DNA from: Eubacteriales bacterium
GTDB taxonomy: Bacteria; Bacillota; Clostridia; Oscillospirales; CAG-272
Assembly (NCBI GenBank): GCA_045128515.1
Contig: JBGVRO010000029.1
Coordinates: 25,585-89,584, forward strand
DNA length: 64,000 nucleotides
Direction: 5' to 3'
The position numbers and the translations under genes were made by a program. The notes under the pieces are model-generated. The model did no database searches and was not told the origin of the DNA. It saw only the letters and a list, made by a program, of their open reading frames with translations. Of the stretch, positions 1 to 64,000 are shown in pieces. Position 1 is the first letter of the stretch. Every line of letters starts with the position of its first letter.

Positions 1-1021
1 TCTGAAAGAGATGCGACAAGCACAGAAGAATTGTGATGACGGCATTTTCTTTGAGCCTACGAGGATCACCTACGGTCAATGGCTCGATGTATGGCTTGAA
101 GAGTACGTTAAAACCTCAAATAAATATTCCACCTACGAAACATATAACCAACGCATACAATCACGAATAAAGCCGGCTCTTGCTAAAATCAAGCTCACCG
201 TGCTTAATCCTACACATTTACAAAGCTTTTACAACGATCTTCTTAACAAGGCAGAGCTTCAGCCTAAAACAATAAAGAACATACACGGCATTATCCACAA
301 ATCGCTTACACAGGCTCTGAAGCTCCGGTACATAGGTTATAACCCTGCTGATGCTTGCACCCTTCCACGCATAGAAAAGAAGGAGATGCACCCTCTCACA
401 GAGGATGAAATGAGGGCATTTATAGAGAAGGCACGAGAGGGAGAGCCGTTAGGCAATATGTTTATCGTTGCTTTGTTTACCGGTATGAGAAAAGGCGAAA
501 TTTGCGGTCTGTCTTGGAAGGCTGTTGATTTCAAGAGAGGCACAATAAGTGTATCACAGCAATTATGCCGGGAAAAGAAAAAAGGCGGTCAACATTACAT
601 TGACCGACCAAAGAACAACAAGGGAAGAGTGATAACCGTTGCTCCCTTTGTATTGGATATTCTGAAAGAAGTTAGAAAAGAGCAGATGATAAATAAAATG
701 CATTTAGGCTCTGCTTGGAAAAACGAGTGGGATCTTGTATTTACAAATGGAGAGGGAAGGTATATAACCCCTCAAACAGCCTATAAACGCTTCAAGGCGA
801 TTGCCGAGAAGATAGGCAGAGCAGATGCACGTTTCCACGATCTTCGCCATACATACGCAACAAACTCTATTCAAGAGGGCGATGACCTCAAAACAGTACA
901 GCACAATCTCGGTCACGCAACCGCAAGCTTCACGCTTGATGTGTACGGTCACGTATCAGAGAAAATGAAGAATGAAAGTGCCAACAGAGCACAGGCATTA
1001 TTCGACAGAATTAACGCATAA
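1..1021 (+). CDS. tyrosine-type site-specific integrase; 5' end probably lies outside the window
   Basis: ORF 11..1021, with the frame open back to base 2. The C-terminal catalytic signature is readable (ARFHDLRHTYAT ... LGHATASFTLDVYGHV, i.e. R / HxxR / Y of the phage-integrase family). No N-terminal arm-binding region is seen. The gene ends 113 nt from the 3' end of a tRNA-Ser. Confidence 0.9.
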   Translation, partial: LKEMRQAQKNCDDGIFFEPTRITYGQWLDVWLEEYVKTSNKYSTYETYNQRIQSRIKPALAKIKLTVLNPTHLQSFYNDLLNKAELQPKTIKNIHGIIHKSLTQALKLRYIGYNPADACTLPRIEKKEMHPLTEDEMRAFIEKAREGEPLGNMFIVALFTGMRKGEICGLSWKAVDFKRGTISVSQQLCREKKKGGQHYIDRPKNNKGRVITVAPFVLDILKEVRKEQMINKMHLGSAWKNEWDLVFTNGEGRYITPQTAYKRFKAIAEKIGRADARFHDLRHTYATNSIQEGDDLKTVQHNLGHATASFTLDVYGHVSEKMKNESANRAQALFDRINA

Positions 1022-1028
1022 AAAAGCT

Positions 1029-1080
1029 ATAAGGGGTAAAATAAGGGGTAAAAGCCTGTTTTACCCCTTAAAAAATGAAA
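1029..1080. repeat. TAAGGGGTAA motif x3: two tandem direct copies (1029-1052) and one inverted copy (1071-1080)
   Basis: Read directly: ATAAGGGGTAAA ATAAGGGGTAAA agcctgt TTTACCCCTTA. The second direct copy and the inverted copy also form a hairpin just after the integrase stop. Confidence 0.6.
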
Positions 1081-1134
1081 AGGAAAAGTCCGAAAAACCC
1101 TTATATATCAAGGGAATTCTGAACTTTTCCTTCT

Positions 1135-1224
1135 TGGCGGAGATGAAGAGATTTGAACTCTTGCGCCGGTTACCCGACCTACACCCTTAGCAGGGGCGCC
1201 TCTTCACCACTTGAGTACATCTCC
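1135..1224 (-). tRNA. tRNA-Ser (anticodon GCU), class II with long variable arm, CCA encoded
   Basis: The reverse complement folds by hand as a cloverleaf. Acceptor GGAGATG/CATCTCC; D arm CTC-AAGTGGTGAA-GAG; anticodon arm CGCCC-CTGCTAA-GGGTG (anticodon GCT); 19-nt variable arm; T arm AAGAG-TTCAAAT-CTCTT; discriminator G plus CCA. Total 90 nt. Confidence 0.9.
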
Positions 1225-1455
1225 GTGTGAAGTCTTTTATTAACTTGCCATAATATTATAGCAACTTTTATCTCTTTTGTCAATACTTTTTTCAAAAAAG
1301 AATAATCTTTTTCTACACCGGGCTTAACAAAATATAATTTTTATAAAAAATCTTTAAAAAATTTCACAAAACTTAACAAAAAGATAGAATTATATGGTAT
1401 AATACTATGAAGAAATATGTTCGCGCGTATTGCTCGAGCTGATGCGGAGAGGTTT

Positions 1456-2331
1456 ATGTTCGGTTACGTTAAGCCCGTTGTGGGCGAGATGCTTGTGCGA
1501 GAGCACGAGTTTTATAAGGCGACCTATTGCGGAATCTGCCGTGCTATGAAAAAGCACACGGGGGCACTTTCAAACGTCACCTTATCATACGACAGTGTTT
1601 TCCTTGCGCTTATCAGGATGCTGTACATACCCGACGGTGACTTTGCCGCCGAGCAGAGAAGATGTATTGCACATCCTGCGAAAAAACGCCCTATGTTAAA
1701 GGAAAATTCGGCTATTGAATACACCGCACGTGCCTTCGCGGTTTTGACCTATCATAAGCTGAAGGATGATCTTCACGATGAAAGCGGTCTTAAACGACTT
1801 GGTGTAACCGCGGTAAAGCCTATAGTTTCGGTTGCCAATTCCAAGGCAGCACTTGACGATCTTTCCGAGCTTGTAGCAGACCGACTTGACAGGATCACCG
1901 CCCTTGAAGACTCAAGGTGCGAGAGCGTTGATGCCCCCGCGGCCCTGTTTGGTGAGCTGCTTGGCGAAATTTTTGCATATGGTTTGCCAGAGTCCGATAG
2001 GCTTGTGCCTTATCAGGTCGGCTATCACCTTGGTAAATTCATTTATGCCGCCGATGCCGCGGAGGATTATAACGATGATCTGAAAAACGGCAGCTATAAT
2101 CCCTTTGTTCTTCTTTACGGCGGTCAACCCTTGACAAAGGAGAACAAGCAGAATATAAAATGCGCTCTTTTACTTGAATGTAAGCAAATTGAGGCGGCAG
2201 TAAACCTGCTTCCCTTTGGAACAAGAGCAACTATTGAAAATATTGTTAATAACGTAATATATCTCGGACTCGTTAAGCGCATAGAATTTCTTGACGGGGA
2301 AGTGAATAACCGAAAGGAGAAGCTCCATTGA
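1456..2331 (+). CDS. conserved hypothetical protein (DUF5685-like, MFGYVKP...YCGICRAMKK N-terminus)
   Basis: ORF 1417..2331. I prefer the internal ATG at 1456 (MFGYVKP), preceded by GGAGAGG. It overlaps the following J-domain gene by 4 nt. The family name is from memory. Confidence 0.7.
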   Translation: MFGYVKPVVGEMLVREHEFYKATYCGICRAMKKHTGALSNVTLSYDSVFLALIRMLYIPDGDFAAEQRRCIAHPAKKRPMLKENSAIEYTARAFAVLTYHKLKDDLHDESGLKRLGVTAVKPIVSVANSKAALDDLSELVADRLDRITALEDSRCESVDAPAALFGELLGEIFAYGLPESDRLVPYQVGYHLGKFIYAADAAEDYNDDLKNGSYNPFVLLYGGQPLTKENKQNIKCALLLECKQIEAAVNLLPFGTRATIENIVNNVIYLGLVKRIEFLDGEVNNRKEKLH

Positions 2332-2966
2332 AGGATCCTTACACCATCCTCGGTGTCTCAAGCGACGCCACAGACGAGGAAATAAAAAATGCTTATAGAG
2401 CTTTAGCAAGAAAATATCACCCCGATAACTACGGCGACGATAATCCTCTTAAGGATCTTGCAAACGAAAAAATGCAGGAGATAAACTCCGCCTATGACGA
2501 AATTCAGCGTATGCGTTCTGCAGGCGGCTCTGCATATAAAGGAAACGGAACCTATTATCAGAGCTACAGCGGTTCGGGAAGTACGTCGGGTGTTTATTTT
2601 GAGATCAGAAAATGCATCAATAACGGTAAATACCACGAGGCCGAGCGCCGTATTGCTGAAGTGCCCATCAGTGACAGAACTGCAGAATGGCATTATCTCA
2701 ACAGTGTTCTCTTAATGCGTCGCGGTAACGTAAACGACGCTATGCGCGAGCTTGAGATGGCGTGCAGCATGGAGCCGGGTAATATTGAGTACCAGAAGGC
2801 GAAGGAGATGTTTAACACCACATCTCGTGGCTATGGCAGCACCTATTACGGCGGAGGATACCGCGGACGCTCCTCCAGCGACGATGCCTGCGATTGCTGT
2901 ATGAATCTCATTTGTCTTGACTGCCTTTGCGAGTGTCTTGGCGGAGACCTTATTCGTTGCATATGA
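2328..2966 (+). CDS. J-domain (DnaJ-like) protein with a Cys-rich C-terminal tail
   Basis: J-domain signature DPYTILGVSSDATDEEIKNAYRALARKYHPD. TTG start overlaps the upstream stop, with AAGGAG 8 nt upstream. The C-terminus reads CDCCMNLICLDCLCECLGGDLIRC. Confidence 0.85.
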   Translation: MKDPYTILGVSSDATDEEIKNAYRALARKYHPDNYGDDNPLKDLANEKMQEINSAYDEIQRMRSAGGSAYKGNGTYYQSYSGSGSTSGVYFEIRKCINNGKYHEAERRIAEVPISDRTAEWHYLNSVLLMRRGNVNDAMRELEMACSMEPGNIEYQKAKEMFNTTSRGYGSTYYGGGYRGRSSSDDACDCCMNLICLDCLCECLGGDLIRCI

Positions 2967-3487
2967 GACAAACTAAAAAAATCACGCTGTCGGCAATGAT
3001 GGTTGCCCTCAGCACGGCAATAATGCTTCTCGGTGCAGTCATCGAGGTGCTGGATCTCAGCGTTTGCGCCATTGCATCTCTTTTGGTGGTCTTTATATAC
3101 CTTGAGATCGGCTCATATTATCCCTGGCTTGTATGGATCTGCACCACTCTTGCAACTGCGCTTATCTATCCGGGAAGTGCGGTTTGGGTAGAGTATGCGC
3201 TTATATTCGGACTTTATCCCCTAATCAAGGCATATATCGAGCGCTTGCCCAGATGGTCCTGGCTTATAGTCAAGCTTGTCTATATAAATGCTGTAATATG
3301 GGGTATTTTCTGCGTGTGCGAGCTTCTGCTCGGCATTCCCTTCTTTGAGGAGGGTGGTACGATTATCACAATAATTACCTACGTGCTCAGCAATGTTGCC
3401 TTTTTGGCATATGATTTCTTTATCATGGTTATGGTAAGATTTTATTTTGATAAGCTTAGACCGAGATTTAAGAAATTTTTGAAATAA
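2963..3487 (+). CDS. small polytopic membrane protein
   Basis: ORF 2927..3487. The ATG at 2963 forms an ATGA overlap with the J-domain gene stop. Several hydrophobic helices are visible. Confidence 0.7.
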   Translation: MRQTKKITLSAMMVALSTAIMLLGAVIEVLDLSVCAIASLLVVFIYLEIGSYYPWLVWICTTLATALIYPGSAVWVEYALIFGLYPLIKAYIERLPRWSWLIVKLVYINAVIWGIFCVCELLLGIPFFEEGGTIITIITYVLSNVAFLAYDFFIMVMVRFYFDKLRPRFKKFLK

Positions 3488-3518
3488 TCAATAAAATGTA
3501 AAGAATGGTAGTCAAAAT

Positions 3519-4844
3519 ATGACAAAAGTTGGATTTGTTTCGCTCGGATGCTGCAAGAATCTTGTAGACACCGAGGTTATGCTATATAATCTTCACGCTG
3601 CCGGATTTGAGATCACTCCCAATGAGGAGGAGGCAGAGATAATCGTAATTAACACCTGCGGCTTTATTGAGAGCGCAAAGCAGGAGGCTATTGAGAATAT
3701 TCTCGATGCTGCCTCTCTTAAGGAGTGGGGAAAGTGCCGTCACATTATTGCTACGGGCTGTCTTGTAGAGCGTTACCGTGAAGAGGTTATGCGTGAGATG
3801 CCCGAGATCGACGCGCTTGTCGGTATCGGTAGCCTTGACGATATTGCCGAGGCATGCAAGGCGGTAATGCGCGGTGAGAAATACACCTCGTTTAAGAACA
3901 AGGAAACTTCGTCTCTCGGTGGTGACAGAATTATAACTACCGGACCTCACAGCGCCTACATAAAGGTGTCGGAGGGGTGTGACAACCTTTGCACCTACTG
4001 TGCAATTCCTCTTATCCGCGGTAAGCACAGAAGCCGTCCTATTGAGGATATCGTTAAGGAGGCAAAGGATCTTGAAGCTATGGGTGTAAAGGAGATTAAC
4101 CTTATTGCCCAGGATACCACAAGATACGGTCTTGACCTTTACGGCGAATATAGCCTTGCAAGGCTTATCCGTGCTATTACCGAGGAAACCTCTATTCCGT
4201 GGATCCGTATGCTTTATTGCTATCCCGACAAGATCACCGATGAGCTTATCAATGAGCTTCGCAACAATGACAGACTTCTTAAGTATATGGATATTCCGGT
4301 TCAGCATATTGCCGATCCCGTTCTTAAGCGAATGAACCGCCATGGTGGCAAGGCTCTTATTGTTGACGCCATCAAGAGACTTCGCGACGGTGTTCCCGGT
4401 ATAATTCTTCGTACTACCGCTATGGTTGGATTCCCCGGTGAGACGGAGGAGGACTTTGCCGAGCTTTGCGAGTTCGTTAAGGAGACCCGATTTGATAGAT
4501 TCGGTGCATTCACCTTCTCTCCCGAGGAGGGAACTGCGGCCGCAGAAATGGACGGACAGATCGACGAGCAGGTAAAGCAGGACAGATATGATTGTCTTAT
4601 GCAGACCCAGCTTACCGTTGCAGAGGAGAAGACTGCTGAGCGCGTTGGCTCAAGGCTTACCGTTCTTTGCGAGGGATATGACAAAATTTCCGAGGTGTAT
4701 CACGGCAGATCCTTTGCCGATGCTCCTGATGTTGACGGCAGAGTTTACTTTAAATCATCAAAGCACATTCCATCGGGTGAGTTTGTTGAGGTGCAGATCA
4801 CAGAGGCGCTCGATTATGATCTCGTCGGAGAGGCGATAGTCTAA
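3519..4844 (+). CDS. rimO: ribosomal protein S12 methylthiotransferase RimO (radical SAM MTTase with TRAM domain)
   Basis: N-terminus VSLGCCKNLVDTEVM...INTCGFIESAKQE, radical-SAM CxxxCxxC (CDNLCTYCAIP) and a C-terminal TRAM-like tail. Sits upstream of pgsA. Confidence 0.9.
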   Translation: MTKVGFVSLGCCKNLVDTEVMLYNLHAAGFEITPNEEEAEIIVINTCGFIESAKQEAIENILDAASLKEWGKCRHIIATGCLVERYREEVMREMPEIDALVGIGSLDDIAEACKAVMRGEKYTSFKNKETSSLGGDRIITTGPHSAYIKVSEGCDNLCTYCAIPLIRGKHRSRPIEDIVKEAKDLEAMGVKEINLIAQDTTRYGLDLYGEYSLARLIRAITEETSIPWIRMLYCYPDKITDELINELRNNDRLLKYMDIPVQHIADPVLKRMNRHGGKALIVDAIKRLRDGVPGIILRTTAMVGFPGETEEDFAELCEFVKETRFDRFGAFTFSPEEGTAAAEMDGQIDEQVKQDRYDCLMQTQLTVAEEKTAERVGSRLTVLCEGYDKISEVYHGRSFADAPDVDGRVYFKSSKHIPSGEFVEVQITEALDYDLVGEAIV

Positions 4845-4860
4845 GAAAGGAAACTGCGGT

Positions 4861-5487
4861 ATGAAAAAATCATCGATGAATATTCCTAATATACTTTCGA
4901 TTGTCAGATGCCTTTTGGTTCCTGTGTTTGTTGCTGCTCTTTTATATCTGCGTGAGTGCGGTATATGGGCGTTTATCATTCCGGCGGCAATTTACGGACT
5001 TACGGCTCTTACCGATATGCTTGACGGCAAGATAGCGAGAAAATATAATCTCGTTACGGATTTTGGTAAGTTCATAGATCCTCTTGCAGATAAGTTTATG
5101 GTGCTTTCTTCTATGATCTCCATTCTTGTCTGGATGCTTCTTCGCGATGCTAAAACACTTGCCATCGTTTTCGTCTGGGTGGTTCTCGTTATTCTTCTTC
5201 GTGAGCTGGGTGTTACCAGCCTTCGACTTGTCGTTGCAGGTAAAAGCGGCATCGTCGTTGCTGCCAGCATTTTCGGTAAGATCAAGACCGTTTCACAGAT
5301 GGTTGGAACCGTACTCATAATTTTAGAGCCGGCTCTTCCTATGGTATTTGATCATTCGGTTATCTCATATATTGCAGACAACCACATTATTTCGTATATC
5401 GCAATGGCGGTTATGGCATTCACCACGATTTTCTCGGGAATTGATTATCTTAAGGCATATTTACCTTATATTGATTCAAATAAATAA
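4861..5487 (+). CDS. pgsA: CDP-diacylglycerol--glycerol-3-phosphate 3-phosphatidyltransferase
   Basis: CDP-alcohol phosphatidyltransferase motif DMLDGKIARKYNLVTDFGKFIDPLADK. The protein is a multi-pass membrane protein. Confidence 0.9.
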   Translation: MKKSSMNIPNILSIVRCLLVPVFVAALLYLRECGIWAFIIPAAIYGLTALTDMLDGKIARKYNLVTDFGKFIDPLADKFMVLSSMISILVWMLLRDAKTLAIVFVWVVLVILLRELGVTSLRLVVAGKSGIVVAASIFGKIKTVSQMVGTVLIILEPALPMVFDHSVISYIADNHIISYIAMAVMAFTTIFSGIDYLKAYLPYIDSNK

Positions 5488-5491
5488 AAAA

Positions 5492-5539
5492 ACGGCTTGC
5501 CGAATGAACCGCAGCGGTTCTCGGCAAGCCGTTTTTTTG
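5492..5539. terminator. bidirectional rho-independent terminator between pgsA and the TetR gene
   Basis: ACGGCTTGCCGA ... TCGGCAAGCCGT 12-bp stem, flanked by an A-run upstream and a T-run downstream. Confidence 0.85.
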
Positions 5540-5544
5540 ATATT

Positions 5545-6117
5545 TTATGATACGATCTTGGAAATAACCATGCCAACCTCTTCGGCAATAACCTCGGGAT
5601 CATCCATCTGATCGTTCTGTATCCAGTTGTATATACAGCCTGCAACACCGCCTGTACACATCAGGGCGATCGTATCGATAGTGGCAGTGAGAGTTATGCC
5701 TGCATCGACACTCATATGAAGTCGCTCGCAGGTGTCCTTATAATTCTGCACAAGAATTATTGCCAGAACGGAAGGGAAGAGACTGTTCTTGCAAATGTTC
5801 TTTACGATAGTCTTGTTTTCACTCATGAAATAAATAAATCTTTTTGCATACTCCGCGTAATATTCGTTGGTGAGCAGAGGCTTTTCATCCTTCCAGATCA
5901 TTCTGTCGATTCTGTCTCTGAGCAAACGAACGTAAGCGGTGAGGAAATCAAATTTATCCGAATAGTGCTTGTAGAACGTAGCTCTTCTTACACCTGCCTC
6001 GTCACAAAGCTCGTTTACGGTTATTTCATCAAAGGGCTTTTGTGAGAGAAGCTTTATAAAAGCGTCAAAGAGCGCTTTTTTTGTTTTTCTGACTCTAAGA
6101 TCTTCTTTTTCCGACAT
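5545..6117 (-). CDS. TetR/AcrR family transcriptional regulator
   Basis: N-terminal HTH RKTKKALFDAFIKLLSQKPFDEITVNELCDEAGVRRATFYKHYSDKFDF. Confidence 0.9.
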   Translation of the reverse strand: MSEKEDLRVRKTKKALFDAFIKLLSQKPFDEITVNELCDEAGVRRATFYKHYSDKFDFLTAYVRLLRDRIDRMIWKDEKPLLTNEYYAEYAKRFIYFMSENKTIVKNICKNSLFPSVLAIILVQNYKDTCERLHMSVDAGITLTATIDTIALMCTGGVAGCIYNWIQNDQMDDPEVIAEEVGMVISKIVS

Positions 6118-6335
6118 GATTCAATCTCCTTTTCGGATTTAAATAACATTTTCCATTATAATTATACATCTTTGGTCGATAAATGTCAAGTTATTTCAGT
6201 AAAATAATTACCAAAAGTGCTTTTAATGTTCATTAATGATAAAAATGTGTGAAAATAATATTGATTATATCATATTTTTGTGTTATGCTATATATTGTAA
6301 AAATACTATTATTTCTATTTCAAAGGAGAAAATAT

Positions 6336-7721
6336 ATGGCAATCAACAATCAGAAAATTATTGAAGAAATTCTTGGAATTGCCGTATCCACCGGTGCAGA
6401 TTTTGCCGAGGTATACTGGGAGCTTACAAGAAACGGAACTATTACTCTTATGGGTGGTAGAATAGATGCGATCGCAGATAACACCGTGTCGGGTGTCGGT
6501 ATCCGAGCATTTCTTGGCACCAGAACGGTTTATGGATCTACGTCGGATATATCGAGAGAGGGACTTATTAAGTGTGCCAAGGCAGTAGCCGAGGCTATGG
6601 GTGAGGGAAAGGCAGAGCAGAATATTGTTCTTAAGCCTACCACTGTTGCAGATATCCACCCTGTAAAGATCAATCCCTTTACTGCGGATAATAAGGCAAA
6701 GTGCGATCTGCTTCGCCTTGCGACAGATGCGGCAAGAGCATATGATAACCGTATCGTTCAGTCGGTAGGTAATCTTATTACTGTTGATCATACTATTCAG
6801 ATAGCTAACACCGAGGGTCTTTTCAAAACCGACCGTCACGTTCGTACAAGAATGGCGGTAAGTGCCGTTGCATCCTCCGGCGGTGAGAATCAGAACGGAT
6901 CCTGCTCTCCCGGTCGTGGTATGGGTCTTGAGGTATTTGACCTCTTTGCACCCGAGGAGATCGGTAGAACTGCAGCGGCTCAGGCGATTACTAACCTTGA
7001 GGCGGACTATTGTCCCGCGGGTCAGATGCCCGTTGCTATTGAAAACGGCTTTGGCGGTGTTATCTTCCACGAGGCGTGCGGACATTCGCTTGAGGCAACC
7101 TCTGTTGGTACAGGCCGTTCACAGATGTGCGGTAAGATGGGACAGAAGATTGCCAATGAGAAGGTGACTGCTATCGATGACGGTACTATTCCTAACGCAT
7201 GGGGCTCGGTAAATATTGATGACGAGGGTAATCCTACTCAGCGCAACGTGCTTATCGAGAACGGTGTTCTTAAGTCCTACATGGTAGACCGTCTTGGCTC
7301 TCGCCGTATGGGTATGCCTATGACAGGTAACAGCCGTCGTCAGAGCTATGCCTACGAGCCTACCTCCAGAATGACTAACACCTTTATCGATAACGGCCCC
7401 GATAAGAATGAGGACATTATCGCGTCGATCGAATACGGACTTTATGCCAAGAGCATGGGCGGTGGATCGGTTAATCCCCTTACCGGTGCGTTCAACTTTG
7501 CGGTTAACGAGGGTTATATAATCAGAAACGGAAAGATCTGCGAGGCTGTAAGAGGCGCATCTCTTATTGGTACCGGATCCGAAATTCTTCAGGACATTGA
7601 CATGGTAGGACAGAACCTTGATACCGCACAGGGTATGTGCGGCAGCTCTTCGGGCAGCGTTCCCACCGACGTGGGTCAGCCTCTCATCAGAGTTTCTAAG
7701 ATTACCGTAGGAGGAAGATAA
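6336..7721 (+). CDS. tldD: metalloprotease TldD
   Basis: ORF 6249..7721. I prefer the ATG at 6336 (MAINNQK), 6 nt after AAGGAG. The HEACGH metal motif is present and the length fits the TldD/PmbA family. Confidence 0.9.
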   Translation: MAINNQKIIEEILGIAVSTGADFAEVYWELTRNGTITLMGGRIDAIADNTVSGVGIRAFLGTRTVYGSTSDISREGLIKCAKAVAEAMGEGKAEQNIVLKPTTVADIHPVKINPFTADNKAKCDLLRLATDAARAYDNRIVQSVGNLITVDHTIQIANTEGLFKTDRHVRTRMAVSAVASSGGENQNGSCSPGRGMGLEVFDLFAPEEIGRTAAAQAITNLEADYCPAGQMPVAIENGFGGVIFHEACGHSLEATSVGTGRSQMCGKMGQKIANEKVTAIDDGTIPNAWGSVNIDDEGNPTQRNVLIENGVLKSYMVDRLGSRRMGMPMTGNSRRQSYAYEPTSRMTNTFIDNGPDKNEDIIASIEYGLYAKSMGGGSVNPLTGAFNFAVNEGYIIRNGKICEAVRGASLIGTGSEILQDIDMVGQNLDTAQGMCGSSSGSVPTDVGQPLIRVSKITVGGR

Positions 7722-7722
7722 T

Positions 7723-9069
7723 ATGAATTACGAGTTACTTAAATCAGCAATAGAAAATGAAGCAAAGCTTCAGGGTGTCAGCGAGTACGAGATCTATTAT
7801 ATGTCCAGCGAGGAGCTTTCTGTTGACACTCTTAACAAGGAATCCAACTCCTTCTCATCCGGTAATAGCGGTGGAATCTGTCTGCGCGTTCTTCACGAGG
7901 GCAAGATCGGCTATGCGGCAAGCGAGCTTATGGAGGAGGACGAGATGAGATCTCTCGTTTCCCGTGCCAAGGAGAATGCTATCGCCACCGAGAAGCCTGA
8001 TACCGTAGGTATCTTCAAGGGATCTGAGTCCTATGCGGAAATGAAAAATGCAGACTTTACTCCCAAGGGCGCAGGCGAGCTTAAGAAGCTTACCAAGGAT
8101 CTTGCAGAAGCACTTTACGAGTCAAGCGATAAGGTTACCGGTGGTACAGCAACTTACGGTGTTACCGCCTCCTTTGAGATCCGTCTTTCCAATTCTCACG
8201 GTCTTGATCTTAAGACCAAGTGCGGTATAAATCTCCTTCAGGCAATGGCTGTTATCTGTGATGACGGTAAATATGAAAATGCATATGATGCCGAGGAGAT
8301 CAAGGATAAGGATATCGATCTTTCCGCACTTGCAGGTGGAGTTGTTGAGGAAGCAATTCTTAAGGCTAATGCCACTACCGTAGAATCGGGTAAGTACAGT
8401 GCCGTTATCAGCGCAAAGCAGATGCGCACTATTCTTTCAGTTTACTCCTCTGCATTCTCTGCAAAGATGGCTCAGATGGGTATGTCTCTTCTTGCCGGAA
8501 AAGAGGGTGAGAAGATCGCCGCGGACATCGTAACCATTACCGACGATCCTATGAGAGAGGGCGTTTCTATACAGACAAACTTTGACGGTGAGGGTGTTGC
8601 GGCATATCGCAAGTCTGTTGTTGAGGCAGGTGTTCTTAAGACACTTCTTCACAATAGGGAAACCGCCGCTGTTGCAGGTGTTGAAAGCACAGGCAACGCA
8701 AGTAAGGGTAGCTATGCTTCTCCTGTTGCAATTAGCCCCTACGCTTTCTGCCTTGAGGCAGGTGAATATAGCGAGGAGGAGCTTTTCGCTATGGTTGGCA
8801 ACGGTATTTATATTACCGAACTTAAGGGCCTTCACGCAGGTGCTAACCCTGTAACAGGTGATTTCTCGCTCGAATCCGCAGGCTTCAAGATCGTTGACGG
8901 TAAAAAGGCAGAGGCTATTAAGTCCTTTACCATCGCAGGTAATTTCTTCGAGCTTATCAAATCCATTGTCGCACTCTCCAATAAGGTTGAGGTAGCTATC
9001 ACAGGTGGATTCACTACCTTCGGAGCTCCCGCGGTGCTTATCCACGACTTAAGCGTTGCGGGTAAGTAA
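7723..9069 (+). CDS. pmbA: TldD/PmbA family protein (PmbA/TldE partner)
   Basis: Starts 2 nt after the tldD stop. Lacks HExxxH but shows the shared fold signature (GNGIYITELKGLHAGANPVTGDFS). Confidence 0.85.
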   Translation: MNYELLKSAIENEAKLQGVSEYEIYYMSSEELSVDTLNKESNSFSSGNSGGICLRVLHEGKIGYAASELMEEDEMRSLVSRAKENAIATEKPDTVGIFKGSESYAEMKNADFTPKGAGELKKLTKDLAEALYESSDKVTGGTATYGVTASFEIRLSNSHGLDLKTKCGINLLQAMAVICDDGKYENAYDAEEIKDKDIDLSALAGGVVEEAILKANATTVESGKYSAVISAKQMRTILSVYSSAFSAKMAQMGMSLLAGKEGEKIAADIVTITDDPMREGVSIQTNFDGEGVAAYRKSVVEAGVLKTLLHNRETAAVAGVESTGNASKGSYASPVAISPYAFCLEAGEYSEEELFAMVGNGIYITELKGLHAGANPVTGDFSLESAGFKIVDGKKAEAIKSFTIAGNFFELIKSIVALSNKVEVAITGGFTTFGAPAVLIHDLSVAGK

Positions 9070-9097
9070 AATACTGTTTAATATTTAACAATCCCTA

Positions 9098-9126
9098 TTG
9101 ACTTTGTTGAATTATTGTGATATCAT
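9098..9126 (+). promoter_or_regulatory. sigma-A type promoter upstream of pgk
   Basis: TTGACT (9098-9103), 17-nt spacer, TATCAT (9121-9126). Confidence 0.55.
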
Positions 9127-9161
9127 ATATTTTGTGTGAAAATATTTAAGGAGAAAATAAA

Positions 9162-10478
9162 ATGGCAACTTACAACAAGAAAAACATTGAAGACATCGAC
9201 GTAGCCGGCAAAACCGTGCTGGTTCGTTGCGATTTCAACGTACCTATGAAGGATGGCGTTATTACCTCTGATAAGAGAATTATCGGCGCACTTCCTACTA
9301 TCCAGTATCTTCTCGGCAAGGGCGCAAAGGTTATTCTTTGCTCTCACATGGGCAAGCCCCATGCTATTCTTACCGAGGGCTTCGGTCTTACCAAGAAGGA
9401 GAAGAAGGCTGTTGAGGCTCTTCCTGCAGAGGAGCAGGCAGCTGCTACCGCAGATTACCTTGCAAAGGCTCTCGTTTCTGATAAGAAGAAGCTTACTCTT
9501 AAGCCCGTATGCGTTAGACTTAACGAGCTCCTTGGCGAGGGCACTGTAACCTTCGCAGAGGACATCATCGGTCCTGATGCTAAGGCTAAGGTTGCTGCTC
9601 TCGAGGCAGGCAAGGCTGTTCTTCTTGAGAACACCCGTTTCGATGCTCGCGAGACCAAGAATGGCGCAGATCTTGCAAAGGAACTTGCTTCTTATGCAGA
9701 CATCTTTGTAAACGATGCTTTCGGCGCAGCTCACAGAGCTCATGCTTCTACCGCAGGTGTTGCTGATTACATTCCTGCCGTTTGCGGTTACCTTATTGAG
9801 AAGGAAATTTCCGTAATGGGCAAGGCTCTTCAGAATCCCGAGAGACCCTTCGTTGCAATCCTTGGCGGCGCTAAGGTTGCAGATAAGCTCAACGTTATCG
9901 ATAACCTTCTTACCAAGGTTGATACTCTTATCATCGGTGGTGGTATGGCATATACCTTCAACGCAGCTATGGGTTACGGTGTAGGTAAGTCTCTTCTTGA
10001 TGAGACCAAGATCGACTACTGCAAGGAGATGATGGCTAAGGCGAAGGAGCTTGGCGTAAAGCTTCTTCTTCCCATCGACAACGCAGTTGCAGATAACTTC
10101 CCCAATCCTATCGACGCTCCCATCGAGGTTGAGTACGTTGATTTCGATGCTATTCCTGCTGATAAAGAGGGTATGGACATCGGTCCTAAGACCGCTGCTC
10201 TTTATGCAGAGGCTGTTCTTGGCGCAAAGACCGTTGTTTGGAATGGTCCTATGGGCGTATTTGAGAACCCCACTCTTGCAAAGGGTACTATCGCAGTAGC
10301 ACAGGCTCTTGCTGATAGCTCTGCTATCACTATCGTAGGCGGCGGCGACTCTGCAGCAGCGTGCGAGCAGCTTGGCTATGCTTCCAAGATCACTCACATT
10401 TCTACCGGTGGCGGTGCATCTCTTGAGTTCCTTGAGGGTAAGGATCTCCCCGGTATCAGCTGCCTTCTTGACAAGTAA
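9162..10478 (+). CDS. pgk: phosphoglycerate kinase (with an extra insertion after the SHMGKP motif)
   Basis: [12 protein letters not shown]...LCSHMGKP ... GGGMAYTF ... NGPMGVFE ... [13 protein letters not shown]. At 438 aa it is about 35-40 aa longer than the Pgk proteins I remember. Confidence 0.95.
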
Positions 10479-10491
10479 TTTTCGGCATAAA

Positions 10492-10561
10492 CCGCCGTTC
10501 TCGGGCAGGCTCGACGTAGGTAACTACGCCTTCGACCCGAGAGCGACGCTTTCTGCTCAAA
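10492..10561 (+). repeat. structured intergenic motif, copy 1 (pgk-tpiA spacer)
   Basis: CCGCCGTT ctcgggcagg CTCGACGTA ggtaac TACGCCTTCG acccgagag CGACGCTT. The blocks are shared with the reverse complement of 11447-11515, and the outer stem CTCGGG/CCCGAG covaries with that copy. Confidence 0.6.
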
Positions 10562-10610
10562 AATTCCATTGTCAATATTCTATCAAATACAATAAAAGTA
10601 GGAAAACAAT

Positions 10611-11366
10611 ATGAGAAGAACAGTAATCGCAGGCAACTGGAAGATGAATATGACTCCTGCCGAGACAAAGGCATTCATCACAGAGCTTGCTCCTATGGTA
10701 GAGGGAATGGACAAGTGCGATATCGTGCTTTGCGTTCCTTACGTAGATATTGCTACTGCAGTTGAGGCTGCAAAGGGCACAAATATTAAGATCGGTGCAG
10801 AGAACGTTCACTTTGCACAGAGCGGTGCATATACCGGTGAGATCAGTGCAAAGATGCTTCTTGAGATCGGTACAGAGTACGTTGTAATCGGTCACTCTGA
10901 GAGAAGACAGTACTTCGGCGAGACCGACGAAACCGTTAATCTTCGTACTAAGGCAGCTCTTGCAGCAGGCCTTAAGGTTATACTTTGTCTTGGTGAGGTT
11001 AAGGATGAAAGACTCAACGGAATTACCAATGAAGTGGTTGCAATGCAAACAAAACTTGACCTTTTGGGCATTTCTGCCGAGGAAATGAAGAATGTTATCA
11101 TTGCTTACGAGCCTGTTTGGGCAATTGGAACAGGCCTTACCGCAACACCTGAGCAGGCTGATGAGACCTGTGGTGTGATCCGTGCTACTCTTGCTGAAAT
11201 TTATGGCAGCGAGGTTGCGGAGAGCACTACTATTCAGTACGGTGGCTCTATGAACGATGCTAATGCGGCAGAGCTTCTTGCAAAGGTAAACGTTGATGGC
11301 GGACTTATCGGTGGCGCATCTCTCAAAACCGACAAGTTCTGTGCTATCGTTAAGGCGGCAAACTGA
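10611..11366 (+). CDS. tpiA: triosephosphate isomerase
   Basis: AGNWKMN ... IGHSERR ... AYEPVWAIGTG ... YGGS motifs. Confidence 0.95.
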   Translation: MRRTVIAGNWKMNMTPAETKAFITELAPMVEGMDKCDIVLCVPYVDIATAVEAAKGTNIKIGAENVHFAQSGAYTGEISAKMLLEIGTEYVVIGHSERRQYFGETDETVNLRTKAALAAGLKVILCLGEVKDERLNGITNEVVAMQTKLDLLGISAEEMKNVIIAYEPVWAIGTGLTATPEQADETCGVIRATLAEIYGSEVAESTTIQYGGSMNDANAAELLAKVNVDGGLIGGASLKTDKFCAIVKAAN

Positions 11367-11381
11367 AATTAATAATATTTT

Positions 11382-11423
11382 AAGAGGCTGTCTCAAATGT
11401 AAAATTTGAGACAGCCTCTTTAG
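11382..11423 (+). terminator. rho-independent terminator after tpiA
   Basis: AAGAGGCTGTCTCAAAT ... ATTTGAGACAGCCTCTT 17-bp stem followed by TT. Confidence 0.8.
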
Positions 11424-11446
11424 GTTTGACAAGGGGGATAGGCAGA

Positions 11447-11515
11447 TTTGAGGAAGAAGCGTCGTTTTCCGCCCCGAAGGCGTATTTATATACGTCGAGA
11501 GGAAGGAAACGGCGG
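11447..11515 (-). repeat. structured intergenic motif, copy 2 (3' of the acyltransferase gene, minus-strand orientation)
   Basis: The reverse complement reads CCGCCGTT tccttcct CTCGACGTA tataaa TACGCCTTCG gggcggaaaa CGACGCTT. The conserved blocks and spacing match copy 1. Confidence 0.6.
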
Positions 11516-11661
11516 TAGAAAAAGACCATTAAAATTTAAGAAATCAGTATGATTTCAACCTTATATTGTCTCATTTACGATTCCCTTTGTATTTGTGACG
11601 ATTTTTTATTATTTTCGGTCTTTTTCGGTCTTACCAAATGTGACAGCCCCACGAAAATATG

Positions 11662-12864
11662 TTATGTATTGGTATTATCCTGTCTTATCTGCTCGGTAAG
11701 TTTGTCAAGGAAGCTTACCCATTTTACCGAGTCGTTTTTGTTGGGCTGAGGATAAATATAGATCAGTCTGCCATTGTGATAAATGTCAATATGGTCACCG
11801 GGGGAAATGGGGAATGCGCCAATCTTGTCGGACTGAATACTAAACTCGATTTCCTCGCCGTGGAGTTTACCCGACAGGCGGAAAATATCCTTGTCCATAT
11901 ATACCTGACCCTCACCTGCACCAGGATCCATAAATCCGTCCTCACCGCAGCATCCAAGTTTTGCCTTGGTCTCGAGATGTTTGTTTTCAACGTCAATAGA
12001 TGCTTGCTGCCATTCAAACCATTCGTTTATACGGCTGAAGGGTGCTCCGTGAAGCCTGTACTCGTTGTCAAGCGTTGCATCAAGTCCGCATTCGCATCTG
12101 ATGTGATTGCCATCGGATGTGATCTTATCCTCCGCGTGACATACAGGACATTTAAAGAGTATTTTTTCTACGCCCTCTGCCATGGTTTTGCTCTTGTATT
12201 CGACGTCAGCCATTGCAAGCTCGTCATCGTGGAGAACGGTCTTTTCGGTAATCTCCTGAATTTCCGAAATGCTCAATCTATTAACCTCGTCAGAGGTCAT
12301 AACCTGCTTGAGTGTACAATGGATCTTTCCGATTCGGTCATCACCCTTGTTACGCCATTTTGGGAAGGTAAGATATGCTCCGTTTGCCTTCCAAGCATAT
12401 ACGTTGACACCCAGCTTTTTGATCAGCTCTGCAGTTCCGTCCGCAATGGGCAGGGTGTGTCCGTAGCAGGACTGTCTGCCTTCGGCAAAGATGACTATAA
12501 CCGCATTTTCCTTTTTAGCGCGAAGGATGTTCATTATGGTGGAAACGTCGGGTGTGAACATTTTCTTGCTGATAACGTGCATAAGCTTCAGCAATCCTGC
12601 GGTATCACGCTTGTGCAAAAAGTGCTCGCTGACAACATAGGTTGGGCGAATTGGATATAGCGTCATGCCTGACAGAATGTGGTCCTGATCCGATGTGTGT
12701 GTGGCAAGCACGATTGCAGGTCCCTTGATGTCCTTAACAATCTTTTTGTCAAAGGTTATGCGATATTTTATCCTATAATAGGTTCCGAGGGTGGCGTACA
12801 AAGCACCGTAGAGCAGGGGATTGACCTTGCCTATCTGCTTCTTGTTCTTTTTGTTTTGAGCCAT
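11662..12864 (-). CDS. lysophospholipid (1-acyl-sn-glycerol-3-phosphate) acyltransferase family protein with a C-terminal zinc-ribbon-like region
   Basis: ORF 11662..12948. I prefer the ATG at 12864 (MAQNKKNKK), preceded by GGAGGA. Contains the HxxxxD motif (HTSDQD) and FKCPVCHAEDKITSDGNHIRCECG. Confidence 0.8.
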   Translation of the reverse strand: MAQNKKNKKQIGKVNPLLYGALYATLGTYYRIKYRITFDKKIVKDIKGPAIVLATHTSDQDHILSGMTLYPIRPTYVVSEHFLHKRDTAGLLKLMHVISKKMFTPDVSTIMNILRAKKENAVIVIFAEGRQSCYGHTLPIADGTAELIKKLGVNVYAWKANGAYLTFPKWRNKGDDRIGKIHCTLKQVMTSDEVNRLSISEIQEITEKTVLHDDELAMADVEYKSKTMAEGVEKILFKCPVCHAEDKITSDGNHIRCECGLDATLDNEYRLHGAPFSRINEWFEWQQASIDVENKHLETKAKLGCCGEDGFMDPGAGEGQVYMDKDIFRLSGKLHGEEIEFSIQSDKIGAFPISPGDHIDIYHNGRLIYIYPQPNKNDSVKWVSFLDKLTEQIRQDNTNT

Positions 12865-13052
12865 GTTGATCCTCCGAAATGTCGGTAAATAACAATCGTT
12901 TTTTGTCATTATACCATAAATTAACTTAAAAGTAAAGTAAAAAAGCAAAAAAGCGTGAATTAATACGTGCGGAGTCCTATCGGTACTGTAAATTAATGCT
13001 GAATTTGACGTATTTTGTGATAATAAGCGACCGCATATTTTTTATAAAGGTA

Positions 13053-13081
13053 TTGACAAGATTTTGTTTTTATGTTAAAAT
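13053..13081 (+). promoter_or_regulatory. sigma-A type promoter of the proS leader
   Basis: TTGACA (13053-13058), 17-nt spacer, TAAAAT (13076-13081). Confidence 0.7.
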
Positions 13082-13100
13082 ACAAAAAAATAAACATTTA

Positions 13101-13355
13101 AAGGCTATGACAAGAAATAGTAGGCATTTTCGATGCTACAGAGAGAGGGCGGTTGGTGCGAGCCCTTGCGGAAGGAATGTTGAACCCGTCTTTGAGCCGC
13201 AAGCCGAACCTTAGTAAGCTTTGCCGGGGGTCTCCCGTTACAGAGATAGGTATTGTTTCAATACCGATAAGTGCGGATTTTATCCGAATTTAGGTGGTAC
13301 CACGGGCTAATTGCTCGTCCTAAACTGATTTTTGATCGGTTTAGGTTTTTTTGTT
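13101..13355 (+). promoter_or_regulatory. T-box riboswitch leader (tRNA-Pro sensing) with terminator
   Basis: Stem I AGAGAG...GGTGCGA element. The conserved T-box sequence AATTTAGGTGGTACCACGGG lies at 13288-13307. Terminator hairpin CCTAAACTGAT...ATCGGTTTAGG plus T-run lies at 13319-13352. A CCU (Pro) triplet lies in GAACCUUAG, and proS follows. Confidence 0.85.
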
Positions 13356-13395
13356 TTTTATTAAAATTTATCATAAACGTAGATGGAGGTCTATT

Positions 13396-15114
13396 ATGAA
13401 ACTGGAAAAGCTCGTTGGCGAAAGATTTAAGGAAAAGCCCTCGGATTGTGTGGTTGAGAGCCACGCGTTAATGGTAAGAGGCGGATACATGAAGTACGTT
13501 GCAAACGGTATCTTCTCGTCCTACACCCCTCTTAAGCGTATTACTAAGAAAATTGAAAATATTCTTCGTGAGGAGATGGATGCGATCGACGGTCAGGAGG
13601 TTAGCTTCCCCGTAGTAATGCCTGCATCTATTTGGCAGGAGTCGGGCAGATATGACAGCATCGGCAAGGAGCTCGTTCGTTTTAATGACAGAAACGGTAG
13701 CCCCGTTGTTCTCGGTATGACACACGAGGAGGCTGCAGTTCAGCTCGTTCGTGAGTACGGTCAGAGCTATGTAAAGTATCCCTTTATGATCTATCAGATC
13801 CAGACCAAGTTCCGTGATGAAGCACGTCCCAAGTCGGGTCTTATCCGTGTTCGTGAGTTCACAATGAAGGATGCCTATTCCTTCCATACAAGCCAGGAGG
13901 ATCTTGAGCAGTATTACGATAAGTGCCACAAGGCATACGAGCGTATTTTTGCAAGAGCGGGTATTCCCGAGGTTGTTTCGGTTGCATCCGACTCGGGTAT
14001 GATGGGTGGTAGCATCTCTCACGAGTTTATGCTTCTTACCGATATCGGTGAGGATTCTATCGTTATTTGTCCCGAGTGTAATTACCGCGCTAATATGGAG
14101 GCGGCTGCCAACATTACCGAAAACAACCGTGCAGAGGTTTCCGAGGAGCTTAAGAAGGTGCTTACACCTAACGCTCATTCTATTGAGGAGGTTTGTTCCT
14201 TCCTTAACTGCGATGAGAAGTCTTCTTGCAAGGCTGTTGTATATCAGCGTAACTCCGACGATAAGTACGTTGTTCTCTTCCTTCGCGGTGACCTTGAGGT
14301 TAACGAGACCAAGCTTACCAACTATCTTGGCTTTGATATTCATCCCGGTATCGTTACTATTGATTCCGGATTAAGCGCAGGAAACATCGGCCCCGTTGGT
14401 CTTGAGGGCGATTTCATCGTTCTCTACGATAGCTCTCTTAAGGGTATGAACAACCTTGTTTGCGGCGCAAATGAGAGCGAGTACCACTTCACAGGTCTTG
14501 ATATGGACAGAGACGTTCCCTCTGCTGAGTTCCATGATTTTGCAAAGATTCAGGTTGGTGGCATCTGCCCCTGTTGCGGCAAGAAGGCTATTACTATTTC
14601 TCGCGGTATCGAGGTAGGTAACATCTTCCAGCTTGGTACAAAGTACACCAAGTCTATGGGTATGATCTATACCGACTCCGAGGGTAATACACAGCATCCT
14701 ATCATGGGCTGCTACGGTATCGGTGTCGGCAGACTTGCAGCTGCAATTTGCGAGGTTCACCACGATGATTACGGTCCTATCTGGCCTATTTCCATTGCTC
14801 CCTGGCAGGTTCACCTTTGCGCCGTTCGTTCTGATGATGCAGAGGTAAAGGCATATGCAGATAAGCTTTACGACGAGCTTAAGAGCCGCGGTGTTGAGGT
14901 TATCTATGACGACAGAAACATCAGCGCAGGTGTTATGTTCTCTGATGCCGATCTTCTCGGTGTTCCTTACAGAGTGATCGTAAGCCCCAGAAATATGAAG
15001 CAGAATATCGTTGAGATATCCTCCAGAGATAAGAGCTTCAAGGCAACCGCATCTGTTGACGAGGCAGCAGGCGATATTGCCAAGATCGTTTTCGACGCAT
15101 TACACAGCATCTGA
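13396..15114 (+). CDS. proS: proline--tRNA ligase (bacterial type with INS editing domain)
   Basis: ORF 13351..15114. The ATG at 13396 (MKLEKLVGERFKEKP) lies 5 nt after GGAGG and downstream of the T-box terminator. Class II aaRS motifs are present (FRDEARPKSGLIRVREFTMKDAYSF, GCYGIGVGRL). Confidence 0.95.
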   Translation: MKLEKLVGERFKEKPSDCVVESHALMVRGGYMKYVANGIFSSYTPLKRITKKIENILREEMDAIDGQEVSFPVVMPASIWQESGRYDSIGKELVRFNDRNGSPVVLGMTHEEAAVQLVREYGQSYVKYPFMIYQIQTKFRDEARPKSGLIRVREFTMKDAYSFHTSQEDLEQYYDKCHKAYERIFARAGIPEVVSVASDSGMMGGSISHEFMLLTDIGEDSIVICPECNYRANMEAAANITENNRAEVSEELKKVLTPNAHSIEEVCSFLNCDEKSSCKAVVYQRNSDDKYVVLFLRGDLEVNETKLTNYLGFDIHPGIVTIDSGLSAGNIGPVGLEGDFIVLYDSSLKGMNNLVCGANESEYHFTGLDMDRDVPSAEFHDFAKIQVGGICPCCGKKAITISRGIEVGNIFQLGTKYTKSMGMIYTDSEGNTQHPIMGCYGIGVGRLAAAICEVHHDDYGPIWPISIAPWQVHLCAVRSDDAEVKAYADKLYDELKSRGVEVIYDDRNISAGVMFSDADLLGVPYRVIVSPRNMKQNIVEISSRDKSFKATASVDEAAGDIAKIVFDALHSI

Positions 15115-15129
15115 TAATAAAATAAAAAA

Positions 15130-15168
15130 ACTGATGAGGGAAAGAAATTGAACTCATCAGCTTTTTTG
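15130..15168 (+). terminator. rho-independent terminator after proS
   Basis: CTGATGAG ... CTCATCAG stem followed by CTTTTTTG. Confidence 0.75.
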
Positions 15169-15234
15169 TCAATAAACATTGCTTTTTGACGGCCTGTGTG
15201 ATATAATAGCATCAAAATATGAAAGGGAAATACT

Positions 15235-16629
15235 ATGAAAAAAACATTAACCAAACGCAAAATGATCCGTTATTGCCTTTCCGATATTGCGAAGGGTCTG
15301 TTTAACGGTATGATAGGCAACTATCTTCTTTATTTCTTCCAGCCTACCGTTAAAAGCGGCTTGCCTAATCTTCTTCCACAGAACAAACTTCTTGGCTTTA
15401 TCACCGTAATGGCACTTATTACAGGCCTCGGTAAGGTTATTGATGCTATTACAGACCCATGGGTTGCAAGTCTTTCCGACAAATGCACTCATAAGGAAGG
15501 TCGCAGAATGCCCTTCCTTAAATACTCGGCAGTTCCTTATGCGGTATCTGTGCTTATGATATTTATGGCCCCCTTTAAGCAGGGCTCGATTGCAAATGCC
15601 ATCTGGGTAGGCTTCTTCCTTATCGCCTATTACACCTCGTATACCTTCTTCTTTATCCCTCGTAACGCGCTTGTGCCCGAGGTAATTACCGATTCCAAGG
15701 ATAGAGTAGGATATTACGGCATCAGCACAGCCTTCTTTATGGGTTCAAGCTCCTTTATGTATGCGGCAACACTCTTTGTTAATCTTATCAAGGGACTCGG
15801 TGTGGATGCACTCGGTGCGTGGAGAATCGTATTTACCGTTTTTGCGGTAATCGGTCTTGCTTGTGTGCTCCTTGGTGCAACCGCATTTGATGAGAAGGAT
15901 TATGTTGAGTCGAGTGTAAAGCCTCGTCAGTCGCTTCTTTCCTCTGCAAAGACTATTTTCAAGAATAAGAGCTTTGTAACCTTCTTTGCAGGCGATCTCT
16001 TCAGCTATATTTCTATGGCGTTCTTCCAGACCGCAATGCTATATTATATCACTATGCTTCTTAACGTTCCCGAGTCGCAGTCATTCCTTGTAATGATCTC
16101 GGCAATAGGTGTTGCTCTCTGCCTTTTCCCTATGATTGTAAAGTTTAGTAAGCAATATGGCAAGAAAACCATGCTTGTAATCGCAAGCGTGATCTTTACT
16201 ATCGTATTTGCATTTATCTTCTTTGCTGACAAAATTGCGACCCTTGTTGTAGGATACGAGCTTGTTCTCGGCCTTTGTATGGGTGTTGTAGTTGCATTCC
16301 CCTTTGCGGCAATCAACATTCTTCCTCAGTCCTGTATGTCAGATATTATTCAGAAGGATAGCATTGAAAACGGTGTTAACCGCGAGGGCTTCTTCTCTGC
16401 GACCAAGACATTTATAGAGAAGATTGCTTACTCTCTTGCAATGGTGGTTGTTTCGAGCGTTCTTACAATCGGAGCAGGTGAGGGTGAGTCTGTTGGCATG
16501 CTCGGTGTAAAGCTTACCGGTGTATTTGCAGGTATCTTCAGCCTTGTGTCCTTGATCTTCTTTATGATTTATAATGAGAAGGGCGTTACCGCCTTTATTG
16601 AGGAGCACAGAAAGGAAGAGAAGGTTTAA
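15235..16629 (+). CDS. MFS transporter, glycoside-pentoside-hexuronide (GPH) cation symporter family
   Basis: About 12 TM segments, with the GPH-type loop GKVIDAITDPWVASLSDK. Confidence 0.85.
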   Translation: MKKTLTKRKMIRYCLSDIAKGLFNGMIGNYLLYFFQPTVKSGLPNLLPQNKLLGFITVMALITGLGKVIDAITDPWVASLSDKCTHKEGRRMPFLKYSAVPYAVSVLMIFMAPFKQGSIANAIWVGFFLIAYYTSYTFFFIPRNALVPEVITDSKDRVGYYGISTAFFMGSSSFMYAATLFVNLIKGLGVDALGAWRIVFTVFAVIGLACVLLGATAFDEKDYVESSVKPRQSLLSSAKTIFKNKSFVTFFAGDLFSYISMAFFQTAMLYYITMLLNVPESQSFLVMISAIGVALCLFPMIVKFSKQYGKKTMLVIASVIFTIVFAFIFFADKIATLVVGYELVLGLCMGVVVAFPFAAINILPQSCMSDIIQKDSIENGVNREGFFSATKTFIEKIAYSLAMVVVSSVLTIGAGEGESVGMLGVKLTGVFAGIFSLVSLIFFMIYNEKGVTAFIEEHRKEEKV

Positions 16630-18041
16630 TGAAAAAGAGAATTTTAAAAGATGAGTCCGAGCGACTTGGTGTTTCTCCTGAGAAAAATCAGGAGTATGCA
16701 GCAAAGCTCACTCAGATGATAAACTGCAAAACAGTTTGGACAAAAAACGGTGAAAATCTTGCTGAGTTTCAGCGCTTTTATGCCACGGTAGAAAAGCTTT
16801 TTCCTAATGTTGCTGCAAAGGCAAAGAAGCTTGTGTTCGGTGAGGGCTGCTTCTTCTACGTAATTGAGGGCAGCGATGCTAAAAGAAATATTCTGCTTAT
16901 GTCTCACCACGACGTAGTTGATGGTGGAGAAGGCTGGGACAGTGATCCTTTCTTCGCTACCGAGCGCGACGGATATCTTTACGGTAGAGGTACTATCGAT
17001 ACCAAAACACCTCTTTTTGCCGAGCTTATGGCAGCAGAGGAGCTTTTAGCAGACGGATATGATTTTAATGGCATAAACCTTTACATCGGTTCCTCTAACA
17101 ACGAGGAGGTGGCAGGTGACGGAATGGTTCTTGCTACCGAGTATTTTAAGGCTAACGGTATCAGATTTGATATTGTTCTTGATGAGGGCGGAGCTATCAC
17201 CGAGGGACAGATTCCGGGTGTGAAAAGCAAGAGTGCCGTTGTTGCGGTACACGAAAAGAGCAGACATTACTTCAAGTGTAAATTAGATTCTACCCAGGTT
17301 GGTCACGGTGGATTTGGCAAGGCTGCTGACAGTGCGGCAGAAAATATGAGCCGCTTTATCTCGGAGGTAAAGGCTGCCAAGATTTACAAGGGAAACTTTT
17401 ATCCGGAGGTTAGAGCGACATTTGAGCGCCATGCACCTTATATGTCATTCCCTATGAACCTTTTGTTTGGCAATATGACCCTGTTTTCTCCCATTATCAA
17501 GAAAATTATGATGGGAATTCCCGCAGCAAGTGCTATGCTTTCTACAACAGTTTCCTTTACCACAGTTTTCGCAGGTGATGAAGCGCAGCCTCTTTTCAGA
17601 TCAAAAACTGCCGAGTCGGTTATGTTTATCAGATGCATAAGAGAGGATGATCTTTATCGTGGTCTTGAAAAAATAAAGAAAATTGGCAAAAAGTACGGTG
17701 TTACAATTGAGGAGATCGAACGCGATTACTGTCAGCCTACCGATTTTAACGGTGATGCCTTCCGTCTTGTGGAGAGTGTTCTTAATGACAATTTCCCGGA
17801 CGTGATCGTTGCTCCCTTCCTGCTTACTGCAGGTACGGATGCACGTAGATTTACCGATGTGGCAAATAATATTCTGCGTTTTGCACCTATAGACCTTAAT
17901 AAAAAACAATTTGCAACGATTCATAATCCCAACGAGCATATCGCAATCTCTAATATCGGTCAGTGCGTTGTATTCTATAAGGAATTTGTTAAGCGTACCT
18001 GCAAAAAACAAAATCTCTTCAATAAAGGAAAATTGACATGA
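16629..18041 (+). CDS. M20/M25/M40 family metallo-hydrolase (peptidase/deacylase)
   Basis: MSHHDVV ... GRGTIDTK ... NNEEVAGDG motifs. TAATG overlap with the upstream transporter gene. Confidence 0.8.
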   Translation: MKKRILKDESERLGVSPEKNQEYAAKLTQMINCKTVWTKNGENLAEFQRFYATVEKLFPNVAAKAKKLVFGEGCFFYVIEGSDAKRNILLMSHHDVVDGGEGWDSDPFFATERDGYLYGRGTIDTKTPLFAELMAAEELLADGYDFNGINLYIGSSNNEEVAGDGMVLATEYFKANGIRFDIVLDEGGAITEGQIPGVKSKSAVVAVHEKSRHYFKCKLDSTQVGHGGFGKAADSAAENMSRFISEVKAAKIYKGNFYPEVRATFERHAPYMSFPMNLLFGNMTLFSPIIKKIMMGIPAASAMLSTTVSFTTVFAGDEAQPLFRSKTAESVMFIRCIREDDLYRGLEKIKKIGKKYGVTIEEIERDYCQPTDFNGDAFRLVESVLNDNFPDVIVAPFLLTAGTDARRFTDVANNILRFAPIDLNKKQFATIHNPNEHIAISNIGQCVVFYKEFVKRTCKKQNLFNKGKLT

Positions 18042-20152
18042 AAATTATTAAAATCGCTGCCTTGATACTGCTTATAGCCTTCTTTGGCAGTATAATCGTT
18101 CAGTTCGGCTACAATATGCTTTTCGTTCAGCCGTTTGCGGCTGAATCCACCATCGGTGACGGAAAGCTTACGGAAATGCTCTATCAGTCGGAATTTCTCG
18201 AGGATTCCTACTTTGATGACGTAGCACTTGTCTCCTCAAATCTCGAGGGAGCTATAGAGCGAATCGATATAAGAGAGGATTGCGCAGACTTTACAGCCTG
18301 CGGTCTTATCAGATTTTATATTGAAAACGAGCACCGTCTTGCAGAGGAAAACAAGGCGGAGATAAAAAATTGTCTTACCGGATTTAAGTATTGGATGGAT
18401 CAGTACGATGGCAGAAAGGACAGTATGTGCCATTGGAGTGAAAACCATCAGATACTCTTTGCTACGACAGAATATCTTGCAGGCTGTCAGTGGCCGGATG
18501 CTATCTTTGCCGACGGCAAGAAGGGTGAAGAGCACGTTGCTATGGCAAAGGAGAGAATTGAAGCGTGGATGTCGCAGAGATATTACTACGGCTTTAACGA
18601 ATACTACTCCAACAACTATTATCCCGAGGATATTGCTCCTATGGCAAACTTCATTCAGTTTGCAAGAAGCGAGGACGGTGATATGATTGACCGTATGAAG
18701 ATAGTTATGGATATCATATGGATCGACATAGCTACTCAGTCCTGGAAATACACCGACGGAGAGGGAAATACACAGTACGCCTTTATCTCCGCCAGCGGAA
18801 GAATGTATATGGACAACAAGTCCAGCGACGATACAGGCAACAGACTTCGTCCCTATATAAATCTTGTGCTTGAAAACGGTGAGGATTACAAGACTAACAG
18901 TAATAGATTCTTCGTTTGCTTTAGAAGAATGTATGAGGCAGAGATTGACGGAGAGCCTATATATCAGCTTCCTGAGGTTATCAAGGAAATATTTAACGAT
19001 ACAAGCGAAAAGCAGGTGGTAAAATCCTCAAACGGTATTACTATCTCCGAGCTTGTAGCCGATGGATTTATCGGTCAGTCGGTTGGTCAGATCATGATGC
19101 AGATGGGTATGGAGGCATTCTCCAACAAGGAGGTTATTGATAACTCCATTGACTATCTTAATAAGAATAAGCTTTTCAACAACGAGTTTTTAAATGATTT
19201 CAAGCTTGTAAACCTTTGGCCTCTCACTCTTACAGACAGTCTTGGATTTGCTTCCGGACTTCTTAATCCCTCTACTAACGGAAAGGCTATCCAGCGAGCT
19301 AACGTTTATACATATCAGACCCCCTACTATTCCATGAGCACTTCTCAGGAGCATTTTGCAGGCGACTATGCCGATCAGCATCAGATCAATATCAGCACCT
19401 TGGCTTCGGATCTTTCGGTTTATACCGCACAGCCAATGAGAAACAGCACTCGCGGTCAGTATTGGGTTGGCTATGGCCGTCTTCCTTACTCCGTACAGGA
19501 CGAGAACGTTAATATTTCTATCTACACAATTCCCGAAAAGACGGGTATGCTCGAGCCTCATATCGTGCAGTACACCCATGCTTATTTCCCCGTAGGTCTC
19601 TTTGACGAGGTGGTTACCGATCATCTTGACGAGGGATTTATCTTCGGTCGCAAGGGTGACAGCTACATTATGCTTCATGCGATTTCCGACGGAGAGGGCA
19701 GTCTTATGTTTAAGAACGATATGCCCGGTGTTACCGATGATGAAATGGCAAACGACCGTTCTAAGATCAAGGACAACGTTCGTGAAATGATCGAGGCGAG
19801 CGGTGATCTTCGCTATGATCTTATCCTTGAGGGTGGCAGGTCTCACGCATGGATCACCGAGCTTGGAAGTGTTGCTGACAATGGCTCTTTCGATGCTTTC
19901 GTTGAGAAAATGCTCTCAAATAAATATGAGTATAAAGACATGACTGTTAGCTATGAAAGTGGCGAAAAGTCGTTTAATGTAAAGTATAATGTGCATTTTA
20001 TGATAAACGGCGAGAAAGTTGACACTGATTACGCAAGATATGAGAACGATTATGTTGACGGATTGGTTGAAAGGAATGCGGAAATAATTACACTTTCATT
20101 TAACGGAAAGACTCTCACTCTGAACTACAAGGAAGGAACGAGAGAGGACTGA
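18038..20152 (+). CDS. membrane-anchored 704-aa protein of unknown function (possible polysaccharide-lyase-like enzyme)
   Basis: N-terminal TM helix (IAALILLIAFFGSIIVQF). ATGA overlap with the M20 gene. WSENHQILFATTEYL and a helix-rich N half, then a strand-rich C half. I recognise no family with certainty. Confidence 0.6.
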   Translation: MKIIKIAALILLIAFFGSIIVQFGYNMLFVQPFAAESTIGDGKLTEMLYQSEFLEDSYFDDVALVSSNLEGAIERIDIREDCADFTACGLIRFYIENEHRLAEENKAEIKNCLTGFKYWMDQYDGRKDSMCHWSENHQILFATTEYLAGCQWPDAIFADGKKGEEHVAMAKERIEAWMSQRYYYGFNEYYSNNYYPEDIAPMANFIQFARSEDGDMIDRMKIVMDIIWIDIATQSWKYTDGEGNTQYAFISASGRMYMDNKSSDDTGNRLRPYINLVLENGEDYKTNSNRFFVCFRRMYEAEIDGEPIYQLPEVIKEIFNDTSEKQVVKSSNGITISELVADGFIGQSVGQIMMQMGMEAFSNKEVIDNSIDYLNKNKLFNNEFLNDFKLVNLWPLTLTDSLGFASGLLNPSTNGKAIQRANVYTYQTPYYSMSTSQEHFAGDYADQHQINISTLASDLSVYTAQPMRNSTRGQYWVGYGRLPYSVQDENVNISIYTIPEKTGMLEPHIVQYTHAYFPVGLFDEVVTDHLDEGFIFGRKGDSYIMLHAISDGEGSLMFKNDMPGVTDDEMANDRSKIKDNVREMIEASGDLRYDLILEGGRSHAWITELGSVADNGSFDAFVEKMLSNKYEYKDMTVSYESGEKSFNVKYNVHFMINGEKVDTDYARYENDYVDGLVERNAEIITLSFNGKTLTLNYKEGTRED

Positions 20153-20154
20153 TT

Positions 20155-20928
20155 ATGGAATTTGGAGTACAGACGTTTACTATCAGAAAGATGCAAAAGT
20201 CAAATATGGCGATTGCATATCTTGTCCTTAAGGAAATGGGAATTTCCTCGCTTGAAATTGCAAGGATAAAGTTCAGCGAGAAAAACGCCTACAAGGTAAA
20301 TCACATTTTAAGCTCTTATGAAATGACCCCCGTATCCATCCAGGTAAAGCCGAAATATGTTTTCGGTGATCCCGAGGGAGTTATCAACTTCTGCAAGATC
20401 ACAGGCTGTAAAAACGTTGTTATTTCAATGCTTCCGTTTAGCTGTATTCTCGGAAGTGAGGAGAAATTTTACACCTTCGTAAGCCTGCTTGACAGAATGT
20501 ATGATATATACGCAGATCAGGGTATTACCCTTGCATATCATCACCACAACTGGGAATATATCCGTCTCTCAAACGGCAATACCAGAATGGCAGAGCTGAT
20601 TTCGAGAACGAAGAAGATCAAATTCGTTCACGATACCTATTGGACGGCAAGAAGCGGTGTTTCCCCCGCTATACAGATAAAGGAGTTTGGTGACAGACTT
20701 CTCGGTATTCACCTGCGCGACTTGGCATTTAAGAAGAAATTTCTTGACGTTGTGCCTCACGACACCGCGGTAGGCGAGGGTGTTATCGACTTTAAAGCCG
20801 TTCTTGAGGCGGCGCGCGAGGTTGGCTGCGAATACACCGTTATCGAGCAAAAATCTAAGATTCCCTACACAGACATCGAGCTTAGTCTTAACAATCTTAA
20901 GAAAATCAGTTCCGAATCAAAGGAGTAA
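20155..20928 (+). CDS. sugar phosphate isomerase/epimerase (xylose-isomerase-like TIM barrel)
   Basis: 257 aa with the typical AP-endonuclease-2/TIM pattern (LAYHHHNWEY, IHLRD, YTVIEQ). Confidence 0.75.
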   Translation: MEFGVQTFTIRKMQKSNMAIAYLVLKEMGISSLEIARIKFSEKNAYKVNHILSSYEMTPVSIQVKPKYVFGDPEGVINFCKITGCKNVVISMLPFSCILGSEEKFYTFVSLLDRMYDIYADQGITLAYHHHNWEYIRLSNGNTRMAELISRTKKIKFVHDTYWTARSGVSPAIQIKEFGDRLLGIHLRDLAFKKKFLDVVPHDTAVGEGVIDFKAVLEAAREVGCEYTVIEQKSKIPYTDIELSLNNLKKISSESKE

Positions 20929-20933
20929 TTCGA

Positions 20934-22355
20934 ATGAGTAATCAAACTAAAACCATGAAAAAGGGCGAAAAGCTGTTCTTTGCCTTGGCCGATTTTTACG
21001 GTGGCGGTGGACAGGCACTTATAGGTGTGCTTTACTTCGTTTTCCTTACCAATATCGTTGGACTTCAGCCTGCGTTTGCAGGTGCGGTTACACTTATTTC
21101 CGAGATTTGGGATGCTATCAGCGACCCTCTCATGGGTGTAATCGGAGATAATACTAAGAGCAAGATGGGCCGTCGCCGTCCCTACATTCTCGTAGGCGGA
21201 TGCCTTCTTGCGGTAGCCTTTGCGCTTATTTTCTTCCCCATCGGTGCAGAGAGTCAGATCGTAAGATTTGTTTACTGTGCAGCTACATATCTCTTCTACA
21301 ACTGTATTTCCACTATGATAAACGTGTCCTACAGCAGCATGTCGGCAGAGATAAGTAAGGTTAGCGAGGAGCGCGATTCTGCCAACGTTTTAAGACTCGT
21401 GGTTTCTACTGCCAGCGCTGCGGTATGTACGCTTCTCCCTTCTCTTGTTATCGATGCGTATAACAGCGGTAAGATAGACGTTACCACATTCTACCTTATC
21501 GTGGGTATAGGATTTGGTCTGCTCTTTGCCCTGCCTGTTGTGCTTTGCGCTATTTTCGTTGAGGAGAGAGTTGACGTTCCCGAGGAAAAGAAGAAATTCT
21601 CTATCAAAGAAATTATTACACCTATGCAGTGCCGTCCCTTCAGACAGCTTGTGGGAATGTATCTCGGTCAGGCGCTCTGTATGGACGTATTCTCCACAGG
21701 CGTGGCTATCTTTGCGATGTACGTTACCAAGCCCAAGGGCAGCACTACCGTATTTCTCGGTATCTTTATTGCGGTTCAGCTATTGGCATTCCCCATCATC
21801 AACAAGCTTATAAAGAAGATCAACATCAACAGGATATACGGCTTTGGTCTGCCTCTTTCCATCGTTGCGCTCATTGCCTTTGCGATATTTGGATCTAATC
21901 TTTACGCAGCTTACGTATGCGTATTCTTCGTTGCGGTTGGCTTTGCGGGCGCTCAGCTTACAAGCTGGATCATGTTCCCCCATGCCGTTGATGCAGGAGA
22001 GCTTATTTCGGGTAAGCGTCAGAGTGGTGGATGCAGCGCGATCATGACATTTGCAAGAAAGAGCAGCTCTGCTCTTGTAATCTTCCTCTTCTCGCTTGTG
22101 CTTCAGTTCACAGGCTATGACGCAGATCTTACCGTTCAGCCCCCCTCGGCACAGAATGGCATCAAGTACGTTATGGCATTTACCTGTATCATATTTATGG
22201 TCCTCGGCTTCGTAATGGCTAAGAGATATGCTCTTTCGGCAGAGAAGAACAAGCAGGTAGAGAAGTACCTTGCTTATCAGCGCGAGGGTAGACTTGACGA
22301 GCTTTCCTCAGATGAGGCATCCGAGCTTGAGAGCCTTAAAAAGTCGCTTTCGTGA
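20934..22355 (+). CDS. MFS transporter, GPH (MelB/YicJ-like) family
   Basis: About 12 TM segments, with the motif SEIWDAISDPLMGVIGDNTKSKMGRRRPY. Confidence 0.85.
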   Translation: MSNQTKTMKKGEKLFFALADFYGGGGQALIGVLYFVFLTNIVGLQPAFAGAVTLISEIWDAISDPLMGVIGDNTKSKMGRRRPYILVGGCLLAVAFALIFFPIGAESQIVRFVYCAATYLFYNCISTMINVSYSSMSAEISKVSEERDSANVLRLVVSTASAAVCTLLPSLVIDAYNSGKIDVTTFYLIVGIGFGLLFALPVVLCAIFVEERVDVPEEKKKFSIKEIITPMQCRPFRQLVGMYLGQALCMDVFSTGVAIFAMYVTKPKGSTTVFLGIFIAVQLLAFPIINKLIKKININRIYGFGLPLSIVALIAFAIFGSNLYAAYVCVFFVAVGFAGAQLTSWIMFPHAVDAGELISGKRQSGGCSAIMTFARKSSSALVIFLFSLVLQFTGYDADLTVQPPSAQNGIKYVMAFTCIIFMVLGFVMAKRYALSAEKNKQVEKYLAYQREGRLDELSSDEASELESLKKSLS

Positions 22356-22363
22356 GGTGGAAA

Positions 22364-23419
22364 ATGAATTTTAACGTGGAATATTATTCGAAGGTCGTAA
22401 GACTTGCCGACTATATCACCAAAACCTCCGATCCTAAGATGAAATGGATGTGGGGCGAGGCTCTTCTTGGCTATGCCCTTAACGAGCTTGATAAGGAAAA
22501 CGGCACGGAAAGCTATACCGATTTTCTGTGTAGCTACTGTGATTATTGGGCAAAGGCAGATCCTGCGGTGGATCAGTCGGATACAGCAGCGCCGGGCCTT
22601 ATCACCTATGCTATGTACAAGAGAACGGCAAACGCGGAGTATAAGAGGCTTACCGACAAGGTGCTTGATTACATTCGTTATGAGCCGAGACTGTATCTTG
22701 ATTGCTTAAACCACCTCGGATGTAGCAAAAAGGGTAAAATTTATCCTAAAAGCGTGTGGATCGACAGCGTTATGATGTTCTCTGTATTCACATCTCTTTA
22801 TGCAAACGAAAGTGGTGATGCGGAGCTTCTTGACTTTGCCGCCCGTCAGCCGAAGCAGTATGCTTCTATGATGCTCGATAAGGAGAAGGGGCTTTGGGCT
22901 CATTCTTATTGGGTAAATCAGAAGACCGCCTTCCCAAAGCGAGATCTGTTCTGGGGACGCGGTAACGGATGGGTTATTTGCGCATTTCCGATGATACTTG
23001 ATAACATCGGTCTTGATCATAAGGAAGCACCCGAGATCATTCGTTTGTTCAGACAGACAAGCGAGGCGCTTCTCGAATGTATGAGAGATGATTATACCTT
23101 CAACACTCTGCTTAAGTATAAGTCATACCGCGAGCTTTCTGCGACTGCGCTTATCAGCGCGGGTTGGCTTCACGGTATAAGATGCGGCTATCTTGATGAG
23201 AAATTCCTTGAGCCTGCTATCAAGGCATTCGAGGCATGCGTGAATGCAATAGAAGAGAGCGACGATGGGGTATATATGACCGAGATCAGCGGTCCTACAA
23301 TTCCTCTGCCTCTGTTACCGAAGCTCGGTTACAAGATGATCCCTCTCGGCAAGAATTGGAGCTACGGTGTAGCTGCCCTTATCTTTGCGGCAATAGAGTA
23401 CAGAAAGCTACTTAAATAA
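22364..23419 (+). CDS. GH105/GH88 unsaturated uronyl (rhamnogalacturonyl/glucuronyl) hydrolase
   Basis: ORF 22352..23419 (GTG). I prefer the ATG at 22364 after GAGGTGG. Contains WMWGEALLGYAL and FWGRGNGWV, characteristic of the YteR/UGL alpha6/alpha6 fold. Confidence 0.8.
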   Translation: MNFNVEYYSKVVRLADYITKTSDPKMKWMWGEALLGYALNELDKENGTESYTDFLCSYCDYWAKADPAVDQSDTAAPGLITYAMYKRTANAEYKRLTDKVLDYIRYEPRLYLDCLNHLGCSKKGKIYPKSVWIDSVMMFSVFTSLYANESGDAELLDFAARQPKQYASMMLDKEKGLWAHSYWVNQKTAFPKRDLFWGRGNGWVICAFPMILDNIGLDHKEAPEIIRLFRQTSEALLECMRDDYTFNTLLKYKSYRELSATALISAGWLHGIRCGYLDEKFLEPAIKAFEACVNAIEESDDGVYMTEISGPTIPLPLLPKLGYKMIPLGKNWSYGVAALIFAAIEYRKLLK

Positions 23420-23451
23420 AAACAAATCACTATTCAGGAGTGAAAATATAG

Positions 23452-24855
23452 ATGTCGATATTTGTGTCGGAAAAGCTGAATAAAAGACTTATATATCTTT
23501 ACCCACTGTTTATCAGTCTTTTCTTTTTAGCGGCAACTCCGATTGCTGTTATTTACACCGAGGAATGGGATTTTTTTGAAAATCTTGTGAGGATCATTAC
23601 CTCGCCCAGCAGACTCGTTACAGATTATTTTGCCCTCGGCGGTCTTGGCAGCACACTGTTTAACGTGGCAATTTGCGGATTGATCACCAATCTTATCATG
23701 TATTTGAGCCGCGCCAAGGCAAATGCTGCTATTCTTGCAGGATATATGCTTGTGGTGGCGCATTGCTTCTACGGCTTGAACTTTCTTAATATGTGGCCGC
23801 CGCTTCTTGGCATAGTTTTATACTGCGGTGTTACGAAGAAAAAGCTTGGAGAAAATATTGATATTGCATTTTTCTCAACCGCCTTAGCTCCTTTTGTCAG
23901 TGAACTGTGCTTCAGATATGCCGTGGAGAATTACAGCGCAGCTGTCGTTAACGTAAATTGGGTCGGCGTAGCTCTTTCTCTTGTATGTGGATTAGCCATT
24001 GGATTTGTCGTTCCTGCGCTTTTGCCCGGAACCTCTGCTATGCACCATGGTTATAGCCTTTACAAGGCAGGACTTGCTATTGGTATTTTGGGTATATTCC
24101 TTAATGCCTTTATGTATAGTACACTGGGTGTGCAAAGACCTGAAAATACTATCATCGATAACGAGGCCTACTATGCGCTTCCTTACGGTTACCGCGGATT
24201 TATGAATGTTTTTTACATAATCCTGTTTTCCGTAACTCTTATCGTCGGATTTGTTCTTAACAAAAATAGTATTCGAGGTTACCGTGATTTGTTGCATTGC
24301 ACGGGTCACGGAGTCGATTTTACCGACAAATTCGGAATGCCGGTTTGTATGATAAATATTTCCATATACGGTTTTGCAATTCTTGCATATCTGAATTTGG
24401 TGTTTGTGCTTCCTTCAGTATTTTCGGGATTTCCCACCGGTGTTGGTTTTACCGGTGCAACTGCAGGAATAGTTCTGGCTGCTATTACGTTTGCCGCTGA
24501 CGGACAGCATATTAAAAACGTATACCCCATTGCCGTGGGATATGTTTCCTTATTCGTCCTTGTAAGCGTTATTTGTACGGTCGCAAAGCATGATATTCCT
24601 TGGACACTGTCCACTCAGGCATATATCAATGGATTGGCATTTGCAACCGGACTTTGCCCAATTGCCGGAAAGTATGGATTCCGTTACGGAGTTCTGGCAG
24701 GATTTATGAGCGCAATTATTTGTGCCGTAACCGCAGAAATGCACGGCGGATTCGTTCTTTACAACGGTGGCTTCAGCGCAGGACTTACAGCACTCGTGCT
24801 TATACCTATTCTTGATTTTTACAACGTTAAGCCTGTCAGAGAGTCTGATTGGTGA
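23452..24855 (+). CDS. polytopic integral membrane protein (DUF1576-like, from memory)
   Basis: 467 aa, at least 10 hydrophobic segments, RBS AGGAG. Confidence 0.65.
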   Translation: MSIFVSEKLNKRLIYLYPLFISLFFLAATPIAVIYTEEWDFFENLVRIITSPSRLVTDYFALGGLGSTLFNVAICGLITNLIMYLSRAKANAAILAGYMLVVAHCFYGLNFLNMWPPLLGIVLYCGVTKKKLGENIDIAFFSTALAPFVSELCFRYAVENYSAAVVNVNWVGVALSLVCGLAIGFVVPALLPGTSAMHHGYSLYKAGLAIGILGIFLNAFMYSTLGVQRPENTIIDNEAYYALPYGYRGFMNVFYIILFSVTLIVGFVLNKNSIRGYRDLLHCTGHGVDFTDKFGMPVCMINISIYGFAILAYLNLVFVLPSVFSGFPTGVGFTGATAGIVLAAITFAADGQHIKNVYPIAVGYVSLFVLVSVICTVAKHDIPWTLSTQAYINGLAFATGLCPIAGKYGFRYGVLAGFMSAIICAVTAEMHGGFVLYNGGFSAGLTALVLIPILDFYNVKPVRESDW

Positions 24856-24863
24856 TAATGCTG

Positions 24864-24897
24864 AAATCGGAGGCTCGACCGAGCCTCCGATTTTTTG
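24864..24897 (+). terminator. rho-independent terminator
   Basis: AAATCGGAGGCTCG ... CGAGCCTCCGATTT followed by TTTT. Confidence 0.85.
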
Positions 24898-24966
24898 ATG
24901 AGATCATTGATATGCGTATTCAAAACCGCTTATAGCACACATTTTGGTGCTTTTTTATGAAAATAA

Positions 24967-24995
24967 TTGAAAATAACATTTTTATGGTGTATAAT
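24967..24995 (+). promoter_or_regulatory. sigma-A type promoter upstream of the HAD hydrolase gene
   Basis: TTGAAA (24967-24972), 17-nt spacer, TATAAT (24990-24995). Confidence 0.6.
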
Positions 24996-25081
24996 GACAG
25001 TATAAACTTTAAATACGTTATAATGGATAATTATGGCTATAATTTTACCAGTCCAGTATGAGACGGAGGTATTGTAGGGTT

Positions 25082-25924
25082 ATGGATCTACAGAGTTTTA
25101 AGAAAAATAAAGAGTTTTTGGTTTGCATTGACAGTGACGGTTGCGCCATCGACTCTATGAATATAAAGCACATTAGGTGCTTTGGTCCTCGAATGATTGA
25201 CGAGTGGAATCTTCATCAATGGGCAGAGGAAATACTCAACAGCTGGAACTATGTAAATTTATATTCGCTTACAAGAGGCATCAACAGATTCAAGGGATTG
25301 CTTGTGGCACTTCGCGAAATAAACGAAAAGTACGTTGAGATCGAAGGTCTTGAAGAATTTGCCGCTTGGGTTGAAACTACAAACGAGCTGTCTAACAGCT
25401 CACTTACAAGAGCCATAGAGTCGAAGCCTGACGGTGTTTGTCTTAAAAAAGCCTTGTCGTGGAGCAATCTGGTAAACGAGTCTATCAAGAAACTGCCTGA
25501 GGAGGAGGTTGTTCCCTTTGAAATGGTAAAGGAGGCGTTGATCTTCGCTCACGAAAAGGCAGACGTTGCGATCGTATCCAGCGCAAATCTCGGCGCAATC
25601 ATGGACGAATGGGAAAGATATGATCTGCTTCCCCACGTAGATTTAGTTTTGGCACAGAATGCGGGTACGAAGGCGTATTGTATTCAGGAGCTGCTTAAGA
25701 AGGGATATGACCCCCAAAAAGTAGTTATGTGCGGAGATGCGCCCGGCGATATGGACGCGGCGAAGGTAAATGGGGTATTTTATTATCCGATCAAGGTGAA
25801 TTTTGAGAGGGAATCTTGGATCGAGTTTATGGATATTGGTTTTGCCAAGCTTCTTGACGGAAGCTACGAGGGTGATTATCAGTCGCAGAAAATCAACGAA
25901 TTTATCAGTAATCTCTCAAAATAA
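25082..25924 (+). CDS. HAD superfamily hydrolase
   Basis: ORF 25058..25924, with a possible start at 25082 (MDLQSF). Motif I CIDSDGCAIDS and late motif CGDAPGDMDAA. Confidence 0.75.
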   Translation: MDLQSFKKNKEFLVCIDSDGCAIDSMNIKHIRCFGPRMIDEWNLHQWAEEILNSWNYVNLYSLTRGINRFKGLLVALREINEKYVEIEGLEEFAAWVETTNELSNSSLTRAIESKPDGVCLKKALSWSNLVNESIKKLPEEEVVPFEMVKEALIFAHEKADVAIVSSANLGAIMDEWERYDLLPHVDLVLAQNAGTKAYCIQELLKKGYDPQKVVMCGDAPGDMDAAKVNGVFYYPIKVNFERESWIEFMDIGFAKLLDGSYEGDYQSQKINEFISNLSK

Positions 25925-26017
25925 GTGGGAAGATCATGGTAGATTGAAAACCATATCATCATAGGTAAAATAGTAAAAAAGCTAAAAAAGAGGGCTAAAA
26001 AACCTTTTTCTGCAAAA

Positions 26018-26055
26018 AATAAGACCAATCCGAACACGGATTGGTCTTATTTTTT
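26018..26055. terminator. bidirectional terminator hairpin whose stem sequence recurs at 61821-61855
   Basis: AATAAGACCAATCCG aaca CGGATTGGTCTTATT, flanked by an A-run and a T-run. Confidence 0.8.
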
Positions 26056-26065
26056 GACTAAAATT

Positions 26066-27052
26066 TTAGCCCGTAAGAGTGTTTGTTACGGTGAGTATAC
26101 AAGCCACTATTGCCATAATTATACCACCGATATATGGGTTTTTGGTCTTGCGGTAAATTACGTGGCTTATCAGTACCGACAGCGGCAAAATAAGTACGAT
26201 GGGGAACAGCCAGATGCCCATAATACCCGTGATGGGATCAAGGAACATTTTACCTGTTATAAAGAACTTTAAATACTGCGCCATAATCATAAACTGAGGG
26301 CCGATGAACACGAAGAACATCTGCCATACAACACTTGTCCAGGACTTTTTGCCCATTTGAGTGTAGTTGTAGCAGTTTCCTGCAACGCTCGTTGCAATAT
26401 AGTATACCAACCAGAAGGGAAGGAAGCAAAGTATCTTTACAAAATGCTTCGCATCAAAGGCTCTGATGGTTGCAAAGCACCACAAACGGTAGTCGGTAAG
26501 GAACAGATAATCGGAGAGGAATACGAGAGTAAACGCACCGCATACGACCACAAGTGCAAGCACTATTGTGCGTATCATCTTTTCCTTTCCTATACGTACG
26601 CCTCTTTCTTCCGGGTCAATGGGGTATTTCTTGTTGTTGCCACGGATCGTAGCAAGTGTGAAGAGACCGCAAAGCAGCGACCATGCACCGATTGCTAGAG
26701 ATGCGCCCTGATTCCAGATTCCTATAAACGACGACATAAGGAATCCGATGATAAAGCCTATGAAATAGAAGGGAACACTGAGCACCGAGCCCCAGATATT
26801 CTTGTTCCAATAGCGTTTTTTCGCCTTGTCCTCAAGCGCGGACCAAGGAAGAACCTCTGTCTCGGATTTAAGAATTGCAAAGTAAGGAAGCTCAAGGAGA
26901 GCAAGCGCGAAGAATACTATGAACATAAAGAATCCGGCTACTCCGAGAGCATTGAACAACGCCTTAAGCTGCCATATCTGATTAGTGTGCTTCAGTTCTG
27001 ACGGTGCTCCGAGGGCGCGATCAAAGAAATCAACGCTAAAACGTACAACCAA
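26066..27052 (-). CDS. polytopic membrane protein, probably 5'-truncated or frameshifted
   Basis: The ORF opens with TTG immediately after an in-frame TGA. An adjacent frame continues upstream across an A7 tract (27058-27064). About 8 hydrophobic helices. Confidence 0.55.
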   Translation of the reverse strand: MVVRFSVDFFDRALGAPSELKHTNQIWQLKALFNALGVAGFFMFIVFFALALLELPYFAILKSETEVLPWSALEDKAKKRYWNKNIWGSVLSVPFYFIGFIIGFLMSSFIGIWNQGASLAIGAWSLLCGLFTLATIRGNNKKYPIDPEERGVRIGKEKMIRTIVLALVVVCGAFTLVFLSDYLFLTDYRLWCFATIRAFDAKHFVKILCFLPFWLVYYIATSVAGNCYNYTQMGKKSWTSVVWQMFFVFIGPQFMIMAQYLKFFITGKMFLDPITGIMGIWLFPIVLILPLSVLISHVIYRKTKNPYIGGIIMAIVACILTVTNTLTG

Positions 27053-27177
27053 GGTGGAAAAAAACCATCAAATATTTTAACTATTGCCCGGCTTATCGCC
27101 TTTCCGAGATAAACAAGCTATCTATGTTATTTGGTCTCAACAAAATCCAGCCGCGCAAAGCCAATAATGCAAATGCA

Positions 27178-27246
27178 TTTTCCTATTACTATGTAATAGG
27201 ATTTTTCTTTTTATAAGCGATGGTTAACGACATTTTTGTCATTTCC
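27178..27246 (+). repeat. 69-bp direct repeat, copy A (contains palindrome CCTATTACTATGTAATAGG)
   Basis: Against 31797-31865, 23 of the first 24 nt and 18 of the last 20 nt are identical, with identical spacing. Confidence 0.75.
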
Positions 27247-27267
27247 ATAGTAGAAAATCCACGCTTA

Positions 27268-27302
27268 TAATAAAACCTCCGAGACGTTAGCCGTCTCGGA
27301 GG
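27268..27302 (-). terminator. rho-independent terminator of the HTH/small-protein operon
   Basis: CCTCCGAGACG ... CGTCTCGGAGG. On the minus strand it is followed by TTTTATT. Confidence 0.75.
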
Positions 27303-27386
27303 AAAGCAAGGTTATCCGTGATAGGAAAATCCTTTCTTTAGAAATTGAGATATGTAAATTTTCCTATACTTGCTTTTTATTGTACA

Positions 27387-27629
27387 CTAATCTGACAGAA
27401 AATCTTCCACGACATCGTGTAGATGTACGGTAGAAAGCTTCAAGCGGTTGCAGTCATCAACAAGTCGAGCCAAGCTTTCTTTGTTCGACGTAATATCATG
27501 AACAGAAGATACAATTGTTGCAGTGCCGTTTTCATTTGCATCTGAATATGCCGATATACCATAAGAAACTCTGCTTTCATTTCCAAGAGTATATCTTTCT
27601 TCAACGATGCCATAAGTGACCTTTATCAT
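27387..27629 (-). CDS. small conserved hypothetical protein (DUF6514-like, from memory)
   Basis: ORF 27387..27656. The ATG at 27629 forms an ATGA overlap with the upstream HTH gene stop. Sequence MIKVTYGIVEERYTL...SYGISAY...HLHDVVEDFL. Confidence 0.65.
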   Translation of the reverse strand: MIKVTYGIVEERYTLGNESRVSYGISAYSDANENGTATIVSSVHDITSNKESLARLVDDCNRLKLSTVHLHDVVEDFLSD

Positions 27630-27898
27630 ACTGGCATCATCTCCTTTGCGTACCATTTTTGAAATTCCACATTAACAGTACTAAGAAAATGCGTCGGATC
27701 TTCCTGAATACTAAGAAGCAGAACGGTGGTTAATGTACCGCAGTTGCTTTTACCGGTTTCGATGTCGGAATATGAGCTTTCACTCATATGAAGTATTTCG
27801 CTCATTTCCTTTTGCGTAAGATTAAGGCGGTCTCTCGTTTTTATGGCGAGGAACCGTAATTCCTCGCCTAAGATTTGTGTTAAATCATATCTGATCAT
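27626..27898 (-). CDS. XRE-family helix-turn-helix transcriptional regulator
   Basis: ORF 27626..27919, with a likely start at MIRYDL (27898). HTH LNLTQKEMSEILHMSESSYSDIETGK. Confidence 0.8.
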   Translation of the reverse strand: MIRYDLTQILGEELRFLAIKTRDRLNLTQKEMSEILHMSESSYSDIETGKSNCGTLTTVLLLSIQEDPTHFLSTVNVEFQKWYAKEMMPV

Positions 27899-28129
27899 AA
27901 TGATAATATTTCCTACCACAGACGGAAGAAAATTCTATCAATAAGCCCGCACTTTTAGAATCGGGCGTACCTATGTTTCGACAGAAAATGAAAAAAGCCA
28001 AAGATTTTTGGCTAAAAGCAAGATAATAAATTTCTATAAAAGGTTAAATATGTAGTAATTTGTCACACAAAGCGACTAAAAAATGGTCGCTTTGTGTTTT
28101 GCTTTGTCACTTGTTGAGTTACAAAAGCT

Positions 28130-28546
28130 TTAGTTTTCGTTTTCAATGGTTGATGTAACTGTATCAACTGTTCCATCATTACCTGTAATCAACAGAGTGA
28201 ATTTAGCTCTGTACATACCACTACCATTATTAATATCAAATTCATGATAAAAATCTCCGTTTAATTCGGTGGATGAAGCATTCCATTCGTAAACGTCGTT
28301 CCAGAATACTAAGAGAAATCTCTTTTGTACCTTAACGTTAAGATCTGCTCGTACAAAGCTGTCATAACCGTAGTATGTGACACCTATGTATCCTACGTTA
28401 TCTCTGGCAGCAAAGGAAAAGCCTCCATTACTAGTGTGAGATAAGCGAGGGGATATTCCTTCTTCTGTTGCAAAAGCAACTACGTGGGTCATGGACATTA
28501 CAGTTATAAGAAGGACAGCTATCAGTGTTTTTGTGATTTTTTTCAT
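28130..28546 (-). CDS. small secreted beta-rich protein of unknown function
   Basis: ORF 28130..28597. The ATG at 28546 (MKKITKTLIAVLLITVMSMTHVVAFA) follows AAAGGAG and carries a signal peptide. Confidence 0.7.
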   Translation of the reverse strand: MKKITKTLIAVLLITVMSMTHVVAFATEEGISPRLSHTSNGGFSFAARDNVGYIGVTYYGYDSFVRADLNVKVQKRFLLVFWNDVYEWNASSTELNGDFYHEFDINNGSGMYRAKFTLLITGNDGTVDTVTSTIENEN

Positions 28547-28635
28547 AAAAAATCTCCTTTTAAATAATATTTTTCGAGTTCTTGAAACAAAACTCACATA
28601 TATTACAAATGTCTTTTAATAGATTCTTCAAAAAA

Positions 28636-28670
28636 TAAAAAAATCCTGAAAAATTTTTCAGGATTTTTTT
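28636..28670. terminator. bidirectional terminator hairpin
   Basis: AATCCTGAAAAATTTTTCAGGATT, flanked by an A-run and a T-run. Confidence 0.75.
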
Positions 28671-28676
28671 GGTGTT

Positions 28677-29336
28677 CTATTTAATTTCTATTCCTTCGAT
28701 AAGTTGAACTATCTCATCATTTGATAAAATGACACTTGATTTAATCTGTAGTGAATATTCTTTATCATTCCATACGTAAAAATGATAATCATTTGCTGTC
28801 CTATAGTAAATTTCGTAGTTTTCTATTTCATTTATTTGCGAATACCCTTGTTCAATATCTATGTAAAATTCAGAAATACTTATTGCACGTTGCTCGAAAT
28901 AAATAAATTCACCTTTTTGATTTTCAAATTCATACTTATTATACAAGTCGGTTGTTATTTCGCGCTTCAAAGTATATCCTTCCGGCACATAACCGAGGCA
29001 ATAAACATCCTTGATACTCTCGGCGGATTCATCGTCTCCGTCATAAGTCAGCTTCACAAAGAACTCCTCAAACACCTCGCGGATCTCGTTGCGGAAGATA
29101 ATACCGCAGCTGGTAAGAAGAAGTGCTACTGCAATAAGGATAGCAATAATGCGCCTCATCTTGGGCGACCAAACGCGTTTTGTGTCAGCTTTGCCATAGA
29201 TAATCGTTCGCATAGCAAGTTTGTGTTTCTCGGAGTAGACTATTTCCTCGGTACACTCGTCAGCCATTTTGTCAAACTTGTTGCTGACGGCTTCGTTTAA
29301 TGCTTGTTTGAATAATTCCAGATTGCTTTTATCCAT
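28677..29336 (-). CDS. DUF4367-type single-pass membrane protein (anti-sigma-factor-like)
   Basis: Cytoplasmic N-terminal segment, one TM helix (IIAILIAVALLLTSCGIIF) and an extracellular domain. It overlaps the upstream sigma-factor gene by 8 nt. Confidence 0.75.
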   Translation of the reverse strand: MDKSNLELFKQALNEAVSNKFDKMADECTEEIVYSEKHKLAMRTIIYGKADTKRVWSPKMRRIIAILIAVALLLTSCGIIFRNEIREVFEEFFVKLTYDGDDESAESIKDVYCLGYVPEGYTLKREITTDLYNKYEFENQKGEFIYFEQRAISISEFYIDIEQGYSQINEIENYEIYYRTANDYHFYVWNDKEYSLQIKSSVILSNDEIVQLIEGIEIK

Positions 29337-29889
29337 TAATCTTTGCCCCTTTCAAGATTTCGAGTAAGAGCTTCTTGCCTCTGGCAAGTCGGGTATAGAC
29401 CGTTTTTGGAGAAATACCCATCAGTTCGGCAATTGCATTTGGGGTCATCTCCTTGCAGAAAAAGAGCTGCAGGGTGGTGCAGTACTTATCGTCAAGCTTT
29501 TCGATCGCTTTGACTATTTCACCATAGCATTCCTTCATTTTAAGCTCTTCTATAAAGTTATACTCTCCTGCAGAACTAAATTCTTCATCAAATTCAAAAT
29601 TTTCTTGATTGTCACTCAATACGTTACAAATTTCGTTACTTAATATGGCTAAACAATAATTTTTGACATCTTTCTCGTCGCGAGAAAAGTCTATATTATC
29701 TATGTACTTTGTTATTTTCATAAAGGCATTTTGTACGGCATCCTCAGCATCGTATGTGTAATTGCTCCTTCCTAAGGACTTGAATTTAGTAACCGCACAT
29801 TTCATCATATAGTCGTGATATTTGTTGTACAGATGTTCAATTTTCCCGTGATTAGACTCATCTGTAAGTGTTAATAGAAATTGTAACAT
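29329..29889 (-). CDS. RNA polymerase sigma factor, sigma-70 family (ECF-like)
   Basis: Region 2 (DAEDAVQNAFMKI) and region 4 HTH (MTPNAIAELMGISPKTVYTRLARGKKLL). RBS AGAGG. Confidence 0.85.
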   Translation of the reverse strand: MLQFLLTLTDESNHGKIEHLYNKYHDYMMKCAVTKFKSLGRSNYTYDAEDAVQNAFMKITKYIDNIDFSRDEKDVKNYCLAILSNEICNVLSDNQENFEFDEEFSSAGEYNFIEELKMKECYGEIVKAIEKLDDKYCTTLQLFFCKEMTPNAIAELMGISPKTVYTRLARGKKLLLEILKGAKING

Positions 29890-30311
29890 GATAACCTCTT
29901 GTTTTTATTTTTATTCTACTCATTATAGCATATTTCGACGTTTTAATCAATGATAAATATTTTTTATTATTTTTTACGAATTTTGAAGAATTTTGTCGCT
30001 ATGGTCCGTAATATATACAAAAATAAATCGCAGAAAGGGGCGAATCCAATGTTTTTGATGCAAAAGTTTTTTTGTCTAACTTATTAACGCCCGACATAGC
30101 AACGCCATGACGAGTCGAATCATTTCATAAAGGAAAAATCAATTTCTTGGGTGATCCACTAGGACCTGTTGTATTGTTGTGTTGGCTGAACGAAAATTTG
30201 CTGAGCATAGGGCTAACTGCAAGGACAAGCCCTCCGAAATGTGTCCTTGAACCACAGTTCACTTGCTGGTGGGCGAAATAAAATCTAAGATTAAAAAGGA
30301 AAATTAAAAAT

Positions 30312-31001
30312 ATGGCAGATCAAATTAATATTGGATATCCCGCAATTTCAGAAAAGGCATGGTGGATTATTAGAGATAAATTCAAGGCTTCATTACCATC
30401 TTCTTTTTCACCTACATATGTAAAATCTCTTTTGTCGATGGCGAGTGATAATTCTGCAAATAGCAATGTTATCACTCCGATGAAACGATTGGGTTTGATA
30501 GATGAAGAAAACAAGCCGACAGCATTGGCAAATCAGTGGAGAATCGATGATACGTATGGAAAGGCGTGCGAAACGATGCTTAAAGCTGTCTACCCAATAG
30601 AACTGCTTGATTTATTCCCGGATGAAGTAGTAGATAAAAATTCTGCACGTACTTGGTTTATGAGTAATGGCGTAGGACAAGCTGCTGCGGATAAGATGAT
30701 AGCGTTGTTTGTTTTGTTGAAAGAGGGAAAAGTAAAGGATAAAAAGACGTCTCTAGCTAAAAAAACAAACACTACAACTTCCGCAAAAGAAGCTAAAAAA
30801 GTTACGACTACTCGTACAGAAAAAGCTATTCATGCTGAATCTCTTGTTGTAGAACCAACGGTGCAAAATTCTGCTCCTGTAAGTAATCGTCCTAATTTGC
30901 ACATTGACTTGCAAATACATATTTCACCTGAGTCGACTCCCGAGCAAATAGAGTGCATCTTTGCGAGCATGGCGAAGCACTTGTATGGAGAGGGTAAATA
31001 A
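30312..31001 (+). CDS. DUF5343-like protein with a K/T-rich linker and a short conserved C-terminal tail
   Basis: 229 aa. Globular N domain (MADQINIGYPAISEKAWWIIRDKF...MIALFVLLKEG), a low-complexity linker (KVKDKKTSLAKKTNTTTSAKEAKKVTTTRTEK) and the tail NLHIDLQIHISPESTPEQIECIFASMAKHLYG. The stop overlaps the next start (TAATG). Family name is from memory. Confidence 0.75.
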   Translation: MADQINIGYPAISEKAWWIIRDKFKASLPSSFSPTYVKSLLSMASDNSANSNVITPMKRLGLIDEENKPTALANQWRIDDTYGKACETMLKAVYPIELLDLFPDEVVDKNSARTWFMSNGVGQAAADKMIALFVLLKEGKVKDKKTSLAKKTNTTTSAKEAKKVTTTRTEKAIHAESLVVEPTVQNSAPVSNRPNLHIDLQIHISPESTPEQIECIFASMAKHLYGEGK

Positions 31002-31516
31002 TGAATAATCCTTCTGACGTTTTGATTATAACGCAAAAAATACAGCAAGACCTTATATTCTTAGGTTTCTCTTGTGATGCCGCGCATAATGGAAAAAGTT
31101 CTTCGAATTTTTTTGATGAACTTGTTACTAATAAAACGTTGCGTAAAAAGACAGGGAAACTATTTAAAGATGGTCACCACGCAAGAGCTGTAGAAGAAGC
31201 GTATAAATTGTTGGATAATATTGTAAAAAACAAGGCAGGCATGAGTCAATCCTCTACAACGGGTTCGGCTTTGATGCAGAAGGCTTTTACTCCAAACAAG
31301 CCGATTTTGAAGTTGAATGCCGGGGGGACGCCATCTGAAATGGATGAACAAAATGGTTATATGCAAATTTTTGCAGGCTGTATGACAGGCATTAGAAATC
31401 CGAGGGCTCACGAATCCGATTGGGAAGACACCGAGGAAAGGGCTCTACAACTCATAATCTTTGCCAATCATTTGATTGAACGAGCACAGCTTTCTGAAGT
31501 TTCAGTGGCCCAATAA
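31001..31516 (+). CDS. TIGR02391 / Hypoth_Ymh family protein
   Basis: 171 aa. LFKDGHHARAVEEAYKLLDNIVK ... GSALMQKAF ... DEQNGYMQIFAGCMTGIRNPRAHE ... ALQLIIFANHLIERA matches the family signature as I remember it (GHY..AV.EA.K, RNP.AHE). Confidence 0.8.
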   Translation: MNNPSDVLIITQKIQQDLIFLGFSCDAAHNGKSSSNFFDELVTNKTLRKKTGKLFKDGHHARAVEEAYKLLDNIVKNKAGMSQSSTTGSALMQKAFTPNKPILKLNAGGTPSEMDEQNGYMQIFAGCMTGIRNPRAHESDWEDTEERALQLIIFANHLIERAQLSEVSVAQ

Positions 31517-31601
31517 AAAATTGTGATATAAGGAGCTTTTTGTGGCAAGATATTGACAATTGTTTATCAGATACCTAAAAAACAAGGGTATTCCACAAAT
31601 C

Positions 31602-31645
31602 TGCGTAGCAAATTGCGTAACACCTCTCATAAAAACTGCGTAACA
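31602..31645 (+). repeat. three direct copies of TGCGTA(A/G)CA
   Basis: TGCGTAGCA 31602-31610, TGCGTAACA 31614-31622, TGCGTAACA 31637-31645. Two hairpins follow (31663-31692 and 31713-31754). Confidence 0.5.
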
Positions 31646-31796
31646 GAAAAGAAAAGAGGGCATTTGGGAGTTTCCTCCCAAATGCCCTTAAAGCCTTGAT
31701 ATATAAAGAAAATCGGACGGGGCTACGAAGAATAGCACCACGTCCGATTTTGGTCTAAGTGACAAAGCCTAATTTGATACAACCCAAATCCCTTGG

Positions 31797-31865
31797 TTTT
31801 CCTATTACTACGTAATAGGAACTTTTTATTTTTTTCGCCTAAAAGACGATATTTTTGTCATTTTC
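31797..31865 (+). repeat. 69-bp direct repeat, copy B (palindrome CCTATTACTACGTAATAGG)
   Basis: See copy A at 27178-27246. Confidence 0.75.
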
Positions 31866-32046
31866 AAGCTCAATTTTTGCTCATTTTTGCACACTTTCAA
31901 AACCTCGAAAAATGCCTGAAAATGCCCCAAAAACAGCCTACTTATTAAAATCCTTGTGGTATTTAGAACCATGTTTTGAAACAGTTTTTACTGACTATAC
32001 CGAAAAACTCTTTGAAACATCCAAGCATTTTAAAACTTGCAAAGAT

Positions 32047-32075
32047 TTCATTTTTATGGTACAATAGGATACATA
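32047..32075 (+). promoter_or_regulatory. sigma-A type promoter now driving only a gene remnant
   Basis: TTGCAA (32047-32052), 17-nt spacer ending in TGG, TACAAT (32070-32075). Downstream, GGAGG plus ATG is followed at once by TAA. Confidence 0.55.
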
Positions 32076-32128
32076 GAAGAGGTTGGAGGTAGAAAAGTAT
32101 GTAAGATAATTTACATCGCCGCTATTTG

Positions 32129-32518
32129 CATTATGATTACGATGCAGAGATTAAATAGAAATATAGTAATACACCTGTATATAAAGAGTACAAATCAAAG
32201 ACTAAGGGATATGGTGAAGCGAAATGGGTTGCTAATAATCTTGCCCTTTGGGTTGTATTTTCAGAGTTTGCAGATCTTAAGAAAGCTGGATTAGAGCCTT
32301 AATCCATTGAAGCACAAGATTTAGTTGTGAAACTTCAGAAGACTATAACAAAGTATTATTACACTTGTACCGATGAAACTCTTGCCGGTCTTGGTCAAAT
32401 GTACGTAGCAGACGAAAGATTCAAAAATATAGATAAAAATAATACAGAGGGAAGCGCAGAGTTTGCTTCAAAAACAATAGCTATTTATTGCGCGCAAAAG
32501 TCTAATAATGTAAAGTAA
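32129..32518 (+). pseudogene. remnant of a MerR/TipA-type regulator (TipAS effector domain only, two in-frame stops)
   Basis: A single frame reads HYDYDAEIK*KYSNTPVYKEYKSKTKGYGEAKW...AGLEP*SIEAQDLVVKLQKTI...LAGLGQMYVADERFKNIDK. Stops lie at 32156 and 32300. No N-terminal HTH is present. Confidence 0.7.
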
Positions 32519-32562
32519 TGTTTGCGTATGAGCATAAAAACATAGAAAAACGAGGAAATCTT

Positions 32563-32796
32563 ATGTCACATCCTAAAATAAAACGCAACGCAATTAAGTG
32601 TAAAACTTGTGGAGATATAATCGAATCAAAGCATACTCACGATTTTGTAACTTCCTCTTGTCAGAGCTGTTCAGTAGATGGTAGATTAAGCTATGTTACC
32701 CGACCCGCACGAACTTTAATTTTTCAAAGGCATAATCGAATCGCAAAGAACAATAGATCAAGCGTTAAATACCAATTTACCCTTACCGATGGGTGA
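32563..32796 (+). CDS. small zinc-ribbon protein, possibly degraded
   Basis: MSHPKIKRNAIKCKTCGDIIESKHTHDFVTSSCQSCSVDG. The C-terminal half looks unlike a folded domain. Confidence 0.35.
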   Translation: MSHPKIKRNAIKCKTCGDIIESKHTHDFVTSSCQSCSVDGRLSYVTRPARTLIFQRHNRIAKNNRSSVKYQFTLTDG

Positions 32797-33017
32797 GATT
32801 TTAGATGTTTTGGCACATAAATTTTGTTATTTTGCAAATAAACAATGATGACCCGTTATAGATAACATTGACACAGTCAGTCCGTTTTACCAACGCCATG
32901 CTCTCAATTTTCAAACGAATTGGGGGTGATGGAGAGGGGGATACATAAATTTATTGAAAAACTATTGACAATATAACGTGTACCGTTATAATATTATTAA
33001 AAACGGAGATGAACCTT

Positions 33018-33205
33018 ATGCTTGAAAGATTATTAATCGAAAGGCAAATGTCCGTTTATCAATGCGCATAGCTCGGTAGCATCCATACACTACCTTGTTT
33101 GAAATAGTGGAAGGGAAGACCAATATCGGCAAATATTTTAGAGCAAATTTTGCCATCTTGTAAATTTTGAATGGACTGCGAGATATGAGCACCACTTTGG
33201 GCTAA
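33018..33205 (+). pseudogene. frameshifted short XRE-family HTH gene
   Basis: MLERLLIERQMSVYQCA* is followed, in the +1 frame, by HPYTTLFEIVEGKTNIGKYFRANFAIL*. RBS GGAG and a consensus promoter (TTGACA-16-TATAAT, about 32966-32993) remain. Confidence 0.6.
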
Positions 33206-33276
33206 AAAAAACTACAAATTATTATAAATATATTATTTAAAGTAATGGCGAAAAATTGTATAGGAGGCAGAAGTAT

Positions 33277-34467
33277 ATGATAAAATTTGAATGTGGTTGT
33301 TCAATGGGTTCTCACAAAGCTCCCTTGGAGGGCTACGATATTTCATCGGGAGCAATAAAAAATATACCCCAAATACTTAAGGATTACAGTAAGGTATATA
33401 TGGTGGCGGACACCAATACATATGCCGCTGCGGGAGAGGCTGTTGAGAAAATTCTTAAAGAAGCAGGAAAGCATTATCGCACGTGCGTTCTTGAAGGCGA
33501 AGTAATATTGCCGAACGCAGATACCTTGGGAAAAATTATTCTTAATGCAAGCGATCCTGCCGCAAAACCCAATATATTTGCTTATTCCGATTTGCCTGAT
33601 TTTATTTTGGCAGTTGGTTCGGGAACGATAAATGACTCCTGCCGTCTTGCGAGCTACCGTCTGAACCTTCCATACGGAATTGTTGGGACAGCACCCTCTA
33701 TGGACGGCTATGCATCTGCAGGTACACCATTTCTCTTCAATGGTTCAAAGGCGACCATTCAGTGTACAACCCCCAAATATATTATAGGAGACCTGGATAT
33801 TCTCAAGGATGCACCGTTCAAGATGATGCTTGCGGGAATTGGTGATATGTTTGGTAAATACATAGGAATTCTTGACTGGGAGCTGGCAAGAGATTATTCG
33901 GGAGAATATTTCTGCGATAAAATCGCTAAAGACGTTATTGATGCGACTGATAAATGTCTGAAGAACGGATATGAGCTTGCAAAGCGTGATAAAGAATGCA
34001 TAAAGAACGTTATGGAAGGCTTCCTCGTTACAGGACTTGGAATGGCATATACAGGAAATTCGCGCCCTGCATCGGGCTCTGAGCATATAATTGCTCACGC
34101 GTGGGAGCTTTATGATATTGAGCACGGTAATCACCCTCATCTTCACGGACTTGAAGTGTGCGAGGCTACCCGCCTTGTTGCGATAATGTATAAAATGCTT
34201 TACAAGGAGACGAGCGACAGTCATCTTAAGGAATTGATTTCCAAATATATTCCGTATTTTGATGCGGTTGAAGAATTTTGTGTTAAGATGAATGTTCCTC
34301 CAACTGTTACGGATCGTCAGATAATCATTGACGGCATTCACCGCGCGATCATTATGAGAGATAGATATACTATTCTTTTCTATTTGCGCGACCAAGGCAG
34401 GCTTGAAGAGTATGCAGAAAAGGCTACCGATGCTTTGCTCGATACGTTAAATATTCAAAATAAATAA
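33277..34467 (+). CDS. iron-containing alcohol dehydrogenase family protein, AraM/EgsA-like sn-glycerol-1-phosphate dehydrogenase
   Basis: ORF 33256..34467. The ATG at 33277 follows AGGAGG. GSGTINDSCRLASYRLNLPYGIVGTAPSMDGYAS and SGSEHIIAHAWE motifs. Confidence 0.75.
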   Translation: MIKFECGCSMGSHKAPLEGYDISSGAIKNIPQILKDYSKVYMVADTNTYAAAGEAVEKILKEAGKHYRTCVLEGEVILPNADTLGKIILNASDPAAKPNIFAYSDLPDFILAVGSGTINDSCRLASYRLNLPYGIVGTAPSMDGYASAGTPFLFNGSKATIQCTTPKYIIGDLDILKDAPFKMMLAGIGDMFGKYIGILDWELARDYSGEYFCDKIAKDVIDATDKCLKNGYELAKRDKECIKNVMEGFLVTGLGMAYTGNSRPASGSEHIIAHAWELYDIEHGNHPHLHGLEVCEATRLVAIMYKMLYKETSDSHLKELISKYIPYFDAVEEFCVKMNVPPTVTDRQIIIDGIHRAIIMRDRYTILFYLRDQGRLEEYAEKATDALLDTLNIQNK

Positions 34468-34486
34468 TTATAAGGTAAAATAAGTA

Positions 34487-35203
34487 ATGATTAAGGTATT
34501 TGCATTTGATCTTGATGGAACTTTAACACAGCATAAAACACCTATAGATGATAAAAATCGTGCGGTGCTTGAAAATCTTGCAAAACGATATAAGCTTTTA
34601 ATGGTAGGAGCAGGCAATTGTGTGCGCATACATAAGCAGCTTGGTGGCTTTCCGATTGACGTTATAGGAAATTACGGAATGCAATATGCCAAGTATGAAA
34701 ACGGAGAACTTAAGATCGTCCGTGACGATGGCGTTGTATGTCAGGATCGCGAGTGCGTTGAAAAAATAGCTTATAGCTTTAGAGATAAATACGGATTTAC
34801 TGAATTTTCAGGTGATAACGTTGAATATCATGCCTCGGGATGCTTAACATTCCCCATACTTGGAACCACAGCTCGAAATGAGGATAAATTGAAGTTTGAT
34901 CCCGATAGAAAAAAACGTCGCGCTATTTATGATGAGATCTGCGCGGCATTTCCTGATTATAATGTATTCGTTGGAGGCTCTTCCTCATTTGATATGGCAC
35001 CCAAGCCGTTCAACAAGTATTATGCGCTTGATTTGTGGTGCAAGGAGAACGGATTTGAACACGGTGAGGTAGCATTTGTCGGTGACGATTACGGCATAGG
35101 TGGCAATGATGAAAGCGTATATATATCCGACTTTAAATTCGTAACCATCGACGATTATACTAAATTATCAGAGGTGCTTGCCCCTTGGCTTGATCAGGAA
35201 TGA
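34487..35203 (+). CDS. HAD-IIB (Cof/AraL-like) sugar phosphatase
   Basis: FAFDLDGTLTQHKTPI motif I and GDDYGIGGNDES late motif. Confidence 0.75.
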   Translation: MIKVFAFDLDGTLTQHKTPIDDKNRAVLENLAKRYKLLMVGAGNCVRIHKQLGGFPIDVIGNYGMQYAKYENGELKIVRDDGVVCQDRECVEKIAYSFRDKYGFTEFSGDNVEYHASGCLTFPILGTTARNEDKLKFDPDRKKRRAIYDEICAAFPDYNVFVGGSSSFDMAPKPFNKYYALDLWCKENGFEHGEVAFVGDDYGIGGNDESVYISDFKFVTIDDYTKLSEVLAPWLDQE

Positions 35204-35232
35204 GTAATGTAAAACAGCATATCCCATATATA

Positions 35233-35268
35233 CATAAAACCGCGAGCCTGGTGGCTCGCGGTTTTATG
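35233..35268. terminator. bidirectional terminator
   Basis: ATAAAACCGCGAGCC tggt GGCTCGCGGTTTTAT. Confidence 0.85.
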
Positions 35269-35298
35269 TATAACAGAAGCGAAAAAGCGCTCCGCTCA

Positions 35299-36276
35299 TT
35301 ATAATCTATAGGTTGCGGTGAAAATTATATGTTGACCATAATCGCCAAAATTGCTACCGAAAATGTTAAATCCACCGGGGTGCTGCGCATTTTTCTTTAC
35401 CTCTATGCCAAACGTCGTTTTGTTGGTTTCTTCAAGTCTTAAATCGTCGAGGCAAATGCTTTTGTTTACTAATCTTTCATTAAGATATACGCCGGTCGAT
35501 CTGATGCTTATGTTGGTGAGGATGCCGTATTTTGTACTTTCGGGATACCACCAGCTCGGTGTAAATTTTCCGTATCGATCTCCGTAATCTCCCGGGGAAA
35601 TAAATGTGCAAATTTCAATTCCGTTTATTGAGAAGGTAATATCGCTCGGGTAGTTGTTATTAAATCCCGGTGCTTCGGAGCAAATTTCAAGAGAAATTTT
35701 GATTTCATTAAGCTTTCCTTGCTGTGCATAATTGTTTGGAATAGCATAGAGAAGCGAGCCGTAGCCCTCAGACCAAATTACCTGGGCGTCTTGACGTCCT
35801 GCGACGAAGGCGTTGTGAGGGTTTTCACTCATGATTTGCTTTTCTGCTGTAGCAATTCCGCATTGATTCGAAAACTCGGCATCAATATATTCTCCAATGT
35901 TGATCTGATGGACGTATGGAGCTCGGTTTTCCGCCTTAAGGTGTCCGTTTGAATTTCGAAAACGGATCACGGCTATATTTGTGGCGTAGGTATACCAATG
36001 AAGGGTACCCTTTCCCTTGGTGGAGAAGCTTTTTTGTATAATTCCCGCATCCTCCAGAATATTGAGATGAAATATGGTTGATGAAAGCGGTAGATTAAGC
36101 TCTGCTGCTATCTCGGACGCAAGCATGTTCTTCTTGTTAACCAAACGAATCATTTGTATTCGTACGGGGGATGAGAGTGCTTTGCCAAAAGCGGCGAGGT
36201 TTGTAGTATCCTTGGTGCCCTCAATATCATATATTATTTTGCTATCTTCAATAAAGTCACTATCGTGTTCGTGCAT
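35299..36276 (-). CDS. ArsR-family winged-helix regulator fused to a roughly 220-aa C-terminal (sensor?) domain
   Basis: ORF 35299..36342. The ATG at 36276 follows GGGAGA. HTH FGKALSSPVRIQMIRLVNKKNMLASEIAAELNLPLSSTIFHLNILEDAGII. Transcribed divergently from the ABC operon. Confidence 0.8.
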   Translation of the reverse strand: MHEHDSDFIEDSKIIYDIEGTKDTTNLAAFGKALSSPVRIQMIRLVNKKNMLASEIAAELNLPLSSTIFHLNILEDAGIIQKSFSTKGKGTLHWYTYATNIAVIRFRNSNGHLKAENRAPYVHQINIGEYIDAEFSNQCGIATAEKQIMSENPHNAFVAGRQDAQVIWSEGYGSLLYAIPNNYAQQGKLNEIKISLEICSEAPGFNNNYPSDITFSINGIEICTFISPGDYGDRYGKFTPSWWYPESTKYGILTNISIRSTGVYLNERLVNKSICLDDLRLEETNKTTFGIEVKKNAQHPGGFNIFGSNFGDYGQHIIFTATYRL

Positions 36277-36574
36277 TCGCTTTCTCCCTGGATTTTTCAT
36301 TAGGTACAGTAATACTGTAGCACATATCTTGGTCAAATGCAATATCTTTGGTATATTTTCTATTGAAAATTTGTTACTTTTGTAGTAAAATACTAATAAA
36401 TAGAGATATTAAGCTCCGAAAATGTACAAATTGTACTGTAGTTGTTTGCAATTTGATGGCTTAAATCGGTTGGATTATAAATTGCTTTTTCAAAAAAGCA
36501 TTAATAATAAATTCTTAATTTTATTTTTGATAGTTTTGCAATGAATAAAAACTATCAAAAAAGGAGGCAAAAGT

Positions 36575-38386
36575 ATGAAGAAAACATTAAGTAGAGTACT
36601 GGCGTTGATGCTGGTATTGGTTATGGTGGCAGGAATGGTTGCTTGCAAGAAGCCTGATACACCCCCTGAAGCCGGTGACAGAACCGTTATTCACTATGCG
36701 GCTGCTTTTGTAGATGCACAGATGCAGGATGCTTATAATCAAATGGTAAAAACCTATAACGAAACACAGGGTGTTACTGACGGTGTATATGTACAGTTCC
36801 GTGCAAATCCCGGTGTAATTTCCGGTTTGGAAAGTGCACTTCGCAGCAACTATCAGTACGATGTAATCGAGTTGAAGGACGATGCATTTAAGGCATTGGC
36901 TACAAACGGCGATTTCTTTGTTAATTTGAACAGCTATTTGACAGATGACGTTAAGACCAAGATGAGCTGGGGCGATATTCCCGAATCTTTGATCAACCGT
37001 TATCGTTTGAACACAACTAAGTCTGAAAACGGCAAATTCCAGGCAGGCGAAGGCGCAAGCCTTTTGGCTCTCCCCAATGGTAGCGATCCTCAGATGCTAT
37101 TCTATAATAAGAATATGATGAGTGCAGCCGGTATCAACATAATTTCTGTTCCCGAGAGCGAACTTGCAGCGTATAATACTGCTAACGGCGCAAATCTTAT
37201 GCCTCACGGTTATGCTGAGTATAAAGAGGCTCCCTTTGCAGGTGCTAAGAGCAGCACCAATCAGGCTGGCAAGACTGTTTATAAGGTATTTAACGAGAGC
37301 ATCGGTATGAGCTGGGAAGAGCAGCGTTGTCTTGCCAGTGCATTCACAACGTCCGATCAGTATGGCTTTGTTAGTGAATGGTGGTTCAATATGGGCTTCT
37401 CGGTTGGTGCGGATTGTATCGGTTGGGACCCCGCTTCTAACAACTATAAGATTACTCTCGGCGACAAGCAGCCCGGTTACTTGGCTTTGGAAAACATTAC
37501 CGTGAACGGTAATAGCTACAGCAAGGGCGAAGTACTTCACTATGAGGACAAGACCTTCCTTAACAACAACGCATCCGAGCTTGCAGCTTTGAGCGGCAAG
37601 GTTTACGCATTACCTTCTACTTATGATGCAATTTTGGAATTCACTCGTTTGGGTGTTCCTTCGGGTAAGCAGGTCGAGAGCGGCGTTAACGGTTATGGCG
37701 TTGCACCCTCTACCACAGAGGGTCGTAATCAGCTCTTTACTTCCGGCAAGTGCCTTATGCTTGTTGAGGACTTCCGTAACATCCAGTCCTTCAAGAACGT
37801 ACTTGGTAACGGATTGGGTATGGCTGTTACCGCGCAGTACCGTGAGTATGTTGGTGGCAGCACCTATACTGAAAACGGCAAGGAATATTTGAAGGTTATC
37901 GGTGAGACATACGACGGTCAGGTTTACACCGGCGAATTGCATATGGAAAACGGAACACCCATTGTTGGTGAGGCTGCAACCGAAAGCGAGTCTTTAGGTC
38001 TCTTCCTTCCTAAAAACACTAAAAATAAGAATTACGACGCAGCATTCAAGTTCGCATCTTGGGTAGCAGGTCCTGAGGGCCAGGCAATCTTGGCAAAGGG
38101 CAATAAGTATGTTCCCAACCAGACCTCTATCGGCATGGGCGATGATTATAATTCGTCCTCGGACCGCCTTATCTCTAACATGTGGGCAGGTAGCTTTATG
38201 GCTCAGCACGCAGAGATTGGTGACTACACTTACTTCACCTCTACAACATGGATTACCGAATGGTCTGTACCCTTTAATACCACTGTTCGTGAGGGTAATA
38301 TGACATTGGCTGATTTCTTTAAGCAGTATGAGGATACGGCAAACAACTTGTTGAAGGGTATGACAATTTATATCAAAGGGAGATAA
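36575..38386 (+). CDS. ABC transporter extracellular solute-binding lipoprotein (CUT1 family, unusually large)
   Basis: Lipobox VAGMVAC, 603 aa, RBS AAGGAGG, followed by two CUT1 permease genes. Confidence 0.85.
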   Translation: MKKTLSRVLALMLVLVMVAGMVACKKPDTPPEAGDRTVIHYAAAFVDAQMQDAYNQMVKTYNETQGVTDGVYVQFRANPGVISGLESALRSNYQYDVIELKDDAFKALATNGDFFVNLNSYLTDDVKTKMSWGDIPESLINRYRLNTTKSENGKFQAGEGASLLALPNGSDPQMLFYNKNMMSAAGINIISVPESELAAYNTANGANLMPHGYAEYKEAPFAGAKSSTNQAGKTVYKVFNESIGMSWEEQRCLASAFTTSDQYGFVSEWWFNMGFSVGADCIGWDPASNNYKITLGDKQPGYLALENITVNGNSYSKGEVLHYEDKTFLNNNASELAALSGKVYALPSTYDAILEFTRLGVPSGKQVESGVNGYGVAPSTTEGRNQLFTSGKCLMLVEDFRNIQSFKNVLGNGLGMAVTAQYREYVGGSTYTENGKEYLKVIGETYDGQVYTGELHMENGTPIVGEAATESESLGLFLPKNTKNKNYDAAFKFASWVAGPEGQAILAKGNKYVPNQTSIGMGDDYNSSSDRLISNMWAGSFMAQHAEIGDYTYFTSTTWITEWSVPFNTTVREGNMTLADFFKQYEDTANNLLKGMTIYIKGR

Positions 38387-38389
38387 TCC

Positions 38390-39373
38390 ATGACCCAAAA
38401 TAAGTTATTCACGGAGAACCTGCAGAACAAAAAGCGAAAGTGGAAAAAGGAACAGATTTTTGCATTTATTATTGCATCTATTCCGCTAATTGGCTTTGTC
38501 GTTTTTAATGGCTTTCCTTTGCTGATATCTTTTATAGGTATGTTTTGCAATGTGGATCTTTATGATCTTACAAATATCCAGTGGAATAATTTTGAGGGTT
38601 TCAAGTCTGTATTTATCCCTGGACATGCCTATGAACTGTTCTATTTTGATTTAGCAAAATATTTTTACAAGGCAGTAATTATAACTGCGTGGATCGCATC
38701 CACGCAGTTGATTACACTTGTAATTGCGCTTTTTATTGCTACACTTTTGAATGAAAAACCTAAAGGTGCAAAGATTTTCCAAGTTTTGTTCTTTATACCT
38801 TATATTTGTTCTACGGTTGCAGTTTCCTTAATGTGGAGATGGTTGTTTGCCAGCGACGGTGGAATTTTGAATGCCATTCTGGGCACAGATATCGACTGGC
38901 TTCGCAACCCGGAGACAATTACCTGGACGATCATCGCAGCCATTATCTGGCAAGCACCGGGCTACGGTATTGTTATGTACAAGGCGGCTTTTACCAACAT
39001 TAACAAATCTTTGTACGAGGCTGCAGACGTGGATGGTGCAAACGTTTGGCAGAAATTCCGTCATATAACCTTGCCGGGCATTGGCCCTACCACGTTCTTC
39101 TTGTTACAGGCGGGCGCAATGGCGGGCTTGCTGACCTATGATCTGGCGGTTTTGATCATTCCTGATGCCTGGGGCTCTCCCGGAGGTGTTGGATCTATGG
39201 GTCTTACTCTGATTCGTTTGGTATATTACCTGATTACAAATTCATCTACCAGCGATGCTAATGGTGTTAGCTATATGGTATCCTGCGCTTGCGTAATCAG
39301 CTGGATGCTTTTCATTGTGACCGGTACGATATCTATGATCATGTTCCGACTCAGGGAAAAGAGCTTGGAGTAA
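38390..39373 (+). CDS. carbohydrate ABC transporter permease (MalF/UgpA type)
   Basis: Six TM segments and the EAA-type loop YEAADVDGANVWQKFRHITLP. Confidence 0.9.
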   Translation: MTQNKLFTENLQNKKRKWKKEQIFAFIIASIPLIGFVVFNGFPLLISFIGMFCNVDLYDLTNIQWNNFEGFKSVFIPGHAYELFYFDLAKYFYKAVIITAWIASTQLITLVIALFIATLLNEKPKGAKIFQVLFFIPYICSTVAVSLMWRWLFASDGGILNAILGTDIDWLRNPETITWTIIAAIIWQAPGYGIVMYKAAFTNINKSLYEAADVDGANVWQKFRHITLPGIGPTTFFLLQAGAMAGLLTYDLAVLIIPDAWGSPGGVGSMGLTLIRLVYYLITNSSTSDANGVSYMVSCACVISWMLFIVTGTISMIMFRLREKSLE

Positions 39374-39388
39374 AGGAGGGCGAAAAAG

Positions 39389-40264
39389 ATGAAAAAGAAA
39401 TTTTCTTTGGGAAAAATTTTGGTTATTGTAGCGCTGCTCCTTTATACAGTGTTTCTGTTCTTTCCCATTTTCACGGTTTTAATTACGTCATTTACTCCGT
39501 CGGAGGAATTGGCAGGAACTACTGATTTTATTTGGTGGCCCGAAAACTTTACTTTTGATGCCTATAAAGCAATTTTTGAATATGATTTTTATTCAGACCT
39601 GACCGGTATGCCCGGTTTGGTGCTCGGTTTTGTTAACACAATGTGGCTGACACTTGTTCCTTTGGTGATCGGTTTATTTGTTTCCGGCTTTTCTGCTTAT
39701 GCATTTTCAAAAATGAATTTTCCTTTTAAGGAACAACTATTTAAATTTTCGGTAATCATCCGTTCCATTCCTTTGGGCGCATTTAGTGTTATTTCTTATG
39801 TGTTCTTTTCAGCAATCGGTTGGACGGGAGACAAGGGCTTCTTGCCTTTGCTGATTCCCGGTATGTTGGGTAGCTTGGGAACGTTATTCTTCCTTCGTCT
39901 ATTCTTTGATGGAATACCCAACTCGTTAATCGAGGCGGCAATGCTTGACGGTGCAGGATTTTTCCAGTGCTTTACAAAAATTATGTTCCCGCTTGCAAAA
40001 CCTGCCTTTATCGCTCAGTTTATTTTCGGTTTTGTAGGTGGCTACAACAGCTATTTGGCTCCGCAGCTTTATCTACAGGACCAGCCACAGTTTGTAACCC
40101 TGCAGCTTTACCTGAGTCAGATCAGAGGGCTGTTTCCCGGCCTTGGCAGTGAGAACATTCATATGGCTGCTGCGATCTTGGGAATGTTGCCGCTGGTTAT
40201 CATATACTGCTGTCTGCAAAAATACTTTATTGAAGGTATTGCTGAAGGCGGTGTCAAGGAATAA
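39389..40264 (+). CDS. carbohydrate ABC transporter permease (MalG/UgpE type)
   Basis: EAA loop IEAAMLDGAGFFQCFTKIMFPLAKP. Confidence 0.9.
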   Translation: MKKKFSLGKILVIVALLLYTVFLFFPIFTVLITSFTPSEELAGTTDFIWWPENFTFDAYKAIFEYDFYSDLTGMPGLVLGFVNTMWLTLVPLVIGLFVSGFSAYAFSKMNFPFKEQLFKFSVIIRSIPLGAFSVISYVFFSAIGWTGDKGFLPLLIPGMLGSLGTLFFLRLFFDGIPNSLIEAAMLDGAGFFQCFTKIMFPLAKPAFIAQFIFGFVGGYNSYLAPQLYLQDQPQFVTLQLYLSQIRGLFPGLGSENIHMAAAILGMLPLVIIYCCLQKYFIEGIAEGGVKE

Positions 40265-40284
40265 ATGGAGGTGCTTTAATTTAT

Positions 40285-42165
40285 ATGAAGAAAACACGAG
40301 CAATAGCGTTGCTTTTGATCATGGTCATGCTCTTGCCCTGCATACTTCTTACCGGATGTAAGTTGCAGGTGCAGTATGAGATCCCGAGCTATCAGGGATT
40401 GCCTGAGGATGGTCAGAGCAAAGCGGAATTTAATCAAGAGCTTTTCTATCGCAATGATCATAAGGTAGATGTTGCCGCTGACCCCTTTGTGTTTGATAAC
40501 ACCGATAGGGATGGCTATTACTACCTTTTCGGTACCCATGGCGATATTTTCTGCTCCCGTTCCACGGATTTGGTAAATTGGGAGCCTGTTGGTAACGCTC
40601 TTGATATTCAGGACTATGTAAATAATCAGCCCAGTGAGGTACGTAGAACCGTATGGAAGGATATCTGGGCACCCGAAGTAGTATATGATCCTGGTGACGG
40701 CAAATACTATATGTTCTTTAGCGCTACACCTGATCCGGATACTAATGTTACAGCAGGCAATGGCGTAATGCAGGGATCATATAAGGAACTTATGATGGTT
40801 GCCGTTTCGGATTATCCCGACCACGGCTTTGTACCGGTAAACTTTATGGATGCCACAAGCTGCGGTGAGGAGAATTTGCACGACTTTAATACTACTCTCG
40901 GCATTAAGGATCCTGAAACCGGAGAATATATGCCTGCATGGCCTCATTATTTTGCCAAGTATCTGCTTTTTGATCCTGCAGAGTATATGGCATTTGCAGA
41001 AGCAAACGGCGGCTTCAGAGGTCTTGCTCGCGGCGGATTCGAAGGTGGCATAGATCCCCATCCTTACGTGGATGAGAATGGCGATAAATACCTGTTTTGG
41101 GTAGATAGTAGCGGTTCTGACCGTATTTCTGTTGTGAAAATGGAAAACTGGTTAAAGCCCGATTGGTCTACTGCCAAGATCCTCGCCTGCCATAGCTTCT
41201 ATACTGTAGATGATTATTTCGCATCTCTTGATGGTAAGACGGTTGAAAATGTTCCGTATGAGTTGCTTGGAACTTCTATCAACGAAGGTCCTGCGGTGCT
41301 TAAGCACAACGGCAAGTATTATTTGACTTTTTCCGTTGGTGCATATAGCGACAACTCCTATCAGGTTGTGCAGGCTGTTTCTGACAGCTTGACAGGTCCT
41401 TACCGTAAGCTGACCATGGAAGAAGGTGCTATATTGATGTCCGGCGAGCTTTCCGGCAGCCAGGACATTACCGGTACCGGTCACCATAGCTTTGTTGAGG
41501 CAGGTGATCAGCTTCTTATGATCTATCACCGTCACAATGATCCCATTGTGGGTGGAGGTGCGCGTAATCCCGCAATAGATGAGATTAAATGGATTACTAT
41601 TAAGGATAAAAACGGCAACGATCTTGAAGTTATGTATGCAAACGGTCCTACCGCTACAGTGCAACCCAAGATTGAAGCCTTTTCCGACTATAAGAACATT
41701 GCCGACGAGGCAACTATAAGCGGTCACGATGACGTTAAGTACCTGAACGATGGACTGCTTTCCGTTTATAAATATCTTAATGAGGACTTTGGCAAATACA
41801 TTCAGGAGACTGTAATTGACAAGACCACTACCTTCACTTTAGATTTTGAAGAAGCACGAGCAGTGCGCGCGGTTATGGTCTATGCTTCTAAAGATGAGCT
41901 TGCTGCTTTTGCTAAAATAGCACGTATAGAGTTTGTATGCATAGAAGACGGCAAAGAGGTTGTTCGTTATATCAAGGATGTTGAGCTCAGTGCAGAATGC
42001 TATCAGGCAAATGACTATGACGGATCTATTTTCTATATTTCTCCGGGTGCGGCTGCCTATGCAGAGTTTGATGAGCTTAATGTAAAATCTATCAGAATCA
42101 CGATCGATGTACCTGCAAATCAGGATTCCGTGGGTATTTCTGAAATTCGTGTTTTGGGTAAGTAA
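40285..42165 (+). CDS. GH43 glycoside hydrolase lipoprotein with a C-terminal discoidin/CBM32-like domain
   Basis: Lipobox LLTGC. Five-bladed propeller motifs DPFVFDNTDRDGYYYLFGT, WAPEVVYDPGDGKYYMFFSA and EGPAVLKHNGKYYLTFS. C-terminal tail ...GISEIRVLGK. Confidence 0.85.
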   Translation: MKKTRAIALLLIMVMLLPCILLTGCKLQVQYEIPSYQGLPEDGQSKAEFNQELFYRNDHKVDVAADPFVFDNTDRDGYYYLFGTHGDIFCSRSTDLVNWEPVGNALDIQDYVNNQPSEVRRTVWKDIWAPEVVYDPGDGKYYMFFSATPDPDTNVTAGNGVMQGSYKELMMVAVSDYPDHGFVPVNFMDATSCGEENLHDFNTTLGIKDPETGEYMPAWPHYFAKYLLFDPAEYMAFAEANGGFRGLARGGFEGGIDPHPYVDENGDKYLFWVDSSGSDRISVVKMENWLKPDWSTAKILACHSFYTVDDYFASLDGKTVENVPYELLGTSINEGPAVLKHNGKYYLTFSVGAYSDNSYQVVQAVSDSLTGPYRKLTMEEGAILMSGELSGSQDITGTGHHSFVEAGDQLLMIYHRHNDPIVGGGARNPAIDEIKWITIKDKNGNDLEVMYANGPTATVQPKIEAFSDYKNIADEATISGHDDVKYLNDGLLSVYKYLNEDFGKYIQETVIDKTTTFTLDFEEARAVRAVMVYASKDELAAFAKIARIEFVCIEDGKEVVRYIKDVELSAECYQANDYDGSIFYISPGAAAYAEFDELNVKSIRITIDVPANQDSVGISEIRVLGK

Positions 42166-42177
42166 GGAGGGGTAGTT

Positions 42178-44028
42178 ATGAAGAAAACAAAAATTACGAT
42201 CTCCAAACGTGTACTTCTTATGCTTGCATTTGCGATGTTAGTTATGAGCCTTGTAGGCTGTGCTAATTTACGCATTAAGGAAGTGCCGACTGACAAAGAA
42301 TATACATTTACAAATCCCGAGCCCAAATTGGCAGAGCCAGATGCCGGTTTTAATATCGACGGTATCGCAGATGAAGAAGCCTACACAAATGCAAAGTGGT
42401 TGTACTTAAACAACAACGGCGAAGGTAACAACGTAAACATCGCGGTTACAAGTCACTTTGGTCAGCAGGGAATGTACTTTGTGTTCGACGTAACAGAAAG
42501 CTTTCCAATTTATGTAAACCCTAATAGATCATCTGTTTTAAATAGTGGTATTGAATTGTATTTGGCACCTGCCGGTACTAAAAATGACAGAGAAAATAAT
42601 TTCTTTGAAATCGACCTTCAGCCCACCGGTGATATGGTCTTTAAGATGACTAACGGTAGATGGGGCTATGTCGATGCAAAAACAACCAACGATAAAATGG
42701 CTAGACTTGGTGCTACTACAAAGGGTGGTGCTGTTAATACAAATGAATGCTACGGCTATGTTTTGGAACTCTTTATCCCATGGGATTATTTAGAGTGGCT
42801 GGACGTTGATGTGGAGAAGATGAAGGAGCACGCTCTTATTAATATCGCCCATATTACGTCTTTCAACTATGCTGGAACGAATGTCGATATAGACAGATAT
42901 TGGTACCATTTCGCAGAGCAGATTGGCGCCGGCTTTAACGATGTTTATCGTTTATATAAGTTCGACAAGAATGGTGCTGTTGGTACAGTTCCCGTTACCT
43001 TTGTTAACGGTGAGCACTACAGCATTTCGGGTCGGGCATCTGTGCTATCCGGCAAGAGCGCTACGGTTACCGTAACTCCCGAAGCAGGCTATTCCATCAC
43101 TTCCGTGCTGGTTGATGGTAAGGATCGCATTAGCGATGCCAAATATAACAGTGACGGTAGCGCAACGCTGATTATCAACAATGTTACAAAAGATACTACC
43201 GTTTCTGCGGTTGCAGAGGTTATGAAAGAAGGCAACAGCACACTCAGCGGTCAGTTGAAGCTCAAAAATGCGCTGTTTGCAGATAGCCTTGACGGTGTTA
43301 CCTTTACCTGTAACGGTTCGCCTGTGACGATTGATGAAAATGGTAATTTCGAGCTGAAGGATAAGGCTCCCGGTTACTATGAACTCTGCGCAGAAAAGAA
43401 CGGCTATACATCTGTTACTCGCGGTGTTTACCTTAATCGCGATGTTAACGTTAATGTGGAATTAGAATACAATCTTTTCCATTACAATGATAACAATGCC
43501 AAAAATTGGGCGCTGGATGATCAGAATGAAGGCACCCTTATTAAGAAGCCCGGCAGAGCATGTGCTCTTACTAATGACAGCTTTGGTGATTTTACCTTTG
43601 AGATGACACTCAAATATGATACCGAGATGGCAAGTGTCGGAAGCTCGGCTGACCACAAAGAGCAGCGTATGGGTATGCGTATCGTATTTGCCGACGGCAA
43701 GGAATGGTATATAGACGTGCTTTACCAGGACGGTGCATATAGATTGCAGTATGCAACCTTGGGCAATAGCTTGTTTGAAGGTTGGCCCACCCGTTACAGA
43801 CTTAATGTGGGTCAAATTGAAAAGCTCCAAAGCGCTGACGGCGTTAAACTGAAGGTTGTACGTCAGGGTAACGTCGTGAAGATTTATATTGACGGTCTTC
43901 AGGTAGTACAAGAGACACTGAGCGAAGAATATGCGGATATGACTGCACAGCTTGGCATGGATGCATGGATTCCCAACGATACTCCTGTAGAAATTCCTTT
44001 TAGCATTTCAGCAATTATTTCCAAGTAA
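42178..44028 (+). CDS. surface lipoprotein: CBM9-like domain, Ig-like/carboxypeptidase-regulatory-like repeats and a ConA/LamG-like domain
   Basis: Lipobox LVGC. FNIDGIADEEAYTNAKW...IELYLAP...FFEIDLQPTG is CBM9/DOMON-like. The C-terminal jelly-roll reads VKLKVVRQGNVVKIYIDG. Confidence 0.7.
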   Translation: MKKTKITISKRVLLMLAFAMLVMSLVGCANLRIKEVPTDKEYTFTNPEPKLAEPDAGFNIDGIADEEAYTNAKWLYLNNNGEGNNVNIAVTSHFGQQGMYFVFDVTESFPIYVNPNRSSVLNSGIELYLAPAGTKNDRENNFFEIDLQPTGDMVFKMTNGRWGYVDAKTTNDKMARLGATTKGGAVNTNECYGYVLELFIPWDYLEWLDVDVEKMKEHALINIAHITSFNYAGTNVDIDRYWYHFAEQIGAGFNDVYRLYKFDKNGAVGTVPVTFVNGEHYSISGRASVLSGKSATVTVTPEAGYSITSVLVDGKDRISDAKYNSDGSATLIINNVTKDTTVSAVAEVMKEGNSTLSGQLKLKNALFADSLDGVTFTCNGSPVTIDENGNFELKDKAPGYYELCAEKNGYTSVTRGVYLNRDVNVNVELEYNLFHYNDNNAKNWALDDQNEGTLIKKPGRACALTNDSFGDFTFEMTLKYDTEMASVGSSADHKEQRMGMRIVFADGKEWYIDVLYQDGAYRLQYATLGNSLFEGWPTRYRLNVGQIEKLQSADGVKLKVVRQGNVVKIYIDGLQVVQETLSEEYADMTAQLGMDAWIPNDTPVEIPFSISAIISK

Positions 44029-44136
44029 TTTTATACCTAATGCCTGCATATGCATTGCAGATGCAGGCAAGGAAATAAACATGTTACCAATGGCGTTTAT
44101 TTAATGTCATAAATTTATAAAAAAGGAGTAAATGTT

Positions 44137-47100
44137 ATGAAAAAACTACTAACCCTTTTGCTTGCATTGGCTATGGTATTCTGTCTTGCAAGCTGCCAGT
44201 ATCTACCCGAAGGTTTTCAGTCCGCGATAGACGGCGCGATTGACAACGTTATGGGTATGCTCGGTGGAGAAACCACTTGTGAGCATGATTGGATCGGTGC
44301 AACCTGTACTGCTCCTAAGACTTGCTCTTTGTGTGGCGCAACCGACGGTGAGGCTAACGGTCACACCGAAGAAACTGTTGCGGGCACAGCTGCAACTTGT
44401 ACCGAAGCAGGTATGACTGACGCCAAGAAGTGCTCTGTTTGCGGTGAAACCACCGTAGAGCAGACTGCTATTGCTGCTCTCGGACACACCGAAGAAACTG
44501 TTGCAGGTACACCGGCTACTTGTACCGAGGCAGGTATGACCGACGGTAAGAAGTGCTCTGTTTGCGGTGTAACTACCGTAGAGCAGACAGCTATCGAGGC
44601 TTTGGATCACAAGGCAGGCGAAGACGATGGCGATGTAACGACCGCAGTTACCTGCGAACGTTGCGATTTTGTTTTCGTTGAAGCTAAGGAAGCAATCACT
44701 CTTACTATTCCTACTTTTGAAAACGGCGCAGTTGTAGCAGATAAGATGAACTATGCTATCGGCGATACTGTTAAGCTGACTGTTAATCCTGAGTTCGGTT
44801 ATGCACAGAAGCTTACCATCGACGGTGAGCCCCTGATGCTTGATTGGAATAACAATATTTATAGCTTTGTTGCTGAGAAGGACACTTATGTTCTTGACGG
44901 TACATTCGAGCAGGGCTTGACTCTGAATCCTTCCGATGCGGCAAGATGGGAAACCGGAAACCAGGCTCACGGTATCTTGACTACATACTATCCTGCAAAT
45001 AATGACTCCTGGTGGATGGCTTTCAAGGGAAATTACAATTCTCTTAGCGTAAACGTTCAGAATCAGTTCGCTATTGCTGATACCAAGGATAACTTCTTCG
45101 TTTATTTGCGCGTAACTATGGAAAACGGCAATACTTACAACTTCCGTATTGGTACCGACAAGGGCGGCTACACCGCATATAACCGTGCAGGTATCCAGAA
45201 CCCTGGTGATACAAGCGCAGACTGGAGCCATTGGAAGAATCTTTCCAAGTTGGATTCCAAGATTACTGCAGAGGGTGTAGAGTTCAAGGTAGAGCGTCAG
45301 GGCGCTAATACACTTATTCTCACTGTAGACGGTGAAGTAGTAGATACCTATACCATGAACGGTATCACCGCTGAGGATAAGATCGCTTCCGTTGACGTTA
45401 AGCATCAGGGAAATAAAGGCAAATACGTTGATATCTCCTACGTGCTGACCAATGGCTGTGATCACGTTTGGGTGGATGCAACATGTACCGCACCCAAGAC
45501 GTGCTCTGAATGTGGTATGACTATGGGTGGAAAGCTTGAGCACACCTATACCGACTACGTATCTAATAATGATGCAACCTGTACTGAAGATGGCACTAAG
45601 ACCGGAACTTGTGTTTGTGGTGAAAAGAACACCATAGCTGATGAAGGTTCCGCACTTGGCCACAAAGAAGAAACTGTTACAGGCAAGGCTCCAACTTGTA
45701 CCGAGACAGGTCTTACAGATGGTAAGAAGTGCTCTGTTTGCGGTGTTACCACCGTAGAGCACAACGAAATTCCTGCGAACGGCCACAAGGATGATGACAA
45801 GAACTACAAGTGTGACGTTTGCGAGGCTAACCTTTGCACCGATCACGCTGAAGAAATCGTTGAAGGTAAGGACGCAACTTGTACTGAGAGCGGTCTTACC
45901 GACGGTAAGAAGTGCTCTATTTGCGGTAGTGTTATCCTGGCTCAGGAAGTTATCACCGCTAAGGGCCATAAGGCTAGCGAGGATGACGGCGACTGTACCA
46001 CCGCAGTTAAGTGTGCTAACGCAGGCTGTGATTATATCTTTGTAGAGGCTTTGAGCCATAACCCCGAAGCAGATGACGGCGACGTAACCACTGCTGTTAA
46101 GTGTACTAACGATGGTTGTACTCAGATCGTTGTTGCTGCTAAGGAAGCAATCACTCTTACTATTCCTGCTTTCGAAAACGGTGAAGTTACCGCTGATAAG
46201 AAGAACTACGCTATAGGCGATACCGTTACCTTGACCATCGCTCCTGCGGGCGGTTATTTCCAGAAGCTCTACATCAACGGCGAGCCTCTGATGCTTGAAT
46301 GGAAGACCAAGACTTACAGCTTCGTTGCTGAAAAGGACACCTATGTAATCGACGGTTCTTTTGAACCCACATTGGAAGTATATGCCGGCGACTGGGGTAG
46401 ATGGGATAACAACAACCAGGCTCACGGTGTTTTAGCAGCTTACTATCCCAACAACAATGACGCTTGGTGGTTCAAGATCAAGGGCGATTACAGCTCTTTC
46501 GCGATCAATGCAAAGAACTACAGAGAGATAGCAAATAGCTATGAGGGCGGTCCTGATGGCGGTTGGCGTATTGCACTCTATATGCAGCTTGATAACGGAA
46601 ACTATTATGCGTTCAGCATGTGGATTAATGCGGACAAGGTATATGCTTACAACCACTTTGGCGGCAATATTGACGGTGTAGCATCTACTACCGGCTGGGG
46701 TGGTGCTTGGTGCCTCCTTTCTGACAAGAACGCAGAAGCAACTGCGGCTTTGAATGGCAACGGTGCTGAATTTAAGCTGGAGCGTATTGACGGCAATCAT
46801 ATTCAGATTACCTTTGGAGGTGCAGTTCTCGAAACTTATGAAATTCCCGGTGTTACCGCTGATAACAAGGTTGTTTCTGTTGGCTTGCTTCACTATGGAA
46901 ACAAGGGTGCGCACGTTGAGATCCCCTTCGCACTTACTGTTCCTACTGTTGAGGAAGAGCCTTCTGTACCTAATGATGACGTAACTCTTACCATCGGCGA
47001 ATTCGCTAACGGCACAGTTACTGCAGATAAGGAAAGCTACAAGATTGGCGATACCGTTACCTTGACAATCGCTCCTGCAGGCGGATATTTCCAGAAGCTT

Positions 47101-47739
47101 TACATCAACGACGAGCCTTTGATGCTTGATTGGAAGACATTTACATATAGCTTTACTGCTACTGAAAATGCTTATGAAATCACCGGTTCCTTTGAGAACG
47201 GTCTTAACCTTGCTCCCAGTGACTGGGGCAGATGGGATGACCACAACCAGGCTCATGGTGTATTGAATACTTATTATCCCAACAATAATGACTCCTGGTG
47301 GATGGCTATTAAGGGAAACCATAATTCACTTGCTATAAATGTACAGAATCAGTTGCCTATTGGAGAGACTGCAGATAACTTCTTCGTTTATCTGCGCGTA
47401 ACTATGGAAAACGGCAATACCTACACATTCCGTATTGGTACTGATAAGGGCGGCTACACCGCATATAACCGTGCAGGTATCCAGAACCCTGGTGATACAA
47501 GCGCAGACTGGAGCCATTGGAAGAATCTTTCTAAGTTTGATTCCAAGATTACTGCAGAGGGTGTAGAATTTAAGGTAGAGCGTCAGGGCGCTAATACACT
47601 TGTTCTCACTGTAGACGGTGAAGTAGTGGATACCTATACCATGAACGGTATCACCGCTGAAGACAAGATCGCTTCTATAGACATTAAGCATCAGGGAAAC
47701 AAGGGTAAATATGTTGATATTTCCTATGAAGTAAAATAA
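44137..47739 (+). CDS. 1200-aa surface lipoprotein with two Cys-rich repeat blocks and a triplicated roughly 255-aa ConA-like module
   Basis: Lipobox CLASC. CT(E)xG(M/L)TDGKKCS(V/I)CG repeats. Three modules start at 44686, 46141 and 46981. No family is recognised. Confidence 0.8.
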   Translation: MKKLLTLLLALAMVFCLASCQYLPEGFQSAIDGAIDNVMGMLGGETTCEHDWIGATCTAPKTCSLCGATDGEANGHTEETVAGTAATCTEAGMTDAKKCSVCGETTVEQTAIAALGHTEETVAGTPATCTEAGMTDGKKCSVCGVTTVEQTAIEALDHKAGEDDGDVTTAVTCERCDFVFVEAKEAITLTIPTFENGAVVADKMNYAIGDTVKLTVNPEFGYAQKLTIDGEPLMLDWNNNIYSFVAEKDTYVLDGTFEQGLTLNPSDAARWETGNQAHGILTTYYPANNDSWWMAFKGNYNSLSVNVQNQFAIADTKDNFFVYLRVTMENGNTYNFRIGTDKGGYTAYNRAGIQNPGDTSADWSHWKNLSKLDSKITAEGVEFKVERQGANTLILTVDGEVVDTYTMNGITAEDKIASVDVKHQGNKGKYVDISYVLTNGCDHVWVDATCTAPKTCSECGMTMGGKLEHTYTDYVSNNDATCTEDGTKTGTCVCGEKNTIADEGSALGHKEETVTGKAPTCTETGLTDGKKCSVCGVTTVEHNEIPANGHKDDDKNYKCDVCEANLCTDHAEEIVEGKDATCTESGLTDGKKCSICGSVILAQEVITAKGHKASEDDGDCTTAVKCANAGCDYIFVEALSHNPEADDGDVTTAVKCTNDGCTQIVVAAKEAITLTIPAFENGEVTADKKNYAIGDTVTLTIAPAGGYFQKLYINGEPLMLEWKTKTYSFVAEKDTYVIDGSFEPTLEVYAGDWGRWDNNNQAHGVLAAYYPNNNDAWWFKIKGDYSSFAINAKNYREIANSYEGGPDGGWRIALYMQLDNGNYYAFSMWINADKVYAYNHFGGNIDGVASTTGWGGAWCLLSDKNAEATAALNGNGAEFKLERIDGNHIQITFGGAVLETYEIPGVTADNKVVSVGLLHYGNKGAHVEIPFALTVPTVEEEPSVPNDDVTLTIGEFANGTVTADKESYKIGDTVTLTIAPAGGYFQKLYINDEPLMLDWKTFTYSFTATENAYEITGSFENGLNLAPSDWGRWDDHNQAHGVLNTYYPNNNDSWWMAIKGNHNSLAINVQNQLPIGETADNFFVYLRVTMENGNTYTFRIGTDKGGYTAYNRAGIQNPGDTSADWSHWKNLSKFDSKITAEGVEFKVERQGANTLVLTVDGEVVDTYTMNGITAEDKIASIDIKHQGNKGKYVDISYEVK
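45088..45442 (+). repeat. intragenic long direct repeat, copy 1 (near-identical to 47374-47728)
   Basis: Hand alignment of GATAACTTCTTCGTTTAT...GATATCTCCTACG against 47374-47728 shows only scattered, mostly third-position differences. Confidence 0.85.
47374..47728 (+). repeat. intragenic long direct repeat, copy 2
   Basis: See 45088-45442. Confidence 0.85.
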
Positions 47740-47762
47740 AAACCGCATATTTTCAAACCAAG

Positions 47763-47790
47763 AGGGGCGGCATCGCCGCCCCTTATTTCA
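47763..47790 (+). terminator. GC-rich hairpin terminator after the 1200-aa gene
   Basis: AGGGGCGG catc(g) CCGCCCCT followed by TATTT. Confidence 0.6.
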
Positions 47791-47886
47791 AAGGACATCA
47801 CTGAAAAATAATTTCTATCCTTATGGCAGGTGTTATTTTTGATTGATGTCTAATTAATCTGATTTCCAATACAGGAGGACGTAAAG

Positions 47887-50250
47887 ATGACAAAATGGAG
47901 AAGAATTTTATATCATCCCAACTTACCCTTATGCGAAAACGGTCAGCGTGTTACTGCCTGCGCTGAACATATAGAGCTTGCTAAAAACGCTGCTAAGGAA
48001 GGTATGGTTCTGTTAAAGAATAATGGTGGCATTTTGCCCTTTGCAAGGGGTACAAAGCTGGCTCTGTTTGGTATTGCTACTTTTGATTATGTCAAAGGTG
48101 GCGGAGGTAGCGGTGATGTAACGGTCTCCTACACGACGGATCTTTACGAGGGATTTAAGAAGCTTAATGACCGTGTAGAGGTTTGCGAGGAACTCGCAGA
48201 CTTTTACCGCAATTACATAAAGGAAATATCCGATACATTTTATTGGCCGGGTCAAAAGCCTGAGCCTGAGCTTCCGGATGCGCTGTGCGAAAGCGTCCGC
48301 GAGTATACCGATACTGCGGTAATCTCTATTTCCCGTTTCTCAGGTGAAGGCTGGGACCGCGATCTTAAAGGACATCCCATGTACGAGGAAGGAGATTTCT
48401 ACCTCTCTTATGCCGAAAGGGCAATGGTAGAGCAGGTAAAGAAGCATTTCCCAAAGATAGTTGTTGTTATGAACGTTGGCGGTATGGTAGATACCGAATG
48501 GTTCTGTAGCGAAAATGATATTCAGGGGGTGCTTATGGCTTGGCAGGGAGGTATGGAAGGCGGCACTGCGGCGGCAGAGCTGTTGTGTGGCATTGGTAAC
48601 CCCAGCGGAAAGCTGACAGATACCTTTGCAAAGCGCCTCGAAGACTATCCTTCAACCGAGAACTTCCATGAGTCGGAGAATTTCGTTGATTATTCGGAAG
48701 ACATTTATGTCGGCTACCGCTATTTTGAGACTATACCAGGCGTGGCAGAAAAGGTCAATTATCCCTTTGGCTTCGGTCTGTCTTATACAGAGTTTGATTG
48801 GGAAATAAATGGTGTAGAGCAAAAGAATGGAACCTTTACTGCTAAGGTTTCTGTTAAGAACATTGGAGACGTAGCGGGCAAAGAGGTTATTCAGGTTTAT
48901 GTCAGCGCGCCTCAGGGCAAGCTTGGAAAAGCAAGTCGTAGCTTGATCGCTTTCCAAAAAACAGAGTTTTTAGAGCCCGGTTGCACCCAGGAGTTAACCC
49001 TTACTTGGGATCTGTCGACAATGGCATCCTATGATGATATGGGCAAGGTAGCAAAAGCGGCATATATATTAGAAAAGGGCGAATATAATTTCCACATCGG
49101 TAATTCGGTGCGCAATACTATTCGTAGCGAATATGTATACAGATTGGATGAGGATGTAATCGTACAGCAGCTTAGCACGAAGTTACAGCCTAATGCCTTG
49201 AAAAAACGACTCCTTTCTGACGGCAGTTATGAGGAACTTCCTCTGTTTGAAAGAAAGATAGAATCCTGTGATTTTATGCCGGAAGTACCCATAGAGGTGC
49301 TAGACAACGTGTACACACCGATGCGACTTGTATCAACCGTACCACGTGGTAGAGTTGAAAGTGATATACATTGGTTCGACGAGGTGGCAGAGGGCAAGAT
49401 CACACTTGATGAATTCGTTTCCCAGCTTCCCGATGAAGCTATTTGCCATATGCTCGGAGGTCAGCCTAACTTTGGTGTTGCCAATACCTGTGGTTTCGGT
49501 AATTTGCCTGACTTTGGTGTTCCCAACGCGATGACGGCTGACGGTCCTGCCGGTGTTCGCATCAAAGAGGAATGTGGCGTGTACACCACGGCATTTCCGT
49601 GCAGCACACAGGTTGCTTGTACGTGGGATCCCCGAATTGCCTATGCAATCGGTGAAGCAGGTGCAAAGGAGCTTAAGGAAAACAACTTGGCGATTTGGCT
49701 GACGCCTGCGATCAATATTCACAGAAGCCCCCTGTGTGGCAGAAACTTTGAGTATTACTCCGAGGATCCTTTCGTTGCAGGTATGATGGCTGCAGGAATG
49801 GTGCGAGGCATCCAATCTCAAAAAGTATCGGCATCTGTTAAACACTTTGCACTCAACAATAAGGAAACCAATCGTAAAGAGAGTGATTCTCGTGTTTCCG
49901 AGCGTGCTGCCCGTGAAATTTACCTAAAGGCATTTGAAATTATTGTAAAAACTGCTGATCCGTGGTATATCATGAGCTCCTATAATCTGATCAACGGTGT
50001 TCGCGCATCGGAGTGCGCTGAGCTTCTGACCGATATACTGAGAGAAGAGTGGGGCTTTGACGGTATAGTAAGTACCGACTGGCACACCCATTCTGAACAC
50101 TACGTAGAAATCAATGCGGGCAATGATATCCGTATGCCCGGTGGCTTCCCGGATCGATTGCTTATGGCGCTGGGAAAAGGCGCAATTACCAGAGAAACAT
50201 TAGAAATCAGCGCAAAGCGTGTATTGAACATGCTGCTTAAGCTGGATTAA
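47887..50250 (+). CDS. GH3 glycoside hydrolase (beta-glucosidase/xylosidase type) with permuted domain order
   Basis: The N half resembles GH3 domain 2 plus an Fn3-like domain (EGMVLLKNNGGILPF...GGGSGDV; YPFGFGLSYTEF...GKEVIQVYVS). The C half is the catalytic barrel (ADGPAGVR ... VKHFALNNKETNR ... EEWGFDGIVSTDW). Confidence 0.85.
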   Translation: MTKWRRILYHPNLPLCENGQRVTACAEHIELAKNAAKEGMVLLKNNGGILPFARGTKLALFGIATFDYVKGGGGSGDVTVSYTTDLYEGFKKLNDRVEVCEELADFYRNYIKEISDTFYWPGQKPEPELPDALCESVREYTDTAVISISRFSGEGWDRDLKGHPMYEEGDFYLSYAERAMVEQVKKHFPKIVVVMNVGGMVDTEWFCSENDIQGVLMAWQGGMEGGTAAAELLCGIGNPSGKLTDTFAKRLEDYPSTENFHESENFVDYSEDIYVGYRYFETIPGVAEKVNYPFGFGLSYTEFDWEINGVEQKNGTFTAKVSVKNIGDVAGKEVIQVYVSAPQGKLGKASRSLIAFQKTEFLEPGCTQELTLTWDLSTMASYDDMGKVAKAAYILEKGEYNFHIGNSVRNTIRSEYVYRLDEDVIVQQLSTKLQPNALKKRLLSDGSYEELPLFERKIESCDFMPEVPIEVLDNVYTPMRLVSTVPRGRVESDIHWFDEVAEGKITLDEFVSQLPDEAICHMLGGQPNFGVANTCGFGNLPDFGVPNAMTADGPAGVRIKEECGVYTTAFPCSTQVACTWDPRIAYAIGEAGAKELKENNLAIWLTPAINIHRSPLCGRNFEYYSEDPFVAGMMAAGMVRGIQSQKVSASVKHFALNNKETNRKESDSRVSERAAREIYLKAFEIIVKTADPWYIMSSYNLINGVRASECAELLTDILREEWGFDGIVSTDWHTHSEHYVEINAGNDIRMPGGFPDRLLMALGKGAITRETLEISAKRVLNMLLKLD

Positions 50251-50275
50251 TATTTTTTGCACAGAGAGGTTTATT

Positions 50276-52072
50276 ATGTGCGAGCATATGAATTGTAATA
50301 TTCCTCGTCCAGAGCATCCCCGTCCCGATTTTATGAGAGATACCTTTCACAATTTGAACGGTGCTTGGGAATTTGCTTTTGACGATGGTAATATAGGTTT
50401 AAAAGAAGGCTGGTATAAGCCCGATTATAAATTTGATAAGATCATTACTGTGCCGTTTTGCTATCAAAGTGCGGCAAGTGGTATTGGTCCAACTGACGAA
50501 ATTCACCCGATTATGTGGTATCGCCGAAAATTTACCGTTCCTGAGGAAATGCAGGATAAAAGCATATTGATGAATTTTGGTGCGGTAGATTATGAGGCTA
50601 TGGTCTATGTAAATGGGATGGCCGTTGGTGGACATAAGGGAGGTTATACGCCTTTTCAGCTCGACGTTACCCCCTTTTTAAAGGAGGGTGAAAACGATCT
50701 GTGCGTTCGAGTAGTGGATATGCCTGATCCCATTCAGCCTCGCGGAAAGCAGTACTGGAAACAGGGATTATACTCCTGCCTATACACTGCCAGCAGCGGT
50801 ATTTGGCAAACCGTCTATATGGAGGCAGCGAGTGATCTGCGTATTGACTATATCCATGTTACGCCGGACATTGACAAAGGCTTGGCTTCGGTAGAGATTT
50901 TGCTTAACAGAGTTCCAAAGAGGGAAGTGACTCTTGATCTGGAGGTGAAGCTGGAAGAGAAGAAGATACGAAAGGTTACAACGACTACGATCAATCGAAA
51001 CGTAACGATCGTGATCGATATGGATACAAGGGATACATTTATACCGGTGGCATTGTGGTCGCCGGGCAATCCTTCACTTTATGATCTTAGAGTAAAACTT
51101 TTAGATGAAGAACTTAAGCTTGACCAGGTGGATACCTATTTCGGTATGCGTAAGGTAGAGGTACGGGACGGCGTGGTATATCTCAACAACGACCGCATTT
51201 ATCAAAAGCTTATTTTGGATCAGGGCTATTGGCCTGATACAATGATCACTCCACCCAGCGATGAGGCAATCCGTGAGGATTTGGAATGGACGAAGAAATT
51301 TGGCTTTAACGGAGCAAGAAAGCATCAAAAGATCGAAGATCCTCGCTACTATTACTGGGCAGATAAGATGGGCGTTCTTGTTTGGGGCGAGCTTCCCAGC
51401 GCCTTTGCTTTTACCGATGAAACGGTAGAAAATCTGACGGTTACGATGCAGGAATTTATTCGTCGCGACTTTAACCATCCATGCATTATTACTTGGGTAC
51501 CTTTGAATGAAAGCTGGGGCGTACCACAAATCGTTTCTAATAAGCGTCAGCAGAATACGGCATCGATGCTATATTATTTAACCAAATCGGCAGACGGCAC
51601 TCGAATTTGTTCCGGAAATGACGGTTGGGAACAGATGCACACCGACATTTGCGGTTTACACGATTACAATAGCACGAAGGAAGTGTTGAAGGAGCATTTT
51701 GCAGATCGCGATTTCATTGAAAAGAATACCTGTGACGGCCGACGTGCTTACGCAGATGGCTATATGCCTACAGGAAAAGAGGCATTTATGGTAACCGAGT
51801 ATGGAGGCATCGCTTTTGCTAATATTGGATTGCAAGGGGAGCTTGGCGGCATGGAGACGTGGGGTTATCACGGCAAGGAATCCGATGAAGAATCCTTCTT
51901 TGCACGCTATGAAGCTTGCACTGAAGCTATAACAGAGATTCCGTTCTGCCAAGGCTATTGCTACACTCAGTTAACCGATATTATGCAGGAGATCAACGGT
52001 CTTTTGACACCGGATCGCAAGCCGAAGGTAGATGTAGAAAGAGTCCGTCAAATCAATGAAAAAACACGCTGA
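50276..52072 (+). CDS. GH2 family glycoside hydrolase
   Basis: Sugar-binding N domain (NGAWEFAFDD, VNGMAVGGHKGGYTPF) and a TIM barrel with NHPCIITWVPLNESWG. Confidence 0.8.
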   Translation: MCEHMNCNIPRPEHPRPDFMRDTFHNLNGAWEFAFDDGNIGLKEGWYKPDYKFDKIITVPFCYQSAASGIGPTDEIHPIMWYRRKFTVPEEMQDKSILMNFGAVDYEAMVYVNGMAVGGHKGGYTPFQLDVTPFLKEGENDLCVRVVDMPDPIQPRGKQYWKQGLYSCLYTASSGIWQTVYMEAASDLRIDYIHVTPDIDKGLASVEILLNRVPKREVTLDLEVKLEEKKIRKVTTTTINRNVTIVIDMDTRDTFIPVALWSPGNPSLYDLRVKLLDEELKLDQVDTYFGMRKVEVRDGVVYLNNDRIYQKLILDQGYWPDTMITPPSDEAIREDLEWTKKFGFNGARKHQKIEDPRYYYWADKMGVLVWGELPSAFAFTDETVENLTVTMQEFIRRDFNHPCIITWVPLNESWGVPQIVSNKRQQNTASMLYYLTKSADGTRICSGNDGWEQMHTDICGLHDYNSTKEVLKEHFADRDFIEKNTCDGRRAYADGYMPTGKEAFMVTEYGGIAFANIGLQGELGGMETWGYHGKESDEESFFARYEACTEAITEIPFCQGYCYTQLTDIMQEINGLLTPDRKPKVDVERVRQINEKTR

Positions 52073-52131
52073 GTGAGATTTCGACAAAACTTACCCTTGT
52101 ACGAATCAGAATATATCATAGAGGTATTACA

Positions 52132-53385
52132 ATGAAAACCAAAGCTATTCGTTTGTATGGTGCGGATGATATCCGTTTGGAAGAATTTGAATTGCCTGAA
52201 ATTACCGCCGATGAAGTGCTGATCCGTGTGGTCAGCGACTCGGTTTGCGCTTCTACATATAAAGCTATTAAGCAGGGTAGTGCCCACAAGCGTGTACCAA
52301 ATGATGTGGCAGAAAATCCCATTATTATCGGTCATGAAATGTGTGGTGAAATCATTTCTGTTGGCGAAAATGTAAAGGAAACTTGGCAAAAAGGTCAAAA
52401 AATCGTTATTCAGCCTGCCTTGAAGCTGCCCACCGGCTATGACCCCGGATACTCGTATCCTTATATTGGTGGCAATACTCAGTATGCAGTAGTTCCCAAG
52501 GTTGTGTTGGAACGTGGCTGCTTGCTTCCTTACGAAGGCGATAGCTATTTTGCAGGCTCGCTTGCAGAGGCACTTGGATGCTGTATCCGCGGATATAAAG
52601 GCTTCTATCATACAGACTACACCAATTACGTGCGTACAGATGGCGCTAAAAAGGATGGCCGTATTGCCATTCTCGGCGGTGCAGGCCCTATGGGTATTGG
52701 CTGCGTAGAGTTGGCAGTGGGTTATGCCGGTGTATCTCAGGTAGTGGTAACCGATTTGAACCAGGAGCGCCTTGATTATGCTGAAAAAATGTGCGATCCT
52801 GCAAAAGCCAAGGAAAAAGGGGTAGATCTAAAGTTCATCAATACAGGAAATGTAGAAGATCCTGTAGAGTATTTGAAACAGATCTCTGACGGCGGTTTTG
52901 ACGACGTGTTTGTTATGGTGCCTGTTCCGGCCCTGTTCACCATGTCTGAAAAAATTTGTCGTGAGGATGGCTGTATTAATTTCTTTGCCGGTCCTCCTGT
53001 GCATGATATGCCCGGTAGCTTGAATCTGTATCGAGTTCACTACGACGGTATTCACGTTGTTGGAACTGCGGGTAGCATTCCCGAAGATATGACAGATATT
53101 TTGGACTTAATTAAGGATAACAAAATCAATGCCGGCGCACTTGTTTCCCATATTTTGGGTATGAAGGCAGTGCCTGAAACACTGTTCTCGATGGAAAAAC
53201 CCAGCGGAGCTAAGAAGGTATGTTACAATGAGCTTGATATTCCGCTGATTGCCATTGATGACTTGGATGAGCTTGGAAAAAACAATCCGATGTATGCCGA
53301 GCTGGCTGTTATTGTTAAAAATAACGGTGGTTTATGGTGCGATGAGGCAGAGAAGTATTTACTGGAGCATGCACCTCGTCTGTAA
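52132..53385 (+). CDS. zinc-dependent medium-chain dehydrogenase, SorE (L-sorbose-1-phosphate reductase)-like
   Basis: 417 aa. MKTKAIRLYG...VRVVSDSVCASTYK...GHEMCGEI and Rossmann motif ILGGAGPMG. Confidence 0.7.
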   Translation: MKTKAIRLYGADDIRLEEFELPEITADEVLIRVVSDSVCASTYKAIKQGSAHKRVPNDVAENPIIIGHEMCGEIISVGENVKETWQKGQKIVIQPALKLPTGYDPGYSYPYIGGNTQYAVVPKVVLERGCLLPYEGDSYFAGSLAEALGCCIRGYKGFYHTDYTNYVRTDGAKKDGRIAILGGAGPMGIGCVELAVGYAGVSQVVVTDLNQERLDYAEKMCDPAKAKEKGVDLKFINTGNVEDPVEYLKQISDGGFDDVFVMVPVPALFTMSEKICREDGCINFFAGPPVHDMPGSLNLYRVHYDGIHVVGTAGSIPEDMTDILDLIKDNKINAGALVSHILGMKAVPETLFSMEKPSGAKKVCYNELDIPLIAIDDLDELGKNNPMYAELAVIVKNNGGLWCDEAEKYLLEHAPRL

Positions 53386-53399
53386 AAAGGGGAGATAAT

Positions 53400-54320
53400 A
53401 TGAAAATATATACATTGACTTTGAACCCGGCTTATGATGTTCACGCATTTGTGAAAAGCTTGGCGCTAAACTGCGAAAATTTGGCACAGATTAAGTCGCG
53501 TGAGGCTGGGGGAAAAGGTGTTAATATAAGCCGTGCGCTTTGCAATGGTCAAATTCCTAATACAGCTATTATCGTGCTGGGAAAAGAAAATGGAGATGAG
53601 TTTAAAAATGCTATCTCCGCGATGGATTGCGTTTTGCTTGAAAAAGAAGGGAGAATTCGAGAGAATTTAACCTTCCATCATGAAAATGGAACCGAAACGC
53701 GCATCAGCTTTTCCGGTTTTTCTGTGGATGATAGCATCCTTGAAGAGGTGCTTAACAATATTGTAATTGAAAATGATACGATCGTTACGTTTACAGGCCG
53801 TATTCCTGTCGGTGTCAGTAAAGACAAGGCAAAGGATTTTTTAAAGGCCCTTCAGGGGAGGGGTGTGCGAATTGTTTTGGATTCCAAATCTTTTACGATA
53901 GAAGATATTTTTGAGATTAAGCCTTGGCTAATTAAGCCAAATCAGGAAGAAATATCTGATTATTTGGGTTGCGAAATCAAAACACTTTCGCAGGTGCTTG
54001 AAAAAGCGGCTGTATTTACCGAACACGGCATCACCAATACAATGGTAACACTTGGTGATAAGGGCGCAGCACTGCTGACCCAAGATAATGTATATATAGC
54101 AACCTGTCCTGTCATCTCTGCTGTTTCCACCATCGGCGCAGGCGATAGTACGATTGCAGGTTTTCTTGCAGGAGCTTATGCAGGTGAAACTGCGATGGTA
54201 TGCCTGAAATCTGCCGTGAGTTATGGAACGGCAGCTTGCTTGACAGAGGGCACTTTGCCACCCAGGAAAGAAGATATTGAAAAAATTTATGCACAAATAT
54301 GTGTGAGTGAGGTAATGTAA
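53400..54320 (+). CDS. PfkB-family hexose-phosphate kinase (1-phosphofructokinase / tagatose-6-phosphate kinase type)
   Basis: TLNPAYD ... GGKGVNISRAL ... VSTIGAGDSTIAGF motifs. Confidence 0.8.
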   Translation: MKIYTLTLNPAYDVHAFVKSLALNCENLAQIKSREAGGKGVNISRALCNGQIPNTAIIVLGKENGDEFKNAISAMDCVLLEKEGRIRENLTFHHENGTETRISFSGFSVDDSILEEVLNNIVIENDTIVTFTGRIPVGVSKDKAKDFLKALQGRGVRIVLDSKSFTIEDIFEIKPWLIKPNQEEISDYLGCEIKTLSQVLEKAAVFTEHGITNTMVTLGDKGAALLTQDNVYIATCPVISAVSTIGAGDSTIAGFLAGAYAGETAMVCLKSAVSYGTAACLTEGTLPPRKEDIEKIYAQICVSEVM

Positions 54321-54324
54321 CCTT

Positions 54325-56697
54325 ATGAGCAAAATATATATTAACAACGATTGGCTTTTTGCCACAAATTTTAAAGAGGAATATATTTTCGGAAATATTG
54401 ATGAAGGAATGACCCGGGCGAGAATTCCTCACACAACTAAGGAGCTTCCGTTCAATTATTTTTCCGAGGAAGAATATCAAATGCTTTGTACTTACCGAAA
54501 GGTGATTTTTGCGCCTTCGGAATGGTCGAATAAACGAGTTGTTCTTACCTTTGACGGTGCCGCACACTATGCCGAGGTGTTCCTTAACGGTGAAAAAATC
54601 GGGGAGCATTACTCGGGCTACACCGCTTTTTCACTTGAACTTTCGGACAAACTTAAATTTGATGAAGAAAATATTCTTGTTGTAAAGCTCGATTGTAGAG
54701 AAAATTTGAATACTCCTCCCTTTGGTAACGTAATCGACTATATGACATATGGTGGAATATATCGTGACGTTTATCTTGACATCAAAGAAAATTGCTATAT
54801 TTCTGACGTTTTTGTAAAACCCGAAATTACAGGCACGATAGTTAGTGATATTACGCTTAACGGTGGAATTCCTCGAGATGCAGTAATTAGACAAACAGCT
54901 GTTTTTGAGGGGTGTGAAAATGAATTTTTACTTGCAGAAAATGAAGTCGGCAAACAAGAATTTTCAATTAGCGGTTTCATTGAAAACCTAAAACTCTGGG
55001 ATATTGATCACCCCAACCGCTATTTAATACGCACAGAGCTTATTGCTGACGGTACTATTATAGACGTTCACGAGGTGAATGTTGGATTTAGAAAAGCAGA
55101 GTTTACTAAGGACGGATTCTTTTTAAACGGCAGACGTGTGCAGATCCGAGGTCTTAACCGTCACCAGAGCTATCCTTATGTTGGTTACGCAATGCCTGAA
55201 TCTGTGCAAAGAGATGACGCGCGCGTATTGAAGGGTCTGGGTGTTAATGCGGTAAGAACGTCACATTATCCCCAGTCGCAGTATTTTATTGACGAGTGCG
55301 ACAAACTTGGTTTGCTTGTGTTTACCGAAATTCCCGGTTGGCAGCATATCGGTGACAAGGATTGGCAAGATCAAGCCGTTAAAAACGTGGAAGAAATGGT
55401 TCTCCAATACAGAAACCACCCCTCCATTATTATCTGGGGAGTTCGTATTAACGAATCCCCTGACAATCACGATTTTTACGTTCGCACCAATGAGACAGCT
55501 CACAGACTTGATCCCACAAGACAAACGGGCGGTGTTCGTAACTTTAGTAGGAGTGAGCTTTTAGAGGACGTTTATACGTATAACGACTTTTTCCATGACG
55601 GAAAGAAGGCAGGATGTGAGCCTAAGGCAGATATCACCTCAAATATGGACAAGCCTTATTTGATAACCGAAAATAACGGTCATATGTTCCCAACCAAGAG
55701 CTTTGACAATGAGGACCGTAGGCTTGAGCAGGCGCTTCGTCACGCGAGAGTGATCAATGACGTTGCATCTCACTCTGATATTTGCGGTAGCTTTGCTTGG
55801 TGTATGGCTGACTATAACACCCACAGGGATTTTGGCAGTGGTGACAGAATTTGTTATCACGGAGTTACGGATATGTTCCGTAATCATAAAACGGCTGCTT
55901 CGGTTTATAAGGCACAGGGAAGTTATGAAGATGTACTTGAGATCAGCTCGTCTATGGATATTGGTGAGCATCCCGCATCGATTAACGGAAAAGTATGGAT
56001 ATTTACTAATGCAGATAGCGTTAGAATGTATAAGAACGGTAGCTTTGTCAAAGAATATAAACCTCACAACAAGCATTTTCCAAGTATGGTAAAGTCACCG
56101 ATATTGATTGACGATTACGTCGGAAAGCTGCTTGAAACAGAAGAAAAAATGCCACCCGAAAAAGCGAGATACATTGCTAAGGCGGTTAACTTCATCGCAC
56201 TTTACGGATACCCAAACATCACTCCTATGCCCACAAAAATGGCACATAAATGCCTGACAGTTTACGATACGACCGTCGATCAAATCGTCAATTTGTACGC
56301 GAAATACGTTGGCAATTTGGGTAGTCAGGGCACAGTTTACCGTTTTGATGCAATAAAAAATGGCAAGATAGTAAAAACTGTTACTAAAACTCAAATGAAC
56401 CGTTTAGGCCTTGAAATCAATGTATCACATACCAATCTTCATGAGGGAACTTCTTATGACGTAGCTGTTGTAAGAATTCGCGCAGTTGATGAAAACGGCA
56501 ACCTTCTTTCGTATAGTAATGAAGCGATTAAATTAACTGCGGAAGGTCCGATAGAATTAATTGGTCCCGATATGTTCTCTCTTCGTGGAGGAATGTTAGG
56601 CTTCTACGTTAAAACTACGGGCGAAAAAGGAGAGGCAAATGTTAAAATTTCTTGTCCGAGACTTGAAGATGAAGTTATTGAATTTGAGATAAATTAA
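54325..56697 (+). CDS. GH2 beta-galactosidase-type glycoside hydrolase
   Basis: FDGAAHYAEVFLNGEKIGEHYSGYTAF; NAVRTSHYPQSQYFIDECDKLGLLVFTEIPGW; NHPSIIIWGVRINES. Confidence 0.85.
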   Translation: MSKIYINNDWLFATNFKEEYIFGNIDEGMTRARIPHTTKELPFNYFSEEEYQMLCTYRKVIFAPSEWSNKRVVLTFDGAAHYAEVFLNGEKIGEHYSGYTAFSLELSDKLKFDEENILVVKLDCRENLNTPPFGNVIDYMTYGGIYRDVYLDIKENCYISDVFVKPEITGTIVSDITLNGGIPRDAVIRQTAVFEGCENEFLLAENEVGKQEFSISGFIENLKLWDIDHPNRYLIRTELIADGTIIDVHEVNVGFRKAEFTKDGFFLNGRRVQIRGLNRHQSYPYVGYAMPESVQRDDARVLKGLGVNAVRTSHYPQSQYFIDECDKLGLLVFTEIPGWQHIGDKDWQDQAVKNVEEMVLQYRNHPSIIIWGVRINESPDNHDFYVRTNETAHRLDPTRQTGGVRNFSRSELLEDVYTYNDFFHDGKKAGCEPKADITSNMDKPYLITENNGHMFPTKSFDNEDRRLEQALRHARVINDVASHSDICGSFAWCMADYNTHRDFGSGDRICYHGVTDMFRNHKTAASVYKAQGSYEDVLEISSSMDIGEHPASINGKVWIFTNADSVRMYKNGSFVKEYKPHNKHFPSMVKSPILIDDYVGKLLETEEKMPPEKARYIAKAVNFIALYGYPNITPMPTKMAHKCLTVYDTTVDQIVNLYAKYVGNLGSQGTVYRFDAIKNGKIVKTVTKTQMNRLGLEINVSHTNLHEGTSYDVAVVRIRAVDENGNLLSYSNEAIKLTAEGPIELIGPDMFSLRGGMLGFYVKTTGEKGEANVKISCPRLEDEVIEFEIN

Positions 56698-56710
56698 TTT
56701 TCTAAAAATG

Positions 56711-56750
56711 AAAAAATCCGTCGAAAAATCGACGGATTTCTTCATTTTTG
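56711..56750. terminator. bidirectional terminator between convergent GH2 and GH78 genes
   Basis: AAATCCGTCGA aaaa TCGACGGATTT, with A and T runs on both sides. Confidence 0.85.
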
Positions 56751-56768
56751 TGTGGTTTTTTACAAAAA

Positions 56769-59018
56769 TTATTCAACGAATACGTAGTTACCTGAGCCGA
56801 TGGTTTTGGTGAATCCTTCGGGCAGAGTGATATGGGCGGTAACACCTTCGGGAATCTCGAACTCGTAGTGCACGGTATCTCCTTCATAATACCAATGCGA
56901 GGTTATCTTACCCGAGCGAGACTCGATAGATGCTTTAGCGAAGCCGAGCTCACGGCAGGGATGAGGAGTAATAGTGACCTCACGGTAACCGGGAGCCGAT
57001 TCAACGGGAGTGATACCAAGCGTGGTAGAAAATATCCAATCGTAAACTGCACCGTAAGCATAATGGTTAAAGGAGTTCATTTCGTCACTCCAAAAGCTAC
57101 CGTCTTCTTTAATGCTATTCCAATGCTCCCACATGGTGGTGGCACCGTGAGTTACGGAATAGAGCCAAGAGGGATTCTGCTCCTGGAAGAGAAGCTTGTA
57201 CGCAAGGTCGGTTCTGCCTGCGGCAGTAAGAACGTGGAGTATGTAAGGTGTGCCAACGAAGCCGGTGGTCATTCTGTTACCGTTTTTTTCGATCATTTCA
57301 CAGAGCTTATCCTCAAGCGCACATTTCTCGTTTTTCTCATAAAGACCAAAGTTGAGAATAAGGACGAGAGCAGTTTGCGTCATACCCCGACGCACGGTAT
57401 CTATTACGGAGTAGCCGGGGAGTGTTACCTCGGTGAGAGGGAATTCTGCTTTGGGCATACCGTCTTCCATAAAATATTCTCTGAATGCTGTGCGAACATT
57501 CTTGTATAACTCACGGTATTTTGTCATATCTTCACCGAGAACTTCGCCAGCTTTTATAAGAAGGCTCGTTGAGTGTGCAAAGAACGCGCTTGCAATAAGG
57601 TCGTTTGCGGTTGCGCCTACAAGGCTGTCAGCGCCGGCATCCATAGCAAGCCAGTCACCGTAATGCATGCCGCCAAGCCAGAGATATTCTTCGCTTCCTG
57701 CGGAGTGCATATATTCAACCCATTTTTTCATCATAGGGAAGTGCTTTCTGAGCAATGCCTTGTTTCCGTACGAAAGGTAAAGCTCCCACGGAATAATACA
57801 CGAAGCATCGCCCCAAGCGGCAGAAACACGGGTAACACCATGCTTGCGAGCGCGAGGAACAACACCAACAACAGCACCGTCTTCGCCCTGCTCGATGGCA
57901 ACGTCGGTAAGCCATTTAGTGAAGAATTTCTCGGTATCGTAGTTTATAGATGCAGTGCGGCAGAACACCTGCGCGTCACCTGTCCAGCCGAGACGCTCGT
58001 CACGCTGAGGACAATCGGTGGGAATATCAAGGAAGTTGCTCTTCTGACCCCAGATGATGTTATGGTAAAGCTGATTTATCTTTTCGTTACCGCAGGCAAA
58101 TCTGCCTGTGCGCTTTATATCCGAATGAACGGTGATAGCCTTGAAATTCTTTTTGTCAATGAGATATTCGGGACATTCAACGAGATGAACGTAGCGGAAT
58201 CCCTGGAAGGAGTAGGTAGGCTTGAACAGGTCGTTATTTCCCGAGAGAACGTATATGTTTTCGTTCTTTGCAGATCTCATATTGCCGTTGTAGAAGTTGC
58301 CTTCCTTATCGAGCACCTCACCGTGATGCAAAACGATACGCTCGCCACGCTTACCCTTAACGGTTACCTCGACGTATCCGGTCATATTCTGACCGAAGTC
58401 AATAACGTATTCACCCTTTGGGGTCTTGATAATTTTGGCTGCGTTAAGCTTGTCTATTTCCTTTATCCACTCACCGTCTTGAGGCACGAGGGTGGTATTA
58501 ACGGTAGTTTCAATAGCAGCACCGAGGCTCTTTATCTCTGCGGTGAGGTCAACTGTTTCACCGTGGTAAATATCGGAGGAGGTGACTTGTGTTGTGAATA
58601 CCTCAAAGCTTGAGTCAGTGAGTATATCCTCTTCACAGCCGTCCTGATATACGATATTAAGTCTTGCAATAAGAGCTATCTCGTCGAAGTACAGCTGACG
58701 CTCGCGCGAATATCCATAGTGGCCTACTGCCCATCCGGGACCAACACCAAAGGAAAGCTCGTTGCTTTCGGAAATAAACTCGGTAACGTCGTATTCCTGA
58801 TATAAAATTCTCGTCTTGTAGCTCGTAATACCCGGCATAAGCACGGCGTCTGTTATTTTTTTGCCGTTAATCTTGGGACAGTAAATTCCTGCCGCTGATA
58901 CGTAAAGCGTTGCTGATTTTACTTTATTTTTTATGGAAAAGTCCCTTCTGAATTCGGCTGTCGCCATTTTCATATCGATCGGTGACTTTATCCATTTAGC
59001 ATTGGTTAACATAAGCAT
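56769..59018 (-). CDS. GH78 alpha-L-rhamnosidase
   Basis: DCPQRDERLGWTGDAQVF signature, 749 aa. Confidence 0.9.
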   Translation of the reverse strand: MLMLTNAKWIKSPIDMKMATAEFRRDFSIKNKVKSATLYVSAAGIYCPKINGKKITDAVLMPGITSYKTRILYQEYDVTEFISESNELSFGVGPGWAVGHYGYSRERQLYFDEIALIARLNIVYQDGCEEDILTDSSFEVFTTQVTSSDIYHGETVDLTAEIKSLGAAIETTVNTTLVPQDGEWIKEIDKLNAAKIIKTPKGEYVIDFGQNMTGYVEVTVKGKRGERIVLHHGEVLDKEGNFYNGNMRSAKNENIYVLSGNNDLFKPTYSFQGFRYVHLVECPEYLIDKKNFKAITVHSDIKRTGRFACGNEKINQLYHNIIWGQKSNFLDIPTDCPQRDERLGWTGDAQVFCRTASINYDTEKFFTKWLTDVAIEQGEDGAVVGVVPRARKHGVTRVSAAWGDASCIIPWELYLSYGNKALLRKHFPMMKKWVEYMHSAGSEEYLWLGGMHYGDWLAMDAGADSLVGATANDLIASAFFAHSTSLLIKAGEVLGEDMTKYRELYKNVRTAFREYFMEDGMPKAEFPLTEVTLPGYSVIDTVRRGMTQTALVLILNFGLYEKNEKCALEDKLCEMIEKNGNRMTTGFVGTPYILHVLTAAGRTDLAYKLLFQEQNPSWLYSVTHGATTMWEHWNSIKEDGSFWSDEMNSFNHYAYGAVYDWIFSTTLGITPVESAPGYREVTITPHPCRELGFAKASIESRSGKITSHWYYEGDTVHYEFEIPEGVTAHITLPEGFTKTIGSGNYVFVE

Positions 59019-59048
59019 CTCCTATGGAGTTTAGTTTTCTTAAGTATA

Positions 59049-60161
59049 TTACTGCTTTAAATACACCGTATATTCCTGTAATTTATCTTTTTTGTTGTAT
59101 AATTCATGCTTTCCGGTGTTCCTGATATGGAAAACTACGCGATCCGAATAGAGTTCAAATACTAAGAACTGGGCAATGAGCGGTGTGCCGGTATGGGGAT
59201 AAAGCCTCTTTTCTGTTAATCCACCGTAGCCTTCGATTGCATCGTTCTCGAAATGCTCCTCCCAAAACGGTCGGAGTCCACCCATGTGTACTAAGGAATA
59301 AGCATATTCCTTACCCAAAGAATTTTTAGATTTAAGATTTGCGTCAAGAGGCATATTATTGTTATCAAGATGCAAAACAGCTCCCGAAGAATAATCTCTA
59401 AAGCAAGCTCTCTCACCATGCAGGTGACCGTATAGATAAAATGTATTTTGATGTCCCTTAAAAATACTGTAAAACAGGTCTCTGTCTCCATTTATCATAG
59501 TTTCGAGTAGTTCGCCGTCATTTAAATAATATATTGCCGATAAATGTCCTACAACGAAAACACATTTTCTGCCGTCGGGGTCGATCTCGTCAAGCTTTTT
59601 CTTGACCCAGATCATAGTTTCGTCACTATAATATCCTTCGTGAGAATTAAATGCGGTATCGGGATGTATATTGATTCCAATAAAATCGATGCCGTTTACA
59701 ACATAATGAAAAGCACCTAAATAATGCTCGTTCGGCTTTTCTTTCGAGAATACCTCAAATTTCTCACTCTCGGGAAGCTCGCCAAAGGCATTGTCCATTT
59801 GATCGTAACACTCTGTGGTGTTATAAGGCTCGTTTTCCTCGGTTCCGATGTCACCCAATATCATATCGTTGTTTCCTGCAACGTATATGACCTTACCGTC
59901 CTTTACACTTTCTGAAATGCATTTGTGAATCTTTTCTTTAATGTCAAGGAAATTCTTCTTTGGCAGACGGCACGACATATTCCAATGAGGGTAGTCGGAT
60001 ACGTTATCGCCGCCGACAATGGCAACGTCTGCGAGCCCAAACTCTTCGATTGCAAGATCCTTTGCTTGTATAACAGATTTTCTAAGTGTTGTTGGATAAT
60101 CCAACATCGATTGCTGGTTATGAATATCCGTGTAGCAAAAGCAAGTCAGTATTTTTTTCAT
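59049..60161 (-). CDS. metallophosphoesterase (calcineurin-like)
   Basis: GDNVSDYP, VAGNNDM, VVGHLS and GHLHGE motifs. Confidence 0.8.
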   Translation of the reverse strand: MKKILTCFCYTDIHNQQSMLDYPTTLRKSVIQAKDLAIEEFGLADVAIVGGDNVSDYPHWNMSCRLPKKNFLDIKEKIHKCISESVKDGKVIYVAGNNDMILGDIGTEENEPYNTTECYDQMDNAFGELPESEKFEVFSKEKPNEHYLGAFHYVVNGIDFIGINIHPDTAFNSHEGYYSDETMIWVKKKLDEIDPDGRKCVFVVGHLSAIYYLNDGELLETMINGDRDLFYSIFKGHQNTFYLYGHLHGERACFRDYSSGAVLHLDNNNMPLDANLKSKNSLGKEYAYSLVHMGGLRPFWEEHFENDAIEGYGGLTEKRLYPHTGTPLIAQFLVFELYSDRVVFHIRNTGKHELYNKKDKLQEYTVYLKQ

Positions 60162-60405
60162 TGAAATGCGTACCTACCTTTCAGCATTTTCTAATCCAAT
60201 TTTAACATATTTTGTGATTCTTTTCAATAGTTTGAAAAATAAAAGTGATGCTTTATACGCGTTATTTTAGCTATAACATTTTGATATAAAAAACAAGGCA
60301 CAAACACCCTCGTTTTTGCAGATGCTGAATGTAATCTACTTGACAAATATATTAGATAAAGGTATAATTGTGTTAGATTGAAACAGCTATTTCAAGGAGA
60401 TCAAA

Positions 60406-61644
60406 ATGGATAATAACGAAAAAAACGGACGTAATATTTTGAACCCAACGGATACAGAGAATGAGTGCGTTAATGCAGTTTTTAAAGATGAAACCTTCAG
60501 CATAGTTGATTGCGGAGATGAAAGCCGTATGATACATATATCAGACGCAACGGCAGACGATTTCAACGATTATTGCAACAAAGTGGCAGAGAAGGGGGGG
60601 GCTTTGATTTTCAAGAGAAGCGTAGCAAACAATCTCTTTGCTACCTTTATGAATGAAAGTGAATATATTTACGTTTATTTTACCGATTACAATAAGCAAA
60701 TGCGCATTATGACAGGACCTGCTCAGTCGTTGCTTCTCGGTGATTACAGTGTTTGTACGGGTAAAGAAGTAACTCCTTACATTGCCTCCGTTCCTCAGCC
60801 TGAAATGGGAGAGGGCTACATCGTTAGGTTGCCTGACGGCAGATTCATCATTCAAGATGGCGGATACGAGGGCGATGACCGTGTTTACAACACCTTGAGA
60901 GAGCTTGTCGGAGATGAGGAGGTCATAATTGCCGCCTGGTTCATCAGTCATCCTCACGCAGATCACTATCCTGCATTTACCGATTTTATCAAAAACCACT
61001 CCTCAGACAGTGATGTAACAGTGGAAAGAGTTATCCATAATTACGGCCACATTGATATGCTCACGACCAGTGCAGAGTATGTTGATCCTATACCGGTAGC
61101 TGATGTACTTGCATTTTATGAGACGTTAGAGAAGTATGCGCCGAATATTCCTGTTTTCAAGGCGCATACAGGACAGCTTATATCCTTCGGATCTGCAACT
61201 GTGGAAATTCTTTATACTGTGGAAGATATTATTCCTGAACCTATAACAAATCCCAACGATTCTTCAATGGTTATCAGAATAAAAATCGGAGGGGATTCGC
61301 TGATCTTCCTCAACGATACCTGTTATGCATCGGGACCTATTATTCACGATCTCTGGGGAGCGTATTTAAAGACCGACATCGTTCAAATAGCACATCACGG
61401 AATGTGGCCTTCGGTTGAGAGCATTTATCACGATATTGCGGGTGAAGTTGTTCTTATTCCTAACCTTTGCAAATATTTCAAAGAGTATATTACCGATTCA
61501 AGATGGGTTGGTGTTATTGATGTGGCTCTCAGCTATGCAAAGGACCTTTATGTTTCTGGCGATAAGCTTATGGTACATAAGCTTCCTTATGTGTTTGAAA
61601 ATAATAAGGAAGAAATGTACGATTATATAATTATTCAGGACTAG
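60406..61644 (+). CDS. MBL-fold metallo-hydrolase
   Basis: WFISHPHADHY (HxHxDH) and a later HHG. Confidence 0.75.
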   Translation: MDNNEKNGRNILNPTDTENECVNAVFKDETFSIVDCGDESRMIHISDATADDFNDYCNKVAEKGGALIFKRSVANNLFATFMNESEYIYVYFTDYNKQMRIMTGPAQSLLLGDYSVCTGKEVTPYIASVPQPEMGEGYIVRLPDGRFIIQDGGYEGDDRVYNTLRELVGDEEVIIAAWFISHPHADHYPAFTDFIKNHSSDSDVTVERVIHNYGHIDMLTTSAEYVDPIPVADVLAFYETLEKYAPNIPVFKAHTGQLISFGSATVEILYTVEDIIPEPITNPNDSSMVIRIKIGGDSLIFLNDTCYASGPIIHDLWGAYLKTDIVQIAHHGMWPSVESIYHDIAGEVVLIPNLCKYFKEYITDSRWVGVIDVALSYAKDLYVSGDKLMVHKLPYVFENNKEEMYDYIIIQD

Positions 61645-61651
61645 AGGAATA

Positions 61652-61825
61652 CACCGGATTTGACGATTACGATATGAAGGATGGCTTCGTTCAGTAGATC
61701 GGCGCACCTCAGGAGCTTTACGATTATCCTATCAAACATTTGCTGTAGGATTTATCGGAACTCCTCAAATGAACTTCTTTGACGGTAGATTCACACCTGA
61801 TGGCGTAATTACATTCAAAAAATAA
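61652..61825 (+). pseudogene. relic of an MsmX/MalK/UgpC-type sugar ABC ATPase gene
   Basis: Reads ..DMKDGFVQ*IGAPQELYDYPIKHLL, then after a frameshift VGFIGTPQMNFFDGRFTPDGVITFKK*. In-frame TAG at 61695 and frame change near 61745. The Walker region and the regulatory domain are both missing. Confidence 0.75.
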
Positions 61826-61855
61826 GACCAATCCTTAGTTCGGATTGGTCTTATT
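61821..61855 (+). terminator. hairpin with the same stem as 26018-26051
   Basis: AATAAGACCAATCC ttagttc GGATTGGTCTTATT followed by TGG. Confidence 0.6.
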
Positions 61856-61973
61856 TGGTACGAGTGTTCATAACAGACCTAATATTACGGCATAGTGCCG
61901 AGGTGGTCGAAACATATTCCCAAAGTACTGAAAATGCTTGTGTTTACAAGGAATTTTGTAACACGAAAGGAAT

Positions 61974-62351
61974 ATGATTATGGAAAAGTACATCACTCAA
62001 AACAGCATTAAATACGAGCTTCGCGGAGAGCAATACTACCCGATGCTTGAAATCTCCGAGCAGAAAGAACACAAAATCGGCAAATACGGACTTCTTCACC
62101 TCGACTACATCAAGCAGCACCGCAAAGGCAGATACACCTCTCTCTTGACCAAGGGCAAATTAAACTCCTACCTTCACGAAATCGACGTACAAGCCAATTC
62201 GATGGTTGAAGCCATAGTTGCTAACCTTGCCCGCGAACGCGGCATAGACGAAGAATTAAAGGCTTCTGATCCCCTCAAATGGGTTGCTGAGATGAACAAC
62301 ATCAAGGCGAGCGCCGAAGAGATCGTTTTGCGGGAGGTGATCTATCAATGA
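61974..62351 (+). CDS. tnpV: transposon-encoded protein TnpV
   Basis: IGKYGLLHLDYIKQHRKGRYTSLLTKGKLNSYLHEIDVQA...EELKASDPLKWVAEMNNIKASAEEIVLREVIY matches the TnpV pattern of Tn4451-like elements as I remember it. Confidence 0.8.
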   Translation: MIMEKYITQNSIKYELRGEQYYPMLEISEQKEHKIGKYGLLHLDYIKQHRKGRYTSLLTKGKLNSYLHEIDVQANSMVEAIVANLARERGIDEELKASDPLKWVAEMNNIKASAEEIVLREVIYQ

Positions 62352-62614
62352 AGTCGATTATCAATGAGCTTTGGCACGGAAACATCATACCGCAAGAGGA
62401 TAGCAGGACGAACTCAAAGGAAATGAAAGAACTTCTTGGCTATATGTCACGCCACCACGAGGACTTGGAGAAAAGCTTTACCGATGAGCAGAAAGAAACC
62501 TTCGAGAAGTTCCATGACTGTTGGAGCGAGTATATGAGCTTGGCTGAAGCATCAATCTTTGAATATGCTTTCAAACTCGGTATGCAGATCGCTATTGAAA
62601 CATTAACCGAATAA
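62348..62614 (+). CDS. DUF6809-like small protein (usual partner of TnpV)
   Basis: ATGA overlap with tnpV. ELWHGNIIPQED...EKFHDCWSEYMSLAEASIFEYAFKLGMQIAIE. Confidence 0.7.
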   Translation: MKSIINELWHGNIIPQEDSRTNSKEMKELLGYMSRHHEDLEKSFTDEQKETFEKFHDCWSEYMSLAEASIFEYAFKLGMQIAIETLTE

Positions 62615-62702
62615 TCCACTGCGGCGGGAGAAATCTCGCCGCTTTAAAGTTACTTTGTAACCGATATATCGGTGAAAAAAGCCTAAATATCGTAAAAAGC
62701 AC

Positions 62703-62731
62703 TTGAAATATCGGTCAATTCGTGTTATAAT
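62703..62731 (+). promoter_or_regulatory. sigma-A promoter embedded in ATATCGG operator-like repeats
   Basis: TTGAAA (62703-62708), 17 nt, TATAAT (62726-62731). Palindrome ACCGATATATCGGT at about 62659-62673, plus AAATATCGT and AAATATCGGT copies. Confidence 0.65.
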
Positions 62732-62761
62732 AAATCAATTACTATTATTGGCGAGGTTCTT

Positions 62762-62959
62762 ATGGTAAGTTATAACAAATTATGGAAGCTCATGATTGAC
62801 CTTAATATGAAGAAAAAAGAGCTAAAAGAATTAACCGGCATAGGTTCAACAACTCTAACCAAGTTGACCAACGATGAACCGGTTTCGATGGATGTAATGA
62901 TTAAAATCTGTGTTGCTTTGAAATGCAATATCGGCGATGTTATGGATGTGGTATTATGA
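62762..62959 (+). CDS. XRE-family HTH protein (R-M controller C-protein-like)
   Basis: 65 aa. MKKKELKELTGIGSTTLTKLTNDEPVSMDVMIKIC. The stop overlaps the methyltransferase start (ATGA). Confidence 0.8.
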   Translation: MVSYNKLWKLMIDLNMKKKELKELTGIGSTTLTKLTNDEPVSMDVMIKICVALKCNIGDVMDVVL

Positions 62960-64000
62960 TAAATAAAAGACTAAAAGGAATTTCGCTATTTGCAAGTGCA
63001 GGCATCGGCGAAACATACTTCAAAGATGCTGGAATAGATATTATGGTTTCCAATGAATTATTGGAACGTAGAGCAGAGTTATATAAAGCCATTTCTCCCG
63101 AAACAACCGTGGTTTGCGGTGATATTACCAAGGATGAAGTGTTTGAAAAAATCATCTCATCTGCGCCTAAAAAGGTTGATTTCCTTCTTGCATCACCTCC
63201 ATGTCAAGGAATGAGTGTTGCGGGCAAGAATAGATGTCAAGATACAATGGAGGCAGATGAGCGAAATTATTTGATTACATACGTTGTGAAAGCAATACAA
63301 AGAACAAGTCCGGACTATGTTTTAATTGAAAACGTTCCTGCGCTGTTGAAACTTTGTTTGAACTATAAAGGTGATCTCCGTACTGTTTTAGATATTCTTA
63401 AATTAGAATTTGGAAATGAATATGATATTGACAGCAAGGTGGTAGACTCTTCAGATTACGGTGTGCCGCAGGTTAGATTACGGGCTATTATCAAAATGCA
63501 TAAGTTTGATAAAACTTGGAATTGGCCTGAGATCGATAATAAAAAAGTTACCGTTAGAGAAGCAATAGGGCATCTTCCGTCACTTGAAGCGGGAGAAAAA
63601 TCCAATATCAAGTGGCATTTTGCGAGACCTCACAAAGAAGAAAATATATTGTGGATGAAACACACACCTTCGGGAAAGTCTGCTTTTTCTAATCCGGTAT
63701 ATTACCCGCAAAAGAAGGACGGAACTAAAATCAAGGGCTACGAATCGTCTTATAGAAGAATTAGATGGGATGCACCCGCACCGACAATTACAATTAGAAA
63801 CGATTGCATAGCATCGCAGCGTAATGTTCATCCGGGCCGTGAATTGCCCGATGGTACATATTCAGATGCAAGAGTTCTTACTCCATTAGAACTTATGATT
63901 TTGAACTCTTTGCCTGTGGAATGGAACATCCCGGACGATACGCCGGAACTTTTGATTAGACAATGCATTGGAGAGTCGATACCGCCTCTTATGCTTAAGA
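62956..64000 (+). CDS. DNA (cytosine-5)-methyltransferase, 3' end beyond the window
   Basis: Not in the ORF track because no stop falls inside the window. My translation from the ATG at 62956 is open to the end. It shows motif I LFASAGIG, IV SPPCQGMS, VI IENVPAL, VIII GVPQVRLRAI, IX RVLTPLELMILNSLP and X IGESIPPLM. Confidence 0.9.
   Translation, partial: MINKRLKGISLFASAGIGETYFKDAGIDIMVSNELLERRAELYKAISPETTVVCGDITKDEVFEKIISSAPKKVDFLLASPPCQGMSVAGKNRCQDTMEADERNYLITYVVKAIQRTSPDYVLIENVPALLKLCLNYKGDLRTVLDILKLEFGNEYDIDSKVVDSSDYGVPQVRLRAIIKMHKFDKTWNWPEIDNKKVTVREAIGHLPSLEAGEKSNIKWHFARPHKEENILWMKHTPSGKSAFSNPVYYPQKKDGTKIKGYESSYRRIRWDAPAPTITIRNDCIASQRNVHPGRELPDGTYSDARVLTPLELMILNSLPVEWNIPDDTPELLIRQCIGESIPPLMLK

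Follow-up and report, generated by a model that had tools for sequence, protein, structure and literature searches.

HEPN RNases and TIR domains rank with the most frequent executioners of bacterial immunity, and the specificity of such systems is set by how these effectors are restrained and switched on. The solved modes of control all differ: AbiV is held by an RNA antitoxin, the HEPN toxin of HEPN-MNT (HepT/MntA) modules is AMPylated by its partner, a minimal nucleotidyltransferase, and RAZR responds to assembly on a phage ring. In RAZR (ring-activated zinc-finger RNase) a zinc-ribbon sensor and the RNase are joined in one polypeptide, which becomes active when it assembles on the ring proteins of phages (PMC13017515), and AbiV requires its N-terminal 23 residues to be active (bioRxiv 10.1101/2024.05.05.592566). 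An Rx4-6H motif is the hallmark of active HEPN RNases, and the Ymh family, which occurs in restriction-modification (R-M) operons, was classed as a predicted HEPN RNase family in 2013 (PMC3710099). PD-lambda-3 (Vassallo et al. 2022) is a two-gene E. coli system that acts via abortive infection (PMC13190303), and the partner of its PD-Lambda-3_B component has been reported to contain a PD-(D/E)XK nuclease domain (PMC10952713). PDC-M34, a phage defence candidate of PADLOC (Payne et al. 2024), is the cassette FAM_01148>>FAM_01657, with 97 RefSeq instances; the PDC systems were put forward explicitly as candidates without testing, and PDC-M34 is without a published phenotype or mechanism (bioRxiv 10.1101/2024.01.29.577857). 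The literature that we searched contained no mention of DUF5343 or PF17278, and no phenotype for a PF09509/TIGR02391 or PDC-M34 pair.

Here we analyze a gene pair coding for a DUF5343 protein and a Ymh-family HEPN protein in a stretch of 64,000 nucleotides from an Eubacteriales bacterium (henceforth the window), together with its relatives. The pair belongs to a large family that has already been flagged as a candidate, and its controlling protein has no recognizable fold. New here are the adjacency of the two genes across genomes, the exchange of the downstream effector, the near-invariant tail of the upstream protein and the remnant of an abiLii gene that precedes the pair. At the level of the window the result is more modest: a stretch of GC-richer DNA is explained, and the pair appears as the conserved survivor of a decayed defence cluster.

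The gene pair and its products

Both genes lie on the + strand, gene 1 (30312..31001) coding for the 229 aa DUF5343 protein and gene 2 (31001..31516) for the 171 aa Ymh-family HEPN protein; we propose them to be, respectively, the sensor or regulator (antitoxin-like) partner and the RNase effector (toxin). A preliminary description made from the sequence by eye had called them as two overlapping genes, and both reading frames proved exact: the TAA of gene 1 (30999-31001) and the ATG of gene 2 (31001-31003) share one base in a common TAATG. The coupling junction (30987..31003, + strand) further includes a Shine-Dalgarno sequence, GGAGAGGG, at 30987-30994, 6 bases upstream of the gene 2 ATG. The family assignments of that description were also confirmed. 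Gene 1 matches DUF5343 (PF17278) over residues 25-134 with 37 bits (E=5e-9), above the Pfam gathering cut-off of 27 bits, with scores as high as 116 bits among its relatives. For gene 2, the match to Hypoth_Ymh (PF09509, curated cut-off 25 bits) reaches 97 bits and that to TIGR02391 (cut-off 39.45 bits) 62.5 bits. The statement that neither family has an assigned function is outdated, given that Ymh was placed among the HEPN RNases by prediction as early as 2013 (PMC3710099) and that gene 1 matches the PDC-M34A model. Sequence-level searches for solved relatives recovered none for either protein. Both genes are under purifying selection, each showing an omega of 0.12 when compared with L129, a relative of the pair.

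The division of gene 1 into three parts made in the preliminary description is confirmed by its conserved build and by the contrast in AlphaFold2 pLDDT along the chain: 1) The N-domain (residues 1-140; 30312..30731, + strand) is modeled with a pLDDT of 96-98 as a helical globular unit with an embedded helix-helix-hairpin; it conserves W17, R21, W76, R77, D79, Y82, Y94, W115 and F116 and has an omega of 0.06 versus L129. 2) The K/T/S-rich, low-complexity linker (approximately residues 141-192; 30732..30887, + strand) is probably disordered, as suggested by its pLDDT of 56-70, and is present in every homologue even though its sequence is variable, without conservation of individual columns (omega 0.48 in the same comparison). 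3) The C-terminal tail (residues 193-229; 30888..30998, + strand; pLDDT 80-93), with the sequence PNLHIDLQIHISPESTPEQIECIFASMAKHLYG, comprises an amphipathic strand, whose polar face reads H-x-D-x-Q-x-H, and then a helix (210-224 in the AlphaFold2 model). This tail is the most conserved part of the pair: a comparison of 38 diverse tails shows no variation at its H, D, Q, H, I and F, and against L129 its 32 residues are nearly invariant, with an omega of 0.01 at a dS of 1.19. A search with the tail alone for other N-domains to which it might be linked was uninformative, returning only proteins of 30-83 aa, of which the one inspected (Burkholderia L128) is a gene 1 with a frameshift within the linker region. 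Foldseek searches with the gene 1 model gave no significant match in the PDB, the weak ones being mostly winged-helix regulators, and none in the viral BFVD library. The N-domain is possibly winged-helix-like, a designation that we treat as only a lead.

The AlphaFold2 model of gene 2 is all-helical (pLDDT 84), with a predicted N-terminal amphipathic helix (residues 4-20; 31010..31060, + strand) that precedes a variable linker (residues 21-33). The protein shows the motif that defines active HEPN RNases, an Rx4H in the form R132-N-P-R-A-H137 (31394..31411, + strand), and all of 57 homologues compared retain G130, R132, N133, P134, R135, A136 and H137. Its best Foldseek matches are the HEPN protein AF_0298 (2hsb, probability 0.99) and AbiV, both weak (E >=0.17; TM 0.45/0.58). 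Among the PADLOC models it matches PD-Lambda-3_B (6e-12) and Aga_HEPN (1e-7) and no others. Gene 2 is predicted to be an RNase, which would be toxic when unrestrained.

Partner exchange and genomic context

A word-indexed search recovered 645 homologues of gene 1, and 997 were obtained as representative clusters; the pair family amounts to about 1,000 clusters at 50% identity, from at least six phyla. The association of the two genes, whose recurrence the preliminary description had proposed to check, is common: of 118 loci, 109 have a co-directional partner adjacent to and downstream of the tail-bearing gene. The two reading frames overlap by 4 bases in 42 loci and by 1 base in 48, together 90 of the 109 pairs. 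As for the nine exceptions, seven end no more than about 220 bases from the end of a contig, one (L031) is a decayed copy, and L092 is the remaining one.

Examination of the genes 3' of the gene 1 relatives revealed that the partner is swapped among three types: 1) The Ymh-HEPN protein seen in the window. 2) A DUF4145-like HEPN protein with the motif GDKSAHSRRFxAH (L027, L032, L035, L037, L038 and L128). 3) A TIR/SEFIR protein, recognized in L028 by matches to Pfam TIR_2 and PADLOC bSEFIR and assigned in L029, L141 and L142 by the common sequence FVSWAHS...WAERWSG. The same tail is found with all three and does not co-vary with the effector type. The two HEPN types might nevertheless have an element in common: a profile of the Ymh N-termini scored 23.6, 10.0 and 8.7 bits against N-termini of the DUF4145 type, above 200 of 200 shuffles, and hhalign of the Ymh and DUF4145-like partner families aligned the N-terminal segment alone (E=0.0036). 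This segment is supported in three of five DUF4145-type partners, L035 and L037 being marginal or negative. On these comparisons, the N-terminal helix of gene 2 is a candidate adaptor segment common to the Ymh and DUF4145-like partners. A docking helix common to all effectors was rejected, as the TIR partners have no such segment; taken with the indifference of the tail to the effector type, this argues against a simple model in which the tail binds the effector.

Such swapping of HEPN, HEPN and TIR partners is expected of a sensor/effector or toxin/antitoxin module. The context of the pair was also examined in this regard. Within the clade of the window its neighbors include AbiL, TIR, BREX, type II R-M and Z1/Dcm/Vsr genes, arranged for instance as AbiL, pair and TIR, or as AbiL and pair beside Z1/DUF4420/Dcm/Vsr and BREX. 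In one case the pair is carried with a type II R-M system on an element that is both integrative and mobilizable, encodes a relaxase and a recombinase, and occupies two insertion sites, and the pair of another relative lies in an R-M/AIPR/recombinase island. The association with defence genes anticipated in the preliminary description is strong in the window's own clade, whereas across 26 diverse genomes, in which many immediate neighbors are housekeeping genes, the association with defence islands is only moderate.

The mobile contexts bear on the possibility that the pair serves addiction in the manner of classical type II toxin-antitoxin modules. Gene 1 would in this case be a DNA-binding antitoxin that represses its own operon and neutralizes the HEPN toxin, and the main role of the pair would be to stabilize mobile elements and islands rather than to sense phage. 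The N-terminal domain would then bind DNA, the disordered linker would be protease-labile, and the C-terminal tail would bind the toxin. Several of the features of such modules are present, namely the antitoxin-first order, the coupling of overlapping genes, and a folded N-domain followed by a disordered C-terminal half; the weak fold matches of gene 1 to winged-helix repressors (e.g. LexA-N and MarR/SlyA), the carriage on a mobilizable element at two sites, the adjoining recombinases and the solo pairs amid housekeeping genes in many genomes point the same way. However, the winged-helix, and hence DNA-binding, similarity is non-significant, and the repeated embedding among bona fide defence genes fits a defence role equally well or better. 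Moreover, the neutralizing segments of antitoxins usually co-evolve with their toxins, whereas here the tail is invariant while the supposed toxin switches among three unrelated folds or families. We consider an addiction module unlikely as the main explanation, while noting that addiction and defence are mutually compatible and not mutually exclusive roles.

The housekeeping neighbors in diverse genomes, along with the lack of any relative encoded on IMG/VR viral contigs, might alternatively indicate a function outside biological conflicts, in which gene 1 would be an ordinary factor that acts in transcription or binds nucleic acids, and gene 2 a housekeeping HEPN protein of RNA processing or nucleotide binding; certain HEPN families are indeed non-toxic (PMC3710099). 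Against this, the distribution is patchy over at least six phyla with neighbors that differ from genome to genome, the pair occupies a low-GC islet in the window and travels on a mobile element elsewhere, TIR/SEFIR effectors replace the HEPN protein, and both genes match models of defence systems. Such a housekeeping role hence appears highly improbable.

The abiLii remnant and the decayed cluster

The DNA that precedes the pair is not plain intergenic sequence. A tblastn search with the RloB protein of L129 recovered a dead 3' fragment of abiLii (rloB) at 30176..30304 on the + strand, a remnant of 129 bases in which the final 43 codons of the gene, for residues 175-217 of 217, survive with 91% identity (E=3e-22) and are interrupted by an in-frame stop (MCP*TT versus MCPCTT in the relative). 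The L129 protein is identified by PADLOC as AbiLii (2e-21), and the adjoining gene as AbiLi (8e-89). This fragment explains the odd GC-richer stretch upstream of the pair (30090-30300), for which an RNA element had been considered; Rfam found none there. In the window as a whole, the Rfam matches are a T-box leader and a tRNA, with no others. The wider surroundings agree with the earlier picture of an AT-richer island with pseudogenes, the segment from 27 to 33 kb having 31-39% GC versus about 42-48% elsewhere and containing a C-terminal fragment of TipAS at 32327-32518.

In the closest relatives (82-88% identity) the pair is without exception found in the order AbiLi-AbiLii-pair-TIR with gaps of a few bases. 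As these relatives carry the pair inside such a cluster, the window pair appears from the comparison of loci to be its orphaned survivor. We found no AbiLi anywhere in the window, where of abiLii the 43 codons are all that is left, and no remnant of a TIR gene downstream of the pair. Two further results count against reading the pair as a working conflict module: no other defence genes were found near it in the window, and a crude scan of the + strand upstream of gene 1 detected no consensus sigma-70 promoter.

These observations raise the alternative that the pair is an accessory of AbiL, unable to act alone, of which the window copy is a non-functional leftover of the deleted cluster. The abiLii remnant with its stop directly upstream, the uniform arrangement of the closest relatives and the lack of a remaining consensus promoter on the + strand are what one would expect of such a leftover. 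Nevertheless, both reading frames are intact and full length, and among the copies that share the truncation the surviving pair is far better conserved than its flanks, with 5 differences in 1,200 coding bases, whereas the remnant diverges by 5% and the non-coding flank downstream by 13-17%; the omega of 0.12 speaks for the same constraint. AbiL lies upstream of the pair in a minority of the non-redundant loci (about 14, out of about 78), so that most pairs, including that on the mobile element with R-M, lack it, and an obligatory partnership with AbiL is rejected. A dead accessory accordingly seems to us quite improbable.

Proposed function and relation to known systems

The sensor/effector or toxin/antitoxin-like defence pair that the preliminary description had proposed passed the tests of family, synteny and context without refutation, and the swapping of effectors fits it; the function itself is an inference. 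We favor, as the probable explanation, that the pair is a self-contained toxin-antitoxin-like module of the abortive-infection type, with a HEPN RNase effector and a sensor or regulator partner. Gene 1 would be translated first, with the overlap coupling the translation of gene 2 to it. The gene 2 protein would, like other HEPN proteins, work as a dimer whose composite Rx4H active site cuts RNA, causing growth to stop in an infected or plasmid-losing cell. The gene 1 protein would hold the effector silent and release or activate it upon a trigger, its N-domain being the likely sensing or nucleic-acid-binding part, its linker a flexible tether and its invariant strand-helix tail the element that might execute control. 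The sensing roles given to each protein, as well as any contact of the tail with the effector, are to be taken as conditional on this scheme. The window module is, on this account, the remaining piece of the AbiLi-AbiLii-pair-TIR cluster after deletion of its upstream genes.

More tentatively, proteins combining DUF5343 with the tail might be a widespread class of immune sensors or adaptors in charge of effectors that can replace one another, namely the two HEPN families and TIR/SEFIR, via the 32-residue tail, a possibility that we rate at well under even chances. As the tail stays constant while the effector changes, its target would have to be shared by every version: the sensor itself through self-assembly, a metal or ligand bound at the H-x-D-x-Q-x-H face, or some factor of host or phage that is universal are the candidates. 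The constant partner with its invariant tail, the three exchangeable effectors and the availability of both solo and embedded versions render this control mechanism directly testable.

Of the known systems, AbiL (the AbiLi ATPase with AbiLii/RloB) is the immediate upstream neighbor of the pair in the window's clade; it is a separate system, missing from most pair loci and not intact in the window. PDC-M34 is likewise a two-gene cassette, recognized because it lies embedded within systems of the BREX, DISARM or type I R-M kind, and gene 1 matches PDC-M34A over its full length including the tail (E=2.5e-9; residues 24-224 versus model positions 22-207 of 208), a weak match when compared with the far better one of the L037 relative (3.9e-37). 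It differs in the second component: no match to PDC-M34B, for which the supplement gives a family id only, was obtained with the Ymh-HEPN (window and L120), DUF4145-like or TIR partners. With PD-lambda-3 the likeness lies instead in gene 2, which has the Ymh domain in common with PD-Lambda-3_B: the match (E=6e-12) covers positions 156-258 of that model, its C-terminal domain. PD-Lambda-3_B is the longer protein, its 270 positions including an additional N-terminal part, and gene 1 shows no match to PD-Lambda-3_A, the other of the two components.

AbiV of Lactococcus resembles gene 2 in being a small HEPN protein that stands alone and bears an Rx4-6H motif; this RNase figures among the best fold matches of gene 2, and has an essential N-terminus that parallels the conserved N-terminal helix described above. 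No sequence-level similarity between the two was detected and the fold E-values are >=0.3; AbiV, moreover, belongs to a type III toxin-antitoxin antiphage system, neutralized by an RNA (abiV2) and not by a protein, and has no DUF5343 partner. RAZR also couples a sensor to a HEPN RNase in abortive infection, and its DUF4145-type HEPN is the alternative partner of gene 1 relatives, whereas in the present pair the candidate sensor is a separate protein with another fold and a conserved tail. HEPN-MNT modules are two-gene HEPN toxin modules with overlapping genes, from which the pair is set apart by gene 1, without a nucleotidyltransferase match in Pfam, NCBIfam or PADLOC. If the tail does control the effectors as suggested above, it would do so by a mechanism that has not been described for the known defence or toxin-antitoxin systems.

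The DUF5343-Ymh gene pair and its low-GC setting

Both plus-strand reading frames of the preliminary description are present with the one-base overlap it reported: gene 1 (30312-31001, +; 229 aa) ends in a TAA (30999-31001) that has one base in common with the ATG (31001-31003) of gene 2 (31001-31516, +; 171 aa), and a Shine-Dalgarno sequence, GGAGAGGG, lies six bases before this ATG. The families it had named were recovered in profile searches, with gene 1 matching the Pfam DUF5343 profile at 37 bits (cut-off 27) and gene 2 matching Hypoth_Ymh at 97 bits (cut-off 25) and TIGR02391 at 62.5 bits (cut-off 39.45). The AT-richer island said to hold the pair is also evident, the 27-33 kb region having 31-39% GC versus ~42-48% in the rest of the window. 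A T-box leader (13098-13325, +; 130.6 bits) and a tRNA-Ser(GCT) gene (1135-1224, -) are ordinary chromosomal features and hence indicate that the DNA is cellular and of Bacillota type.

Upstream of the pair, minus-strand genes code for a sigma-70-family factor, a 219-aa membrane protein, a secreted-looking 155-aa protein, an XRE-type HTH protein and a DUF6514 protein, the genes for the last two overlapping; family searches with the 219-aa and 155-aa proteins gave no match. This run (27387-29889, -), within the same low-GC segment, looks like a sigma/anti-sigma-type regulatory cassette. Directly downstream of the pair come ~800 bases without a credible gene and then a 63-aa ORF (32327-32518), which is a pseudogene fragment, since of a TipAS domain (MerR/TipA-type) it retains just the C-terminal half; the island thus holds a pseudogene as had been claimed. 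A zinc-ribbon-like DUF7695 ORF (32518-32796) follows. The pair's flanking genes in the window gave no meaningful match to PADLOC models. A perfect 14-bp hairpin (AGGGCATTTGGGAG/CTCCCAAATGCCCT; 31657-31688) with a T-run on the minus strand, 140 bases beyond gene 2, is terminator-like for transcription arriving from the right. Additionally, a direct repeat of ~35-70 nt (27178-27250 and 31797-31870), in which a T-run follows the 19-nt palindrome CCTATTACTAYGTAATAGG, has just two occurrences across the 64 kb, where chance predicts 0. Its copies flank the 4.6-kb segment of lowest GC, in which the pair, the abiLii remnant and the regulators lie; the copies could mark the two ends of an insertion or each be a terminator cassette.

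A constant tail and exchangeable effectors

The Ymh family (PF09509) was assigned to the HEPN superfamily, with its conserved Rx4-6H motif, in 2013, and its genes occur solo or within R-M operons (PMC3710099). An alignment of 57 homologues revealed that G130, R132, N133, P134, R135, A136 and H137 of gene 2 are invariant. Among the PADLOC models containing a Ymh domain, gene 2 matches PD-Lambda-3_B (6e-12) and the Argonaute-associated HEPN (1e-7). Its AlphaFold2 model is all-helical (pLDDT 84), with an N-terminal helix (4-20), a low-confidence linker (21-33) and then a helical bundle; its best fold matches in PDB include the HEPN structure 2hsb (probability 0.99; E=0.17, weak on its own) and many chains of the HEPN RNase AbiV, likewise with E-values that are weak alone.

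The predicted structure of gene 1 is confident overall (pLDDT 86), and comprises a helical N-domain with a helix-helix-hairpin unit (residues ~10-140; pLDDT 96-98), a linker (141-190; 56-70) and a C-terminal tail (195-225; 80-93) with a helix at 210-224. This fold showed no significant match to solved or viral structures, the weak, non-significant matches being mostly winged-helix regulators. The PADLOC model PDC-M34A matches the entire protein (2.5e-9), and distant relatives far more strongly (3.9e-37). PDC-M34, a two-gene cassette of which RefSeq has 97 instances, is one of 145 candidate systems defined by their embedding in BREX, DISARM or type I R-M (Payne et al., bioRxiv 10.1101/2024.01.29.577857); none of the gene 1 partners tested matched PDC-M34B.

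A word-indexed search recovered 645 homologues of gene 1, and representative clusters numbered 997 at E<=1e-3 (211 of these at E<=1e-30), with mostly full-length matches. The preliminary description had proposed asking whether homologues of the two genes recur side by side, and indeed 109 of the 118 tail-bearing ORFs in the fetched loci have a co-directional partner downstream. Of the remaining nine, seven stop at most ~220 bases short of a contig end; the other two are L031, a decayed copy, and L092. The paired genes overlap by 4 bases in 42 loci and by 1 base in 48. Such loci are found in Oscillospiraceae, Christensenellales, Bacilli, Anaeroplasmataceae, Chloroflexota, Actinomycetota, Pseudomonadota and one cyanobacterium, while the IMG/VR viral contigs encode no relative. 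A homologue from Burkholderia cenocepacia (L128:7445-8159) is frameshifted within the low-complexity linker, so that its tail is annotated separately as a 52-aa 'hypothetical protein'; many of the tail-only database entries of 30-83 aa may be similar artefacts or decayed copies.

Among the non-redundant pairs from the collection scans the partner is a Ymh protein in 57 and another protein in seven. Five of these seven, and the Burkholderia locus, which came from a separate look-up, have a DUF4145-like HEPN partner of 170-183 aa (16-24 bits against DUF4145, another HEPN family; cut-off 23.1). These share an invariant AH-x-RRF-x-A core (GDKSAHSRRFxAH in most copies) whose motif is Rx4H, except in L037, where N replaces the final H. 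In Cryobacterium (L028) and Leifsonia (L029) the partner is a TIR/SEFIR protein (L028: Pfam TIR_2 29.4 bits, cut-off 28; PADLOC bSEFIR 1e-21), and sequence comparison showed the same FVSWAHS...WAERWSG sequence in the partners of two distant relatives (L141, L142). Across all partner types the tail of gene 1 keeps the pattern P-x-L-H-I-D-x-Q-I-H-I-S-P-[DE]-x4-Q-I-[DE]-x-I-F-x-S-M-x-K-H-L-Y, and H, D, Q, H, I and F do not vary among 38 diverse tails; the tail is the same in L038, whose N-domain lacks a DUF5343 match. Comparison with an 82%-identical relative (L129) gave an omega of 0.12 for either gene taken whole; within gene 1 the values are 0.06 (N-domain), 0.48 (linker) and 0.01 (tail).

When five DUF4145-type partners were scored with a profile built from the first 28 residues of the Ymh partners, three exceeded all of 200 shuffles (23.6, 10.0 and 8.7 bits), and L035 and L037 were marginal or negative. 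Similarly, hhalign of the two partner families aligned only the N-terminal stretch (E=0.0036, low probability). On these grounds the HEPN versions of the effector could plausibly share an N-terminal adaptor. The layout of short N-terminal segment, variable linker and domain recurs in all four TIR partners; these show no more similarity than expected by chance, and an adaptor is thus unproven there.

Defense contexts and the orphan copy

The pair belongs, in its closest relatives (L129-132, L139-140; 82-88% identity), to a tight co-directional cluster of AbiLi, AbiLii/RloB, pair and ThsB-like TIR gene (PADLOC: AbiLi 8e-89, AbiLii/RloB 2e-21, TIR protein PDC-S66 6e-61), in which 3-5 bases separate the successive genes up to the pair and 26-27 bases precede the TIR gene. 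In L129 (4107-4826; also L139, L140) the TIR protein just 3' of the pair additionally matches ThsB at 2e-32. Elsewhere, AbiL and the pair adjoin a Z1/DUF4420/Dcm/Vsr cluster (L001/L002; L001 also has an HsdM fragment and a BREX BrxC/PglY gene), or the pair accompanies R-M (AlwI), AIPR, recombinases and a decayed AbiL (L135/L136), or an AbiLi-like ATPase, a DUF4145 protein and a PDDEXK protein (L133). In L133 the gene for the 217-aa DUF4145 protein (6279-6932; PD-T7-4 3e-9) adds a further HEPN-type gene to the island; it lies 3 kb upstream of the pair and adjoins the AbiLi-like ATPase gene on the opposite strand. In gut bacteria (L122-L127) the pair is cargo of a small integrative mobilizable element found at two different chromosomal sites, which codes for TnpV, an HTH protein, a type II R-M system beside the pair, a NikA-like protein, a relaxase, TnpW and a large serine recombinase; L122 has no called gene at the Ymh position.

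AbiL lies upstream of the pair in only ~14 of ~78 non-redundant loci. The suggested proximity to defense genes held in part: the two nearest ORFs per side in 26 diverse genomes include Fic/DOC (3), DNA methyltransferases (3-4), AbiLi-type ATPases (2), resolvases and a transposase, alongside numerous housekeeping genes. The defense association is therefore real, yet moderate, in agreement with the remark that embedded candidates associate less with other systems (Payne et al., bioRxiv 10.1101/2024.01.29.577857).

The window retains a trace of the AbiL-pair-TIR cluster. A tblastn search with the RloB of L129 recovered its last 43 residues at 30176-30304 (91% identity, E=3e-22), in a remnant with an in-frame stop; nucleotide homology to L129 is confined to ~30182 to 31550. 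Neither an AbiLi gene nor a TIR remnant was found in the window, and the plus strand upstream of the pair has no consensus sigma-70 promoter. Two contigs from other samples (L137, L138) have the downstream flank in common with the window and thus share the truncated arrangement. Against these, the pair differs at 5 sites in 1,200 coding bases (two amino-acid changes in gene 1, none in gene 2) and the abiLii remnant at 4 sites in 80 bases (5%), while downstream non-coding DNA is only 83-87% identical (13-17% different). The synonymous divergence of the pair, far below that of the flank, is too low for protein-level selection alone, which suggests that the cassette was transferred or converted recently, or that the flank decays unusually fast. 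Either cause speaks against a decaying relic, and the copy in the window is an orphaned, conserved survivor of the AbiL-pair-TIR cluster.

Predicted mechanism and relation to known systems

AbiV is an RNase that an RNA antitoxin restrains and that cannot act without an N-terminal segment (bioRxiv 10.1101/2024.05.05.592566); RAZR joins a sensor domain to a DUF4145-HEPN and is activated by assembly on phage rings (PMC13017515); PD-lambda-3 acts through abortive infection (PMC13190303). By analogy with these, gene 2 would most likely be a growth-arresting RNase and gene 1 its controller. We consider it fairly probable that the pair is a conflict module with a HEPN RNase effector under the control of gene 1; that the tail docks on the N-terminal helix of the effector is a much more tentative proposal. 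Two-gene HEPN toxin-type modules are already known as a kind, the effector family has been recognized since 2013, and the gene 1 family is on the PADLOC list as a candidate. What is new is the controlling protein with its unrecognized fold, the invariant tail that is indifferent to the type of effector, the exchange of effectors among three types, and the orphaned yet conserved state of the window copy. In gene order, coupling, folded N-domain, flexible linker and conserved C-terminal element gene 1 resembles a type II antitoxin, and in effector swapping and defense contexts the pair resembles a sensor-effector immune pair; these two readings overlap.
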